Below, one piece after another: positions 1 to 64,000 of a stretch of DNA of 64,000 bases. Both the position numbers and the translations under genes were made by a program. Origin of the DNA: an uncultured Alphaproteobacteria bacterium. Lineage in GTDB: Bacteria; Pseudomonadota; Alphaproteobacteria; Rs-D84. The notes below the pieces were generated by a model, which saw only the letters and a program-made list of their open reading frames with translations, was not told the origin of the DNA and did not search any database. Position 1 is the first letter of the stretch. Each line of letters starts with the position of its first letter. The DNA lies in the NCBI GenBank assembly GCA_947646585.1, contig CANSHD010000001.1, positions 313,210 through 377,209 of the forward strand, in the 5' to 3' direction.

Positions 1-1069
1 GGCCGAGGATTTGGAGTGGGCGCGCACCGTCCGTCGCGCAACGCGCGCGCCGGTGCTGCTGTTGGCGAACAAATCGGAATCCGCGCGCCGCATGGCCGAC
101 GCGCATGAATTTTATAAGCTGGGCTTTGGCGCGCCGGTTTTAATTTCGGCCGAGCATAAGCGCGGCTTTGACCAGATTTACGATTTTCTGGATAAAATCG
201 CCGGTTTTGACCCGATGGCCGAAAATGACGCCACCGCGGCGCAGACCGGCGCCGACGCACGCATAAAGATTGCAATACTGGGCCAGCCGAATGTCGGCAA
301 ATCGACATTGGTTAACCGCGTTCTGGGAACGCAGCGCCAGATTGTCCGCGACGCCCCCGGCATCACGCGCGACACGGTGAAAATTCCGGCGCGCTTTTAC
401 GGCCGCGACATTGTTTTGATGGATACGGCGGGGCTGCGCCGCAAGGCGGGCGTGACGGACGACGTCGAAACACTGTCGGCGTTAAAGTCTTTGGATGCGA
501 TTGAAAAATCCGACGTTGTGATTTTGGTTGTCGACGCCACCCGCAATATAGAAAACCAGGCGCTGGGGATTGCGGCGCGCGTATTCAACGCGGGCAAGAT
601 TTTATGCGTCGCACTGAACAAATGGGATTTGGTGCCGCCGGAATTGCGCGATGAAAAACTGTTGAAATTAAAGCACCAGTTCTCCAATTCTTTCCACCAG
701 ATTATAAAGCCGATGATATTGGCAATCTCGGCGGAAAAGGGCACCGGCGTCCAGAACATGTTCAAGCGCGTGTACCAGCAGTGGGATATTTCGGACACGG
801 ACGTCCCGACCAGCCTGTTAAACCGTATCGTGGAACGCCTGGTGGAATCGCGCCAGCCGCCGATGTCGCGCCTGAAGCGCCCGATGAAAATAAAGTTCGC
901 GCGCCAGACAGGCCGTCATCCGATGAAGATAACGATAAACGTCGGCGGTGCTTCGGATATACCGGAATCTTATACGCGTTATCTGCGCCGCGGAATTGCG
1001 ACGGAACTGCACTGGGAACACTTGCCTGTTGTAATAGAATACCAAAAATCGGATAATCCATACGATTGA
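1..1069 (+). CDS. der: GTPase Der/EngA, C-terminal part (second G domain plus KH-like domain). The 5' end is cut by the window edge.
   Basis: The reading frame is open from base 2. The motif 'KIAILGQPNVGKSTLVNRVLG' is a G1 P-loop, and 'DTAGLRRK' and 'NKWDL' are G3 and G4. The C-terminal 'KIKFARQTGRHPMKITINV' resembles the Der KH domain. Confidence 0.8.
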   Translation, partial: AEDLEWARTVRRATRAPVLLLANKSESARRMADAHEFYKLGFGAPVLISAEHKRGFDQIYDFLDKIAGFDPMAENDATAAQTGADARIKIAILGQPNVGKSTLVNRVLGTQRQIVRDAPGITRDTVKIPARFYGRDIVLMDTAGLRRKAGVTDDVETLSALKSLDAIEKSDVVILVVDATRNIENQALGIAARVFNAGKILCVALNKWDLVPPELRDEKLLKLKHQFSNSFHQIIKPMILAISAEKGTGVQNMFKRVYQQWDISDTDVPTSLLNRIVERLVESRQPPMSRLKRPMKIKFARQTGRHPMKITINVGGASDIPESYTRYLRRGIATELHWEHLPVVIEYQKSDNPYD

Positions 1070-1130
1070 TAGACCTGCTATCAATCTGTGGTTGTCGTAT
1101 GCAAATTGTGCGTTTGTCCGATGGCCGTGT

Positions 1131-1168
1131 GAAAAAAAGGCGCGGGTTTGTCCCGCGCCTTTTGATTT
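1131..1168. terminator. Bidirectional rho-independent terminator between der (+) and skp (-).
   Basis: GC hairpin aggcgcggg-tttgt-cccgcgcct, flanked by A-run and T-run. Confidence 0.6.
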
Positions 1169-1181
1169 ATGCCGTGGTGGA

Positions 1182-1856
1182 TTAAAATCCCTTCGGTTTT
1201 TCCATTTTTACCGTCGATACCTTTTTGTTCAGCGCATCGATAACCTGGTCCGTGATGTCCAGATTTTCCGCGGATTCGCCCACGCGCGCAAAACGGCCGT
1301 CAATTACCATCGACAGGTTCTTTTTTGCAATCGTGCTTTCGATAATCGGGTCCAGATGATTTGCCTGAACCTCGTTCAGCGCCTTTTGAAACGCCACGTC
1401 AATGCTCTGGGCGCGTTCCGTCAAATCCTGTTGCAGTTTCGCAACGCGGTTTTGATAATCGACCACGCGACGCTGCAGCGCGTCACGCGACAGAACGTCC
1501 TGGGATTTTTCGATTTCGGCCTTTTCTTTTTCCAGCGCCTTTTGGTCGCGCGTCAGTTCGTCACGCAGCTGTGTTTCATAGGCTTCTTTTTGTTTGCGCA
1601 AATCTTTCAGCGCGTTCGCATTTGCCTGAATCGCATCCATGCGGATAACCGCAATGCGCAGGTTCGCACCGTTCGCCGCGTCGGTTGTTATCGCCTCCAT
1701 CGCGACGTCCAGATTGCTGGACTTTTTACTGTTCAGCGCCGATACGGCAAATATTCCGATAACGCCGACCGCAACAACCGCCGCGGCGACAATGCCGATT
1801 TTCTTGTAGTTTCGTGCGGCGGGATTTACCGCAGCATTAGAGGTCTTGTTTGCCAT
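1182..1856 (-). CDS. skp: OmpH/Skp-family periplasmic chaperone.
   Basis: N-terminal hydrophobic anchor or signal 'IGIVAAAVVAVGVIGIFAV'. Long coiled-coil region rich in K/E/Q, with the size and composition typical of OmpH. Confidence 0.6.
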   Translation of the reverse strand: MANKTSNAAVNPAARNYKKIGIVAAAVVAVGVIGIFAVSALNSKKSSNLDVAMEAITTDAANGANLRIAVIRMDAIQANANALKDLRKQKEAYETQLRDELTRDQKALEKEKAEIEKSQDVLSRDALQRRVVDYQNRVAKLQQDLTERAQSIDVAFQKALNEVQANHLDPIIESTIAKKNLSMVIDGRFARVGESAENLDITDQVIDALNKKVSTVKMEKPKGF

Positions 1857-1934
1857 GTTTTCCGTCCTTTGTTTTTGTTAATGTGTTCAGTATAGCAATA
1901 AAAAAATAAAAAGAAAGGCGAATTTTGGTGAAGA

Positions 1935-2612
1935 TTAGCGCGCCGGCGCAATGCGGATTTCAATCCTGCGGTTTGTTAAACGGCCGATGTCGTCCTGGGC
2001 GGCGATGGGGCGCGCCGCGCCGCGGCCGACGATGAACATGCGTGCCGTCTTTACATTTTTTCGGGCCAGAAACACCGCCGTGCGCATCGCCATGTCGCCG
2101 GACAGGGCGGCCGCCGCGTTCGCGTCGCGCATCGCATCGGTATATCCCGCGATTTCCATAAACGTTGCGTCGTATTTGTTCAAAATCTTGGCGATTGTGT
2201 TCAGTGTGTCCGCGCCGTCCGGCGATATCTCTGCCACGTCCAGTTCCATTATCGCGTCGCGTACCAGTATCACGACGACGTCCGTTCCCGCGCGCTGGAC
2301 CGATATGCCGGGCTTGCGCAGGGCGTCGTACAATGCAAATTCCAGATTTGCCATGTACCCGACCGCGGCGATATTGTCGTTTGTGGTTTTGTCGCCGTAT
2401 GTCGCGGCGGCGGGCGTCTCAACCGCGTCCCCCACCAGGCGCCCGCCCGCGCCCAAATACACCGGGCGTTTTGCGACGCGCGCGGCGTCCGTCATGTCGG
2501 ACATGCTGGCGCCGTGCAGATATGCGCGCCATTCGGCCCGCGGCGGGCTGGTATATTGCGCGCATGATGTTGTGATAACGGTTAAAAGCAGTATCGCCGC
2601 CAGTTTTTTCAT
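1935..2612 (-). CDS. OmpA-family peptidoglycan-associated lipoprotein.
   Basis: Signal peptide with lipobox 'LLLTVITTSC'. C-terminal OmpA_C-like motifs 'GYTDAMRDANAAAALSGDMAMRTAVFLARKNV…NRRIEIRI'. Confidence 0.65.
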   Translation of the reverse strand: MKKLAAILLLTVITTSCAQYTSPPRAEWRAYLHGASMSDMTDAARVAKRPVYLGAGGRLVGDAVETPAAATYGDKTTNDNIAAVGYMANLEFALYDALRKPGISVQRAGTDVVVILVRDAIMELDVAEISPDGADTLNTIAKILNKYDATFMEIAGYTDAMRDANAAAALSGDMAMRTAVFLARKNVKTARMFIVGRGAARPIAAQDDIGRLTNRRIEIRIAPAR

Positions 2613-3071
2613 TTATTCCACTATAAAGGAAATCTCGTTTGTACGCGAAGAGAAACAGCTGTCCGCGGTCGTGTCCGCCGGCATGCCGTTGACGCGAATC
2701 TCCGCGGCCCATCCCGGGGCAGTGGTGATGAAATAATCGCATTCGCCCGCCGACAGCTGCGTTAAATTTATAGAGAAAGTATTGCCGTCCGCGCCGGCCG
2801 TGACCGACCACGGCCCGCCCAGCGGCGCGCGGTCCGATTTCAGTGCGCCCGCCTTTATCAAATAATCGACCGATACGCCGGAATAATCGCCCCGCATCCC
2901 CAGCAGCAGGCGCGTATCGCGTGCCAGCGCCTCCATGTTCGCCGATGCGACCGCACGCATCTGGTTGCCGCGTATAACGTTGTACAGGGACACTGCGCTG
3001 ACCGTCATTATTGCGCCGATTGCCATTATGCCGATGATTTCAATCAAAGAGCGTCCGGATTCTTCCCGCAT
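2613..3071 (-). CDS. Type IV pilin or pseudopilin-like protein, 152 aa from the internal ATG.
   Basis: Six-residue basic leader 'MREESG', then 'RSLIEIIGIMAIGAIM' with G at -1 and E at +5, followed by a hydrophobic helix. Two C-terminal Cys (…ECDYF…DSCF…) resemble a pilin D-region disulfide. The start sits 24 nt after the dnaX stop, with no gap to the downstream lipoprotein gene. Confidence 0.55.
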   Translation of the reverse strand: MREESGRSLIEIIGIMAIGAIMTVSAVSLYNVIRGNQMRAVASANMEALARDTRLLLGMRGDYSGVSVDYLIKAGALKSDRAPLGGPWSVTAGADGNTFSINLTQLSAGECDYFITTAPGWAAEIRVNGMPADTTADSCFSSRTNEISFIVE

Positions 3072-3094
3072 GGTGTTTGTCCCCTTGTGTTTGG

Positions 3095-4654
3095 TTATTT
3101 GGAAACGCCGACTATCTGTGCGTCCGCAAACAGGTTCATCGCACTGGCGACCATCGGGTCCGCCTCCAGCTCTTCCTGTTTCTGTTCCGTTATCGTGTGG
3201 GCGTGCTGGGATTGCGCCGTGCGTTCCAGACGCCATTCATGCCCCGTTTTATCCGCCAGCCATGCCGCCAGGCGCGGTGCGAAATCCGCCTCGCCCTTGC
3301 GGTCGAAATATTTGATGCATCCGTCCGCAAAATCACAGACCTCAATATTGCTGCTGTAATATGAATAGAGCAGTATTTCGCGGGCATCCTGCAGCGCCGT
3401 CCCCAGCTGTGCGGCCGATGCAATCTGCAGCATCTTTTTTTGCGGCGCCGCATTTTGCGCGGGTGCCGTTGTGCCAGCACCGGCGGCCGGCTTTTGTGTC
3501 GGGGCTGTGTTTTGCGCCTGTTTCATCAAATCTGAAATCGGCGGAATTTCCGCGATATGCATGCATCGCACGATTAGCATGTCAAAGCACTGTTTTTGAT
3601 TCCCGGCCGCCTGCATTTCGGATACGGATGCGACCAGAACCTGCCAAATTCGCGACAGGGTGTTTAAACTGACCTTTGATATAATCTGCTGCATCTGTTC
3701 GCGCATGTCCGCGGTATATGGCGAGTTCACGCATTCCCCCGCGTGCAGCGCCGGATGCATGCGTGTGGCCCAGTGCGTCCATTCCATCATGTCGCCAAGC
3801 AGCATCGCCAAATCCGCGCCGTTTGTGTAAATCTGGTCCGCGCGTTCCAATGCGGCGGCCACGTCGCCTGACAGCAGTGTTTTCATAAAATCGACAACCA
3901 CGCCGCGGTCCGCGCGCTTTAACATGGCCAGAACCGCCGCCTCGTCAACATTGCCGCCTGTTTGTGCAATCGCCTGGTCCAGCAGAGACAACCCGTCGCG
4001 GACCGAGCCGTCGGCCGCGCGCGCCAGCAGTTCGTTTGCGGCGTCGTCCAGTGTCACGCCCTCCTGCCCCGCAATCCATGCAAAATGTTTTTTTAATGTT
4101 TCGACCGGCACGCGAACCAAATCAAAACGCTGGCAGCGGGATAGAATGGTAACGGGCACCTTGCGTATTTCGGTGGTCGCCAGAATAAAGATTACGTGTG
4201 CCGGCGGCTCCTCCAGTGTTTTCAGCAGCGCGTTAAACGCCGACGTCGACAGCATGTGGACTTCGTCGATTATATAAACCTTATACCGGCCGTTCGTCGG
4301 GCGGTATTGCGCGGCGTCCAGAATGTCGCGCATGTTGTCGACACCCGTGTGTGACGCGGCGTCGATTTCCAGAACGTCTATATGCTGGCCCGCGGCGATT
4401 GCGCGACAGTTTTCGCACACCCCGCACGGTGTCGCGGTGGCCTTGTCCCCCGACAGGCAGTTCAGCGCCTTTGCAAGAATACGCGCGGTACTGGTCTTGC
4501 CCGTTCCGCGAATGCCGGTAAATATGTATGCATGCGCAATGCGGCCCGTGTTAATTGCGGTGGTAAGTGTTTTTACCAGCACGTCCTGGCCGATTAAAGA
4601 TTGAAAATCCTGGCTGCGGTATTTGCGTGCCAAAACGGTATAGTTCGTATCCAT
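3095..4654 (-). CDS. dnaX: DNA polymerase III subunit gamma/tau.
   Basis: AAA+ clamp-loader motifs 'GIRGTGKTSTARILAKALNC' (Walker A), 'YIIDEVHMLS' (Walker B) and 'SRCQRFDL' (sensor). The start is placed at the MDTNYTV methionine. Confidence 0.9.
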   Translation of the reverse strand: MDTNYTVLARKYRSQDFQSLIGQDVLVKTLTTAINTGRIAHAYIFTGIRGTGKTSTARILAKALNCLSGDKATATPCGVCENCRAIAAGQHIDVLEIDAASHTGVDNMRDILDAAQYRPTNGRYKVYIIDEVHMLSTSAFNALLKTLEEPPAHVIFILATTEIRKVPVTILSRCQRFDLVRVPVETLKKHFAWIAGQEGVTLDDAANELLARAADGSVRDGLSLLDQAIAQTGGNVDEAAVLAMLKRADRGVVVDFMKTLLSGDVAAALERADQIYTNGADLAMLLGDMMEWTHWATRMHPALHAGECVNSPYTADMREQMQQIISKVSLNTLSRIWQVLVASVSEMQAAGNQKQCFDMLIVRCMHIAEIPPISDLMKQAQNTAPTQKPAAGAGTTAPAQNAAPQKKMLQIASAAQLGTALQDAREILLYSYYSSNIEVCDFADGCIKYFDRKGEADFAPRLAAWLADKTGHEWRLERTAQSQHAHTITEQKQEELEADPMVASAMNLFADAQIVGVSK

Positions 4655-4729
4655 GCAATTCTTCCTTTGGGAAAAAGCATAGCACGCACACGCCAAATTT
4701 CAACAATTAAAAAGAGTGAAGCGTCGTCG

Positions 4730-5026
4730 TTATTTCAGATTTGAAATAAAATCCGGGAAAGAGTTTTCCTCGTCCGCGTCTTCTTCGGTCTCTTCCGTTG
4801 CCGGGGCGGCCGCCGCCTTTTCGGACGGTGTGCGTGTGGAATCAATTTTGCCCTGTTCCGCGGCGACGATGCGGCCGTAGTGTTCGGCGGTTTGCATCAG
4901 ACGCTCGCGCTCGATTTCATCGGATGTCTGGCGCGCCTGGTCCATGTACTGTTTGCGCTTTTGACGCCATTTGTGACAACGCTGAATCATCAGTCCGACC
5001 GAGGATTGGTTTTTTTTGTTTTGCAT
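4730..5026 (-). CDS. Small basic DUF4167-like protein.
   Basis: Basic N-terminus (KWRQKRKQ) and a 'QTAEHYGRI' motif resembling DUF4167 AEHYxR. Acidic tail. Confidence 0.35.
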   Translation of the reverse strand: MQNKKNQSSVGLMIQRCHKWRQKRKQYMDQARQTSDEIERERLMQTAEHYGRIVAAEQGKIDSTRTPSEKAAAAPATEETEEDADEENSFPDFISNLK

Positions 5027-5193
5027 CTAATTTTTCTTTATTATCAGGAAATACTTTTTCTCTTCTGTGTCGCCTACGATTTTTATTTTTGCTTTCCGCA
5101 GCGACTGTCCGTGGCATAGATTAAAGCATCTGAAAACTGATTGCAATATTTTTTTTCTATTGCTATCCTGACTTTATGTAGGAGGGACGGATT

Positions 5194-6546
5194 TTGTCCA
5201 GGCAAAGCGGAAATTTTTTATTACAGGCCCTGCTGGCATTGTCTTTAATTTTTGCGTTCATTCCATTCTGGGCAGAGCGTCTGGCGGCGCGCGAAACAGA
5301 CGCCCAGATGTATTCCGCCACGCGCCAGGTTGATGTCGCGGTGACCGCCGCGCGTATATTCATCCGTGAAAATGCGTCCAATATCGGATATGACCGGACG
5401 GTTGTCGCCGGCGCCGATTTCGGTGATTTGCTGGAACCGTACGGCCTGCCACTGGGGTTTGTGCCGCGCACGGCCCTGGGCCAGGATATCAGCCTGGTTA
5501 TCAACAAGACCCCGCAGGAGGTGACGGCTTATCTTGAGCTGTCGGGCGGAAATTTGTCCGCGGTGCGTACCGCGGAATTGGCGCGCCGCATCGGGTTCTA
5601 TGCGACGCCGGTCGGTTCGGTTATAAATGTCGGCATCGCCCTGGACGAGGGGTTTTCCGACGTCGTCCGCCGCAATGAAAATAATCTGGAGGCGGGCGCC
5701 TTTTTAACCGACCTGGACATGGGCGGGTTTGTGTTTGACAATGCCGGCGCCGCGATTGCGCGAACCGGCACGTTTAATACGGCGATGACGAACACTTTGT
5801 CCGTCGCGGGAACGGAAAACGGCCGCAAGGTTCGCAACAAGATAGAGGATTTGTCCGCCACGCGCGCGGTGTTCCAAAGCAAAAGCGGCGAGGCAGCATT
5901 ATCGCTGGTTCGCGGAACATTGACCGCGGACAGTGTCGATGCGCGCACCGTCGCGCGGTTTGGCGATGCGGGGAATTTCACCGCGGACACCGCGTCCGTG
6001 TATGAGTTTTCCATGACGGCGGGCCGCACGGGATTTTCGGGCCCCGGCGCCTGGAACGTCCGCGGCAACGTCGTGTCCGACAGAATAAATTTCAGTGTGG
6101 AACGCCTGGACGTGTCGTCGTATATAAATGTCGCCCGCGGCCAGGACGTTTATATAAATGATGATTTGGAATACAGCGCGCGCAGTGGGATAGAAACCGA
6201 TACCTTAATCGCATCCAATGTCACGATGCGCGACCAGACGTCCGACGCGTTGTCGTCGGGCGGGACCGGCGCGGTTGTTGTTGACGTCCGCCCGGCGGGA
6301 ACGTCTTATCTGCCGGACGCGTATGTTAACAATGTCGACAACGCCGCGTTTGAAATTATTGCGGCCCCCGATGGCGCGGACGGCAAGACCGTCGATTGCA
6401 AGGCGGTCGTGTCACAGCTTGACGCTTCTTATAATCAGCGCAGCCTGTCGCAGTACATAATATGCCAGTATGTATACTGGCAGCGGCTGGAGATGCGAAT
6501 GAACATAATACAGTGTCTAAAGGAAGGTCGCGGTGACTGCATGTAA
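5194..6546 (+). CDS. Large prepilin-like membrane protein, first of three tandem paralogs.
   Basis: TTG start 7 nt after SD ggaggg. Leader 'MSRQSG' followed by 'NFLLQALLALSLIFAFIPFW' with G at -1 and Q at +5. About 420 aa extracytoplasmic domain. Shares '…RT…I…IG…VG' and 'L.MGG' blocks with the next two ORFs. Confidence 0.6.
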   Translation: MSRQSGNFLLQALLALSLIFAFIPFWAERLAARETDAQMYSATRQVDVAVTAARIFIRENASNIGYDRTVVAGADFGDLLEPYGLPLGFVPRTALGQDISLVINKTPQEVTAYLELSGGNLSAVRTAELARRIGFYATPVGSVINVGIALDEGFSDVVRRNENNLEAGAFLTDLDMGGFVFDNAGAAIARTGTFNTAMTNTLSVAGTENGRKVRNKIEDLSATRAVFQSKSGEAALSLVRGTLTADSVDARTVARFGDAGNFTADTASVYEFSMTAGRTGFSGPGAWNVRGNVVSDRINFSVERLDVSSYINVARGQDVYINDDLEYSARSGIETDTLIASNVTMRDQTSDALSSGGTGAVVVDVRPAGTSYLPDAYVNNVDNAAFEIIAAPDGADGKTVDCKAVVSQLDASYNQRSLSQYIICQYVYWQRLEMRMNIIQCLKEGRGDCM

Positions 6547-7750
6547 CAAAGGCGTTTTTGCAGAAGGGTCGCGTGGCGCCGGTTTGACGGAGGCCTTGCT
6601 GGCGATGGCGATTGTCGGCATCGCGGCGCCGTTTGTGTACCACCAGGTTGCGGACACCACGCGCAGTGCGGCCGACATTCGGACCGCATCGCGTATTATC
6701 GACATGCGCGGGCCGGCATTGAATTATGTCCGCATGCATGGCGACGCGTGGCCGGACACGGCCCAGATACGTTTGACGCCCGAAGATTTGGCGTTGATTG
6801 CGGACGGTGCCACCGCCGGTTTTATAGACAAGTATGCCGTGTCCGGCGCCGCTGTTACCGACATATATCTGGCATTTGATTTAGGAACGGACCGGGTGCG
6901 CACGGCGTCCATTGCGCGCAATATTGGAATAGATGCTGCGGTTGTCGGTGACGACGGAATTGCATACGGCGCATCGTGGGCCGTAACCGCGCCGGATTTT
7001 ATGCCGGGTGATTTGATATACAGAATATCGCGCGATGTCACGGGCGAGGATACGGCAAAATATTTGCATCGCGGCACGTCGGGTGAAGACGGCCTGAATG
7101 TCATGCAGCGTGATTTGAACATGGGCGGCCACAATGTTTATGACATCGGCGGCGTTGTCGCAAAATCCGCCAAGATAAACGGTGCGACCGCCATGTTCGT
7201 CGAAGCGCAAAGCGTTGCGGCCGATGCGGCGTATTTTTCGTCGGGCGCCAATATCGACGGCGGCGTGGCGTCATTGGGCGCGTTGCGCGTGACCGGCGAC
7301 GTGACGGGCTTTCGCAATATTGTGGCGACGACGCTCAACGGCGCCGGATACACCACGTCGGGTCGTGTGATTACGGACCGCGCAACGGTCACAAATTCGG
7401 TCAATGTCGCGCGCGATTTGACCCTGAAATCGGACGCCACTCGCACAATCAGCGGTTTTGACGGCATCACGGCCAGTACTGTTGCGACGCCGTTCATATC
7501 CGCAGACGAAATAATTTTTTATGATAATTTTGGATTAACTTTGTCGGGGGAGCTGTTAATGTCAACGACGGCGCCGCTGAAAATCGGTTCTTGGACATTC
7601 CCGTCGACAACGCCGCCAAAGTTTTCAAAATTGACATTGTCGCGCGCCGAATATCCGGCCGCGGTTCGAAAAACGGAATTTGCGCCGATAATGCGGCGCG
7701 GATGGATGGACGGGCTTATTGAAAATGAAACTGCGCAGAACAATTTTTAA
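6533..7750 (+). CDS. Large prepilin-like membrane protein, second paralog.
   Basis: GTG start after SD aaggaagg. The start overlaps the upstream stop. N-terminus '…SRG|AGLTEALLAMAIVGIAAPFVY' with E at +5 and an 'AIVGIAA' core resembling pseudopilin consensus. Confidence 0.6.
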   Translation: MTACNKGVFAEGSRGAGLTEALLAMAIVGIAAPFVYHQVADTTRSAADIRTASRIIDMRGPALNYVRMHGDAWPDTAQIRLTPEDLALIADGATAGFIDKYAVSGAAVTDIYLAFDLGTDRVRTASIARNIGIDAAVVGDDGIAYGASWAVTAPDFMPGDLIYRISRDVTGEDTAKYLHRGTSGEDGLNVMQRDLNMGGHNVYDIGGVVAKSAKINGATAMFVEAQSVAADAAYFSSGANIDGGVASLGALRVTGDVTGFRNIVATTLNGAGYTTSGRVITDRATVTNSVNVARDLTLKSDATRTISGFDGITASTVATPFISADEIIFYDNFGLTLSGELLMSTTAPLKIGSWTFPSTTPPKFSKLTLSRAEYPAAVRKTEFAPIMRRGWMDGLIENETAQNNF

Positions 7751-9035
7751 CGGGCCGTCCGAATGTGGTGGCATGCTGGTTGAATTGATGCTCAGCGTTG
7801 CGCTGGCCATGATTGTGATACCGTTTATTTTCAGATATCATCAGCGCGCCGTCCGGCGTGCCGAAAATATCGCCGTTTCCCGCCAGATGGAGGGGGTGCA
7901 AAGCGCACTGGAACGTTATATTATGGCGCATCGCGACGAATTGCTGGCGCCGGTTGGTAAAAATATAACACGTGTTGCACTGGCGGATTTGGTGCCGTTC
8001 GGCGTGTCCGAGGATTTGGTCGCCACCGCCGGCGACAAATATCAGCTGCGCGTGTTAAAGGCCGCCGATTTCAACAGCCGGGCGACCCTGCAGGGCGTGG
8101 TCGTATTGAATGACGGCGATATCAGTCCGCTGCGCACGCGCGAGATAGTGAACATTGCCGGCGACCGTGTCGGGTTTCTGGATTCGGGGCGCGCATACGG
8201 TGCGTTCGGCACGTGGAACAGTGCGGCGCTGGACTTGGGACTGGGCGACGGGGGCGGCATTGTGGAAACGACGCCCGCCCTGCGCGACAACGCAAAATAT
8301 TTGTGGCGCGTGCCGTCCGCGGATACGGCCGATGCGACGATGCTGTCGGCGCTGTCGCTGGGGGGGCACGATATCGCGTCGGCGTCTTTCTTTAACAGCC
8401 GCAGCGCCCGCTTTGACGAATTGCTGTCCGTGGGTGAAATCGCCGCCGGCAACATTATTTTTCAAAACAGAACATCGATTGATAAAAAGTTGAGTGCCGT
8501 TTCGTCAACCGTGTCGGGTGCACTGTCGTCGGACTCTAAAAACATGGACGTTGCGGGTAAATTTTCATTGGCCGATTTGGGAAAGTTTTCAGGCTTTACC
8601 GTGTCGGACCTGTACGTGACGAACATGACGCTGTCCGGAATCAGCGTCAGTGACACCGGCGATGTCGCGCTGCTTAAGATAAACCAGGCGCTGGACATGA
8701 CGTCGGGGCGCATCGACGCAATGTTTGTGACGGTGGGGTTTGCGGGATCCATAACGCCGCGCCTTGTCGTGCGCAATCGTATCGAAGATTCGATAAACCC
8801 GTCCTATTATTGGGACGCGTCGCACGGCGTGGCGAATTTTTCAGACGTATCCTTTGCGGAATTGTCGCGTATGGCGCCGCTGGCGCTGGCACGTGAAGGG
8901 CGTGGCACCACGGCCGCGCAAATATTCGGCGCGGTTGCGGCAAACAAGAATGCGACGGCGTCCGATTACATGAATGCGATAACGAAAATCCAGGAAGCGG
9001 TTCGTAAAAAATATCGCGCCTTGAATTTGCAATGA
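7719..9035 (+). CDS. Large prepilin-like membrane protein, third paralog.
   Basis: N-terminus 'MKMKLRRTIFNGPSECG|GMLVELMLSVALAMIVIPFIF' with E at +5 and a Pro-Phe pair ending the helix, as in paralogs 1 and 2. The start overlaps the upstream stop. Confidence 0.55.
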   Translation: MKMKLRRTIFNGPSECGGMLVELMLSVALAMIVIPFIFRYHQRAVRRAENIAVSRQMEGVQSALERYIMAHRDELLAPVGKNITRVALADLVPFGVSEDLVATAGDKYQLRVLKAADFNSRATLQGVVVLNDGDISPLRTREIVNIAGDRVGFLDSGRAYGAFGTWNSAALDLGLGDGGGIVETTPALRDNAKYLWRVPSADTADATMLSALSLGGHDIASASFFNSRSARFDELLSVGEIAAGNIIFQNRTSIDKKLSAVSSTVSGALSSDSKNMDVAGKFSLADLGKFSGFTVSDLYVTNMTLSGISVSDTGDVALLKINQALDMTSGRIDAMFVTVGFAGSITPRLVVRNRIEDSINPSYYWDASHGVANFSDVSFAELSRMAPLALAREGRGTTAAQIFGAVAANKNATASDYMNAITKIQEAVRKKYRALNLQ

Positions 9036-9056
9036 TATGTGGTATAAGGTAAAAAT

Positions 9057-9569
9057 ATGAAAACGGTTTGTGATTTTTGCAAGACGGAATACAACACCCC
9101 CGCCGGTGTGCGCGGCCGCGTGCGCTGTGCGGTGTGCGGGTACGAATGGATTATATCCCCGGCCGCGCGGCGCGGCGCATGGTTGACTTTTATTGCGGCG
9201 GCGACGGCCGCATTGGCCGCGATAGTGTTCTCGATTGCGGTAATCACCCGGCACCAGGCCCAGACCGCGGCCGCATCCCGGCCACTGGTTGCGACGGTTA
9301 CGGATATTCATTCCGTTATCGATGCGGCGGGTGTGTCCCATTTTGTGGTATCGGGCCGCGTTACGAACCAGTCGGCCGAGATATACGGCGTTCCCGATTT
9401 GATAATCGTATCGCGTGATGAAAACGGAAACGAGATTTCGCGTCAAAAGTTCATGCCGTCGGCGACATTGCTGGATTCGGGGGCCTCGGTTGAATTTTCG
9501 CATACCCTGTCGGCCGCGTCGGACGGCGTGAAAAAGATAACCCTGGAATTAAAAGACCAAACGGATTGA
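9057..9569 (+). CDS. Zinc-ribbon (MJ0042-type) membrane protein with a DUF3426-like C-terminal domain.
   Basis: 'CDFCKTEYNTPAGVRGRVRCAVCGYEW' is a C-x2-C…C-x2-C ribbon. One TM segment 'WLTFIAAATAALAAIVFSIAV' is followed by a beta-rich periplasmic domain. Confidence 0.5.
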   Translation: MKTVCDFCKTEYNTPAGVRGRVRCAVCGYEWIISPAARRGAWLTFIAAATAALAAIVFSIAVITRHQAQTAAASRPLVATVTDIHSVIDAAGVSHFVVSGRVTNQSAEIYGVPDLIIVSRDENGNEISRQKFMPSATLLDSGASVEFSHTLSAASDGVKKITLELKDQTD

Positions 9570-10042
9570 AAATGAAAAAGATAATATCCTCGTTTGTTTT
9601 GTGTGCCGCAATATGCGCCGGTGCGCACGGGGCGACGGCAACCGCGCCCGCACCGCGCATCAGCATTTTTTCCACCAGCACCGACTGGGAGGCTGTAACG
9701 GGCCTGTCGCTGCATGAATATCGCGGCAAGTTTAAATATTCCGACAACAACAAGCTGGTTGGTCGTGGTCTTGTTTTATATTATCTGGACGGTTTCCCAT
9801 GCTATGGCTTGGGCGAAGGGGTTCGCGTATGGCTGGGGGCGCGCGGTGCCCACGACGGCGAATTGCGCATTGCATGCGTCCATGCCCCGACCGAGATACG
9901 GTTTGCCTGGCGCAATGCGACCCGCGACGCGGACCAGGCCGTGACCGAGGGGATTTTAACATGTCCCGTGACCGGCGACCGTGAATTTACAATTGATTTG
10001 TCCCGCTGTACGCGCGGACCTGATTGGGATAGTTACAAATAA
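9566..10042 (+). CDS. Small secreted protein with a signal peptide and six Cys.
   Basis: Signal peptide 'MKMKKIISSFVLCAAICAGAHG'. ATGA overlap with the upstream gene. No recognisable family. Confidence 0.45.
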   Translation: MKMKKIISSFVLCAAICAGAHGATATAPAPRISIFSTSTDWEAVTGLSLHEYRGKFKYSDNNKLVGRGLVLYYLDGFPCYGLGEGVRVWLGARGAHDGELRIACVHAPTEIRFAWRNATRDADQAVTEGILTCPVTGDREFTIDLSRCTRGPDWDSYK

Positions 10043-11007
10043 TGACACAGTTGCGAGATTTTGTTGTTGATGAATCCGGCGCCGGCGTACGCCTGGACAA
10101 GTTTTTGGCAACCCAAATGCCGGAGTTTTCACGCGCCCAGATTCAGGGTTTTCCGGCATGTGTCGGCGGCCGCCCGGCCAAGGGTGCGACGCGCCTGCGC
10201 GCCGGCGACGCGGTGTCGGTTGAAATTGCGGACAATGACCGCCCCGGCGACGTGGCGGCCGACAATATATCGCGCGACTTTGATTTGGACATTTTGTTCG
10301 AAGACGACGACATCATCGTTGTGAACAAGCCGCGCGGGGTTGTAATGTACCCGTCGGCGGGAAACAAGACCGGAACACTGGTTCAGAATATTTTGGCGCA
10401 CACGCATTTGTCGGCGCTGGGCGGGACGACGCGTCCCGGCGTTGTTCACCGCCTGGACAAGGATACCAGCGGCGTCATGGTCTTTGCAAAATCAGACGCG
10501 GCGTTCCGCGGATTGGTTCGGATATTTTCGGCGCACGATTTGACACGCAAATATGTCGCGTTCGTATGGGGAATTCCGAACTGGACCGGTGCGGACATAA
10601 CGGGAAATATCGCGCGCTCGTCCCGCAACCGCCAAAAAATGAGCATGGTAAAGACCGGCGGCCGCCCGGCCCAGACGATTGTGAACGTGATGGATGTCTG
10701 GACGCGCGTCGGCGTTTCGGCGTTTCGCTGTACCTTGATGACGGGCCGCACGCACCAGATACGCGTCCACCTGTCGGCGCATGGATTCCCGGTCTTGTGC
10801 GACCCGGTCTATGGCCGCGGCTCTGCAAGACTCGGCAGTGTTCGAAACCCCGAATTGCTGGACTTTATAAAAACGCACAACGGCCAGATGCTGCATGCCG
10901 AGGTGTTGGAGTTCACGCACCCCGTGACCGGCGCCGCCATGCATTTCCGTGCGCCACTCCCGGGCGACATGAGTGAGCTGCGCTGCATACTTGACGATAC
11001 TGAATAA
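10042..11007 (+). CDS. rluD: RluA-family 23S rRNA pseudouridine synthase, RluD-like.
   Basis: Catalytic motif 'HRLDKDTSGVMVFAKSD'. N-terminal S4-like region. The length matches RluD. Confidence 0.7.
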   Translation: MTQLRDFVVDESGAGVRLDKFLATQMPEFSRAQIQGFPACVGGRPAKGATRLRAGDAVSVEIADNDRPGDVAADNISRDFDLDILFEDDDIIVVNKPRGVVMYPSAGNKTGTLVQNILAHTHLSALGGTTRPGVVHRLDKDTSGVMVFAKSDAAFRGLVRIFSAHDLTRKYVAFVWGIPNWTGADITGNIARSSRNRQKMSMVKTGGRPAQTIVNVMDVWTRVGVSAFRCTLMTGRTHQIRVHLSAHGFPVLCDPVYGRGSARLGSVRNPELLDFIKTHNGQMLHAEVLEFTHPVTGAAMHFRAPLPGDMSELRCILDDTE

Positions 11008-11088
11008 AACCGCCGCTCCGTATGATTATTTTATTTGTCTGAAATTCTTTTTATGATATAATAAAATATAAAAGATGGAGCGAGCAGA

Positions 11089-14000
11089 ATGAGTCTCTTT
11101 AAAAAATCAATTGGTTTTCTGGCTGTTTTGACGGCATTTCCGGCGTCATATGCATTGACGGCACGGCCCAGTGTCATCGGTACCGCGTCGGCGCGTATGC
11201 CCACAATGACGGCGTTGATTACAAACACCGGCACGTCCGGCACGGGGTCGACCACAACATCAACATTGCTGGCAAACGCCGAATGCATTGATGCATACAC
11301 GTCGTGTATGAAGGGTGGCGACGCCTGTGGTTCTGATTTTGAAGAGTGCACGAACAAGGTTCTGTTCCACGGCAAAATGCCTCAGTGTCTGTCCACTTTG
11401 GCTCAGTGCAGCACGGCCGGCGTGACCAGCCTGTTCGGTACCGGCACGGTAACGGCGTTGTCCACCGTCGCGACCAAGAACAGCTATGGCGAGGTGACGG
11501 ATTACACATACCCCACCGACGGCAGTGTTCTGGGCCAGTTGATTACCGGTGCGGCGATATCGAACAAATATGACACGTCCACCTGTGTAAAGCGCTATAC
11601 GTCATGCTTAAAGAAAGACAGTGTCTGCGGCAATGATTTTGAACTTTGCACAACCGACAAAGAATTTAGAAAACAGCGCGTATTCTGCGATTCCACTTTG
11701 GCCCGCTGCCAGTCTGAGGGCTTGATTGAACTGTTCGGCAGCGCCAACACATCGACCACGCCCGCCGCAGCCAGCCGCATTGGCGAAATGATTGCCGAAG
11801 GCGCGGCATTGGCGGCTGTAAACGCGGTATCCACATGCTACAAGGTTGTGGACCAGTGTATCTTGAACGCATGTGCGACGAACCCGTACAAGTGCTTTGA
11901 AAACAGCACGAACGCCACCGTAAGTTTGGTTGAGGCCATCAACACCGGCGTCGCCACGGCGGAAAACACGGCCGCATCCACAATTGCGAACGTTACATCC
12001 GGCATGGATATCGTAACGAAATCCAACGTTGCGTCTTATATCAAGAACAGCTGTCTGGACACAATCGGCTCCAACAAATACTGCTATGCCACGTTTATCG
12101 GCAACGGCCAGATGCCGACCGCGTCCCAGCTGAAAGACGAAGACAACCAGGAAGAAATCTATGACGAGGCGTATGCCGCCCGCATGAGCAGCGCCATGAA
12201 GGCCAAGATTTCCGATTTGGTCGATCAGTTTGACACCAAGGCAAAGCAAAAGTGCACCGAAACAATCAAGACATGCGTAATGCGCGTCTGCGGTTCCGGA
12301 TCCGGGGCGGCCTGCTATTCCCAGGTGTTCGGCAATCGTGACAAGTCCATCAACAACAGCGTGACATATCCGGAACTGCAGACCGGCTGTGCGGCGGTTG
12401 TCAACACGGATGCATATTGTAAGTATGCCGCGGCAAATCCGAATACAACCGGCGGTTATACATATTCTTATATAAACAACGATGCGTTCAGCATTCTGTT
12501 CCCGGAATATGAATCCGGCGGCAACGACCCGATTGGCGTTATCTCCGCGTTGAACGCGACGCTGGCCAACAGCTACAGCGACGCGGCCATCGCCACGATG
12601 AAGCGCCAGTGCCAGGCGGTCGCGACATCCTGCGTCAAATCCATGTGCGGCACGGATTACCAGAACTGCTATCGCAACCGTACGGACGTTTATTCTTCTT
12701 TGACCAACACCGGCGATTCGTCGTTTGACAAATCAATGAACAAGGTTGGCGGCGTTCTGGATTACACAATCGTTTTGGGCCTATGCCTGGATACGGTTAA
12801 ATCCGCCTCTGTCTGCGAAGAACATTTGGCGATTGAACGCAACAAGCTGAAAATTGCAAACAATTCCAAGGCCTCTGTCTGGGGCGGTGCGAACAGTTCG
12901 CGCGAAGGTTGGATTGACGCCGGCTCTGCCACGGCCGTGACAGCAACCAGCGAACAGGTTGCGGCAACCGACGAAAACGGTAACGCTTTGTGCACAAACA
13001 AAAACGGCACACAGCAGGGCGTCTGCTACAGCGCCGACTGCGAGGGTGGCTGTACCGAACCCGTATATATCTCATATACGACATATGTTGAATCACAGGC
13101 GGCGTCGACCCTGTTCAAGGATTTGATTTACGACCTTGAAAAAGAGGCTCAGGCGAAATATAACGCGAAATTAACGAAGCAGCAGAATATGTGCATGTCT
13201 TCGAACCAGGGCGGCGTTATGGGCAACCGCGACATGGGCAGCACGTTCCTGTGGGTAAAGCTGAAGTCCAGCACGGTGCCAAAGGCATACCCGGTATCGG
13301 GCCTGAAGCCGTCGCAGTTCGCGGCCAGCAACGACCTGTACGGTTCATTCTGCCGTGTCCGCATAACACTGCAGTCCGATGACAAAAAGATTCAGGACGT
13401 TATCGCCAAGGGTACCGATTGGGCCACGGCATATTTCGCGGCGGGTGATACGTTTACCTGCGGCTCCTGGATTCCGGAAAAAGCGTTGACCCAGCTGGCC
13501 GATGCGGTTGCAAAAGACGCCCGCGCGGACGAGGCCCAGGGCAACGGCAGAACCAGGGCTTGGATGGCTGTTCTGGGAACAGTCGCCGGCGGTGCATTGG
13601 TTGGTGTCGCAACCAACAAGATGCAGGACGGCGCATTCCTGGGCGGACTTTTGGGAACCACCGGCAGCAATACCGGCGACACACAGACAACTGTTGATAA
13701 CTGTGTAACGGCGGCGACATATTATACCGGCTCCAAAGACGCCAATGACCGTTCCTCGTATTTGGCGCGTGCGGTAAAGAATGCCCGTACATTGGGTGTT
13801 GACTCTACAATAATAAGCCAGTTGAACGAAGCGCATCTGGCATATTCGGATATTGCCGGCACAACCGCACCTGCCGTGACAGAAGCGGACCGCCAAGTTC
13901 AAAAGAGCGCAACGTTTATTTCACAAGGTAGCCGTGTCCCCGATGAGACCATGTCAAATACTATTAGACAAAATTTGGGGCTAGAAACATATACAAGCGT

Positions 14001-14589
14001 TTCTTTAACAGGTGTATCTTGTGAATTCAATTGCACTGCATTCACAAACGGTAGATATACAGGTCAACGTTTTGATATTTGTGGTGACAAAACAGGGCCG
14101 GGTTGGTATCAGATAACATCATTGGCCGACTGTCAGAACACCAGTGACCAAGATATACGCAATCCGCAATATACATACACTGTATATTATGAAGATGCAG
14201 ATGCGAAAAGATACAACGACACTTTGGCGACAAGTCGTAGCGAAGCGGCGAGCTATCCGTCGAAAATTGAGGAAAAGCGCCAGGCAGCTAATACTGCGAT
14301 GAACAGATTGTCCACGGCATGCCAGGAAAAAGCGCCGAACGATGATGCGAAAAAGAAAGAAGCGCAAAAGCGTTCCATCACAACGGCCGTTAGTGCGGGT
14401 GTTGGTGCGATTGCGGGCGGTGTGCTGGCGTATCAGGCGACCAAGAGCATCCAGAATTCCAAACTGGACAGCGTTGAAAAAGCCGCCTATGACGAATGGA
14501 TGAACGAAGTCGGTAATCATATCCGTTGCTTTGTCGGTGGCGACGAGGTAGGTATGTACGGCGATATCATCAGCACGTCGATGGAGTAA
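11089..14589 (+). CDS. Large secreted cysteine-rich repeat protein, 1166 aa, with a possible C-terminal membrane anchor.
   Basis: Signal peptide 'MSLFKKSIGFLAVLTAFPASYA'. Two roughly 52 aa internal repeats (CIDAYTSCMKGGDACGSDFEEC… and CVKRYTSCLKKDSVCGNDFELC…). Many C-x5-6-C-x4-5-C modules. Hydrophobic segment 'ITTAVSAGVGAIAGGVLAY' near the C-terminus. Confidence 0.7.
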   Translation: MSLFKKSIGFLAVLTAFPASYALTARPSVIGTASARMPTMTALITNTGTSGTGSTTTSTLLANAECIDAYTSCMKGGDACGSDFEECTNKVLFHGKMPQCLSTLAQCSTAGVTSLFGTGTVTALSTVATKNSYGEVTDYTYPTDGSVLGQLITGAAISNKYDTSTCVKRYTSCLKKDSVCGNDFELCTTDKEFRKQRVFCDSTLARCQSEGLIELFGSANTSTTPAAASRIGEMIAEGAALAAVNAVSTCYKVVDQCILNACATNPYKCFENSTNATVSLVEAINTGVATAENTAASTIANVTSGMDIVTKSNVASYIKNSCLDTIGSNKYCYATFIGNGQMPTASQLKDEDNQEEIYDEAYAARMSSAMKAKISDLVDQFDTKAKQKCTETIKTCVMRVCGSGSGAACYSQVFGNRDKSINNSVTYPELQTGCAAVVNTDAYCKYAAANPNTTGGYTYSYINNDAFSILFPEYESGGNDPIGVISALNATLANSYSDAAIATMKRQCQAVATSCVKSMCGTDYQNCYRNRTDVYSSLTNTGDSSFDKSMNKVGGVLDYTIVLGLCLDTVKSASVCEEHLAIERNKLKIANNSKASVWGGANSSREGWIDAGSATAVTATSEQVAATDENGNALCTNKNGTQQGVCYSADCEGGCTEPVYISYTTYVESQAASTLFKDLIYDLEKEAQAKYNAKLTKQQNMCMSSNQGGVMGNRDMGSTFLWVKLKSSTVPKAYPVSGLKPSQFAASNDLYGSFCRVRITLQSDDKKIQDVIAKGTDWATAYFAAGDTFTCGSWIPEKALTQLADAVAKDARADEAQGNGRTRAWMAVLGTVAGGALVGVATNKMQDGAFLGGLLGTTGSNTGDTQTTVDNCVTAATYYTGSKDANDRSSYLARAVKNARTLGVDSTIISQLNEAHLAYSDIAGTTAPAVTEADRQVQKSATFISQGSRVPDETMSNTIRQNLGLETYTSVSLTGVSCEFNCTAFTNGRYTGQRFDICGDKTGPGWYQITSLADCQNTSDQDIRNPQYTYTVYYEDADAKRYNDTLATSRSEAASYPSKIEEKRQAANTAMNRLSTACQEKAPNDDAKKKEAQKRSITTAVSAGVGAIAGGVLAYQATKSIQNSKLDSVEKAAYDEWMNEVGNHIRCFVGGDEVGMYGDIISTSME

Positions 14590-14604
14590 GCCACAATAAA
14601 CCAA

Positions 14605-14636
14605 AAACGCCCCATAATGGGGCGTTTTTATTTGAC
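14605..14636 (+). terminator. Rho-independent terminator after the Cys-rich gene.
   Basis: 'acgcccca-taat-ggggcgt' hairpin followed by a T-run. Confidence 0.7.
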
Positions 14637-14653
14637 CGGATTACACACCCCCC

Positions 14654-15037
14654 TGTCATTGCGAGGAGGCGCTTGCGCCGACGCGGCAATCCAGAATAAA
14701 GCGGCAACGTTCATCAATTTACTGGACCGCCACGCTTATCACCCACAAAAATTTTCAATTTTTGCGGGGCCCGATGACGCTCGCGGTGACAACGAGTCTT
14801 AATTTTGCACTTTGTACCCAGTGTCATTGCGAGCCCGCAGGGCGTGGCAATCCAGAAAGGAGGAGGTAATGTTCATTAATTAACCGGATTGCTTCGCTAA
14901 CGCTCGCAATGACAATGATTCAAGTACGACCAAGTGTCGCTCGGCCAATGGCCTGCGCGTATCCTCGTAGTTGCTCGAACAAATTCTCGCATACTCGGAT
15001 TCATTGCGGGGAGGCGTATGCCGACACGGCAATCCAG
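14654..15037. repeat. Cluster of at least three copies of a MITE/REP-like inverted-repeat element (locus 1).
   Basis: Units carrying 'TGTCATTGCGAG…GCCGACG(C/T)GGCAATCCAGAA' and inverted partners 'CTCGCAATGACA' or 'GGATTGC'. The same family recurs at 24562–24777 and 30282–30432. Confidence 0.75.
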
Positions 15038-15049
15038 ATGTAATATATG

Positions 15050-15331
15050 TTATCTTGTCACCGTACGCAGAGCCTGCATCGCAGCACTAGTGTATTTCAA
15101 TTGATTTTTGGCGTCATAATACGCGCCGTATGCGTCGATAAATGCGTTGATGGTTGCTGTGCCACCGCTGGGCCATATGGCGTATCCCGTCGCCAGTTCC
15201 ATTAACAAACATGTGCCGGCCACCGGTCGCCATTGCAGCGGCAGGTCGATGAAATTGTCATATCCGTGGCGCACCGCCACGCGACGGCATTCCGTGATAA
15301 GAGATTCCAGTACTTGGTTGCTTATTTTCAT
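15050..15331 (-). CDS. Hypothetical small protein, 93 aa, translationally coupled to rlmN.
   Basis: Its ATG overlaps the rlmN TGA in an ATGA arrangement. Coding-like codon bias. No recognised domain. Confidence 0.4.
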   Translation of the reverse strand: MKISNQVLESLITECRRVAVRHGYDNFIDLPLQWRPVAGTCLLMELATGYAIWPSGGTATINAFIDAYGAYYDAKNQLKYTSAAMQALRTVTR

Positions 15332-16437
15332 TTTTCGTTCTTTTTTGCGTTGTTCAATCGCAGCTGGCCGCATGCACTGCCGATGTCCGTGCCGCGTTCG
15401 CGACGAATGCGCGTGTGGATGCCACGGCGGATAAGTGTGTCTTGGAAACGATGAACCGCGTTGCCAGAGGGGGATGCGAAATCACGCTCGTCAACCGCGT
15501 TCCACGGTATTAAATTTACCATGCAATTTTTGCCATGCAACAGCGTTGCCAGTTTTTCCGCATGCTCTTCCGTCGCGTTGTATAATTCCGTCTCTCCGTC
15601 CGAATTTTTACGCCCCAGCAGTATGTATTCAATCATCAACTGGCGGTTGTGCAGATTTGTAAAATCATCGGCCGCGGCCAGAACCTCGCCCAGCTTGTAT
15701 TTATTGTTAATCGGCATGATTTGCCCGCGCAGTTCGTCTGTCGGCGCATGCAGCGATATCGCCAAGTTTATCGGCCGCCCCCATTCAATCAGACGGCGAA
15801 TTCCGGGCACAATTCCGCATGTGGAAACCGTAATACGGCGCCACCCGATGCCCAAATCCTTGTTAGCGCGTTCTATAAAATCAATAACGTTTTCGGTGTT
15901 CTGCAGCGGTTCGCCCGTGCCCATGATAACAATGTGAGACACATCGCCGTTATTTGCGTCACCGTTTGGCCGCACGTTTGTTTTGTCCGCCCGATTGCGG
16001 CGCAGTTCCCATTGTGCAACCAACACCTGGGCGAATATTTCGTTTGCGGTTAAATTCCGTTTCAGCCCCAGCAGCGTGCTGGCACAGAATCGGCAACCCA
16101 TGGCGCATCCAGCCTGAGAGCTCACACACACGCTGTTTCCATATGTCGTTCGCATTAAAACGCATTCAATCTGCTCGCCGTCCTGCATTTCCAATAAAAA
16201 CTTGGTTGTTTCGCCGTCGCCGGAATCCAGCCGCCGCACAATCTTGCACGGCAATGTCTGGGCCGCGTCGTCCAAATCACGCCGCAATGTTTCCGGCAGG
16301 TTCTTCATCGAGGCAAAGTCCGGCGCTCCGCGCCCCAGCCATTCACGAATTTGCGTCGCACGAAACTTAGGCAGGCCGCGCGCCGTTACAAATTCGGAGA
16401 GCTCTGCGTCTGTAAAATTGAATAAAACGGGTTTCAT
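15328..16437 (-). CDS. rlmN: Radical-SAM 23S rRNA (A2503 C2) and tRNA methyltransferase RlmN.
   Basis: 'CAMGCRFCAST' is a CxxxCxxC radical-SAM cluster. 'MGTGEPL' and the C-terminal 'GSACGQL' are typical of RlmN/Cfr. Confidence 0.85.
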   Translation of the reverse strand: MKPVLFNFTDAELSEFVTARGLPKFRATQIREWLGRGAPDFASMKNLPETLRRDLDDAAQTLPCKIVRRLDSGDGETTKFLLEMQDGEQIECVLMRTTYGNSVCVSSQAGCAMGCRFCASTLLGLKRNLTANEIFAQVLVAQWELRRNRADKTNVRPNGDANNGDVSHIVIMGTGEPLQNTENVIDFIERANKDLGIGWRRITVSTCGIVPGIRRLIEWGRPINLAISLHAPTDELRGQIMPINNKYKLGEVLAAADDFTNLHNRQLMIEYILLGRKNSDGETELYNATEEHAEKLATLLHGKNCMVNLIPWNAVDERDFASPSGNAVHRFQDTLIRRGIHTRIRRERGTDIGSACGQLRLNNAKKNEK

Positions 16438-17258
16438 AATTTGTACCTGTCGTCATTGATGACAATAACCGCCTTGCGGCGCAGCTGCTTTAACTGCTGG
16501 TCTGCGATAAACATGGCCTGCTTGAACATAGCGTTCTGTTTGATAATTTTGTCCAGGTCGCCGTATTCTTTTGTCTTTTTCGTATCGCATACCAACAGAA
16601 CGGACCCGTCGACGCGCGGCGACCATGTTAATTTTGGCAGGCCGGCCACGCGGCCACGAATGTCGGCGGACAGTTCGTACTGCAGCGCGGTGAATTTCTG
16701 GGGGGCGCCGCCTAATTTTTCCGCCATTTCCATCGCCGCGTCACAGCTTTTTGGTTTTGTTAATTTTTTTGCCTCTGTCTCGGGAATGTCTATTAAACGT
16801 ACAATCGTCATTTCAATAGGCAGGCCATGCTCGCGCGCCAGTGCCGTGCGCTCGGCCGCGATATCTTCGTCGTTTGCGGATATCGTCGGCAGTATCGTGC
16901 GCGCAACAACAATCTGCCATGCGATTTCCGCGCGCGCTGCATTCATTGCCATTTCGCGTTCTGATGCACTTAGGTCGCCCAGATTCATGCGCTTTAATTC
17001 TTTCTTTACATCATCGTCCGACGGCACGGCGTTAAAGTTCTTTGCATAGTTTAATTTTATGTTGTCGTCAATAATGCTCTGCAGGGCGACGCGGCGATTG
17101 TCTGTTGCGGTGTTGCCCTGGCGTGCCATTAACTTTACACGTGCGGTAATGTCGGTGTCTGTAATCGGCTCGCCCCCGACCGACGCGACGACCGTGGCTG
17201 CATTGGCACCTGTTACGGATGCAATCAGCATCAATACTGCACAGATTTTTTTCAACAT
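16434..17258 (-). CDS. SurA N-terminal-domain periplasmic chaperone. No PPIase domains.
   Basis: Signal peptide 'MLKKICAVLMLIASVTGANA'. Lies immediately downstream of lptD, as in lptD-surA operons. 274 aa, helical chaperone-like composition. Confidence 0.5.
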   Translation of the reverse strand: MLKKICAVLMLIASVTGANAATVVASVGGEPITDTDITARVKLMARQGNTATDNRRVALQSIIDDNIKLNYAKNFNAVPSDDDVKKELKRMNLGDLSASEREMAMNAARAEIAWQIVVARTILPTISANDEDIAAERTALAREHGLPIEMTIVRLIDIPETEAKKLTKPKSCDAAMEMAEKLGGAPQKFTALQYELSADIRGRVAGLPKLTWSPRVDGSVLLVCDTKKTKEYGDLDKIIKQNAMFKQAMFIADQQLKQLRRKAVIVINDDRYKL

Positions 17259-17294
17259 TTTTGTCCTCTCTTCTTTCCTTATTTTTTTTTGTCT

Positions 17295-19313
17295 TTAATA
17301 TTGCTGGCCGTCGACACTCATGCCGATTCTGAATTGAAACGTGGTTGTTCCGACATAGTCGTCCTTGATAGAATTATCGCGACGGTACTGCAAAGACATG
17401 TAATAGCACGGATGGGTATAGAAAACGCCGCCGGTATGACTGTGGAACGCGCGTTCGGTAAAGTTATATATTCCGTTCCATTGCAGGGCCCAACGTTGCG
17501 ACAGTTTTATTCCGGCGCCGATTGTCCCCTCGTTTATGTCATCGCCCTGGGTCTGGGCGTCGATAAAGCGCTGTGACCATATGTGGCCCAGAGATATGTA
17601 GTTGGCGCTGGTCCCGATGCGGCCTGTTGTTTCTATATGGCGCAGGGACAAATCCTCGCGGTCAACGCGAAAGCGCGACGCCATGTCGAACCACTTCATG
17701 TTGTTGTATCCGATGCGTCCGACATAGTCCGATGCGCCGTCGTGGAATCCGCTGTTGGGGTCGGTGTCCGCGCGGTCTTTGAAATCATACGTCTGGCCCA
17801 GAAATACCTCGAATGTATTTCCGCTGATGTTGTTAAACGCGGCCCAGCGAACGCCGTAATCGGCAAAAGTGCCGTTTTCCCACAGGTCCAGTCCGGCAAA
17901 GCGCTTGTCCGCGAACAGTGTCGCGTCCGATAAAAACGCCCCGGCCGAGTCGTTGTTCAGCGCAAACTGGTCGCGCGATGTGTATGCCATTGCGGTTAAA
18001 CGCGCGCGCGGTTCTATAACCTGGGACCAGGTCGCGCTGGGCCGGTACAGCGGCAGGCCCCATTCCAGATATCCGCTGGGCAGGAATCTGTTTTTTAATC
18101 CCGTAAACGTTTCGCCGGTCACCATGTCCGCATGGTCGAAATTATACACGTCGTATCGCGCGGCCAGACTGGCGGTGATTCTGTTGCCGCCCCACAGGGT
18201 CCACGGCGATGTTATGCGCGCGTCGCCTATTACGCGCTGGGACGCGGTGCCCGAACCGGATATCCCCAGTACATCCGCGCCGAATGTCATATATGTTTCC
18301 TCGTATATCGGGGCGGTCTGCCATACGCCGCGAATGTTGGGCAGTATGTCGCCCGACGGCGTTGAGTAGCGCCCGCCGCCACTGCTGCGCAGTTCCTGGA
18401 ACACATGCGCGTCGGCGACGACATATCCCGACTGGCCGAACAGTTCCAGGCGCGCGCCAGAATCCAGATACGGCTGGGAATTATAAAATCCGTATTTCTG
18501 CAGATATGTTTTGTCGGACGTGCGCTCCAGGAAAATGCTTGCGCGTGCGTATTCGCCCAGCTGAATTACATCGTCGTTGAAAATATGCCAGCGGTTTTCG
18601 CCGTCTTTGTTTCGCGTGAACGAACCGCGCGTGCGATACTGCGAGTGCTCCGCGTTCAAACGGTGTTCGGCCTTAAACAGCGGGTTTTCCTGGGTCAGGT
18701 ACGCCAGTGTAACCGTCATGTCCTGGTATTCCGACAGATAAACATAGAACGGTATGTTTATCATCGTTCCCATTTTGTTGGTCGATTCAAAGTCGGGCAT
18801 TAAAAATCCGGTCTTGTGCTTTACGCCCGGGTCCGGCATTTCAAATATCGGGAACCAGAACGCCGGCACGCCGTACACCCAGAAGACGGGATTGTAAAAG
18901 CGCAGCATTCGCGTCGCCATGTTGTGGCGCACGGTTGTGGCCGATATTGTCCATGCGTCGCCGTATGAATCGCATCCGTCGCATGCGGTAAATGTCGCGT
19001 CGCGCGCAATTGTTATGTCGCCTTCGCGCGTCACGCTTTCCGCATCGACATACACATGCTGCCCCAGCCATATTTTTATGTCGTCGCCCGCCAGGGCCGA
19101 GCCGTCTTTGGAAATATAGCTGTCGCGCAGGGTCATGCGCTGGCCCGACTGGTTTATTATTTCCGTATTGCCGGACGTCTGGATGGATTCTGATTTTATA
19201 TCGTATTCGATTTTGTCCGCGATGATTGTCTTTGGCTGGTCCAAATCAACAGACGCCGCGTTTGCCGCGCCGCATACAATGCCGGATAAAATCGTTACAT
19301 ATGCGCGTTTCAT
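17295..19313 (-). CDS. lptD: LPS-assembly outer membrane protein LptD (OstA).
   Basis: Signal peptide, OstA-like N-domain and a long beta-barrel with aromatic-rich strands. 4-nt overlap with upstream lptG. Confidence 0.8.
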   Translation of the reverse strand: MKRAYVTILSGIVCGAANAASVDLDQPKTIIADKIEYDIKSESIQTSGNTEIINQSGQRMTLRDSYISKDGSALAGDDIKIWLGQHVYVDAESVTREGDITIARDATFTACDGCDSYGDAWTISATTVRHNMATRMLRFYNPVFWVYGVPAFWFPIFEMPDPGVKHKTGFLMPDFESTNKMGTMINIPFYVYLSEYQDMTVTLAYLTQENPLFKAEHRLNAEHSQYRTRGSFTRNKDGENRWHIFNDDVIQLGEYARASIFLERTSDKTYLQKYGFYNSQPYLDSGARLELFGQSGYVVADAHVFQELRSSGGGRYSTPSGDILPNIRGVWQTAPIYEETYMTFGADVLGISGSGTASQRVIGDARITSPWTLWGGNRITASLAARYDVYNFDHADMVTGETFTGLKNRFLPSGYLEWGLPLYRPSATWSQVIEPRARLTAMAYTSRDQFALNNDSAGAFLSDATLFADKRFAGLDLWENGTFADYGVRWAAFNNISGNTFEVFLGQTYDFKDRADTDPNSGFHDGASDYVGRIGYNNMKWFDMASRFRVDREDLSLRHIETTGRIGTSANYISLGHIWSQRFIDAQTQGDDINEGTIGAGIKLSQRWALQWNGIYNFTERAFHSHTGGVFYTHPCYYMSLQYRRDNSIKDDYVGTTTFQFRIGMSVDGQQY

Positions 19314-20368
19314 TTCTTATACAGTGCAAATAAAACCCCGGCCAGCATCGCCAATATCACCGCGCCCAACGCAATAAACTGCGTTATGGACGAAACCATG
19401 TTTGATGCGGACATGAACGCCGCCATTACAACCGCCATCGCGGCGACGGCCATCGCCGGCGCAAAGCTGGCGCGGCGGCGCAACAAAGAAGACCGCAACA
19501 GTACCGCCGCGCACAGCGCCGCCAGTACCAGATTCATTATCGGTCCGTACAGTCGCGTGCACAGTTCCGACAACACCGCCTTGTGCTGTTTCGAGCTGGG
19601 GGCGTCGCGCAAATCGCGCAACAGTTCGCGCGTCGGTATGCGGCGCACGCGAAAGCTGCCGTTCATTCCCTTGTCCGCGACATTTAAGTCCATGTCGAAA
19701 TTTTCGAACGTGCCGACGGTTGTCGCACTGCCCGACGCCATCAGCGAACCGTTCGTCATAATAATCGACAGTCCGCGCAGTGTCGAAACCAGCTTGCCCT
19801 TTTCGGCAAAGATTGTTATCTGGTTGTCCTCGTCGCGCGTATCCGACAGCATTACCTGCGACAAATCGTGACCGGACACCTTGTCCACATATACGACCAG
19901 GCCGCCCGACATTTCCGTGAACGCCGCCTCTTGCAGTTTCATGTGCGCCAGACCGTACCGCAGGTTCCACTGGGTGTCGTAAAAGTTCCCCTGGGATGCG
20001 GGCACAATCCACAGGTTTAACGCAAAGTGCACCACGGTTAAAATCGCCGCCATAATCAACGCCGGCCGCGCCAGTTGCCCCGGCGACAGGGTTGACGCCG
20101 CCATAACGGTGATTTCATTGTCTGAAATCATCTTGTTGTATACCGATATCACGGCGATAAATGTGACGAACGGAATAATGATGGAAACGATAAAAGGCAC
20201 CATCAGCATGGTCAGCCCCAGAAAGTTCGTCAACTGTATCCCATAATTTAGCAGAAATTTCATCATCGACATAATCTGCACCATCCAGGCCAGTCCGGTC
20301 AGAACCAGCAGCAGCATAATGAATATCATCGCCAGCTGGCGCAAAAAATATCGGTTTATAATCTTCAT
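19310..20368 (-). CDS. lptG: LptF/LptG-family LPS export permease.
   Basis: Start 'MKIINRYFLRQ' is typical of the YjgP/YjgQ family. Six predicted TM helices with a central periplasmic domain. Sits directly upstream of lptD. Confidence 0.65.
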   Translation of the reverse strand: MKIINRYFLRQLAMIFIMLLLVLTGLAWMVQIMSMMKFLLNYGIQLTNFLGLTMLMVPFIVSIIIPFVTFIAVISVYNKMISDNEITVMAASTLSPGQLARPALIMAAILTVVHFALNLWIVPASQGNFYDTQWNLRYGLAHMKLQEAAFTEMSGGLVVYVDKVSGHDLSQVMLSDTRDEDNQITIFAEKGKLVSTLRGLSIIMTNGSLMASGSATTVGTFENFDMDLNVADKGMNGSFRVRRIPTRELLRDLRDAPSSKQHKAVLSELCTRLYGPIMNLVLAALCAAVLLRSSLLRRRASFAPAMAVAAMAVVMAAFMSASNMVSSITQFIALGAVILAMLAGVLFALYKK

Positions 20369-20532
20369 CACGCCCAGTATAAAGCGCAAAAAGAAACGCG
20401 TCAAATTTTTCTTGCGTTTTCTCGATTCGGGCTCCATAATATAAATGTTCTTAAAAGTTTTTTAAGGGCGGGGTTGAAAAACCCCGCTCTTATCATAAGA
20501 AGGCATCATAAAACAACATAAGGAGAAAACGA

Positions 20533-22071
20533 ATGTCTTTTGTTTCAATGCCGCGCCAGGATTTGCTGTTGGCTATCGACTCGTTGGCCCAGGAAAAGCT
20601 GATTGACCGCGAGATAGTCATTGAGTCGCTGGAGGCTGCGATTGCCAAGATTGCCAAGCACAAGTATGGCGAGGAGTTTAATATCGTTGCAAACATTGAC
20701 CGCAAAAACGGTGCTATTTATGTAAAGCGCCTGTTTGACGTTATTGAATCCCCGGCCGCGATGGGCGAAGATTATGATGCCGGCACCATGTTGACGGTTG
20801 CCCAGGCGAAAAAGTACGCCAAGAATCCGCAGGTCGGCGACGTTGTCGAAGACCCCCTGCCGGAGCCTGAATTCGGCCGCATGGCGTTCCAGACGGCCAA
20901 GCAGATTATGACCGCGCGCGTTCGCGACGCGGAAAAGGGCCGCCAGTATGAAGAATTCAAAGACAATATCGGCGACATTGTGTCGGGTGTTGTAAAGCGC
21001 ATTGAATTCGGCAACGTGTTCGTTGACATCAACGGCAAGGCCGAGGGATATATAAAGGGCACAGAACTGATTCCGGGCGAACGTCTGGCGGTGGGCGACC
21101 GCGTGCGCGCATTGATTATGGACGTTGCGCGTTCAAATACCGGCCCCCAGATTTTCTTAACCCGCACGCACCCGATGTTCATGGAAAAACTGTTCGTGCA
21201 GGAGGTTCCGGAAATTTACGAAGGTGTTATCAAAATCAAATCCGTTTCCCGTGCGCCGGGCTCTCACGCCAAGATTGCGGTCGAGACCCAGGACCCGTCC
21301 ATCGACGCGGTCGGCATGACGGTCGGTATCAAGGGTACCCGTATTCAGCCGGTTATTAACGAATGCCATGGCGAAAAGATTGACGTTATCCTGTATTCCG
21401 AAGACCCGGCGGTGTTCATCGTCAACGCGATGCAGCCGGCCAAGGTCGCCAAGATTATCGTTGATGAAGACACGCGCACGGCCGCCGTTGTCGTGACCGA
21501 GGACCAGCAGTCGCTGGCAATCGGTCGTCGCGGCCAGAATGTGCGCCTGGCGTCCCAGTTGACGGGATGGAACATTGACGTTATGAACGAGGCCGAAGAA
21601 CAGGAACGCCGCGCCAAGGAATTCAAGGAAAAGACGGAACTGTTTATAAAGGGTCTGGACGTTGATGAAATGATTGCGCACCTGTTGATTACCGAAGGTT
21701 TCCGCACAATCGAAGAAATCGCGTTTGTTGACATTTCCGAACTGGAATCGATTGAGGGCTTTAATGCGGAACTGGCCACGGAACTGCAGACACGTGCCAA
21801 GGCGTACCTGGACAAGATTGAACAGGATTATCTGGACGAGGGGCACAAAATCGGCATGTCGGACGATTTGCTGACGTTTGACTTTATCAAGCGCCCGATA
21901 ATCATGAAACTGGGTGAAAACGGCATTAAGTCTTTGGCGGATTTGGCGGACCTGGCGTCCGACGAATTGGTCGAGATTTTGGGCGAAGACATGATGAGCC
22001 CGCGGCTCGCCGCCCGCGTTATCATGAAGGCGCGCGAAATCGCATATGATATCCGGCAGGACGAGGAATAA
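20533..22071 (+). CDS. nusA: Transcription termination and antitermination factor NusA.
   Basis: S1 domain, KH domains ('IGRRGQNVRLASQLTGW') and C-terminal acidic HhH repeats. Followed by infB. Confidence 0.9.
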   Translation: MSFVSMPRQDLLLAIDSLAQEKLIDREIVIESLEAAIAKIAKHKYGEEFNIVANIDRKNGAIYVKRLFDVIESPAAMGEDYDAGTMLTVAQAKKYAKNPQVGDVVEDPLPEPEFGRMAFQTAKQIMTARVRDAEKGRQYEEFKDNIGDIVSGVVKRIEFGNVFVDINGKAEGYIKGTELIPGERLAVGDRVRALIMDVARSNTGPQIFLTRTHPMFMEKLFVQEVPEIYEGVIKIKSVSRAPGSHAKIAVETQDPSIDAVGMTVGIKGTRIQPVINECHGEKIDVILYSEDPAVFIVNAMQPAKVAKIIVDEDTRTAAVVVTEDQQSLAIGRRGQNVRLASQLTGWNIDVMNEAEEQERRAKEFKEKTELFIKGLDVDEMIAHLLITEGFRTIEEIAFVDISELESIEGFNAELATELQTRAKAYLDKIEQDYLDEGHKIGMSDDLLTFDFIKRPIIMKLGENGIKSLADLADLASDELVEILGEDMMSPRLAARVIMKAREIAYDIRQDEE

Positions 22072-22132
22072 AACAATATAAAAACAAACGCGGGCGCGTT
22101 CCGCCACGACAACAAAACGAGGATAAGTTTAT

Positions 22133-24517
22133 ATGGCAACATTAACACTTGGAAAATCTGTGACAATAGATCAGGTCGCAAGCAAAAAGGGCGATGCCGT
22201 TTTTGTAGAGCGCCGTCGTCGGGTCGTGGCGCCGGGCACGCGTGAGCTGCGTGAAGAGCCGAACAAACCCGCGCCCGCCCGCAATGCGGCCGATGAGAAA
22301 CTGCGCGCGGTTTTAGAGGCCGCCCGCGCCCGCGAGGAAGAGCGTCGTGCCCGCGAGGCCACCGAGGCCGCGGCGGCCGCTGCCCGCGCCGCCGAGATAG
22401 AGCGTGAAACGCGCGAGTACGAGCAGGTAAAGGAACAGCTGGCCGCGCGTGAAAACGCCATCGCGGAGGTAGAGGAGAAACCGGCCCCCGAAAAACCAAA
22501 GGCCGCCGCCCCGCAAAAGACGTTTTCAAGTCCCACCCCGCGCCAAAATCGCGGCGGCGATGACGAGGATACGCGTCCCGGCAACCGTAATTCGCACAGC
22601 AAATCCAAAGATTTCAAAAAGGGCGGCAAGATTTCATTGCATGACATTGTCATGGGCGATGACGACGATGAAATCGCACTGCGCGGTGCAAACCGCCGTC
22701 GTTCCGAGGCATCGCTGAAACGTTTCCGTGAAAAGGCGCGCGCCATGTTCACCGCCCCGCAAAAGGTTTCGCACGAGGTTGTGTTGGGCGACACCATCAC
22801 GGTCAAAGATTTGGCGGCGGCGATGGCGGAAAAGGTCGGCAACGTTGTTAAAAAGTTAATGGAAATGGGCATGATGGCGTCCCAGAACCAGTCCATTGAC
22901 GCCGACACCGCGGAATTGGTTGCGGCCGAATTCGGCGCGACGGTAAAGCGTGTTGACGTAAAGCCGTACGCCGAAATTCTGGAACGCGAACCGAACCCGG
23001 AAAATTTGACGCCGCGCGCACCCGTTGTGACGGTTGTGGGCCACGTTGACCATGGCAAGACGTCGCTGCTGGACGCATTTCGCAATGCGAACGTCGCCGC
23101 GCGCGAGGCCGGCGGCATAACCCAGCACGTGTCCGCGTACGAGGTTCAGTCCAAATCCGGTCCGATGATAACGTTTTTGGATACGCCAGGTCACGAAACA
23201 TTTACGGCCATGCGTGCCCGTGGCGCCCAGATGGCGGATATCGTCGTGCTGGTTGTGGCGGCCAATGATTCCATCATGCCCCAGACGATTGAGGCGATTA
23301 ACCACATTCGCGCGGCCAAGGTTCCGTTCATTGTCGCAATCAACAAAATTGATTTGCCGGAGGCGAACCCGACCCGCGTCAAGACGGACCTGTTACAGCA
23401 AGAGGTTCAGGTCGAGGAAATGGGCGGCGATGTTCAGTGTGTTGAAATATCCGCAACCAAGAAAATCGGTCTGGACAAATTGGAAGACGCCATTTTGTTG
23501 CAGGCGGAAATGATGGATTTAAAGGCGGACGCCGACATGCCGGCCGTGGCGTATGTGGTAGAGGCGAAAATGGAAAAGGGCCTGGGCTCTGTCGCAACGG
23601 TTTTGATGCGCCAGGGTACGCTGAAAATCGGCGACGTGTTTGTGGTCGGCGAAACATTCGGCCGCGTGCGTGGTTTAATTAACTCGGCCGGGGCGCGTGT
23701 AAAGTCTGTCAAACCGGGCCAGCCGGTCGTGGTATTGGGCCTGGATGCGGTTCCGAACGCGGGTGACGAACTGCGCGTTATGGAAACCGATGCCCAGGCG
23801 CGCGAGGTCGCGGCCTATCGCATCCAAAAGGCCAAGGACAAGGCGAACGCGATTAAGCGCTCGTCATTGGAGGAATTGTTCGCCAAACGTGACGAGAACA
23901 AGAAATTGACATTGCCGGTTATCCTGCGCGCCGACGTTCAGGGGTCCGTTGAGGCTATTTCCGACATGTTAAAGGAAATCAATACGGACAAGGCGGCGGT
24001 TGAGCTGATGTCGGCCGGCGTCGGCCAGATTACAGAGGGCGACATCCGTCTGGCCACGGCGTCCGGCGCGGTTATCATCGCGTTTAACGTTCGCGCCGAT
24101 GCGGCGGTTCGCGACATGGCGCGTGCGGGCAACGTCGATATCCGCTATCACAGTGTTGTGTACCGCATCACGGACGAGATAAAGGAAATCCTGTCGGGTA
24201 AACTGGCACCGGAAAAGCGTGAAAACTTTATCGGATACGCCGATGTTATCGCACTGTTCACGGTGGGCAAGGGCACGCGCGTGGCCGGTTGCCGCATGTC
24301 AGAGGGCGTGATAAAGAAAGATGCGTTCGTGCGCCTGCTGCGCAACAATGTCGTTATCTATGACGGCAAGATTGGCGAGTTGCGTCGTGAAAAGAACGAG
24401 GTCAAGGAAGTGTCCGGCGGCGTAGAATTCGGTATGTCGTTTGACAAGTACAATGACTTGAAAGAGGGCGACCGCGTCGAATGTTACGAGGTCGAAGAGG
24501 TTCGCGCCCAGCTGTAA
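22133..24517 (+). CDS. infB: Translation initiation factor IF-2.
   Basis: Ala/Glu/Arg-rich N-terminus. G-domain '[12 protein letters not shown]', 'DTPGHE', 'NKID'. C-terminal beta-barrel domains. Confidence 0.9.
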
Positions 24518-24529
24518 GCGTTAAAAACA

Positions 24530-24566
24530 AAAAGCAAAACGCCCCGTCCGGGGCGTTTTTTCTGGA
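24530..24566 (+). terminator. Rho-independent terminator after infB.
   Basis: 'aacgccccgtccggggcgtt' followed by a T-run. Confidence 0.7.
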
Positions 24567-24777
24567 TTGCCACGGTCATTTCACTCCCTCGCAATGACAA
24601 TCGTTCCGGGGCCACTGTCATTGCGAGGAGGCGCTTGCGCCGACGTGGCAATCCAGAAATAAAGCGGCAAAGTTCATCATTTACTGGACCGTCACGCATA
24701 CGCTCGCGGTGACAATGTGCTTAAGCGCGACATTATGCACCTTTGTCATTGCGAGCCCGCAGGGCGCGGCAATCCAG
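24562..24777. repeat. MITE/REP-like element cluster (locus 2).
   Basis: Begins with the inverted terminus 'CTGGATTGCCACG'. Contains 'TGTCATTGCGAGGAGGCGCTTGCGCCGACGTGGCAATCCAGAA' and the 'GTCATTGCGAGCCCGCAGGGCGCGGCAATCCAG' variant. Confidence 0.75.
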
Positions 24778-24811
24778 TAAATATTTGCTTTTCTCAAGTT
24801 TTCTGATATAA

Positions 24812-24973
24812 TTCACAACGCATCGGGTGATACCCGGTGTGAGGTGTAGAAACCTCCTAAAAGGAAAAACTCCACGATTGGTTGGAGGCCCGTGATATAT
24901 CCAAATAAGCGGGACTATCTTTTAGTAGTTTCTAACCTCCAACCGCCCTTCATCACGGCGGTGTTTTTATTTT
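24812..24973 (+). ncRNA. Candidate structured leader or small RNA ending in an intrinsic terminator, upstream of the XRE regulator gene.
   Basis: Nested hairpins cggg/cccg, gaggt/acctc, and a 9-bp long-range stem ggttggagg…cctccaacc. Terminator 'accgcc-cttcatcac-ggcggt' plus T8 sits 20 nt before the XRE SD. Confidence 0.3.
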
Positions 24974-24994
24974 TAAAAACCATTGGAGGAAAAA

Positions 24995-25279
24995 ATGAAA
25001 TCAGAAAAACCGGATGAAATGGCCCTGCGTCTTGGCTCTGCATTACGACATGCGCGGATTGCATGCCGCATGGACCTGAACGAGGCGGCCACGCTGTTGC
25101 GTATAACACCCAAAGAGCTGGGGTATTACGAGCGCGGCGTATCAAAAATGCCAACAGATATAATAGAACGTATGGTGTTGTTGGGCTATAAAATGATAAG
25201 GATGCGTGTTCTGGAAAATACGTATCGTCGGTATCGAAACATATTTCGTAGATTATCCGCAATAGAGCGAGATAAATAA
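24995..25279 (+). CDS. XRE-family helix-turn-helix transcriptional regulator.
   Basis: HTH 'LNEAATLLRITPKELGYYERG'. SD ggagg 6 nt before the ATG. Confidence 0.6.
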   Translation: MKSEKPDEMALRLGSALRHARIACRMDLNEAATLLRITPKELGYYERGVSKMPTDIIERMVLLGYKMIRMRVLENTYRRYRNIFRRLSAIERDK

Positions 25280-25310
25280 TAAAAAATCCCGCCAAACGGC
25301 GGGGATTTTT

Positions 25311-25754
25311 TTATTCGGCTTTGTCTTTGATGTCCATCATGGCGCTAAACGTTGCCTCGGCCACTTTTTTGCCGGCAACCATCGCGATGCCGTGGAATTT
25401 AAACATGCGCATTTTTGACTGAATCAATTCAACGTGCAATTCCAACGTGTCGCCCGGGTGCACCATGTGCGAGAATTTGATTTTCTCCATAGTGGTAAAG
25501 TACCCCAGCGCGTTCCCGTCCGTTAAGCCCAATTTATTCAACGCAATAAAGCACGCTGTCTGGGCCAGTGCCTCTATCTGCAGCACACCCGGCATAATCG
25601 GCTTGCCCGGGAAGTGGCCCGCGCACCAGAATTCATCGTCGCGCACATATTTGATGCCGACGCCGCTGTTTTCGTTGTATTCGCGTATCTCATCGACCAG
25701 GCGCATATGGCCGCGATGAGGAATTACCTTTTCTATTTCCTTTGCACCCAACAT
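25311..25754 (-). CDS. fabZ: 3-hydroxyacyl-ACP dehydratase FabZ.
   Basis: 'IPHRGHMRLVDEI' and 'FWCAGHFPGKPIMPGVLQIEALAQ' are hot-dog fold catalytic His/Glu motifs. Confidence 0.9.
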   Translation of the reverse strand: MLGAKEIEKVIPHRGHMRLVDEIREYNENSGVGIKYVRDDEFWCAGHFPGKPIMPGVLQIEALAQTACFIALNKLGLTDGNALGYFTTMEKIKFSHMVHPGDTLELHVELIQSKMRMFKFHGIAMVAGKKVAEATFSAMMDIKDKAE

Positions 25755-25774
25755 TGATGCCTCTCCTTTTCTTT

Positions 25775-26827
25775 TTATTTTGTGGTTTTTGCCATGCGGC
25801 GCAAAATGGCGTAATGCCGCATGAACTCGGTCCCCGGCCCGGCAGGATAACCCATATACCGCTGTCCGTCCGGAATATTGCGGAATACGCCGGACTGTGC
25901 ACCAACCTCTGCATCATTTCCGATATGTACCCCATTTGCAATTCCAACATGCCCGCCCAGCAGCGCACGGTCACCGATAACCGTGCCACCGGCGATTCCA
26001 ACACCCGATGCCAAAAAGCATTCCGCGCCGATAACGACACCGTGCGCAATCTGGCACAGGTTGTCAATTTTTGTCCCATCGCCCACGCGCGTATCCGTCA
26101 TCGCGCCGCGGTCGATGCATGTGTTCGCGCCGACCGACACGCGGTCGCCCAAAACAACGCGGCCCGTGTGCGGGATAAATACGTTGTGCCCGTCCTGGCG
26201 GGTGTAACCAAATCCGTCTTTGCCGATGACGGCGCCGGCGTTGATTACGCAATCCGCGCCGATTGTGGCGTTTTCAATATGTGCGCCCGTCTGCACGATT
26301 GTGCCGCGCCCGATTGTGACGTTCGGCCCGATATATGCGCCGGGATATATTTTTACGTCCGGCTCTATCACCGCGCCGCGTTCGATTGTGACGAACTGGG
26401 CCACATAAACGGTTTTCTTTTTGCGAAAGAACACCGTTCGGTCGATAACCGCGCGCCGGTCAATGCCATAGCGGGGCTTTTCCTTATAAATCTCGCCCAG
26501 GATTTTTACAATGTTTCCGCGCGGACTGTCCGTTATCAACAGGGTCGCGCCCTGTGGTGCATGTTTCGCCTGTTCGGGTTGGACCAAAATAACGGACGCA
26601 CGGGTGTTTTCCAGCACCTCTATCGGCAGGATTTTAAACGCCGCGCTGTTTTGCTCGGTCGAATAAAACGCCAGCTGGCCCGGCTTTGCATCGGCAATCG
26701 GCGCCACGCCGCAGACCGGCGTCGCGGCGTCCCCGCGCAGTTCCAATCCAAATTTTTCGGCGATTTCGCCGGCGGTCGTTTGCGTGGCCTGACCGCGGCC
26801 GACTAAAGACATAATTATTCTAAACAT
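25775..26827 (-). CDS. lpxD: UDP-3-O-(3-hydroxyacyl)glucosamine N-acyltransferase LpxD.
   Basis: Extensive left-handed beta-helix hexapeptide repeats (IGxxxxIGxxVxI…). N-terminal 'ELRGD' region. Start is placed at MFRIIMSL, and the MSLVG alternative is equally possible. Confidence 0.8.
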
Positions 26828-26876
26828 GCGGTGATTATAGCCGCAAAAAAAGAAAATAAAAGAAAATTCGTGCGCG

Positions 26877-27239
26877 TTACCGTTTGCGGGAATTTTGCGC
26901 GATAATGCTGGACACCTGGGCCAGTGACATTGCCGACATGCGCTCAACCGTGCGCAGGCAGCCATCGGTGGCCGAAATCTCTATCAGTCCTTCGAACATT
27001 TGGGGAATGTCACGCTCCATGCGGGCCATGTGCCGCTGCTGGGCGATGGTGACGGCGTGCATCTGGGATACGGTGTTGCATGCCGCCTCGTGCAGAATGC
27101 GAACCGCGCTGAACCGGCGGTTAATCACGCCGATTTTTTCACAGTACTGGTCCAATGCGCGACAAAACGACAGGTACAGCATGCTGGACGCATTTGCCGT
27201 ATCTGTTTTATCCAAAATTTTCGGTGCCGTTTTTTTCAT
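26877..27239 (-). CDS. Hypothetical protein, 120 aa.
   Basis: GC3-rich codon usage on the minus strand. The plus-strand shadow ORF is Arg/Ser/Cys-rich. No domain recognised. Confidence 0.35.
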
Positions 27240-27346
27240 CAGACCCCGAAAATATCACAGCCGCGCCGTTTGTCAACCCGTTTGTTGGAAAATTTAACTT
27301 TTCCGATACGTTTTTTTATGGTAAAATTTAACGAAAGCGAGAGAAA

Positions 27347-29260
27347 ATGAAATCTTTTACACACATTTTGTTGGTGGCGCTGATGCTGGGGCCGTGTGGC
27401 GCCGCGTTTGCCGCCGCGCCTTTGTCTGGTACGTTGGGCAGTAATTTAACCGCCTATAATCCGAACGGCGGGGTAATGAACAATAATGAGTGGAATTCCA
27501 TGATGAACAGCCGCAGTGGGTCCGGCACGGCCGCCACGGCGGATTTTGGAAATTGTAATTCTGTAATTCTGCGGTGCGCGTCGCCAAAGTGCGCGAACGG
27601 CGGATGCACATCGATTGAGGTTGCGACACCGATTGTTGCAGGCTGCGTTGCGTCAAACGCCGCATGTAAACAGTATGGCGATGAATTGACCCAGTATATC
27701 GCGGCCCAGCTGGTCGCAAATTCAACGGCGAAAACAAACGCACAGATGGCGGCGGCGCAAAATGCCGCGGCCGAACAAAGCGCCATGCAAATGCAACAGA
27801 TGCAGGCCCAGATGCAGCAGATGCAGGCGGATATGGCCGCACAAAATGCACAGCAGATAGCGCAGCTGCAGTCGGCACTGGAAGAACAGCAGCGCGCGAC
27901 CGAGGCTGCCCGGGCCGAAGCGGCCGCCGCCGCCACCGCGGCGTCAAACGCCGCGCAGTCGTCCGCCACAATGGGTGCAACGGTTTCCGCGGACGCATCT
28001 GCAGCCACCACCACGGCATCGTCCGGTGCAACACCAACAACGGTTATGGAGGGGTTGTCCGAGGCGCAGCGTATCGCCGCCAATGCCGGCGTATCCGCCG
28101 ATATATTGGCCCGCGAACAGGTCGCCGGCCAGATTATGACATCGCTGGAACGGGCCCAGGTCAATTTGAACAAGGCCAAGGCGGCAATGCAGAACGCATT
28201 TTCCTATGCCGGGTGCACAACGTCGGGCGACAATTGTGTCGGGCCAAAGCGCGTGTCTGTTTTCCGCCAAAAGGCGATGGAGTTTTTCGAACCGTATGAC
28301 GCGGTTCTGGACGAATTGTATGACGCACTGGTTACGGCCCAGTCCGTCGGTGTCGATATTACCGATATATATATGATGCTCAACGGCAGCTGTAATGTCT
28401 GGGGCGAGTATCTGTGTAATGGCGGTACGGTGTTGGATGATTCAGGCGCCAGAAATACCGAAAAAGTTTGTAAAACGACGACCGATGCAAATGGCAAGGA
28501 AACCACAACATGTGAATCGGTCACGAAAAGTTCCACGCAGTCCGGCGGGAACATGGTTTGGGCCAAATATGATGAAAACAACTGCCCGATTAACGGCGGA
28601 CAATCGAAAAAGTATGGTTGGTCGCGCGGTTTAAACAGGGAATGTTATCGAGACACAACAATCCCGCCCGAAGATTCAACGGCCTGTACCCTTAACCGTA
28701 CATTGACCGATATGGAAGACGTTCAGCGTAATTTCCTGTTTGCCGAAGCGGGCGATATAGACGAACACGTTCGTATCGGGTGCGCGTCGTCTGCGCTGGA
28801 AAACAGCAAGTTCTTCCGCAACCGCAAAAAGGGCTCCAGCATTGATATTGAGACACTGGAACGCATCGTTTCCCAGGATGCGCCGGCAATGTTCGGTTCC
28901 AACCGATTTGGCGCCTCAAGCGACCCAGCGATTGATGGTCCGAAATACTGTGCGGTCAACGCCACCAGCTATATGGATTTGCAAAAGGCGGCGGCGTTGA
29001 AAAAACTGCCCGCGCGCGTCTGTGTCAGCGACAAGTCGCTGGCCGCGAACCTGTCGGCGAACGGATTGCTGTCCATGTCCGATATTGATGCGATGATAAA
29101 GGCCGGCGGAACCAATACCGGCTCCGGCGTGACGGGTAATAAGGATCCGCAATATTCGGACAAGGAAACTTGCAATAAATGGCAGGGCGAATGGAAAGAT
29201 AGTGCATGCAAATGCGACGGCAAAAAACAATGGTGGAACGGTGTTTGTGTTTTCAGATAA
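27347..29260 (+). CDS. Secreted cysteine-rich protein with a Gln/Met/Ala-rich low-complexity coiled region.
   Basis: Signal peptide 'MKSFTHILLVALMLGPCGAAFA'. 'CNSVILRCASPKCANGGC' module. 'QMQQMQAQMQQMQADMAAQNAQQIAQLQ' tract. Many Cys in the C-terminal half. Confidence 0.65.
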   Translation: MKSFTHILLVALMLGPCGAAFAAAPLSGTLGSNLTAYNPNGGVMNNNEWNSMMNSRSGSGTAATADFGNCNSVILRCASPKCANGGCTSIEVATPIVAGCVASNAACKQYGDELTQYIAAQLVANSTAKTNAQMAAAQNAAAEQSAMQMQQMQAQMQQMQADMAAQNAQQIAQLQSALEEQQRATEAARAEAAAAATAASNAAQSSATMGATVSADASAATTTASSGATPTTVMEGLSEAQRIAANAGVSADILAREQVAGQIMTSLERAQVNLNKAKAAMQNAFSYAGCTTSGDNCVGPKRVSVFRQKAMEFFEPYDAVLDELYDALVTAQSVGVDITDIYMMLNGSCNVWGEYLCNGGTVLDDSGARNTEKVCKTTTDANGKETTTCESVTKSSTQSGGNMVWAKYDENNCPINGGQSKKYGWSRGLNRECYRDTTIPPEDSTACTLNRTLTDMEDVQRNFLFAEAGDIDEHVRIGCASSALENSKFFRNRKKGSSIDIETLERIVSQDAPAMFGSNRFGASSDPAIDGPKYCAVNATSYMDLQKAAALKKLPARVCVSDKSLAANLSANGLLSMSDIDAMIKAGGTNTGSGVTGNKDPQYSDKETCNKWQGEWKDSACKCDGKKQWWNGVCVFR

Positions 29261-30098
29261 ATCAGAAACGGGGATAAGAAAATTACGCATCGCGCGCATT
29301 TTGACGGCGTCGCTGGTCTGTGCCGTGCTGGCCGGCCCGGCGATGGCTGACGACGGCTGCGAGGACGAATCCAACGACCGTATCGCACCGGAACTGGCAT
29401 TGTGCAGTGTGCACGCGTATAATATCGGCATATCCTCAAACCCGGCCGGCGCGGACAAGCAACTGATGAAGGAAATCGTCGCGCTGAAAACCACCGTTAT
29501 CACCCAGCAGATGAACAAACAGTACGAGTATATGGAGGCCATGATTCGCCGCTTTAGAACGCAGTTGGAAAAAGCGGTTTTGACGACCAAGCTTCAGGCG
29601 GCCGGCGCTACGCCGTCATCCACGGACGGTTCTTCCTCGTCCGGCGGGGGGGGCTATGGCGGCTCCGCGGGGGGCAGTGGTGGCGGACGCAGCAACAACG
29701 GCCTTGCCAATGCCGAAGACTGTATGAACTCATATACGAGTTATTCGGATGTGTATCAGTGCCTGTTGCGCAATGTCGCAAAAATATCGTCCGCGGTGAC
29801 GTCGGGCGATTTGGGCGTGGCGCGCCGCCAGCTGGCCGCCGATTTGACAACGTTGGGCAGTTATAACCGCTTGACCATAAGCTGTGGCCAGAATCAACAG
29901 AATTGCAGCGTGAACGTGCCGTGTCAGAACGCATTGTCGGAAAAAGATGCCAACGGTAAAAACACGACTTGCGCAACCGCCAAAAGCAGTGGCGGCCGCC
30001 GTGACGATATAGCCGCGTGTATCGGCCAGATGCGTGCATGTATTGTTGCGAATAACGAGGCTTTGTCGAATAATTCGAACCAGCAGTCGCGCCCGTAA
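29202..30098 (+). CDS. Secreted cysteine-rich protein with a Gly/Ser linker. Start codon uncertain.
   Basis: Signal peptide 'LRIARILTASLVCAVLAGPAMA'. 'SSSGGGGYGGSAGGSGGG' linker. 'CMNSYTSYSDVYQC' module related to the other Cys-rich paralogs. The GTG start overlaps the upstream gene end. Confidence 0.5.
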   Translation: MHANATAKNNGGTVFVFSDKSETGIRKLRIARILTASLVCAVLAGPAMADDGCEDESNDRIAPELALCSVHAYNIGISSNPAGADKQLMKEIVALKTTVITQQMNKQYEYMEAMIRRFRTQLEKAVLTTKLQAAGATPSSTDGSSSSGGGGYGGSAGGSGGGRSNNGLANAEDCMNSYTSYSDVYQCLLRNVAKISSAVTSGDLGVARRQLAADLTTLGSYNRLTISCGQNQQNCSVNVPCQNALSEKDANGKNTTCATAKSSGGRRDDIAACIGQMRACIVANNEALSNNSNQQSRP

Positions 30099-30150
30099 AA
30101 ATTTCTGGACAAGCGGGAAAAAATACTTTAATATAAGCCCCGCACGGTTT

Positions 30151-30227
30151 CGGATGTTTAGCTCAGTTGATTAGAGCATCTCGTTTACACCGAGAGGGTC
30201 GGGGGTTTGAGTCCCTCAACATCCACC
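30151..30227 (+). tRNA. tRNA-Val (anticodon TAC).
   Basis: Cloverleaf: acceptor GGATGTT/AACATCC, anticodon stem TCTCG/CGAGA with loop TTTACAC, T-loop TTTGAGT, 3' CCA encoded. Confidence 0.9.
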
Positions 30228-30281
30228 AAGAACATAACGCTCATTCCGGGCGTTTTTTATTTGACCTGATTATGGTTCCGT

Positions 30282-30432
30282 TGTCATTGCGAGGGAACGG
30301 AGTGACCGCGGCAATCCAGAATAAAGCGGAATAGTTCATTATTTATTGGATTGCTTCGCTACGCTCGCAATGACAATGAGGCTAGCCCTGTTGTCATTGC
30401 GAGGAGGCGCCTGCGCCGACGTGGCAATCCAA
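30282..30432. repeat. MITE/REP-like element cluster (locus 3).
   Basis: 'TTGTCATTGCGAGGGAACGGAGTGACCGCGGCAATCCAGAATAAAGCGGAATAGTTCAT…GGATTGCTTCGCTACGCTCGCAATGACAATGA' plus a second unit 'TTGTCATTGCGAGGAGGCGCCTGCGCCGACGTGGCAATCCA'. Confidence 0.75.
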
Positions 30433-30515
30433 AATCATTTTTGATAATTTTTCCCTTTGATTTTCATTCGTATTGTATATAGTTGTGCGGCTTTAACAAA
30501 AAATGGACATGGAAA

Positions 30516-30779
30516 ATGAAAGAAAAGACAAAACAGGATATCAAGGAATGGTTTCAAATGTTGGGCTTGGCTGCGGCCGGCGGGATAGTCGTGTTTCACG
30601 TGAACTCCTTTTTTAAACCGTCCGCCCCCGACAAGGATGCCGCCCCGCACGGCATAGAGCGTATTATTGAAAAGGCCGACACCATCGTTCCGCGCGACAG
30701 CATAACGGCAATGAACCGTATGCGCGCCGCCAGGGAAGTGTTTTTTGACGGTATGAGCCGCAATCTGCCGACGCGTTAA
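30516..30779 (+). CDS. Small hypothetical membrane protein.
   Basis: One TM segment 'LGLAAAGGIVVFHV'. Start taken at the internal ATG (MKEKTKQD). Confidence 0.3.
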   Translation: MKEKTKQDIKEWFQMLGLAAAGGIVVFHVNSFFKPSAPDKDAAPHGIERIIEKADTIVPRDSITAMNRMRAAREVFFDGMSRNLPTR

Positions 30780-30854
30780 TGCGACAAAATAAGATTTGGT
30801 TTTTATAAAAAATATTGTAAAATATTTTTCGTGTTAAGAGTTTAAGGAGAAAAC

Positions 30855-31502
30855 ATGAAAAAAATTGCTATTTTTGTCGCGGCGACGGCTGTTCTGGCCG
30901 GGTGCACGACTGTGAACCCCTACACGGGCCAGTCCCAGACGTCCAAGGCCGTATGGGGCACCGCAATCGGTACCGCGGCGGGTGCGGCGACAGGTGCGCT
31001 GGTATCGAAAAATCACGGTGCGGGCGCGATTGTGGGCGGCCTGGCCGGTGCGGCTGTTGGTGGCGGCGTCGGATATTATCTGGACGTTCAAGAGGCGGAA
31101 CTGCGTCAAGAGTTGGCATCGACCGGTGTCGGCGTTGAACGCACCGACGACAGCATTCGCTTGATTATGCCGGGCAATATCACGTTTAAGACCGATTCTT
31201 CGGATATCAACGCCAATTTCTATGCGACGTTGAACTCCGTGGCCAAGGTTTTAAAGAAATACAGCAATTCGACGGTAATGGTTTCCGGTTACACCGACAG
31301 CACGGGCGGCATGGAATACAACCAGAATCTGTCGCGCAATCGTGCGGCGGCGGTTGCCGCATACCTGCAGGGCCAGGGTGTCGCCGCCAACCGGTTTGAA
31401 ATTTTGGGCATGGGCCCGTCAAACCCGATTGCGTCGAACGACACGGTCGCGGGCCGCGCCCAGAACCGTCGCGTGGAAATCAAGATTATTCCGAACAAAT
31501 AA
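30855..31502 (+). CDS. OmpA-family lipoprotein with a glycine-zipper N-terminal region.
   Basis: Lipobox 'VLAGC'. Gly-zipper 'GTAIGTAAGAATGALV…GGLAGAAVGGGVG'. OmpA_C motifs 'VSGYTDSTGG…NQNLSRNRAAAVAAYL…NRRVEIKI'. Confidence 0.75.
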   Translation: MKKIAIFVAATAVLAGCTTVNPYTGQSQTSKAVWGTAIGTAAGAATGALVSKNHGAGAIVGGLAGAAVGGGVGYYLDVQEAELRQELASTGVGVERTDDSIRLIMPGNITFKTDSSDINANFYATLNSVAKVLKKYSNSTVMVSGYTDSTGGMEYNQNLSRNRAAAVAAYLQGQGVAANRFEILGMGPSNPIASNDTVAGRAQNRRVEIKIIPNK

Positions 31503-31519
31503 TCTTTGCGCTTGCAAAA

Positions 31520-31550
31520 AAACAGCCGCCGTATGGCGGTTGTTTTTTAC
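31520..31550. terminator. Bidirectional terminator between the convergent OmpA-like gene and the PLD gene.
   Basis: 'cagccgcc-gtat-ggcggttg' flanked by an A-run and a T-run. Confidence 0.6.
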
Positions 31551-32557
31551 CCCTGATAAAATCCCCACAAATATTTGAACTGATTCGTGAACTCTTTGTT
31601 TTGCTCCGGAAAGAACATACAGTTTTCCGCATTGGACTGTGTCGCGGACGAGGTCCAGTTGTACGAGCCCGTTTCCACATCCCGTTGGTCGAATATCGCG
31701 AATTTATGATGCATTATCTTGTGCTGTTTGTTCAGCACAACCGGAATACCGCCGTCGCGTATGCGCCCGATTAGCGATGCGCGCCCGGCTGCTTGCAATT
31801 TGTCACTGATTACGCGAACGCGCACGCCGCGGCGGTGCGCGGCCAGCAGGCTGTCCACTATTCGGTCGTTTGTAATCGAATATACGGCCACGTCGATTGC
31901 GCGCGATGCCGCGTTTATACCGGCGATAATGTTGTTTTCACAATCGGGTCCCGGGGTAAAATATACCCGCGCCCAAGACTTTTCCGGAATCGCCGGCACG
32001 GGCAGTGCGGCGGAATCAATTTCATAATCGTCTGTTTGCGTATCGCGGGCCGACCACAGGCGCCGCCACCATGACGGCTTTTTATCATCCGCCCGCGTCA
32101 TGCCAAGCACGGAATACAATTCCTGTTCGGACGGACTGTCTTTTTGTATTATCAACAGCAGCAACCTGTCGTCGGCCCCCTTTGCCATTACCAGTATGTC
32201 GCCGGGAACGCCGGAATGCATGACGCTGTTACGGGCGTATTTCAATTCCCCCTTGCCGCGGCCGTTATACGATGGCGGGTAAAAATAATAGTATCTGGCA
32301 AATCCGTCCTCTTCCAGTTTGTCGCCGCCCAAATACACGTAATCCGTAACATAGTCTTTCTTTTCACGACCCAGAATTTCTTCCAGCTCTTTTGTTGCCT
32401 GAATTGTTTTTGCGCCGCTGATTGGCGAATCGCGTCGAACAAATGTCTTAATCGCTATCTGTTGAAATTCCGGCAGCTCTGACAGCTCAAATGCAATGCA
32501 GCACGGTTGAGTTACCAATATAAACAGGAAACCGAATAATAAACCAAATAAACGCAT
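31547..32557 (-). CDS. Secreted phospholipase D / Nuc-like single-HKD domain protein.
   Basis: Signal peptide 'MRLFGLLFGFLFILVTQPCCIAF'. C-terminal 'HHKFAIFD…GSYNWT' fits the HxK(x4)D(x6)GSxN HKD motif. Only one HKD copy, as in Nuc endonucleases. Confidence 0.6.
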   Translation of the reverse strand: MRLFGLLFGFLFILVTQPCCIAFELSELPEFQQIAIKTFVRRDSPISGAKTIQATKELEEILGREKKDYVTDYVYLGGDKLEEDGFARYYYFYPPSYNGRGKGELKYARNSVMHSGVPGDILVMAKGADDRLLLLIIQKDSPSEQELYSVLGMTRADDKKPSWWRRLWSARDTQTDDYEIDSAALPVPAIPEKSWARVYFTPGPDCENNIIAGINAASRAIDVAVYSITNDRIVDSLLAAHRRGVRVRVISDKLQAAGRASLIGRIRDGGIPVVLNKQHKIMHHKFAIFDQRDVETGSYNWTSSATQSNAENCMFFPEQNKEFTNQFKYLWGFYQG

Positions 32558-32608
32558 ATACAGCCCTTTGGGGTATTATTTCTTATATGGATAACTTGTT
32601 CAACAATA

Positions 32609-33448
32609 TTATGCCGCGAATTTAAGGAAGCGGTCGTCGTTTGCAATAACGGCATATCGATTGCGAATAAATATGCGGCGATATAAAGGCCGGCCGTTTA
32701 GTATCACGCCTGTTTTTGTCGGTGTAAAATCTTTGTCCATCCCCAGTACTTCAAATTTATCGGAATCGTAATCCAGCAAAAAAGTAACGGGCACCCCCAT
32801 TATCCCCGTATAGTCCGTCGGAATTTCTTTTATTTTGTTAACATTTATCGCATCGGCGTTGTCGTATTTTGGATAATGTGCCGCATGCCCGTAATATTGA
32901 CTGTGCGGAGCGCGGGCATCCCTTTTGCGATTTGTCGTCAGATTTGTGAACCAGCATATGTTGCCAAACTTTTTTAAGCGCCCGTCGGGCTGGATAAAGG
33001 CTCTTGGGTACGTGCACCCGGTGCGCACCTTGTTGGCGCGTATCAAAGAAAATGTCTGTTCATATGCGACGGCGTTCATGTTTCCGATAATCAAAAAATG
33101 CTTATCGTGCGCGGCCAGCAGGCCCATAAACTCCCGAAACAAGGAAAAAGGCGGATTTGTGACAATGACGTCCGCCCGTTTCAGCAATTCAACCGATGCC
33201 GCACTGCGAAAGTCATCCCCACCCAGGCCACCGCTGAAACACACATCACGTATTTGGCCGGCGGCCTTTAATTCCGTAAAGTATTTCACAAACGCACTGT
33301 CCGCGGTGTCACAGTTGCAATAAATGGTCTTATTAAAAAAATGCGACAGGTAATTGTCGCATTCTTTCCGTACATCCTCGTAACGCGTATAAAATTCGTC
33401 GTTTTTGACCGCGCGGGCACGGTGCAGGTTTGCGCTTTTTGATGACAT
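32609..33448 (-). CDS. N6-adenine DNA methyltransferase of the EcoRI-methylase family.
   Basis: 'KNDEFYTRYEDV', 'IYCNCD', 'IVTNPPFSLFREF' (NPPF motif IV), 'FLIIGNMNAVAYEQTF', 'WFTNL', 'YPKYDNADAINVNKIKEIP' and 'GIMGVPVTFL' recall M.EcoRI blocks. SD ggagagagg precedes the ATG. Confidence 0.65.
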   Translation of the reverse strand: MSSKSANLHRARAVKNDEFYTRYEDVRKECDNYLSHFFNKTIYCNCDTADSAFVKYFTELKAAGQIRDVCFSGGLGGDDFRSAASVELLKRADVIVTNPPFSLFREFMGLLAAHDKHFLIIGNMNAVAYEQTFSLIRANKVRTGCTYPRAFIQPDGRLKKFGNICWFTNLTTNRKRDARAPHSQYYGHAAHYPKYDNADAINVNKIKEIPTDYTGIMGVPVTFLLDYDSDKFEVLGMDKDFTPTKTGVILNGRPLYRRIFIRNRYAVIANDDRFLKFAA

Positions 33449-33600
33449 GGTGCCTCTCTCCTGTTTTAATAAAAAAAGCCCCGCAAATGCGGGGGAAATA
33501 AAAAAACGGACAGATTTCTCTGTCCGCACATATGAATACTATATCAAAAATCGCCCCAAAAAGCAATATAAAACGCCCCGTTCGGGGCGTTTAGGCATTT

Positions 33601-34947
33601 TTACGGGCACTGGGCCAGCTGATTTAACACATTTTGTACGTCTGTGTTAATGGATACTGTTATCTCGCGCTGCAGGCCGTCTATATATGTATAGTCGAAT
33701 TTGGACGCGGCAAATTCCGGCGCGGCCGCATATGCGTCGCGGAACGGGGCCAGCATCGCCGTAAACCACTGGCGCCCGCGGCACAGACATCCGTTTCGAA
33801 CGTCCGCCGCAACGGCCGCGGTGGCGGTGTTGGGATATTTTGCGTCAAATTCAGCGTCCGTCATCATCAGACAGCGGTTGCCCAAACCGTAAAAGTTCGC
33901 GTCATCGGCCAGGAATTTGTAAACCAAGCCGTCGGATGCGCCGGCTTTCTTTAAAGAATACGCCATTCCGTCGGTACAGCACGCCTGGGCGCTGCGCATC
34001 AGCATCTTGTATCTGTCCAGCAGCGGCGCCGCCGTCGGGTCGGTTGCGGTAATGTTTTTGTTGCATTTCGCCTTTACGATAAACGCATCCAGCAATTCCG
34101 GGCGCAATTTATTGCTTCGCGGGGCGACCGTTTCGCGAACCATGGGCTTGCGCCGCCATATTTCGCATTCCGTTTCAGAATCAAACGGGCATCCGTCGCC
34201 ACCAAAGGCAATCGCGATTACGTTCGTCATGTCCTGGGCCACGTATTCGGGTTTTGGCGCCGGCATGTTCATGTTGTTCACGACCAGCGTGTCCGTCCAC
34301 AGGTTCTCGGCCGGCTTTTGCGGGGCCAATAATTCTTCAACACGCGCGCGCGTTGTGGCCGCGTCGGCCATGTTTTGATTATACAGCTCTATCACATCCA
34401 CCGATTCGGATGTCACCGCCGGTACTGTGCCGTATTGGGCAAAGACCGATTCGGCCGGGCTGTCAATCTCGCGCAGGTAAATTTCCGGCGCCGGTTCCAG
34501 ATACCAGTCGCTGAAATCCTTTTTCTTGTAATTTACAATCGAATCGTCCCAAATCGGCACGCCGTCGCGCCAATCGACCGTTTTGTCGTATCCGCGGGCC
34601 TTGTAATTGCCGTTTGTTCCGTCATACAAGGCGGGGCGGGTGTCTTCCGGCACCGGCTTTATGCTTAATGTCTTTATATTGCGCATCGGCACCGCGCCCG
34701 CATATATATATTGCGGTCGGGCCGCGTATGCCGGCACCGCCGGTACGGTGTTCATAACCGGGGCCGCAGGCTGGACGGCCGTAACGGTCGTCGTTTCCTC
34801 TATCACGCCCAGAACCGTCGGCTCCGCCGTGGCCGGTGCAATATCACAACCGGCGCCGACACATTCCGAGCCGTGCGCCATCGTCACCGGACACATCAGC
34901 GCCAGGGACGTCAAAATAACAAGTCTTCCTTTCATAATACGAATCAT
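33601..34947 (-). CDS. Secreted cysteine-rich hypothetical protein.
   Basis: Signal peptide 'MIRIMKGRLVILTSLALMCPVTMA'. More than 12 Cys, including 'CTDGMAYS', 'CLCRGRQW' and a C-terminal 'AQCP'. Confidence 0.5.
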   Translation of the reverse strand: MIRIMKGRLVILTSLALMCPVTMAHGSECVGAGCDIAPATAEPTVLGVIEETTTVTAVQPAAPVMNTVPAVPAYAARPQYIYAGAVPMRNIKTLSIKPVPEDTRPALYDGTNGNYKARGYDKTVDWRDGVPIWDDSIVNYKKKDFSDWYLEPAPEIYLREIDSPAESVFAQYGTVPAVTSESVDVIELYNQNMADAATTRARVEELLAPQKPAENLWTDTLVVNNMNMPAPKPEYVAQDMTNVIAIAFGGDGCPFDSETECEIWRRKPMVRETVAPRSNKLRPELLDAFIVKAKCNKNITATDPTAAPLLDRYKMLMRSAQACCTDGMAYSLKKAGASDGLVYKFLADDANFYGLGNRCLMMTDAEFDAKYPNTATAAVAADVRNGCLCRGRQWFTAMLAPFRDAYAAAPEFAASKFDYTYIDGLQREITVSINTDVQNVLNQLAQCP

Positions 34948-35206
34948 ATCACAAAAACAGGCCTTTTTAAAACATAAAAATGCCAAAAATACGAATCGAA
35001 TGACCGAATCATGCATATTTTTGACGTTCGGGCCCCGCCTCAGAATCGGTTTTTACCCCGAATCCGAATCAATTTTCGCGAAAAAAGCCCCCGGCCAAAA
35101 AATTTTTCAAAAAAAATCATCAGGTAAAAAATCCCGGATTTCCGGCGATTTTTCCTAAAAGATGGGCCTGCCCAAAATTTTTTTGAAATTATTTTTGAAA
35201 TTGCGC

Positions 35207-35235
35207 TTGACTTTTCCCAACTTTGACCGCATACT
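35207..35235 (+). promoter_or_regulatory. Putative sigma-70 rRNA promoter: -35 TTGACT, 17-nt spacer, -10 CATACT, with an upstream AT-rich UP-like element.
   Basis: 'TTGACTtttcccaactttgaccgCATACT' lies about 320 nt upstream of the 16S 5' end, preceded by 'aaaatttttttgaaattatttttgaaatt'. Confidence 0.5.
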
Positions 35236-35553
35236 GTGCGGGCTCTCAAGTTGAGATGAAACGAAAAAAGAAATCTCAACCTCTAGGAAATTCGGCGGTT
35301 CGCAGGTAATTCTGAGGGAATCGCAACATTGTGAATAAAAGCAGCTCATCAAAAATTCAAGAAGGGATGTGCAGACAGTTGAATTTGGAAATATCCAAAC
35401 TTTGACTAAGTCAAATGTGCATATCCTAGACAGGTAGTAGGTTTACATATTAAACCTCGTTAAAAACTTGTCTTGCGAATAAATATATGTAAAGACGAAC
35501 TGATATTATGTCAGTGTTGTTTATGCACAGGACTTAAACCACAAGTTTTTTAG

Positions 35554-37054
<1,501 letters not shown>

Positions 37055-37138
37055 ATAGAGAATACCGTTTCCACGAAAACGGTCAAATCCAAAGCGACTG
37101 TCTGAACATCTCTTTTTGAAAATGGGTATAATTCTGCT

Positions 37139-37215
37139 GGGTCAGTAGTTCAGTTGGTTAGAATGCCGCTCTGATACAGCGGAGGTCGAAGATTCGAGTT
37201 CTTCCTGACCCACCA
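37139..37215 (+). tRNA. tRNA-Ile (anticodon GAT) in the 16S-23S spacer.
   Basis: Acceptor GGGTCAG/CTGACCC. Anticodon stem CCGCT/AGCGG, loop CTGATAC. T-loop TTCGAGT. CCA encoded. Confidence 0.9.
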
Positions 37216-37521
37216 CTTAAATTGATGAGGTTGGAATCAAAAACAAATACTTGTTTTTGATTCCAGATGTTCTGATGAATATCTTCGGAATCTGCTTTTA
37301 TTAGCAATCATTGTAAATCGGTTTTTAATGTCGTAAATCAAACTTTATGGAAACATGACTTTTGATTTATTGAACATCGTAATCTCAAAAATCTTTCTAA
37401 ATAGAGTAATCACGAAAGTGATAATTCAATTAGAGAAGCAAGAATCAACTTAAATGCTTAAAAAACTCATTAAGTTCTTTTGATTGTGTTTGAAGACTTT
37501 CTCTTCAAGCATAAGATAAAA

Positions 37522-40258
<2,737 letters not shown>

Positions 40259-40354
40259 TTTTTATCTTATCGTTTGACTTATGTCAGACGATTGCTTGAA
40301 GAGAACGTTGACATTGATTCTTGAATCATGTATTATGATGTTCGCTGGATTTAT

Positions 40355-40470
40355 TCTGGTGATTATTGAGCGGGAGCCACCCTCTGTTCCATTCCGAACC
40401 AGACAGGGAAACCCCGTATCGCCGATGGTACTTTGGCTTAAGCCACGGAAGAGTAGGTCGTCGCCAGAGT
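40355..40470 (+). rRNA. rrf: 5S ribosomal RNA.
   Basis: '…CCATTCCGAACCAGACAGG…CGCCGATGGTACTTTGGCTTAAGCCACGGAAGAGTAGGTCGTCGCCAGA'. Terminal helix TCTGGTGA/TCGCCAGA. Confidence 0.85.
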
Positions 40471-40504
40471 AAATCCAGTTTCCGATATTAAAAACCGATT
40501 CCAC

Positions 40505-40532
40505 CGCCCATTGGGCGGTTTTTTGTTTTAGG
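40505..40532 (+). terminator. rrn operon terminator.
   Basis: 'accgccc-attg-ggcggt' followed by T6. Confidence 0.75.
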
Positions 40533-40562
40533 ATTTTCAAAATTTATGATATAATGTAAATC

Positions 40563-41122
40563 ATGGTAAAAAGTCTTTATATTATCGCGGGTCCAAATGG
40601 TTCTGGTAAAACCACATTGGCAAAAGAGCTGGTAAAGGAAGATAATATTGCATTCTTAAACGCAGATGAAATAGCAAAGAAAAAAGGAGATGCAATCGGC
40701 ATTGCTGCCGGTCGTTTGCTATTGGATAAGCTAGATTCTTTATTGGAGGAAGGTAAATCTATTATTTGGGAATCTACGGTTTCAGGTAATTTTCATACAA
40801 AAATCATAGAACGTGCGAAAAAGTCAAAATATGAAATAGTATTTATATCTTTTTAGATTCTGTTGAGCAAAATATTATGCGTATAGAACAGCGGGTCGCA
40901 TTGGGTGGGCATACCGTTCCTGAATGTGATGTGCGTCGCAGATATAATCGCAGTTTAAATAACTTTAAAGATATCATTCCAAATGTTTCTCATTGGGAAC
41001 TGTATTATAATGGTGGCAATAATTATATTTTAATAGCTCGTGGCAAGGGAGATTTTATTGACATTATTAATGAACAAGTCTATCATAATTTTGTAAAAAG
41101 GCTAAAAAATGACAAAAAGTGA
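40563..41122 (+). pseudogene. Zeta-toxin / AAA-family P-loop ATPase gene disrupted by a 1-nt frameshift in a T5 homopolymer at 40850–40854.
   Basis: ORF1 'MVKSLYIIAGPNGSGKTTLAKEL…KYEIVFISF*'. With one extra T the frame continues as 'FLDSVEQNIMRIEQRVALGGHTVPECDVRRRYNRSLNNF…', which is the typical family C-terminus. The region is AT-rich. Confidence 0.65.
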
Positions 41123-41252
41123 TTATGAATTATCTGCAAAAATATCACGTTTGGCTAATCGCGGCGCATACAAGGCGCGTGAAAAAGCGCGCCGAGCGGG
41201 CGTGCCTGTTGCATATGCGTTTGATGGAAAAATATTTGAGGTTTGTCTGTAA
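41109..41252 (+). CDS. Small ORF of 47 aa, overlapping the ATPase 3' end and followed by a strong terminator. Possible cognate partner of the ATPase.
   Basis: 'MTKSDYELSAKISRLANRGAYKAREKARRAGVPVAYAFDGKIFEVCL'. Ends directly at the hairpin 'acgcccaatgggcgg' followed by T6. Confidence 0.35.
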   Translation: MTKSDYELSAKISRLANRGAYKAREKARRAGVPVAYAFDGKIFEVCL

Positions 41253-41286
41253 TAAAAAAACGCCCAATGGGCGGTTTTTTAATTTG
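41253..41286 (+). terminator. Rho-independent terminator.
   Basis: 'aaaaaaacgcccaatgggcggttttttaattt'. Confidence 0.75.
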
Positions 41287-41305
41287 TCGCGTGGAGTGAT
41301 TGATA

Positions 41306-41541
41306 TGTTAAAACAGATATTAAATTTCGAAAATGGTTTCGGTGATGTTGTCATATTGAAAGAGACCGCTGGCTTTACCGTTAAATATTCGCTTAAGAAA
41401 TGCCCGGGCGTATATCATTGCCGTGTAAATAATACGGTGGATTATGACAAGGCCGTAAAGCACTTTAACCGCTATCGTGGCATATTAAAGCGTCGCGAGA
41501 CCATCAGCCGCACGCGGGGGAAACAATCGTGCCGGATATAA
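41306..41541 (+). CDS. Hypothetical small protein, 78 aa.
   Basis: ATG-initiated ORF 'MLKQILNFENGFGDVVILKETAGFTVKYSLKKCPGVYHCRVNN…' in an AT-rich context. Confidence 0.3.
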
Positions 41542-41768
41542 TCACAAACGTAGATATGCTGTACACCACCCCCATGGGAACGATGCGGATACGTCGTAAT
41601 CTTGGTATAGATGTCGACAACGTGGTTGAATATTGCCGTGCGCGCATACTGTCGCCGGAATCCGCAATAGAACGCCGTGGTAAAAATTGGTATATATTGT
41701 TGCCGGATTGCACGATTACGGTTAATGCGTCGTCTTGCACAATCATTACGGCGCACAAAGTCCGTTGA
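41529..41768 (+). CDS. DUF3781-like small protein.
   Basis: '…LYTTPMGTMRIRRNLGIDVDNVVEYC…RRGKNWYILLPDCTITVNASSCTIITAHK' resembles the DUF3781 signature (GKNWY…ITVNAxSYTIITAH). Confidence 0.45.
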   Translation: MPDIITNVDMLYTTPMGTMRIRRNLGIDVDNVVEYCRARILSPESAIERRGKNWYILLPDCTITVNASSCTIITAHKVR

Positions 41769-41847
41769 CCAATTATTTTATTGCAATCTATGTAATCTGT
41801 AATACACTTTGGGGCCAGAGAGGGAATGCAACAAAAGGTAAGTTGTT

Positions 41848-42258
41848 ATGAAAAAGATATTCCTTGTCTCTGTTATTTCCATTTTTTGTGCGGGCGTCGC
41901 GTTGGCGTCGGATATGCTGCCGGCGGGCGGTTATTATGAAACCGAAAGCGCCGATTGCGACATGAATGCAATGCGTGCCGAATTGGACCGTGCCACGGCC
42001 GCGCGTCGTGCGGTGATTACGGTTGTGCGCTGTGCGCCGCGTGCGACGGACCGTGATATGGCCCGGGACGCGTCCTATGACGCGGAATATGCGGCGTTTG
42101 ATGATGGTTGCACCGATTGCGCCGCCCCGATAGAGCGCGTGATAGACCGCCGCGTATATGTGGAGGAAACGGTTCAGCAGTATCGTCCGGTTCTGCACTA
42201 TGTTCCGGCCGGAACATATTCGCGCACACGCCAAATATGCAACGAATGCGATATGTAA
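41848..42258 (+). CDS. Small secreted Cys-containing hypothetical protein.
   Basis: Signal peptide 'MKKIFLVSVISIFCAGVALA'. Six Cys including a C-terminal 'CNECDM'. Confidence 0.45.
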   Translation: MKKIFLVSVISIFCAGVALASDMLPAGGYYETESADCDMNAMRAELDRATAARRAVITVVRCAPRATDRDMARDASYDAEYAAFDDGCTDCAAPIERVIDRRVYVEETVQQYRPVLHYVPAGTYSRTRQICNECDM

Positions 42259-42392
42259 AAAGTCTTGCCAAACCGGCGCAAAAGCGATAAACTTTGTATA
42301 TAAACATATGCCTAATAAAAACCACCGATAAAAGCGGTGGTTTTTAATTTATAAAAAATATTGGTTTTCTGCATTTTTTTATTCTCTCCGGT

Positions 42393-42938
42393 GTGCCTAA
42401 GGAAAACGGTCCTTTTTTTGCAGCGCTGTTTTGCGCATGTTCCGCCAACGCGGGGACAGTATGTGCCGATTGTTACAAGTGTGTTTCCGGAACCGCTGAC
42501 AATTGTTATAAATGTGAATATGATAAAAACTATTGTATGGGTATCGATGAACCGATTGTAGAATGCGCGGGAAATGCAAAGTGGGACAGCACACAACGCA
42601 AATGTGTCTGTCCCAATACTATTGCGGCGATTTGTAGTAATCCGTGGGGGTTTTTCGATAGTTCCGACAATGTGTGTGATTGTGCCCAGGTGGCGTGTAT
42701 ATCAGGAAAATATCCCGTGTCGGCCAATACATGCAAAGATTGCCCGTTGCCGGATTTCACATTGTCGTCCTGTAGCATTCAAAGCAGCGTTGATTATGCG
42801 ACGGATATGGAAATGAAAGTCGGCGGATACAACGGCTGTTATATCCCCGGGGGCTGTGTGGCAACAGACGATACCGGTACGTTCGAACTGATTGCGGACT
42901 GCAAGTACAGCACGGCGCTGGAAGTTGAGTTTAATTAA
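42393..42938 (+). CDS. Small cysteine-rich hypothetical protein of about 180 aa with 22 Cys. Start uncertain (GTG).
   Basis: 'CADCYKCVSGTADNCYKCEYDKNYC…CVCPNTIAAICSNPWGFFDSSDNVCDCAQVACISGKYPVSANTCKDCPLPDF…'. Confidence 0.4.
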   Translation: MPKENGPFFAALFCACSANAGTVCADCYKCVSGTADNCYKCEYDKNYCMGIDEPIVECAGNAKWDSTQRKCVCPNTIAAICSNPWGFFDSSDNVCDCAQVACISGKYPVSANTCKDCPLPDFTLSSCSIQSSVDYATDMEMKVGGYNGCYIPGGCVATDDTGTFELIADCKYSTALEVEFN

Positions 42939-43444
42939 ATCTGAACGCCCATAAAGTATTTTGCGGCGACGCCGATTATAAAAGAGGCCGTGGCCACACC
43001 GGCACATATCAGCAGCATTTCCGCAAAGCGTTTCATAAACGGCCGGTGTGATACGCGCCCGATGGCACAGTTAAATCCGAATATTATCAGCACCGCAATT
43101 AAACCCATCATGCCCAGTGCCCAAAATCTGTCGGGGATTACGGCAAACGGGAACAGCAGGGCCGCACTGGTCCCGACATACATAATTCCGGTGTACAGCG
43201 CCGCGTTCAGCGCCCGCGGGTTTTCGTCCGCACGCTGGGCCTGGTAATTGGCGGCGGCCATGGACATGCTGGCCGCGACGGCGGCGATTGCACCCGTCAT
43301 TATGATTATCTTTCTATCCGCGATTGCAAACGTCAGGCCCGCGATAATTCCGCTTAATTCCACCAGCGCGTCATGCATCCCCAGCACCAGCGCCCCCGTG
43401 TATTCAAAATGCTTTTTGGTCTTCATATCCATTGATTTTATCAT
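42935..43444 (-). CDS. VIT1/CCC1-family membrane protein (putative Fe/Mn transporter domain).
   Basis: 'LGMHDALVELSGIIAGLTFA…AASMSMAAANYQAQ' fits the VIT 'LGxNDGLV…SMAxGEY' pattern. Five TM segments. Confidence 0.5.
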   Translation of the reverse strand: MIKSMDMKTKKHFEYTGALVLGMHDALVELSGIIAGLTFAIADRKIIIMTGAIAAVAASMSMAAANYQAQRADENPRALNAALYTGIMYVGTSAALLFPFAVIPDRFWALGMMGLIAVLIIFGFNCAIGRVSHRPFMKRFAEMLLICAGVATASFIIGVAAKYFMGVQI

Positions 43445-43502
43445 GCCGCGTTTTTACATGCCCCAAGATTGATATCCTGGCCGATTATGTTATGATTACA
43501 TT

Positions 43503-44039
43503 ATGCGTATGACAAGAAAAGATTTTATCGGCGACCCGATGACGGTGGCGCGGCGATTGGTCGGCGCGTATCTGTGCCGCCGTATGGCGGACGGCACGGT
43601 TGTACGCGCGCGCATATCGGAACTGGAACTCTACACCCAGGCCGAGCGCGGATGCCACGCCTATAACGGATGCACCGCGCGAAATGATGCGATGTTTCTG
43701 CCGGGTGGTCACGCGTATGTATATTTGTGCTATGGCCTGCATAATATGTTGAATATCGTCGTGGGTGATGCCGACTATGCGGCGGCCGTCTTAATTCGTG
43801 CGTTGGAAATGCCCGGATGTGCGGGACCGGGTCGATTAACAAAAACGCTGGGGATTACGCGCGCTGATAACAAGATGGATTTATGTGCGCCGGATTGCGC
43901 CATGTGGTTGGAGGCGCGTGCGGCTTGTCCGAAAATCGTCTGCGGGCCGCGCATCGGGATAGATTATGCCGGGCCGGACACGGCGTTGCCGTGGCGCATG
44001 GGTCTGGCGGACAGTCCGCATCTCAGCCGGCCCTTTTAA
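43503..44039 (+). CDS. mpg: DNA-3-methyladenine glycosylase (AAG/Mpg family).
   Basis: 'LVGAYLCRR…RISELELYTQAERGCHAYNGCTARNDAMFLPGGHAYVYLCYGLHNMLNIV' carries the conserved 'E…Y…D.A.H…G.T.RN…G..YVY..YG'. Confidence 0.75.
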   Translation: MRMTRKDFIGDPMTVARRLVGAYLCRRMADGTVVRARISELELYTQAERGCHAYNGCTARNDAMFLPGGHAYVYLCYGLHNMLNIVVGDADYAAAVLIRALEMPGCAGPGRLTKTLGITRADNKMDLCAPDCAMWLEARAACPKIVCGPRIGIDYAGPDTALPWRMGLADSPHLSRPF

Positions 44040-44608
44040 TTGATTTCAACCGCACCCTGTCGGGCGACGGTTATTTTGTCGCCGTCCAATATTGCAACTG
44101 TGCTGGGGCGGCCGCCCATTTTTTCATATGCGTTGTCTATAACGATTATGTCGGGAAACGTCGCGCGAATTTCATCGGCCGTTTTCAGCGGTTCCATCCC
44201 AGATATGTTTGCCGACGATGTCGCCAGACAGTGTCCGTCGATAACGGCGCACAAATCCTGGAACGGTTTGTATGCCGGCACGCGCACACCGCCGAATACG
44301 AATGTGTCCGCACCCGCCACCGGCACCCCCAGGGTTAATGCCCCCGGCCAGTACCGCGCCGCCAATTCAAACGCCGCCGCCGGATATCCGTTCATATACG
44401 GCCTGATATGCGTCAAACTGTCCGACATGATAATCAGATGCTTTTCATGCGGGCGACGTTTTATCTCGAACAGTGCGTCCGCCCCGCGCCGCGTCGGCAG
44501 CGCGCCCAGGCCCCACACCGTGTCCGTCGGGAATGCGATAACGCCGCCCGCCTTTAAATGCGCGTTCAGTCGCTTGATAAAATCCAAATCGTTCAAATCT
44601 GTGTTCAT
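44036..44608 (-). CDS. tsaC: L-threonylcarbamoyladenylate synthase (YrdC/TsaC family).
   Basis: 'GGVIAFPTDTVWGLGA' signature, with 'IKRRP' and 'LIIMS' blocks. 4-nt overlap with mpg on the opposite strand. Confidence 0.75.
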   Translation of the reverse strand: MNTDLNDLDFIKRLNAHLKAGGVIAFPTDTVWGLGALPTRRGADALFEIKRRPHEKHLIIMSDSLTHIRPYMNGYPAAAFELAARYWPGALTLGVPVAGADTFVFGGVRVPAYKPFQDLCAVIDGHCLATSSANISGMEPLKTADEIRATFPDIIVIDNAYEKMGGRPSTVAILDGDKITVARQGAVEIN

Positions 44609-44612
44609 GTGA

Positions 44613-45170
44613 TTAAAAGCTGTAACTTGCGGCCAGACCCGTAAAATTAAACCCGCGGTTTATTTCCGTGAAATCACCGTTAGAAAAATGCAATGTGAAA
44701 AATTCTGCGCGCCAGTTGTCGGATATGTTTTTCCCGATAAAGAACTTTTCCCCGAATACCAGGCGGCTGGAAACATATCTGTCGTGTGAGTCGCGCATAT
44801 ACGGCCCGATGCCGCCGCCGATATAAAATCCGCGCCACGATATCGGCGCCACGTCCCATGATATCCCGACGCCCAGAAATGACAGGCCGCGCGACGAATT
44901 GTATCCGAAATTCTGAACGACATTGAAATTCTGGCGCGCCGGCAGACGGAACAGTGTCATCGGCTGGCTGTACTGGGCCATTATCATGGTCTGGGGCATG
45001 ATGTCCCATTCAAACGGATTGACCAGCTTAAACAGGCTGCCCGGACCGGTGCCCTGGCCGACGTACATTGTAACGGAATTCTGGTGCGATGCGCCGAACA
45101 TCGGGTTCGTGCCGGCATTTGCCGCCACTGGAATCGCACAGGCGATAAACATGCATGTAATTTTCTTCAT
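44613..45170 (-). CDS. Outer-membrane beta-barrel, PagL-like lipid A deacylase family candidate.
   Basis: Signal peptide 'MKKITCMFIACAIPVAANA'. Alternating amphipathic strands. 'HFSNGDF' matches the PagL His-x-Ser-Asn catalytic motif. C-terminal '…ASYSF' with a terminal Phe. Confidence 0.45.
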   Translation of the reverse strand: MKKITCMFIACAIPVAANAGTNPMFGASHQNSVTMYVGQGTGPGSLFKLVNPFEWDIMPQTMIMAQYSQPMTLFRLPARQNFNVVQNFGYNSSRGLSFLGVGISWDVAPISWRGFYIGGGIGPYMRDSHDRYVSSRLVFGEKFFIGKNISDNWRAEFFTLHFSNGDFTEINRGFNFTGLAASYSF

Positions 45171-45379
45171 ATCCCGATTATACAACATTGCAATCAATGT
45201 ATCAAATAAAGTTGACATTATAAGGATTTTTTCCTTTTTACAGTGTCGCGCACGCGGGTTTTCTTATTTACAGAGCTGTCTGAAAATGTTATAATTGCTA
45301 CAAACAGACGAGGAGGCGCGGTCTCCTACGTCCTGAAAACAGTAGGTTTCCGGGCTTTCCCGGATACAGGGAGTTATTT

Positions 45380-47464
45380 ATGAAAAACCGTAATTTCGGG
45401 GATATTTTCAAAAACGTGGTCGGCACAATGTTCTTGCTGGCCGGCGCCGGGTTTGTTTGTTCGACCCTGTTGTCGATGCGCGCCGTGTTCGCAGATCCGA
45501 TTGCACCGACGGCGGGCGTCGCCACAGGCCAGGTATCGTCGCAGCGCGGTGCAACCGCGCGCACGTCCGGCCGCACCGCGACGTCGCGTACAAATGCGGC
45601 CACGGTTGCCCGCACAACATCGGCCCCGGCCGCCGCACGCAGTGTGACCGGCCGTCCGGTTGTTGCGTCGCGCACCACCGCCGCCACGCCGGCCGCAACC
45701 ACGCAATCACGCAGTGTGACGTCCCGTACAACCGCGTCGGGCCGTAATACCGTTTCGCGTACCGGAAACGCGTCGCGCAGTGTTGTCGCCCGCACCGCCA
45801 CAAACAGCAATGCCCGCATCTCTTTGACCGGCAGCGCCATCCGCGGCAGCAAGGCCAACACCACGTCGACCGCATACACATATCTGACCAGCAAGCTTTA
45901 CACCGGCAACTATTCGAATATTATCGACCCGACCACGGGGCTGATTTCTGCCGATGCATACAACAACTGCCTGGAATCATATTACACATGCATGGACGAA
46001 ATCTGCACGGCGCGTAACGCGGCACAGCGCAGATGCGCCTGCGCCGGCCGTGTAAAGGCGTTTGCTGAGGCGGAAACGGCGCTGGAATCCGCGAACGAGG
46101 AATTGATTAAAGTATCGGGCGAACTGGCGCTGCTGATTGCGACCAAGGGCAAGGATGTTAGTCAGGCATTCCAGTTGACCGATGCGGAAAAGGTTATGAA
46201 CTGTGTTTCATGGCGCGAAACAAGTAAAAACGGCACGGCCGATGAGACCGAATTCGGCGACTGGTGCGCGGCGCACGGAATTTATGACAGTTCCTGCAGC
46301 AACAAAAGCGCTCCGTCATATTGTAAGCCGTCCGGCAACACGTTTGACTTTGATATCGCGGATTTGGACGGCACGGGCAGTGATATTTTGGCCTCGCTTC
46401 AGTCCTGGGCGAATGCAAAGGAACAGACCCTGACAATCGTTGCAAACGACAATGACAATCTGTTCAATTCCGCATTGAACCTGTCGGGCGTTGTAGATGG
46501 CCTGACCGGTATCACGGGTTCTTTGGCGTCCAGTGACGATTTAAAGGATTCTTTGGCCGAAACATGGGGCTATGAATTGTTCGAATATGCGCACAACAAC
46601 GTCTGCAACCGCGTTTTGGACTCCTGCTTTAACGGTATTTACGAGGCGTGCGGCACACCGCCGTCCACAGGGCGCAAGTGCAGTAACGGCGCCGCCCAGT
46701 GTCCGTATAACTATAACAGCATGGTATCCGTTTCGAACACCGGTACATATGAATTGAACTTTGTCACCGGCAACAGCGGCTATACGTCTTCGAATTCCGC
46801 AACATGCTTTGGATACACGTCGTCTTCCGGCGACCCGTACTCCAACCTGCGCGGCCCGGTTGCCGATGCGCGCCGCAGTATTCTGCAGAAATATGCGCTG
46901 GATGCGAACGCCGATTGCGACGCATACGGCGAACAGCTGCGTACGACCGCACAGAATATCGGCTATCAGAAGGTCGCCGCACAACAGGCATTGCAGAAAA
47001 AGCGTCTGGAATTCGCTCAGGAAGAGGTTGCCACGATTGCCTCCGAATATCGCAGCGCAATCAGCAACTTCAACGAATGCTTGGCGGAACTGTATGACTG
47101 CTATACGACCCAGGAAACATCCAACAAGTCCTGGAGCACCAGCCGCATAAAGACATACTGCAGCCAGGTGTCGAATGCGCCGCATTGCTATGAACAGATG
47201 ATTTGCAGCAGCCCGAACAGCACACTGCAGGCGGTTATCGACAAAGACGACGATGCGACCAAGGCTTGTACGAATACGACCGAGTACAAGACGAACACCT
47301 GTCGCAATATCATAACGATTGCCGAAATCTTGAACGACTCGTACGCCAGTGGCGCGGTCGAGGGCTCGGCGGTTCAATTGCGCGAGGCCTGTCTGCAAAA
47401 GAACGGTATCGACGGCGTGCGTGATTGGAAAAAGTCCACCACGGACGAAAATGAGGGCTGGTAA
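45380..47464 (+). CDS. Secreted cysteine-rich protein with an N-terminal Ser/Thr/Arg degenerate tandem-repeat tract.
   Basis: Signal peptide '…MFLLAGAGFVCSTLLSMRAVFA'. Repeats 'ARTSGRTATSRTNAATVARTTSAPAAARSVTGRPVVASRTTAAT…SRSVVARTATN'. 'CLESYYTCMDEICTARNAAQRRCACAGR' module shared with the 11089 paralog. Confidence 0.7.
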   Translation: MKNRNFGDIFKNVVGTMFLLAGAGFVCSTLLSMRAVFADPIAPTAGVATGQVSSQRGATARTSGRTATSRTNAATVARTTSAPAAARSVTGRPVVASRTTAATPAATTQSRSVTSRTTASGRNTVSRTGNASRSVVARTATNSNARISLTGSAIRGSKANTTSTAYTYLTSKLYTGNYSNIIDPTTGLISADAYNNCLESYYTCMDEICTARNAAQRRCACAGRVKAFAEAETALESANEELIKVSGELALLIATKGKDVSQAFQLTDAEKVMNCVSWRETSKNGTADETEFGDWCAAHGIYDSSCSNKSAPSYCKPSGNTFDFDIADLDGTGSDILASLQSWANAKEQTLTIVANDNDNLFNSALNLSGVVDGLTGITGSLASSDDLKDSLAETWGYELFEYAHNNVCNRVLDSCFNGIYEACGTPPSTGRKCSNGAAQCPYNYNSMVSVSNTGTYELNFVTGNSGYTSSNSATCFGYTSSSGDPYSNLRGPVADARRSILQKYALDANADCDAYGEQLRTTAQNIGYQKVAAQQALQKKRLEFAQEEVATIASEYRSAISNFNECLAELYDCYTTQETSNKSWSTSRIKTYCSQVSNAPHCYEQMICSSPNSTLQAVIDKDDDATKACTNTTEYKTNTCRNIITIAEILNDSYASGAVEGSAVQLREACLQKNGIDGVRDWKKSTTDENEGW

Positions 47465-47482
47465 ACCCGACCGAATAATCAT

Positions 47483-47518
47483 GAAAATAAAAAATCCCCC
47501 AATGTGGGGATTTTTTAT
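47483..47518 (+). terminator. Rho-independent terminator.
   Basis: 'aaatcccccaatgtgggggatttttt'. Confidence 0.75.
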
Positions 47519-47651
47519 AGCGAAAAATGTATGTCTTGCATAAAATTTTGTGCAAAACGCTTGACTTGGGCGCAAATTAGGGTAATATTTGCATAAACTT
47601 TTAGGCGTACGCATATGCGTATAAACAAAAATAACAAAAAAGAGAAAGAAT

Positions 47652-47951
47652 ATGAGCGATTTTGCAATCTTTCAGACCGGTGGCAAACAGTACCGTGTAA
47701 AAGCGGGCGACATTATCAAGGTTGAAAAACTGAATGCCGAAGGCAAGGTGGAGTTTGACCAGGTGTTGATGTCCGGTGATAAAATCGGTGCGCCGTTTAT
47801 TGACGGGGCAAAGGTTGTTGCCGAAGTTGTTGAACAGAAACGCGCGGATAAAATTTTGGTGTTCAAGAAAAAGCGTCGTCAGAACTATCGTCGCACGGCG
47901 GGACATCGTCAGTTTATCACGGTTTTGAAAATCACAGAAATCAAAGGCTAA
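47652..47951 (+). CDS. rplU: 50S ribosomal protein L21.
   Basis: '[13 protein letters not shown]…[21 protein letters not shown]'. Confidence 0.9.
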
Positions 47952-47983
47952 TTTCTGCATAAGAAATTAAAGGAGCTAAAACT

Positions 47984-48250
47984 ATGGCACATAAGAAAGC
48001 AGGTTCGGCATCTTCGAACGGACGCGATTCAGCGGGACGTCGTTTGGGCGTTAAAAAAGGCGGCGGCAGCCGTGTTATCCCGGGCAACATCATTATTCGT
48101 CAGCGCGGCACGGCCGTACATCCGGGCAAGAATGTCGGCATGGGCAAAGACCACACGCTGTTTGCGAAAATTGCCGGTATCGTGACATTCAAAAAGGGCA
48201 ACGGCGACCGCAAGACGGTACACGTTGTTCCGGAAGAAGAAGCGAAATAA
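47984..48250 (+). CDS. rpmA: 50S ribosomal protein L27.
   Basis: '[28 protein letters not shown]…IIRQRGT…HPG'. Confidence 0.9.
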
Positions 48251-48261
48251 CGCAAAACACA

Positions 48262-48295
48262 ATCCCGCCAATCGGCGGGATTTGTTATTTATATC
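48262..48295 (+). terminator. Rho-independent terminator after rpmA.
   Basis: 'aatcccgccaatcggcgggatttgttattt'. Confidence 0.7.
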
Positions 48296-48354
48296 ATTTA
48301 ATGCGTATAACAGAACTTGCAAACGGGAAATATTTATCTTAAAATTTCCGCATC

Positions 48355-50415
48355 ATGAAATTCAAAAAATTCTTACGCATTCTGTTAAACATAATATTCT
48401 GGTGCTTTACCGCGGCGGTTGCGGCGTTGGCGGCGCTGGTGCTGATATACGGGCATGATTTGCCGGACTATAAAAAGCTGGCGACATACGCGCCGCCGGT
48501 TGCAACGCGTTTGTATGCATCCGATGGCTCTTTGTTGATAGAGTATGCCGAAGAGCGGCGCGTGTTTATCGATTATGCCGATCTGCCGCCCCAGTTGGTG
48601 AACGCCTTTATCGCGGCCGAAGACCAGAACTTTTGGACACACCCCGGCATCGACATGCAGGGCATAATCCGCGCGGTTGCAAACAATACTCTGGGCGCTC
48701 TTGGGTTCCATGCGAATTTTTCGGGTGCATCCACCATCACACAGCAGGTTGCCAAGAATTTCTTTTTAACGTCGGAACGCACACTTTCGCGCAAGATAAA
48801 AGAGGCGATACTGGCGCTGCGGCTGGAACGTACTTTTTCCAAGCAGCACATAATGACGCTGTACCTGAATCAGATATTTTTGGGTGCGCGTGCATATGGC
48901 GTGGGTTCGGCGGCGCTGATGTATTTTAACAAGCCGGTCGCGGAATTGTCATTGGCCGAATGCGCGTTTTTGGCGTCACTGCCAAAGGCGCCGAATAATC
49001 GCGACCGTGCGGTTGAGCGCCGCAATTATGTTCTGCGCCGTATGGTGGAAGAGGGATTTGTTACCAAAGACCAGGCGGCCGCGGCCGCGGCCGAAGAGCT
49101 GAATATCAACAGCGGCTTTACCGCCCAGATGGAACCGGAGTTCCAGTATTTCGCCGAAGATGTCCGCCGCCAGCTGCTGGGGACAATCGGCCGCGAGCAG
49201 CTGTATAACGAGGGACTATATATCAAAACAACAATCGTCCCCGAATATCAGCGCGCAGCGTCGGCGGCGTTGAACAAGGCGCTGGATACATATAACAACG
49301 GCCGCGGCGGCAAGGAAAAGCTGCAGGGGGCGATTATCGTCATGAACCCGCACACGGGCCGCGTTCTGGCCATGGCCGGTGGGCGCAGCTTTGCGGAAAG
49401 CTCTTTCAACCGCGCAACCCAGGCATACCGCCAGGTGGGCTCTACCATAAAGCCGTTCGTGTATCTGGCGGCGCTGGAACGCGGCATGTCGCCTGAGGCA
49501 TTATTGCTGGACGCGCCGATTGTCGGGGTCCGTGAAAACAACATGATTTGGAAGCCGGAAAATTATGACAAGAAATTTTTGGGCGACGTGCCGTTGCGTC
49601 TGGCGCTGGAAACATCGCGCAACGTGCCGGCTGTGCGCCTGGTCGAGCAAATCGGTGTTCGTGACGCCATCGACGCCGCCCAGCGTTTCGGCGTATATCC
49701 GGCCGATATGAAGAATATGAACCTGTCTTTGGCGTTGGGGTCGGGCGAAACGACATTGGCGCGTCTGGTCACGGGGTATGCGGCGTTTATAAACGGCGGC
49801 CGCGCAATAGAGCCAAAGTTTGTCGATTATATAGAGGACAGATACGGTCGCCTGGTCGGGGGCTCCGCGCCGGAAATGGTGGAATGGTCCGAAGATTTAT
49901 TGCCGCCGGCCCCGGGCGATGCCGGTGACGCATTGTCCGACCCGCAGAGCCTGTATCAGATAGTCTCCATCCTGCAGGGTGCGGTGGAACGTGGCACGGG
50001 CAAGCAAGCGCGTGTTGCCGGCCATACCATCGCGGGCAAGACCGGAACGACCAACGATGTAAAGGATGTCTGGTTTGTCGGATTTTCCAAAAATTTGATT
50101 ACGGGCGTTTATTTGGGCTATGACACGCCGCGTCCTTTGGGCAAGGGCGCCGGCAGCCATATGGCCGCCCTGGCATTTGCGGACTTTATGACGGTGGCGT
50201 TGGCGCCGGAAAAGAATCAGCCGTTTGCGGTTCCAAATGGCCTAACGTTTATGCGTGTCAACCGGCGCAGCGGTGCGGCCGCGGCGGCCGACCCCGACGG
50301 CGTGATTATAACCGAGGCGTTCAAGCCCGGCCAGCGTCCCAACCCCGCACCGCGCCGCGCCACGTCCGATGCGACCGCGCCGGCCGCATCGGCGGTTGTC
50401 GGTGGCGTATTTTAA
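48355..50415 (+). CDS. Class A penicillin-binding protein, bifunctional glycosyltransferase/transpeptidase (PBP1A family).
   Basis: N-terminal TM anchor. GT51 motifs 'AAEDQNFWTHPGID', 'GASTITQQVAKN', 'RKIKEAILALRLE'. TP motifs 'GSTIKPFVY' (SxxK) and 'KTGTTND' (KTG). Confidence 0.8.
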   Translation: MKFKKFLRILLNIIFWCFTAAVAALAALVLIYGHDLPDYKKLATYAPPVATRLYASDGSLLIEYAEERRVFIDYADLPPQLVNAFIAAEDQNFWTHPGIDMQGIIRAVANNTLGALGFHANFSGASTITQQVAKNFFLTSERTLSRKIKEAILALRLERTFSKQHIMTLYLNQIFLGARAYGVGSAALMYFNKPVAELSLAECAFLASLPKAPNNRDRAVERRNYVLRRMVEEGFVTKDQAAAAAAEELNINSGFTAQMEPEFQYFAEDVRRQLLGTIGREQLYNEGLYIKTTIVPEYQRAASAALNKALDTYNNGRGGKEKLQGAIIVMNPHTGRVLAMAGGRSFAESSFNRATQAYRQVGSTIKPFVYLAALERGMSPEALLLDAPIVGVRENNMIWKPENYDKKFLGDVPLRLALETSRNVPAVRLVEQIGVRDAIDAAQRFGVYPADMKNMNLSLALGSGETTLARLVTGYAAFINGGRAIEPKFVDYIEDRYGRLVGGSAPEMVEWSEDLLPPAPGDAGDALSDPQSLYQIVSILQGAVERGTGKQARVAGHTIAGKTGTTNDVKDVWFVGFSKNLITGVYLGYDTPRPLGKGAGSHMAALAFADFMTVALAPEKNQPFAVPNGLTFMRVNRRSGAAAAADPDGVIITEAFKPGQRPNPAPRRATSDATAPAASAVVGGVF

Positions 50416-50469
50416 TTTCGAATCGCTTTTCTTTGTGGTATAATTGCCCCCGTACGGGGGCGATTTGAT

Positions 50470-50775
50470 ATGAAAAAAGTATTTTTATTTTCTGTTATTT
50501 GTGCGTCGTTGGCCGCCTGTGACGGCGAAAAAAAATCCGACGTTATTGTTCAGCAGTGCGGTGATTATACCGTTGAAATAACATTGGATGAAACTGGCGA
50601 CAAAATAAACGCTGTTCTTAACGGTGATGCGGTTGAATTGACAAATGTCGTCGCGGCGTCCGGGGCGAAATTTGACGGTGTTTTAAACGATACGGCTGTA
50701 ACGCTGTGGAACAAGGGCGAAATGTGGACGATGATTTTAGATGACGACATGATTGTTGAATGCGTCGCTAAATAA
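50470..50775 (+). CDS. mliC: MliC-family lipoprotein (membrane-bound lysozyme inhibitor of C-type lysozyme).
   Basis: Lipobox 'SLAAC'. 'QQCGDYTVEITLDETGD…AVELTNVVAASGAKFDG…LWNKGEMW…IVEC' fits the MliC pattern of two Cys, S-A-S-G-A-K/R-Y/F and LWxKG. Confidence 0.55.
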   Translation: MKKVFLFSVICASLAACDGEKKSDVIVQQCGDYTVEITLDETGDKINAVLNGDAVELTNVVAASGAKFDGVLNDTAVTLWNKGEMWTMILDDDMIVECVAK

Positions 50776-50830
50776 GATTTATTTTCCTTAAATTGTATGA
50801 TAAAATGGTCGGCATAAGAAGGAGATTTTT

Positions 50831-51919
50831 ATGCTGACCGATTTTTTTCTGTCCCGTGGTGTGTCTTTTTTTGCCAGTGGCTGGACGCAGTTTGCCGCCG
50901 CGTTCGGATTGGCTTTTCTGATAATGTTCCTGTTTGGACGGCCGTTTGTGGCGGCCATGCGCGCCTGGCAGAAAAAGGGTCAGCCGATAAGTGAAAACGT
51001 TCCCGAATCCCATCGCAAGAAAGCGGGCACGCCGACAATGGGCGGCCTGCTGGTGCTGATTGCGATATTGGCGGCGTCATTGCTGTTTATGCCATTGCAT
51101 AGCGGTGTTGCATGGATTGCGCTGGCCTCTCTTGTCATGTTTGGCGCAATCGGTTTTGCGGATGATTATAAAAAGGTCGCCAGCCAGTCGAAAAAGGCCT
51201 CGAACGGTCTGTCACCGGCAATGCGCCTGGGGCTGGAGGGGCTGTGCGTCATCGTTTTGGCGTATTTGATTAACCGCACGATGCCGCCTTATATTCCGGC
51301 GTATTCGTTGGCGATTGGCGCGGGGATTATATTGCCGCTGGGGCTGCTGTACTATGTGTTTGCGTATTTTGTAATATGCGGTTCGGCCAATGCAACGAAT
51401 ATTACGGACGGCCTGGACGGAATGCTGGCGAAACTGTATATGCCGGTGCTGGTCGTGCTGGTTGTGGCGCTTTATGGTGCGACGCGCATCGGATTTATGG
51501 ATACGGTTATGTTTTTGCCGTCCGCGTCCGGGCTGTATGCGGTTCTGGGTGCGGCGTTTGGTGCGGTGCTGGGGTTCTTGTGGTATAATGCAAAGCCCGC
51601 CTCCATATTCATGGGCGATGTCGGGTCGTTGGCACTGGGCGGATTTATGGGTACAGTTGCGATGCTGTTGAAATCGGAAATCATTATGGGGGTCGCCGCT
51701 GGAATGATGGTTTTGATTTTGCTGTCGTCGTTTATCCAGACAATGTTCTTTAAAATCACGCGCCGTGCCACGGGAACAGGTCGCCGTATCTTTCTGCGCG
51801 CGCCGCTGCATCATCATTTTGAAGAACTTGGCTGGTCCGAAACCAAGATTGTGGAGCGTTTCTTTATCATCTCCATACTGTTTTCGGGACTGGCGCTGGT
51901 GCTGTTGAAATTTGCATAA
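50831..51919 (+). CDS. mraY: Phospho-N-acetylmuramoyl-pentapeptide transferase MraY.
   Basis: 'KKAGTPTMGGLLVLIA', 'NATNITDGLDGM', 'GDVGSLALGG' and 'GFADDYKK' motifs. Ten TM segments. Confidence 0.9.
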   Translation: MLTDFFLSRGVSFFASGWTQFAAAFGLAFLIMFLFGRPFVAAMRAWQKKGQPISENVPESHRKKAGTPTMGGLLVLIAILAASLLFMPLHSGVAWIALASLVMFGAIGFADDYKKVASQSKKASNGLSPAMRLGLEGLCVIVLAYLINRTMPPYIPAYSLAIGAGIILPLGLLYYVFAYFVICGSANATNITDGLDGMLAKLYMPVLVVLVVALYGATRIGFMDTVMFLPSASGLYAVLGAAFGAVLGFLWYNAKPASIFMGDVGSLALGGFMGTVAMLLKSEIIMGVAAGMMVLILLSSFIQTMFFKITRRATGTGRRIFLRAPLHHHFEELGWSETKIVERFFIISILFSGLALVLLKFA

Positions 51920-51922
51920 GGA

Positions 51923-53077
51923 ATGCGGGCGCCCGGAATGTTCAAGCGAAGCGAAGAAAGCAAGTTAACCAGTTGGTATTTTGAGATTGATCGCCGCCTG
52001 CTTGGGTGCGTGCTGTTGCTGGTGTTTATCGGGATGCTGTTTGTTGTCTCGGCCGGTTCTGTGTCGGCCGAGCGTATCGGCCAGCCGTGGCATTATTTCA
52101 TGCTTAAAATGATGCCTTTCTATGTCATAGGCCTGGTTACGTTGTTCGCAGCCAGCATGCTTGATAAGAAATGGGTGCTGCGTATCAGTGTGCTAAATGT
52201 TGCGGCGGGGCTTGCGCTGTTGCCGTTGACGGTCGTGATGCCCCACGTGATTAAGGGGTCAAAGCGTTTCGTGTCTTTGATGGGCTTTAACGTTATGCCA
52301 GCTGATATTATGAAGCCCGGATTCATTATTCTGACCGCGTGGTTTTTGGCGCGCATGTCCGAAAAGTTTGGCGCGGGCATGTTCACAAACCGCGATGCAT
52401 GGCGTCCCGCCTGGCTAAGCTGGTGGACATATCTGGCGATATTTGTGCCGTCGTTGCTTATTATCTTTGCGCACCCGGACGTGGGAACCGCGATGCTATA
52501 TCTGGCCGTGCTGGGGGTGATGCTGTTTATTGCGGGCCTGCCATGGAAGCTGTTCGCGGGGGTTATCGCGCTTATCCCGCTGGGGATAACGGCCGCGTTC
52601 TTTACGATGGGCCACGTTCATCGTCGTATCATGACGCTGATTACCGGTGACGGTGACAATTATCAGGTGACCCAGTCGGTCCAGTCGATTCAGCACGGCG
52701 GCCTGTTGGGCAGTGGCGACGACGCGTTTGTAAAGCAGTCTTTGCCCGATGCGCACACGGACTTTATCTTTGCGGCCATCGCCGAAGACGTGGGCGCCAT
52801 AATCGCGTGCGGCCTGCTGTGTCTGTTGCTGTATGTTTTGAAAAGATTGACCACCGATGCGATTGATGCGCGCGATCCGTTCGTGTTCTATGCGACCGGT
52901 GGCGCGGCGGCGTTGTTCGGCACCCAGGTTTGTATCAATTTAATGACCACACTGCATTTGTTCGCGCCAAAGGGAATGACTCTGCCGTTTATTTCATACG
53001 GCGGCAGCTCGTTTGTTGCGTTCTGCCTGCTGTTCGGAATGATTCTGGCGGTTGTGCGCGAAGACAAATGGAAATAA
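51923..53077 (+). CDS. ftsW: SEDS-family peptidoglycan glycosyltransferase FtsW.
   Basis: Polytopic membrane protein. 'HTDFIFAAIAED' and 'LPFISYGGSS' SEDS signatures. Starts 4 nt after the mraY stop. Confidence 0.8.
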   Translation: MRAPGMFKRSEESKLTSWYFEIDRRLLGCVLLLVFIGMLFVVSAGSVSAERIGQPWHYFMLKMMPFYVIGLVTLFAASMLDKKWVLRISVLNVAAGLALLPLTVVMPHVIKGSKRFVSLMGFNVMPADIMKPGFIILTAWFLARMSEKFGAGMFTNRDAWRPAWLSWWTYLAIFVPSLLIIFAHPDVGTAMLYLAVLGVMLFIAGLPWKLFAGVIALIPLGITAAFFTMGHVHRRIMTLITGDGDNYQVTQSVQSIQHGGLLGSGDDAFVKQSLPDAHTDFIFAAIAEDVGAIIACGLLCLLLYVLKRLTTDAIDARDPFVFYATGGAAALFGTQVCINLMTTLHLFAPKGMTLPFISYGGSSFVAFCLLFGMILAVVREDKWK

Positions 53078-53092
53078 TACGGGGGAAGAAAT

Positions 53093-54139
53093 ATGAAAAT
53101 ATGGATTGCGACAGGCGGTACCGGCGGACACGTGTTCCCGGCGTTAAGTGTGGCGGAGGCATTGGCCGCCGCGGGGCATCGGATAACAATTTCATGTGAC
53201 GGGCGCGTTCGCGAAATGGTCGCGCGCGGGGCGCCCGCCGGCGCGCGCCGCGTTCACATATGGGCATCTGGTGTCGGTGCAAAAAGCAGACTGCGCCAAA
53301 TGTATGCGCTGGGCAAGATTGGCGTGTCCGCGTCGGCGCTGGCGTTGCGGTTCATGTTTTCGCGCCCCGACCGTGTCGTTGCATTCGGCGGATATGCGTC
53401 CGTTCCGGCGGTGTTTGCCGCGCATCTGTGGCGCGTGCCGACATACCTGCATGAACAGAACGCCGCAATCGGCCGCGCGAACAAGTTCGCCATGCGCTGG
53501 GTCAAGACACTGATGACCAGTTTCCCGCACGTTGCCGGAATCCCCGCTGGCACGTCTGCGCGCGTGATATACACCGGCCTGCCGGTGCGCCGTGAATTTT
53601 TGGATGCGTCGAATTCTCCGTTGACTCACGGGGGACGGATTCTGGTGACGGGCGGCTCGCTGGGGGCGCAGATTTTGGATGATGTCGTTCCCGGTGCGAT
53701 TGCCGCGATGAAGAACAAGAAAATATTCGTCACGCACCAGACGCGTCCGGAAAATGTCGCGCGCCTGCAAAAATTTTACGCGGACAATAAAATCCGTGCC
53801 AACGTTTTGTCGTTTGTTCACGATATGGCGGCGCGCATAATTGATGCGGACCTAATCATCGGTCGCAGCGGCGCCAGCACAGTTGTCGAATTGCAGACGG
53901 TCGGCCGTCCGGCGATATTGGTCCCGCTTGGCATAAACCCGGACCAGGCGGCAAACGCCGCGGCGTTTGCGAAAAACGGCGGCGGATTCGCCGTGGAGCA
54001 GTCAAAGTTCACCGCGCGCTGGTTGACGGCGACATTGAACGAGCTGTTTGACAATCCGTCGCGCCTGGATAAAATGGCCGCCAAGGCATTTGTACCCAAC
54101 GACGCTGTCGATAATATTGTCGCCGCGATATTAAAATAA
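53093..54139 (+). CDS. murG: UDP-GlcNAc:undecaprenyl-PP-MurNAc-pentapeptide GlcNAc transferase MurG.
   Basis: 'IWIATGGTGGHVFPALSVAEAL', 'GGYASVPAVFAA', 'GRSGASTVVELQTVGRPAILVP'. Confidence 0.85.
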   Translation: MKIWIATGGTGGHVFPALSVAEALAAAGHRITISCDGRVREMVARGAPAGARRVHIWASGVGAKSRLRQMYALGKIGVSASALALRFMFSRPDRVVAFGGYASVPAVFAAHLWRVPTYLHEQNAAIGRANKFAMRWVKTLMTSFPHVAGIPAGTSARVIYTGLPVRREFLDASNSPLTHGGRILVTGGSLGAQILDDVVPGAIAAMKNKKIFVTHQTRPENVARLQKFYADNKIRANVLSFVHDMAARIIDADLIIGRSGASTVVELQTVGRPAILVPLGINPDQAANAAAFAKNGGGFAVEQSKFTARWLTATLNELFDNPSRLDKMAAKAFVPNDAVDNIVAAILK

Positions 54140-54209
54140 TATCAAACGCATTTTTCTGCTTGCTTGCGATTCGTCATTTGTTCTATGATGCAATTGGAAG
54201 GAAAGGAAT

Positions 54210-55547
54210 ATGCGGCGAATTACAGTTTCTGTTTTGTCGATTTTCATTGCATTGCCGGCATTGGGGGGATCGCGTCTGCCTGTTGTTAACATTGGGGCGG
54301 CGGGGGTTTCCGCACGTGCCGCATTCGGCGAGGATGTAACCCTTAAAACGGCCAAGGTGACCGCCGCACGGTCGGAAAATACGCCGGCCGTCACGGTTGC
54401 GCCCGCACCGAAAAAGACGGTTGTCGCACGCAATGCAAAAAAAGCGGCCCCTGTGAAACAGGCGGCGGCGCCGTCGGTTGATAGCGGCCAGAAAATTGCC
54501 GCGGCTGATGTCTTGGTTCCGCACCGCCCCAGTTCCGATTTGTGGGCAAAAACGGATAGCCCGCTGCGCATGCCGACAAAAGATGAGATTTCTGTCGTGC
54601 GCGCCGATTATGATTTGCCCGAAGAAAGTTTGGATGCCGCGCCGCGCCGCGCCATGATTGCCAGTGCGGATACGTCCGCGCCGCGTACGGGCGCCCTGGA
54701 CGCAGAGATAGAGCGTCTGGTTGAACTGCAGCGTCGTGCGGATGCGTCGGTCGAGGCGCCAAAGGTTGCGTCGCGCGCCGCGTCGTCGTCGCGTGTTATT
54801 GCGGCGCCCATTGCGGATGAGGTTCCGGAAAAGACCGCAGCCGTTAAATCACGCCCGGCCAAATCGCCGGTTGTCGCGGACGATGCGGACACGCGTGTTG
54901 CAACGCGCCGCATGGTTGTCCCGATGCAGGACGACGTGATTGTTCGTGCGGTTGAAAAGACCGCATCGCCACGCATTGCGGCGGTGCGCGACGACATGAC
55001 GTCTTTGTCGCCGTCCGAACTGCGCAAGGCGTTCCGTAAAACCTATTTGTCGGAAAACAAGCATTTATCCACATATCAGATTGACGACCGTTTTGATGTC
55101 GCCAGCGACATGACATCATCGATAGAAGGGTTTACCGCAAAGCGCGATTTGTCAGAGGCCGGCGGTGTTCGCCCGTTGGAAATCAAGATAAAGTTCCGCG
55201 GCGATGATTCGGCCCTGTCGCGTGACAATTATAATTTGTTGACGGAGTATGCCGGCATCGTGGTCAGCAATCCAAAGCGCGCGATTCAGGTATCCATCCC
55301 CCAGCGTGCCACAACAAACATGACCGACCGCAAACTGGCGGCGCGCCGTCTGGCGATTGTGGAACAGGTCCTGCGTGATACCGGCGTGTCTGAGCAGCGT
55401 ATCATGCCCGTATTGTCGCAGCGTGACGAGGAGGGATTTGTTCTGCGCATTATCTCCAGCGACCAGTACGAAACATTAAGCAAGCAAAAGCGCGATATGT
55501 TCGGTGACACTATCAACAAGAAAACATACACCAGCATGTCTTGGTAA
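54210..55547 (+). CDS. Secreted Ala/Pro/Val-rich hypothetical protein with a possible C-terminal OmpA-like fold.
   Basis: Signal peptide 'MRRITVSVLSIFIALPALGGS'. Low-complexity central region. C-terminal 'NMTDRKLAARRLAIVEQVLRDTGVSEQRI' weakly resembles OmpA_C. Confidence 0.35.
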   Translation: MRRITVSVLSIFIALPALGGSRLPVVNIGAAGVSARAAFGEDVTLKTAKVTAARSENTPAVTVAPAPKKTVVARNAKKAAPVKQAAAPSVDSGQKIAAADVLVPHRPSSDLWAKTDSPLRMPTKDEISVVRADYDLPEESLDAAPRRAMIASADTSAPRTGALDAEIERLVELQRRADASVEAPKVASRAASSSRVIAAPIADEVPEKTAAVKSRPAKSPVVADDADTRVATRRMVVPMQDDVIVRAVEKTASPRIAAVRDDMTSLSPSELRKAFRKTYLSENKHLSTYQIDDRFDVASDMTSSIEGFTAKRDLSEAGGVRPLEIKIKFRGDDSALSRDNYNLLTEYAGIVVSNPKRAIQVSIPQRATTNMTDRKLAARRLAIVEQVLRDTGVSEQRIMPVLSQRDEEGFVLRIISSDQYETLSKQKRDMFGDTINKKTYTSMSW

Positions 55548-56269
55548 TCATGATTGCCCGCGGCATAGAAAAGATTATTGAGTTTTTATTCCCTCCGGCG
55601 TGTCCTGTATGTGGCGCGCCGGTGTCTTTACACGGTGAACTGTGCGCCGATTGTTTCGGATGTTTTGAATGGATAGATTCGCCAAAGTGTTCGCGTTGCG
55701 GTTATCCGATGGTGTTTGCGCCCAATGGTGCGGCCGTTTGTCCGGCGTGCGCGCGTGATGAGTTCGGTCTGGAATGGCTGCGCAGTGCGTGCCGCTATGA
55801 CGAAATGTCGCGCAGTGTGATGCTGTCGTTTAAACACGGGGGACGGATAAAGTATGCGCGTTTTATGGCGCGTGCAATGATATGGGCGCTGCGCGACGTG
55901 CCGGCGGATTGTGATATTGTAATGCCGGTTCCGTTGGCGCGTCCGCGTTTGATTCACAGAACGTACAACCAGGCGACGCTGCTGGCGCGGCCCATTGCGC
56001 ATGCGATGAACGTACCGCTGGACGTTGACAGTGTCCGTCGCCGTCATCGCCCCGACATGGGTCACATGACCCCGCGCCAGCGAAAAGAAAACATACGCGG
56101 CGTGTTCACGGTTGCGCGTCCGGACCGCGTACGGGGACGTAAAATATTGCTGGTTGACGATGTGTATACGAGTGGCGCTACATTGTCGGAACTGCGCCGC
56201 GTATTGCTGCGCGCCGGGGCGAAATCCGTATGCGGGGTCACGTTCTGCCGCGTTGTCCGCACGGTATAG
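55541..56269 (+). CDS. comF: ComF-family protein (double zinc ribbon plus phosphoribosyltransferase domain).
   Basis: 'CPVCGAPV…CADCFGCF…CSRCGYPM…CPAC' Cys clusters. PRTase motif 'ILLVDDVYTSGATL'. Confidence 0.7.
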   Translation: MVIMIARGIEKIIEFLFPPACPVCGAPVSLHGELCADCFGCFEWIDSPKCSRCGYPMVFAPNGAAVCPACARDEFGLEWLRSACRYDEMSRSVMLSFKHGGRIKYARFMARAMIWALRDVPADCDIVMPVPLARPRLIHRTYNQATLLARPIAHAMNVPLDVDSVRRRHRPDMGHMTPRQRKENIRGVFTVARPDRVRGRKILLVDDVYTSGATLSELRRVLLRAGAKSVCGVTFCRVVRTV

Positions 56270-56334
56270 TCGCCGCTTGAATTTTGAATTTATTCTGATA
56301 CGATTAAAAAGTTTAATTTTTACAGGGGAATGAT

Positions 56335-56856
56335 ATGAAAAAAGTGTTTATGCTGGCGGTCGCGCTGATGTGCGTGGTTCGCGGCGGTAATGCGGCGGCG
56401 TTAACGGGCCTATACCAGACGATTGATGACAAGACGAACCTGCCGAAATCGGTTGTCGCATTGTATGAATACGCCGACGGCGACGATACGGAATTGGCGG
56501 GGCGCATTGTCGCATTATACGGCGCCGACGGCAAAATATCCGAGACCATTGCGAATCCGGTTCGGGTTGCGGATAAAATAAAGGGTGCGCCGAAATTCGT
56601 CGGCCTGGACATAATATGGGACATGGAATGGGACGCGGATGACAACCGTTACGAAGACGGCAAGATTATGGACCCAACATCGGGCAAGGTTTATTCATCC
56701 GTCATCTGGTCTGATGCGCCGGGCGCATTGAACGTGCGCGGAAAAATCGGCCCGATTGGCCGCACCCAGAAATGGCGCGCGTTATCCGCATCGGACACGC
56801 CGGCCGCACTGAAAGATATTGATACGTCGAAATGGACACCGAATACAGGGAAATAA
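56335..56856 (+). CDS. DUF2147-like periplasmic protein.
   Basis: Signal peptide. 'GKIMDPTSGKVYSSVIW…LNVRGKIGPIGRTQKWRAL' resembles the DUF2147 'ILDPxxGKxY…LxVRGYxG…GRtQxW' block. Confidence 0.45.
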   Translation: MKKVFMLAVALMCVVRGGNAAALTGLYQTIDDKTNLPKSVVALYEYADGDDTELAGRIVALYGADGKISETIANPVRVADKIKGAPKFVGLDIIWDMEWDADDNRYEDGKIMDPTSGKVYSSVIWSDAPGALNVRGKIGPIGRTQKWRALSASDTPAALKDIDTSKWTPNTGK

Positions 56857-56859
56857 GAA

Positions 56860-59265
56860 ATGAACATAGAACTCGGAAAAAACATTAACGCGCGCGAAAT
56901 TGAAACCCGGATACAGGCGTTCTGGGATTCAAACGCATTTTGGGAAAATGACGTAAAATCGGACAAACCCGCATTTTGCATAATGATGCCGCCGCCGAAC
57001 GTGACGGGCAATCTGCACATGGGGCACGCATTGGACAATGTTTTGACCGATATCGTATGCCGGTACAAGCGCATGGCGGGTTACGACGTATTGTGGCAGC
57101 CGGGAACGGACCATGCCTCCATCGCGATGCAGTTGATGGTGGAACGCGATTTATCAAAGCGCGGAATAAATCCCCGCAGCTTAACCAAACCGGAATTGCT
57201 GGACGCGGCATGGGCCTACAAGGCGGACAAGGGCGGCCAGATTGTGGGCCAGCTGCATACGCTGGGCACGACGCCGGCATGGTCGCGCCAGCGTTTCACG
57301 ATGGACGAGGGTCTGTCGCGCGCGGTTATCAAAATGTTTGTTAAAATGTACCGCGAAGGACTGATATACAAGGCGCGCCGCCTGGTCAACTGGTGCCCGA
57401 AACAGCAGACCTCCATCTCTGACCTGGAGGTTGATGTTCGTGATGAAAAAGGCAAGTTTTATTACTTTAAGTATCCTTTAAAGGACGGCGGATTTATAGA
57501 GATTGCAACCACGCGTCCCGAAACCTTGTTCGGCGACCAGGCGATTGCCATTCATCCGGAAAACGAGAAATTGAAACACTTGATTGGCAAAACGGCGATT
57601 ATCCCGCTGACCGATATCGAGATTCCGGTTATCGCCGACGTTCACGCTGACCCGGAAAAGGGTACCGGTGCGGTGAAAATCACGCCCGCCCACGACAAGG
57701 ACGACTGGGAGGTGGGGCTGCGCCATAATTTGACGCCGGTATGTGTTTTAACAGGCGACGCAAAGATGCTGGATATGCCGCAAGTGCCGGAAAAGTATCG
57801 CGGCATGGACCGCTTTACGGCGCGCGCGGAAATTATCAAGGATATCGAAGCGGCGGGCCTGTTGATAAAAATTGACGACAAGATTATCCCGACGCCATAT
57901 TCGGAACGCGGAAACGTCGTTGTCGAATACATGGTCCGCGACGAATGGTTTGTTGATGCGAAAAAATTGGCCGCGCCCGCGATAAAGGCGGTGGAGGAGG
58001 GCAAGATTAAATTCATGCCAGAACACCGTTACAATCTGTTCATGTCGTGGATGAAAGACATTCATGAATGGTCCATCTCGCGCCAGTTGTGGTGGGGTCA
58101 CCAGATTCCGGCCTGGTATGACGAAGAGGGCAATATCTATGTCGCCGAAAGCGAGGAAGAGGCTGTGGCCCAGTCCGGCGGCAAGAAATTGACGCGCGAC
58201 ACGTCGTGCCTGGATACATGGTTCTCGTCCGGCATGTGGCCGTTCTCGACGTTGGGATGGCCGGAAAAGACGCCGGAATTGGAAAAATATTATCCGACGG
58301 ATTTATTGTACACCGGCCCGGACATCATATTCTTCTGGGTTGCGCGTATGGTAATGCTGGGGATATATATCATGGGTGACGTTCCGTTCAGAACGGTTAA
58401 TCTGCATGGTCTGGTCCGTGATAGCAAAGGCCAGAAAATGTCCAAGACCAAGGGCAACGGTACGGACCCGCTGGACACGGTTGAAAAGTTCGGTGCGGAC
58501 GCGCTGCGCTATTGGATTGCGACGGCCCCGATTGGCACCGATATTCGTTACAGCGATGACGAGGTAAAGCGCGGCAGCAAATTGCTGACCAAACTCTGGA
58601 ACGCGTCGAAATATGTTCTGATGAATTTGACGGATTTCGAACCCGCGACCGCAACGCCGGTTCCGGTTGCCGAGCGCTTTATCGAAGACCGCTGGGTCTT
58701 GCATGAATTAAACAAGGCCATTGCGGATACGCGCCGTCATCTGGACAAATATGACAATTATAATTCCCGCGCGGCGATTGACACGTTCTTTTACGACGTG
58801 TTCTGCGACCAGTATTTGGAATATATCAAAGACCGTTTCTGGTCGCCGGAAAATTACGGCCCGGCGTCAAAGCTGTCGGCCCAGTGGACGTTGTTTGAGG
58901 TGTTGCGTGCCGTCATCGGCCTGTATGCACCGTTTATTCCGTTTATAACCGAAGAACTGTGGCAGAAAATATATCGCCCGACCGAGGGGGGTGATACCCT
59001 GCATTTGACCGCGTATCCGACGGTGGACGCCGCGCGTGATACGGACGTGTCAAAAATGCAAATCGCCCAGGATATTATCAAGGCCGTTCGCGCCCTGCGT
59101 ACCGAGCGCAAGGTCGGCAACGGTGCCAAGCTGGAACGCTTGACAATTCCGGCCGCGACGCCGTCCGAATTGTTCGGTGTGATAAAGTCCGGCGCGCGCG
59201 CGATAGAGGTTGCTGCAATCGGCGACGGGGTCGATTTTGTTGTCGCCCAGAATGTACAGGGGTAA
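56860..59265 (+). CDS. valS: Valine--tRNA ligase, short form of 801 aa lacking the C-terminal coiled-coil.
   Basis: 'PPPNVTGNLHMGHA' (HIGH region, ValRS-type PPNVTG). 'KMSKTKGN' (KMSKS). Editing-domain and anticodon-binding blocks. Confidence 0.85.
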   Translation: MNIELGKNINAREIETRIQAFWDSNAFWENDVKSDKPAFCIMMPPPNVTGNLHMGHALDNVLTDIVCRYKRMAGYDVLWQPGTDHASIAMQLMVERDLSKRGINPRSLTKPELLDAAWAYKADKGGQIVGQLHTLGTTPAWSRQRFTMDEGLSRAVIKMFVKMYREGLIYKARRLVNWCPKQQTSISDLEVDVRDEKGKFYYFKYPLKDGGFIEIATTRPETLFGDQAIAIHPENEKLKHLIGKTAIIPLTDIEIPVIADVHADPEKGTGAVKITPAHDKDDWEVGLRHNLTPVCVLTGDAKMLDMPQVPEKYRGMDRFTARAEIIKDIEAAGLLIKIDDKIIPTPYSERGNVVVEYMVRDEWFVDAKKLAAPAIKAVEEGKIKFMPEHRYNLFMSWMKDIHEWSISRQLWWGHQIPAWYDEEGNIYVAESEEEAVAQSGGKKLTRDTSCLDTWFSSGMWPFSTLGWPEKTPELEKYYPTDLLYTGPDIIFFWVARMVMLGIYIMGDVPFRTVNLHGLVRDSKGQKMSKTKGNGTDPLDTVEKFGADALRYWIATAPIGTDIRYSDDEVKRGSKLLTKLWNASKYVLMNLTDFEPATATPVPVAERFIEDRWVLHELNKAIADTRRHLDKYDNYNSRAAIDTFFYDVFCDQYLEYIKDRFWSPENYGPASKLSAQWTLFEVLRAVIGLYAPFIPFITEELWQKIYRPTEGGDTLHLTAYPTVDAARDTDVSKMQIAQDIIKAVRALRTERKVGNGAKLERLTIPAATPSELFGVIKSGARAIEVAAIGDGVDFVVAQNVQG

Positions 59266-59269
59266 TCCG

Positions 59270-60001
59270 ATGGAACAGAAACTGGTTGAAAAGCGCATCC
59301 TGCAGGCATATCAGTGCGACCGTTACGGCAACGTGCGGCCATTGATTTTAATGAACGAGCTGCAGGGTTGCGCCGACAAACATGCCGAGATTTTAGGCTG
59401 TGGCCGCACATATCTGCTGGAAAATAATCTGGCGTGGGTTGTGACGCATTATCTGGTGGATATTATAGAGCTCCCGCGCGAGAACGAGGAATTGACATTC
59501 ACCACATGGCCGTCATGCCAGGACGCCCTGCGTGCCGCGCGTGATTTTGAGGTTCGTGGCGCCGACGGCCGCTTAATGGTTCGCGCCACGTCCCAGTGGA
59601 TATTGATTGACATGGCGCGCCGACGGCCGCTGCGCCTGGAAGAGCATTTGCCCGAATGGCCGATATGCACGTCGCGCGCGTGGGACCGCACGTTCGAAAA
59701 GTTTGCGGATTTCGCCCCGCGCAAGACGCATGTCATGAAATGTCGCTTTGACGATATCGACGTGAACCAGCATATAAACAACGCGGTCTATGCCGTTTGG
59801 GCGACGGAAAGCGTCGGGTATGTTTATCGAAACCAGCATACGCTGCGCCGTATCGAATTGAATTTCAAAAAAGAAATCAAACCCGACACGCCTGAGGTGT
59901 TTGTTGACGTTATTATCGAAGGCGACGTGTCGTATCATAAAATCCGCACGGGCGATGTCGAGCACGCGTCGGTTATCTGCACCTGGACGCCGAATGAATA
60001 A
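59270..60001 (+). CDS. Acyl-ACP thioesterase family protein (FatA/FatB-like, tandem hot-dog).
   Basis: 'RYGNVRPLILMNELQGCADKHAEILGCGRTYLLENNLAWVVTHY…TTWP…ATSQWILIDMARRRPLRL…NQHINNAVY'. Starts 4 nt after the valS stop. Confidence 0.55.
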   Translation: MEQKLVEKRILQAYQCDRYGNVRPLILMNELQGCADKHAEILGCGRTYLLENNLAWVVTHYLVDIIELPRENEELTFTTWPSCQDALRAARDFEVRGADGRLMVRATSQWILIDMARRRPLRLEEHLPEWPICTSRAWDRTFEKFADFAPRKTHVMKCRFDDIDVNQHINNAVYAVWATESVGYVYRNQHTLRRIELNFKKEIKPDTPEVFVDVIIEGDVSYHKIRTGDVEHASVICTWTPNE

Positions 60002-60030
60002 AAAAATTCGGAATGGATTTATGGAATAAA

Positions 60031-60064
60031 AAAATCGCCCGACCGGGCGATTTTTTAGTTTGCC
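60031..60064 (+). terminator. Rho-independent terminator.
   Basis: 'aaatcgcccgaccgggcgatttttt'. Confidence 0.75.
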
Positions 60065-60368
60065 GCCGAAACGGCCAAACGTTTGCGGCCTGCGGCGCGG
60101 CGGCTGTTCAATACAGCGCGGCCACCCTTTGTCGCCATTCTTGCGCGGAAACCATGCGTGCGTATGCGACGGGTTTTCGACGGTTGATAAGTACGTTTTG
60201 TTGCCATAACTAAATCCTTTTGCGTGCGTATTTAACCACAGGTTTTTACAAAATGCAACCATTTATTTAGATTTTATCAGCCCCAGCTTTTTAAACCCTT
60301 CCAGCATCAGATAATATGCGAACAGGGCGGCAAACAGGCGCCAGAATGGTAAAAACATGGCCGTATCC

Positions 60369-60554
60369 TTATTTTTGTTTTGATTTTGTGCGCTCTATCG
60401 CCATCTTGGTCGCTTTTTGGATGTCGATTATGCGGTTTATCATCCACAGGGATGTAATCAGGTTCGTGCGCAATCCCTTGCAGTTGCGGTATTGAATCAA
60501 CATGTGGCGAAATTCTTCGCGGATTTCCAGTAATGCATTGTCCAACTGTGTCAT
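60369..60554 (-). CDS. Hypothetical small protein, 61 aa.
   Basis: ORF 'MTQLDNALLEIREEFRHMLIQYRN…', followed on the same strand after 11 nt by a 31-aa hydrophobic mini-ORF (60262–60357, MFLPFWRLFAALFAYYLMLEGFKKLGLIKSK). Confidence 0.25.
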   Translation of the reverse strand: MTQLDNALLEIREEFRHMLIQYRNCKGLRTNLITSLWMINRIIDIQKATKMAIERTKSKQK

Positions 60555-60691
60555 GATTGAATCCTTTGTTATAGTTATATATAATATATCACAAACGATG
60601 AATTTGTCAACTTTAAATTTTGGGTTTATGTCTTGACCGAAAGCCTAAATTTTTGCTATTGTTTGCATGTAAAATAAGGGGAAAAGTAAGT

Positions 60692-63415
60692 ATGTCTGAA
60701 ATTATAAACGAAAGCACCGAGATTAAGGTTCCACAGTCTTCTTTGGAACATGAAATGCGGACCAGCTTTCTGGATTATGCGATGTCGGTTATCGTTGACC
60801 GCGCGCTGCCGGATGTTCGCGACGGGTGCAAGCCTGTACACCGCAGAATTCTGTATGTTATGAACGATGTTGCCCCGGCGACCAAGCCGACGGTGAAATC
60901 TGCGCGTATCGTCGGTGACGTTATGGGTAAATATCACCCCCATGGTGACAGCTCTATTTACGAGGCGATGGCCCGCATGGCCCAGGATTTTTCCATGGGT
61001 GAAATGCTGGTCCAGGGCCAGGGTAACTTTGGCTCGCGCGACGGCGACAAACCCGCCGCCATGCGTTATACTGAGGCACGCCTGTCGAAACTGGGCGCGT
61101 CATTGATGGACGACATGGAAAAAGACACGGTTGACTGGATGCCGAACTTTGACGGCTCGTTACAGGAACCGGTCGTATTGCCCACGAAATTCCCGAACTT
61201 TTTGATTAACGGCGGCAGTGGTATCGCCGTCGGTATGGCGACAAACGTTCCGACCTATAATTTGGGCGAGGTTTGCAACGGTATCTTGGCGATTCTGGAC
61301 AACCGTGAAATTTCCGATGATGAACTGTTCGGCATCATACCCGGACCCGATTTCCCCACGGGTGCCGTTATCATGGGACGCGCCGGCGCGTACAAGGCGC
61401 ACACCACGGGCCGCGGTTCCATTATCGTTCGTGCAAAGACGCATATGGAGGAATTTCGCGACCACCAGGCCATCATCGTGGACGAGATTCCGTACCAGGT
61501 CAACAAAGCCCAGATGATTATCAAAATCGCGGAGTTGATAAAGGACAAGCGTATCGAGGGTATTTCCGAAATCCGCGATGAATCGTCAAAAGAGGGTCTG
61601 CGCATCGTTATTGAATTAAAGCGCGACGCGATTGCCGACGTTGTTTTGAACCATTTGTTCCAGTACACGGAAATGCAGACGAATTTCCCTGTGAACATGA
61701 TGGCGCTGAACCGCGGCCGTCCGATGCTGTTCAATATCCGCGGCGTTCTGGATGCCTTTATCGAATTCCGTGGCGAGGTTATACGCCGCCGCACAATATT
61801 TGATTTGAACAAGGCGCGCGCCCGTGCACACACTTTGCTGGGGCTGTCCGTGGCGGTCGGAAATTTGGACGAGGTTATAGAGTTAATCAAATCATCCCCG
61901 AATCCGGAGGCTGCACGCACCGCGTTGGTGTCGCGCGGCTGGCGTGCGTCGGATATCGAAACGTATATTCAGTTGATTGACGATCCGAACACCGAATATG
62001 AAAACGGCATGTTCCACATGTCCGAAGACCAGGCGCGCGCAATTTTGGAATTGCAGCTGCATCGTTTGACCGGACTGGAACGCGACAAGATTCACGAAGA
62101 TTTGGTCGAACTTGGCGCCCAGATAAAAGACCTGTTGGAAATATTGGGCAGTGCCGCGCGCATCATGCAGATTATCCGCGATGAAACGACAATGGTTCGC
62201 GACAACTGGGCGTCGCCCCGTCGCACCGAAATATCGGACGCGGAAATCGACATTGATATCGAGGATTTGATTGCCCGCGAAGACATGGTTATAACCGTGA
62301 CGAACACGGGGTATATAAAGCGTGTTGCGCTGGATACATACCGTGCGCAAAAGCGCGGCGGCAAGGGCCGCAACGCCATGGCGACAAAAGAGGACGACTA
62401 TGTCGTTCAGGTGTTTGTCGCGAACACGCACACGCCGTTGCTGTTCTTCAGCTCCAAGGGTATCTGCTATAAATTAAAAACATACAAACTGCCAGAGGCG
62501 GCGGCCGCGGCCAAGGGACGTCCGCTGGTCAATCTGTTGCCGTTGCAGCCGGGTGAAACGATTACGGCGATACTGCCGGTGTCCGACGAAGATGTCGAAC
62601 GCGTTCGCGCATCCGGCAAGGAACATTTCTTGATGTTCGCAACCGCATCGGGTACCGTGCGCCGCAACCGCATGTCCGATTTTGATTCCATCCGTGCGAA
62701 CGGCAAGATTGCAATGAAACTGGACGAAGGCGACAGTTTAATATCCGTTCTGCCGTGCAGTGAAGACCAGGATGTGTTCTTATCCACATACCGCGGCCGC
62801 TGCATCCGGTTCCCGGTGCCTGAAATCCGTATCTTTGCGGGCCGCAATTCGACGGGTGTGCGCGGAATGACGCTGGCCTCCGACGACCGCATTATCGGCA
62901 TGGCGATGCTGGCGCGGGGCGAATCGGATGCCGCCGTTCGCGCCGCATACATAAAGCAGTCGCGTGCCGCACGTCGCGCCGCCACCGGAATAGAGGAAGA
63001 GGCCGACGCCGAAGAAGAGGCGACGACACTGGTAATCGATGATGCCAAGATGCAGGAAATGGCCGCCGCGGAAGAATTTATTTTGACCATATCCGAAAAC
63101 GGCTTTGGAAAACGCACCAGCAGCTATGAATACCGCACGACGCATCGCGGTGGAAACGGTTTTGCAAACATCAAACTGGGCGGGAAAAACACCGCGGTTG
63201 CAGGCTCGTTCCCGGTTGCCGACGACCATGACATAATCATGGTGACAAACGGCGGTAAAATCATCCGCACACCGGTGCGTGACGTTCGCATTGCGGGTCG
63301 CGCGACGGCGGGTGTAACATTGCTGCGCACGGCGGAAAATGAAAAGGTGGTATCTGCCATCTCCATCGAAAAAGATGACAGCGCCGAAGAAGCCGTGATG
63401 GAAACTGACGAATAA
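60692..63415 (+). CDS. gyrA: DNA gyrase subunit A.
   Basis: '[25 protein letters not shown]', active-site region 'HPHGD', QRDR-like '[14 protein letters not shown]'. C-terminal beta-pinwheel repeats and acidic tail. SD aaggggaaaag. Confidence 0.9.
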
Positions 63416-63426
63416 GCGGGGCCGGC

Positions 63427-63801
63427 ATGGATAACAATGAGTATTTTGCATCAATAAACGAGGTGTCAAAACGCCTGTCTGTGCCGGCGCATACCCTGCG
63501 CTATTGGGAAAAGCAGTTTCCGGTAATAATCCGTCCGACAACTGGTTCCGGCGGCCGGCGTTATTACCGCGCGGAAACGGTTCAGCGGTTGGAGGCAATC
63601 AAAGATTTGCTGTATAACCGCGGCATGACGATTGCCGGCGTTAAAAAAATGATTCGTGACGGCGCGTTGACTGACACGGCGGCGACATCTGTTGCGGCGC
63701 CCGCCGCGCCCCAGGCGGGGCCGGCCGGAATTTCATCCGCCGATGTCGATGTGGTTCTGTCGCTGTTGCAGACCGCGCGCGATATACTGGATGACAAATA
63801 A
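63427..63801 (+). CDS. MerR-family transcriptional regulator.
   Basis: HTH 'INEVSKRLSVPAHTLRYWEKQF'. Small size, with an Ala/Pro linker and a C-terminal helix. Confidence 0.55.
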   Translation: MDNNEYFASINEVSKRLSVPAHTLRYWEKQFPVIIRPTTGSGGRRYYRAETVQRLEAIKDLLYNRGMTIAGVKKMIRDGALTDTAATSVAAPAAPQAGPAGISSADVDVVLSLLQTARDILDDK

Positions 63802-63832
63802 AAACGCCCCGTCAGGGCGTTTTTTATTTCTG
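63801..63832. terminator. Bidirectional rho-independent terminator.
   Basis: 'aaaaacgccccgtcagggcgttttttatttc' serves the MerR gene (+) and a convergent minus-strand gene. Confidence 0.7.
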
Positions 63833-64000
63833 GCGCATACGTGCGGCCAGTTCGTTACGTTGCATGCGCAGTGTGTTGCGTTTTTCGGTCAATGAATCAA
63901 TGCGGTGTTTGATTTGCGGTGCAAAATGGGCGTATATGCGTAGGTATATGCTGTCGTTGATTGCACACAGACGTTCAAATTCCTTTATCTCGGCTGCGTT
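63824..64000 (-). CDS. 3' end of a minus-strand gene, partial. The upstream portion lies beyond the window.
   Basis: Open frame reading '…ERLCAINDSIYLRIYAHFAPQIKHRIDSLTEKRNTLRMQRNELAARMRQK*' ends at the terminator. Identity unknown. Confidence 0.3.
   Translation of the reverse strand, partial: NAAEIKEFERLCAINDSIYLRIYAHFAPQIKHRIDSLTEKRNTLRMQRNELAARMRQK

Follow-up and report, generated by a model that had tools for sequence, protein, structure and literature searches.

The described systems closest to the locus reported here are epsilon/zeta of pSM19035 and PezAT of Streptococcus pneumoniae, two-gene modules found on plasmids and chromosomes, whose toxins have the zeta P-loop kinase fold (PF06414) and carry a Walker A motif followed about 20 residues on by an Asp. 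The locus that we analysed, which lies in a window of 64,000 nucleotides from an uncultured alphaproteobacterium (the whole stretch of DNA under study), shares these features, and these toxins are among the top Foldseek matches of its kinase. It nevertheless differs from both systems in several respects. Their toxins have about 250-290 residues, whereas the kinase here has about 185 and is only 13-15% identical to them; the partner gene follows the kinase gene, the reverse of their order; its 47-aa product is a helix and a β-hairpin, where they have the three-helix epsilon and PezA, a fusion of HTH and epsilon; and there is neither an omega regulator nor an HTH regulator. A search for an upstream antitoxin of the epsilon/PezA type (PF08998, or HTH_3 plus an epsilon-like domain) found no ORF between the rrn terminator T1 and the ATPase gene. 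Because the partner is downstream and has no Pfam or NCBIfam match, the locus is not a canonical member of either group. AvrRxo1:Arc1 from Xanthomonas and Acidovorax, whose toxin is a zeta-like NAD kinase, reaches the highest TM-score of all fold neighbours (0.74-0.75) and resembles the locus in having the antitoxin gene immediately 3' of the toxin gene and a module GC content below that of the host genome. AvrRxo1 is set apart by its length (414-421 aa) and its type III secretion domain, and Arc1, an all-helical protein of about 98 aa with a KExFD...YExxYY motif, has no similarity to the partner described here. In that system, avrRxo1 is often a pseudogene through point lesions while the downstream arc1 remains intact (PMC4938570). 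By its published description, PezT-Mtb/PezA-Mtb (Rv0366c-Rv0367c) is also comparable: the toxin is a short zeta-like ATPase of about 200 aa with a P-loop near the N terminus and Asp36 as its catalytic residue (Asp35 here), it is without a canonical UNAG site, and it is annotated just as "ATPase" (PMC6362051). Unlike the downstream partner in the window, PezA-Mtb is an upstream RHH/ParD-like antitoxin.

The locus directly follows an rrn operon (Table 1), and its setting marks it as foreign. Positions 40520-41260 have a GC content of 34.4%, where the window averages 53.1% and flanking coding DNA 54%, in line with an earlier, sequence-only reading that saw the composition become AT-rich right after the 5S terminator. 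The slot after this terminator is a variable site among relatives, in which unrelated genes follow the same 5S terminator. By composition and by its variable site, the patch between the two terminators (~40526-41280) is a horizontally acquired, self-contained two-gene cassette. The same reading had proposed a horizontally acquired toxin-antitoxin or abortive-infection-like remnant, of which the foreign islet with a toxin-antitoxin-like module stands, while the link to abortive infection or defence finds no support. PADLOC defence-protein models gave only short P-loop matches (E ≥ 2.5e-4) for the ATPase and none for the 47-aa partner, the 78-aa ORF or the DUF3781 protein, and we discarded a defence-system assignment because these matches are P-loop noise. 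We also rejected a phage origin of the cassette, as a PHROGs search returned generic ATPase and kinase families only and there were just 2 weak matches among 50,697 phage records. Two further small ORFs, one of them DUF3781-like, had been pointed out downstream, and both are borne out. The 78-aa ORF, which the relatives L002 and L089-L093 share, is a real gene and a local hotspot of strain divergence (about 7% at the nucleotide level, versus <0.3% in the cassette). The gene that follows overlaps it by 13 nt, and its DUF3781 match covers profile positions 2-72 of 72; this exact protein sequence is not on record, and a literature search on DUF3781 turned up a single, unrelated paper.

Table 1. 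Features of the rrn operon end, the cassette and its downstream neighbours, in window positions
Feature	Position	Strand	Evidence or remarks
rrn operon genes	16S 35553-37054, tRNA-Ile 37139-37215, 23S 37517-40266		
5S rRNA	40355..40469	+	Rfam RF00001, 73.7 bits; last rrn operon gene, upstream neighbour of the cassette
T1, rrn intrinsic terminator ACCGCCCATTGGGCGGT + T run	40503..40525	+	Terminator scan; stem 40503-40519
Extended -10 element TGATATAAT	40547..40555	+	7 nt ahead of the ATPase ATG
ATPase, N-terminal part	40563..40856	+	97 codons + premature TAG; ORF list, Pfam, family alignment
ATPase, C-terminal part	40835..41122	+	Shifted frame, open from 40835; frame translations
Remnant TA tract TATAT	40844..40848	+	Putative site of a net 4-nt deletion
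Internal sigma-70-like promoter TTGACA-17-TATCAT	41058..41086	+	Promoter scan, 11/12 matches
47-aa partner gene, presumed antitoxin	41109..41252	+	14-nt overlap with the ATPase stop
T2, bidirectional intrinsic terminator AAAACGCCCAATGGGCGG + T run	41257..41280	.	Terminator scan, both strands
78-aa ORF	41306..41541	+	90% cluster with 28 members
DUF3781 gene, 79 aa from GTG	41529..41768	+	Pfam PF12636, 94.2 bits, cutoff 27

The first gene of the cassette is split between two frames that together account for a complete zeta-like kinase. Its upstream part, a 97-aa ORF that begins MVKSLYIIAGPNGSGKTTLAKEL and whose TAG stop uses the last T of a T5 run (40850-40854), holds the Walker A motif (GPNGSGKT), Asp35 and an E70/T72 motif. 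In the downstream frame, the family sequence begins with the Tyr codon at 40844 and continues up to the stop codon TGA (41120-41122); this frame retains 28/28 invariant and 23/23 nearly invariant family positions; the probability of 95 stop-free codons arising by chance at the composition of the patch is 0.0002. When joined by one added T, the two parts score 34.9 bits against Pfam Zeta_toxin (PF06414; gathering score 22.3) and 35.3 bits against AAA_33 (cutoff 27), which upholds the original call of a zeta-toxin/AAA-type P-loop ATPase. Because AAA_33 scores as well as Zeta_toxin, the assignment stays at superfamily level. There are >400 full-length homologues of 183-189 aa, and PF06414 is a precomputed annotation for most of them. 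When the closest intact homologue is modelled with AF2 (pLDDT 90.9), a Foldseek search of the PDB ranks PezT (2p5t), zeta (3q8x/1gvn) and AvrRxo1 (4z8u) as the best neighbours, with query TM-scores of 0.62-0.75 and E about 1e-7; these scores are moderate, and generic nucleotide kinases rank close behind the zeta-family toxins. Membership in the zeta-toxin superfamily is thus supported by a Pfam threshold and by a predicted fold. The tie to characterized zeta toxins rests on these two because a sequence profile of the ATPase found no PezT or zeta chain among PDB sequences at E ≤ 0.01. In 58 homologues, GxxGxGKT, D35, E70/T72, R108, R112 and R128 do not vary, and the window retains them all. Judged by spacing and the literature, they presumably include the equivalents of zeta D67/R158/R171, and K16 and D35 appear to be spaced like the Walker lysine and catalytic Asp of PezT-Mtb (PMC6362051). 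Among plasmid records, 420 carry relatives of the ATPase under the annotation "zeta toxin family protein"; those in genome contigs are distant, at ≤52% identity among the matches listed, and a metagenome contig search found few close ones, the best at 62%. A literature search on COG4185 found nothing.

A second finding concerns the 47-aa ORF, which, judged by its conservation, is a real, conserved gene. Homologues of 47-48 aa occupy the same position in six related loci (L001, L002, L094, L100, L143 and L144), and a profile of the partner matches directly downstream of the ATPase in 73/80 genome loci from many phyla, and only 3 times elsewhere among 7800 ORF segments. The partner is also found on the Persephonella plasmid NC_012439, and its family has at least 1466 members, every one labelled "hypothetical." This conservation of the mini-ORF as a partner gene across phyla was missed in the first reading. 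That reading had the ORF overlap the ATPase stop and end at a terminator, and both are borne out: the overlap is 14 nt, where a 4-nt ATGA overlap is typical elsewhere, and the ORF stops 8 nt short of a terminator at 41261-41273. The AF2 model of the partner (pLDDT 87.5) predicts a helix at residues 3-30 followed by a β-hairpin at 34-45 and shows no recognizable DNA-binding fold. Searches of Pfam, NCBIfam and the PDB, the last by sequence and by Foldseek, gave no credible match, and no similarity to epsilon, PezA or Arc1 was detectable. PDB matches to "Scone" and "Cake" were set aside because these are designed β-propeller repeats in which only the hairpin is matched. What the pair does have is the signature of a type II module: a small, co-oriented, overlapping gene pair that recurs across unrelated genomes (the 73/80 loci, plus plasmids), with low GC and a patchy distribution across phyla, frequently on plasmids beside stability and transfer genes.

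Expression signals in the cassette are similarly conserved. An extended -10 element, TGnTATAAT, lies 6-7 nt upstream of the ATPase ATG in the window and in the same six related loci. Because it adjoins the ATG and leaves no space for a Shine-Dalgarno sequence, a leaderless ATPase mRNA is predicted. Within the 3' end of the ATPase gene, ~22 nt upstream of the partner ATG, there is an internal promoter with an AAAGG Shine-Dalgarno sequence between it and the ATG. Its hexamers and 17-nt spacing occur in the same place in 7/7 close homologues, although the hexamers lie within conserved codons. From these sequences, we infer that both promoters would be used.

The nature of the lesion in the kinase gene is another important result of this analysis. 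The sequence-only reading placed the frame break within the T5 run and took one added T to restore the ancestral frame, neither of which survives comparison with the family. The lesion lies upstream of that run, in the TA tract, and amounts to a net loss of 4 nt. Adding TATA yields a gapless protein of 187 aa with a family-HMM score of 299.1 bits and with 51/51 family-conserved residues retained, whereas adding one T yields 285.9 bits. We rejected the latter as the ancestral state because its product has a gap of one residue, is without Tyr96 and falls 13 bits below the TATA repair. At the break, all homologues are one residue longer, reading E-I-[IV]-[FL]-[VI]-Y-[VI]-F-L-D-S, compared with EIVFI-SFLDS in the one-T repair. 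The C-terminal frame, traced backwards, already reads I-Y-I-F-L-D-S, and therefore nothing is missing from the T5 run (TTT TTA, encoding Phe-Leu); L002, an intact homologue, also reads TTT TTA and has a T5 run of identical length. The N- and C-terminal frames overlap on the TATA at 40844-40848, and codon alignment to intact homologues (L143, L144, L001 and L002) agrees with a 4-nt deletion, the ancestral codons presumably being ...TTT ATA TAT ATC TTT TTA.... The deletion truncates the kinase after residue 97, ahead of its arginine-rich C-terminal half.

Decay, sequencing error and slipped-strand phase variation had all been offered as explanations of the frameshift, and only decay stands. It is hardly credible that the split is a sequencing or assembly artefact in a gene that is intact in the organism. 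The break does adjoin low-complexity sequence (TATAT plus T5) that is prone to indel errors on some platforms, but 4 nt are missing rather than 1, and the comparison with related strains that had been suggested returned the same split allele in all independent assemblies found. The allele is present on at least 57 independently assembled contigs (the 97-aa product on 21+36 contigs, the 81-aa product on 57) and is identical in L083-L088, which come from six runs. Assemblies made independently from SRR34802146, SRR20792807, SRR34802066, SRR32673443 and SRR34802141 all contain an identical TATATCTTTTTAGATT, and this identity effectively rules out a sequencing error. No intact close allele was found among 5.8 billion protein clusters or on contigs with the fragment proteins. 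Reversible slippage at either short tract (T5 or TA), by which the gene would be toggled on and off, is very improbable. Short repeats do lie at the break, and losing two TA units is a slippage-type event; however, a phase-variable locus has a long simple repeat that is polymorphic in length between strains, and here there are (TA)2 and T5, the latter as long as in the intact L002, with a single allele across all contigs. Tracts as short as (TA)2 and T5 do not support appreciable reversible slippage. We give equally little credence to programmed -1 frameshifting on UCU UUU UAG, in which tRNA-Phe would slip back at the stop codon and produce a low level of full-length kinase. In its favour, tRNA-Phe re-pairs perfectly in the -1 frame with a stop codon in the A site, and the open downstream frame has every conserved residue. 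Yet Tyr96, which is nearly invariant, would be missing from the product, a core β-strand would be shorter by one residue, there is no significant downstream RNA structure (z = -0.95) and no Shine-Dalgarno-like stimulator upstream, and homologues are all uninterrupted. The missing stimulatory RNA structure and the defective product led us to dismiss a programmed frameshift. The split allele is, in the best reading of these sequences, real decay of the gene that would have inactivated the toxin recently. The kinase gene has no second lesion, as expected if the inactivation is recent, but this would also fit residual function.

Taken together, these observations make it quite probable that the locus is a disarmed zeta-type toxin-antitoxin cassette, with the toxin gene first and the presumed antitoxin retained. 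In such a cassette, the extended -10 promoter would be placed to give a leaderless mRNA for the presumed toxin, a zeta-like P-loop kinase of 187 codons; this kinase would be neutralized by the helix-plus-hairpin protein, whose gene starts before the kinase stop and is probably served by a promoter of its own within the kinase gene; and the terminator would close the cassette. A single net 4-nt deletion in the TA tract would then have inactivated the kinase in this species and left the partner untouched. The lesion in the kinase gene combined with the untouched partner therefore suggests a toxin disarmed recently and an antitoxin kept in place rather than an active system. Alternatively, the pair could serve accessory metabolism, with the kinase acting on small molecules or polynucleotides and the partner as its regulatory or substrate-presenting subunit; we consider this unlikely. 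Adenylate, shikimate, polynucleotide and PFK-2 kinases are among the fold neighbours, polynucleotide kinases also appear among the PHROG and PDB sequence matches, and the partner, which is unlike any known antitoxin, is more conserved than the kinase (85-87% versus 70-72% between the window and L143/L144). These points are countered by the three zeta-family toxins at the top of the fold search and the Zeta_toxin score above its gathering threshold, by the patchy distribution across phyla and the frequent plasmid location alongside stability and transfer genes, and by the tight gene overlap and low GC. Loss of the kinase with the partner kept also fits toxin decay as described for avrRxo1 (PMC4938570).

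The two terminators that bracket the cassette are copies of each other, which was missed in the first reading. T1, the upstream copy of this direct repeat, is found in identical form after the 5S gene in the cassette-less relative L089, and T2, the downstream copy, matches T1 at 19/20 positions. CGCCCAWTGGGCGG occurs only at T1 and T2 in the window, where 0.26 occurrences are expected by chance. The possibility that all terminators in the genome are alike was discarded because other terminators in the window differ in their stems and the motif is present at the two flanks only. Host-derived direct repeats flank the cassette in 12/87 loci, compared with 1/160 for neighbouring genes, a significant enrichment. 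These repeats range from 18 to 94 nt, differ between genomes and correspond to the terminator or the 3' coding end of the upstream gene. No clean empty site was found among relatives without the cassette, which have other genes in the slot and nonhomologous junctions. Host-copied direct repeats around the cassette point to an uncharacterized insertion mechanism. Like integron attC cassettes, dif-targeting IMEX elements and integrase-less CIME-type elements, the cassette is small, recombinase-less cargo with direct repeats at a variable locus; unlike theirs, its repeats are host-derived and without an attC or dif signature.

By itself, the locus is a routine case of toxin decay with antitoxin retention, and its main value is correct annotation: the kinase gene is best described as a pseudogene by a 4-nt deletion, not as an assembly error or a phase switch, and the 47-aa ORF as a gene. 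While gene decay of this sort is ordinary, the partner family and the bracketing of the cassette by terminator copies are not yet described. A recent survey of PezT/zeta homologues sought antitoxins among upstream genes alone and left most homologues orphan (PMC10532202). The downstream partner family is a candidate antitoxin for a large subset of these orphans. More tentatively, and with considerable doubt, we propose that the short zeta-like kinase and its helix-hairpin partner may form a widespread, unnamed toxin-antitoxin family that would explain many "orphan" zeta toxins and may travel as a minimal recombinase-less mobile cassette, duplicating 18-94 bp at the 3' ends of host transcription units. 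Each insertion would leave the upstream gene and the cassette with the same end sequence, which in the window is that of the rrn terminator. If this reading holds, toxin-antitoxin modules would have a distinct route by which to spread. The movement of chromosomal toxin-antitoxin modules is poorly understood, and the enrichment of flanking repeats offers a testable handle on how they move.

The locus is rightly read as a horizontally acquired, toxin-antitoxin-like remnant lying after the rrn operon, to judge by its base composition and protein family. G+C falls to 34-38% directly past T1, the rrn terminator, and averages 34.4% across 40520-41260 versus 53.1% in the window and 54% in flanking coding DNA. 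The sequence-only reading, which described an AT-rich patch with a split ATPase, a 47-aa ORF ending at a terminator and a DUF3781-like ORF, is correct on these points according to G+C, ORF, terminator and Pfam analyses. Its suggestion that the remnant might instead be abortive-infection-like gained nothing from PADLOC, which recognized nothing at the locus past the P-loop. The toxicity of the ATPase, its neutralization, its substrate and the mobility of the cassette (the ATPase gene plus the 47-aa partner gene) are properties that we infer. In the upstream operon, tRNA-Ile(GAT) is the sole tRNA in the 16S-23S spacer (37054-37517), where neither ARAGORN nor Rfam finds a tRNA-Ala; an Ile and Ala tRNA pair is usual in this spacer in alphaproteobacteria.

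Features of the rrn operon, cassette and variable region in window positions, and of terminator repeats in three relatives in positions of each locus
Feature	Coordinates	Strand	Remark
16S rRNA	35553-37054	+	complete rrn operon
tRNA-Ile	37139-37215	+	rrn operon
23S rRNA	37517-40266	+	rrn operon
5S rRNA	40355-40469	+	rrn operon
T1, strong intrinsic terminator	stem 40503-40519, T run after		downstream of 5S
ATPase N-terminal ORF, 97 codons	40563-40856	+	protein start MVKSLYIIAGPNGSGKTTLAKEL
Partner ORF, 47 codons	41109-41252	+	14-nt overlap with ATPase stop
T2, terminator	41261-41273		8 nt past partner ORF
78-codon ORF	41306-41541	+	
79-codon ORF	41529-41768	+	DUF3781 over its full length (Pfam, 94.2 bits; cutoff 27)
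136-aa ORF	41848-42258		variable region; signal-peptide-like N terminus, cysteine-rich
181-aa ORF	42393-42938		variable region; cysteine-rich
Direct repeat copies, window	40503-40525 / 41257-41280		
Repeat copies, L001	3505-3545 / 4266-4308		
Repeat copies, L002	3835-3867 / 4607-4642		
Repeat copies, L094	2947-2976 / 3705-3735		

Assignment of the ATPase to the zeta-toxin and AAA families was borne out, because the protein joined by the one-T insertion of the sequence-only reading passes the curated Pfam thresholds for both Zeta_toxin (34.9 bits, threshold 22.3) and AAA_33 (35.3 bits, threshold 27). Hundreds of unbroken homologues measure 183-189 aa and reach at most 72% identity; those that bear a name are called "AAA family ATPase," "zeta toxin family protein" or "predicted ABC-type ATPase." There are 420 plasmid records with relatives, most of these under the second label, and phage records contain almost none. 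A family profile matched no zeta or PezT chain among PDB sequences. At the level of predicted fold the link to zeta, PezT and AvrRxo1 is clear: when the nearest intact homologue is modeled by AlphaFold (pLDDT 90.9), the best neighbors of the model are PezT (2p5t), zeta (3q8x, 1gvn) and AvrRxo1 (4z8u) at query TM-scores of 0.62-0.75, with generic nucleotide kinases close behind. Alignment of the family reveals invariant GxxGxGKT, D35, E70/T72, R108, R112 and R128, an arrangement that, judged by spacing and not by residue-level superposition, resembles short zeta-like toxins such as PezT-Mtb, in which the P-loop is near the N terminus and is accompanied by Asp36 and a conserved arginine (PMC6362051).

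The lesion in this gene is not where it had been placed, in the T5 run (40850-40854) with one T missing. That run encodes Phe-Leu (TTT TTA) and is identical in an intact homologue (GTA TTT TTA GAT in L002). Read backward from Leu-Asp-Ser, the C-terminal frame gives TTT TTA preceded in turn by ATC, TAT and ATT, that is I-Y-I-F-L-D-S, the family motif; the N-terminal frame reads K-Y-E-I-V-F-I at the break, and the two frames, of which the C-terminal one continues to 41122, share TATA at 40844-40848. The lesion is a net loss of 4 nt, for which removal of two units from a (TA)4 tract is the simplest account, because restoring TATA (TTT ATA TAT ATC TTT TTA) yields a 187-aa protein that aligns without gaps to a family HMM built without the window protein and scores 299.1 bits. 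None of the 28 invariant and 23 nearly invariant positions is lost in this protein, Tyr96 included. Insertion of one T was rejected as the true repair, since it scores 285.9 bits, destroys Tyr96 and leaves the protein one residue short at the break (EIVFI-SFLDS versus E-I-[IV]-[FL]-[VI]-Y-[VI]-F-L-D-S). The gene bears no second lesion, and the probability that its 95 downstream codons would be stop-free at local composition is 0.0002.

Sequencing error, decay and slipped-strand phase variation had all been offered for the break. A search for the identical 47-aa protein yielded 24 contigs, with six representative places drawn from six sequencing runs, and wherever one of these contigs extends across the site, its ATPase is broken into 97 and 81 aa with an identical TATATCTTTTTAGATT; the fragments are recorded on 21 + 36 contigs (97 aa) and 57 contigs (81 aa). 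No intact ATPase closer than 72% was found in a 5.8-billion-cluster collection. The same split on many contigs and runs, with no closer intact protein, excludes an artifact and argues against phase variation; moreover, the lesion is in a TA tract, not a homopolymer, and what is left, (TA)2 and T5, is not long enough to slip efficiently. Bridging of the two halves by a ribosome that slips to -1 on UCU UUU UAG is mechanically conceivable, but the product would be defective, one residue short, and there is no stimulatory RNA structure downstream of the slip site (z = -0.95). What stands is decay through a genuine 4-nt deletion: the split allele is real and apparently fixed as far as sampled, in strains very close to one another. 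Between T1 and T2 a single coding substitution separates these strains from the window, with one further private change in one of the sampled places (L085), a near-identity that points to a recent deletion without further decay since.

Conservation identifies the 47-aa ORF as a genuine partner gene. Each close intact homologue inspected (L001, L002, L094-L099, L100-L102, L143, L144) is followed by an ORF of 47-48 aa with 66-87% identity in the matching, overlapping position. At 80 distant loci from many phyla, an ORF of 47-96 aa almost always begins at the ATPase stop or a few bases from it, and an ATGA overlap is typical. A partner profile, for which about 30 of these sequences were used and the remainder were independent, matches directly 3' of the ATPase in 73 of the 80 loci, with only three matches elsewhere (7800 ORF segments); a Persephonella plasmid likewise carries this partner after the ATPase (39.5 bits). 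Partner proteins share a basic helix rich in alanine (..AL.RAA.KAR..A) and, after it, G.P..vW.dGKvV. The partner's AlphaFold model (pLDDT 87.5) is a single long helix (3-30) plus a β-hairpin (34-45). It matches nothing in Pfam, NCBIfam or solved structures, by sequence or fold, and its homologues, at least 1466, are labeled "hypothetical protein" wherever labeled. A 2023 survey of PezT/zeta searched only upstream neighbors for antitoxins and left most homologues orphan (PMC10532202). In AvrRxo1:Arc1, a precedent for a downstream antitoxin, the toxin is often a pseudogene while arc1 is intact (PMC4938570); the window shows this state. A plasmid subfamily at greater distance (31% identity) has a small gene upstream of the zeta-like gene (L104, E. 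coli plasmid NZ_CP075702.1, 950-1201); its product has a similar "..EEAR...G.PIYY" stretch at a nonsignificant partner profile score, and the partner domain may thus occur in either gene order.

Both genes have candidate expression signals. In the window (40547-40562) and six independent relatives (L001, L002, L094, L100, L143, L144), the ATPase ATG is preceded at 6-7 nt by an extended -10 (TGnTATAAT). A Shine-Dalgarno sequence would not fit in this gap, and the mRNA of the presumed toxin is predicted to be leaderless. Within the ATPase 3' end, a σ70-like promoter (TTGACA-17-TATCAT, 41058-41086) recurs as TTGA[CA]A-17-TA[TC][ACG]AT in seven of seven close modules, about 22 nt 5' of the partner ATG and followed by an AAAGG/AAGAGG Shine-Dalgarno sequence; its hexamers fall in conserved codons, where protein and promoter selection are inseparable. 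It may be an antitoxin-only promoter and, if active, the partner would still be expressed despite the premature ATPase stop.

Direct repeats flank the cassette. T1 and T2, the terminator downstream of the partner gene, are identical at 19 of 20 positions; CGCCCAWTGGGCGG occurs only there within 64 kb (0.26 expected by chance), and the stems of other window terminators differ. Four relatives (L001, L002, L094, L144) carry the cassette between two terminator copies of genome-specific sequence, non-stem flanks included, present at the two flanks only; in the three relatives for which they were scored (L001, L002, L094), the copies are 38-51 nt and z far exceeds 10. One further relative, L100, has no upstream copy. 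Among distant loci, flanking repeats at z ≥ 6.7 were found in 7 of 68 in one set and 5 of 19 in a second, hence 12/87 cassettes versus 1/160 neighboring control genes at the same loci (Fisher p = 2e-5), a count slightly inflated since three of the twelve are related. These repeats are 18-94 nt and ~75-95% identical; the upstream copy ends 0-122 nt before the ATG (mostly 7-40 nt), and the downstream copy begins 0-100 nt past the partner stop (mostly ≤25). Because the repeats are an upstream terminator or an ORF 3' end, as in L122, where the final 94 nt of a methylase-like ORF are repeated in a degenerate downstream copy (~1890-1990 / 2752-2845), the cassette tends to lie where a transcription unit stops, and a second copy of that 3' end follows it. 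No true empty site, cassette-free with a homologous junction, was found among the relatives compared.

Relatives share a frame of 5S, T1, a 73/78-aa gene, sometimes DUF3781, a 136-aa gene and, further on, VIT1 (minus strand), 3-methyladenine glycosylase, Sua5 and PagL, with variable content after T1: the cassette in the window and L002, an unrelated 138-aa gene after an identical T1 in L089, and 88-aa and 115-aa genes in L090-L093. These alternative genes match no Pfam family, the 136-aa and 181-aa ORFs match neither Pfam nor PHROG, and DUF3781 and the 73-aa gene are swapped in L002 relative to the window. Compared with these relatives, 40520-42940, between the rrn operon and VIT1, is a small gene-turnover hotspot. 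Within it, strains that are elsewhere near-identical differ at ~7% of nucleotides across the 78-aa ORF and the beginning of DUF3781 (41306-41650), versus <0.3% in the adjoining cassette, with 7 clustered amino-acid changes, a pattern suggestive of either a recombination tract or diversifying selection. Taken alone, the locus is ordinary. The modest novelty is its family, in which short zeta-like kinases are paired with an unnamed helix-hairpin partner encoded downstream, and further interest attaches to the statistically supported bracketing of the cassette by copies of host 3' ends.
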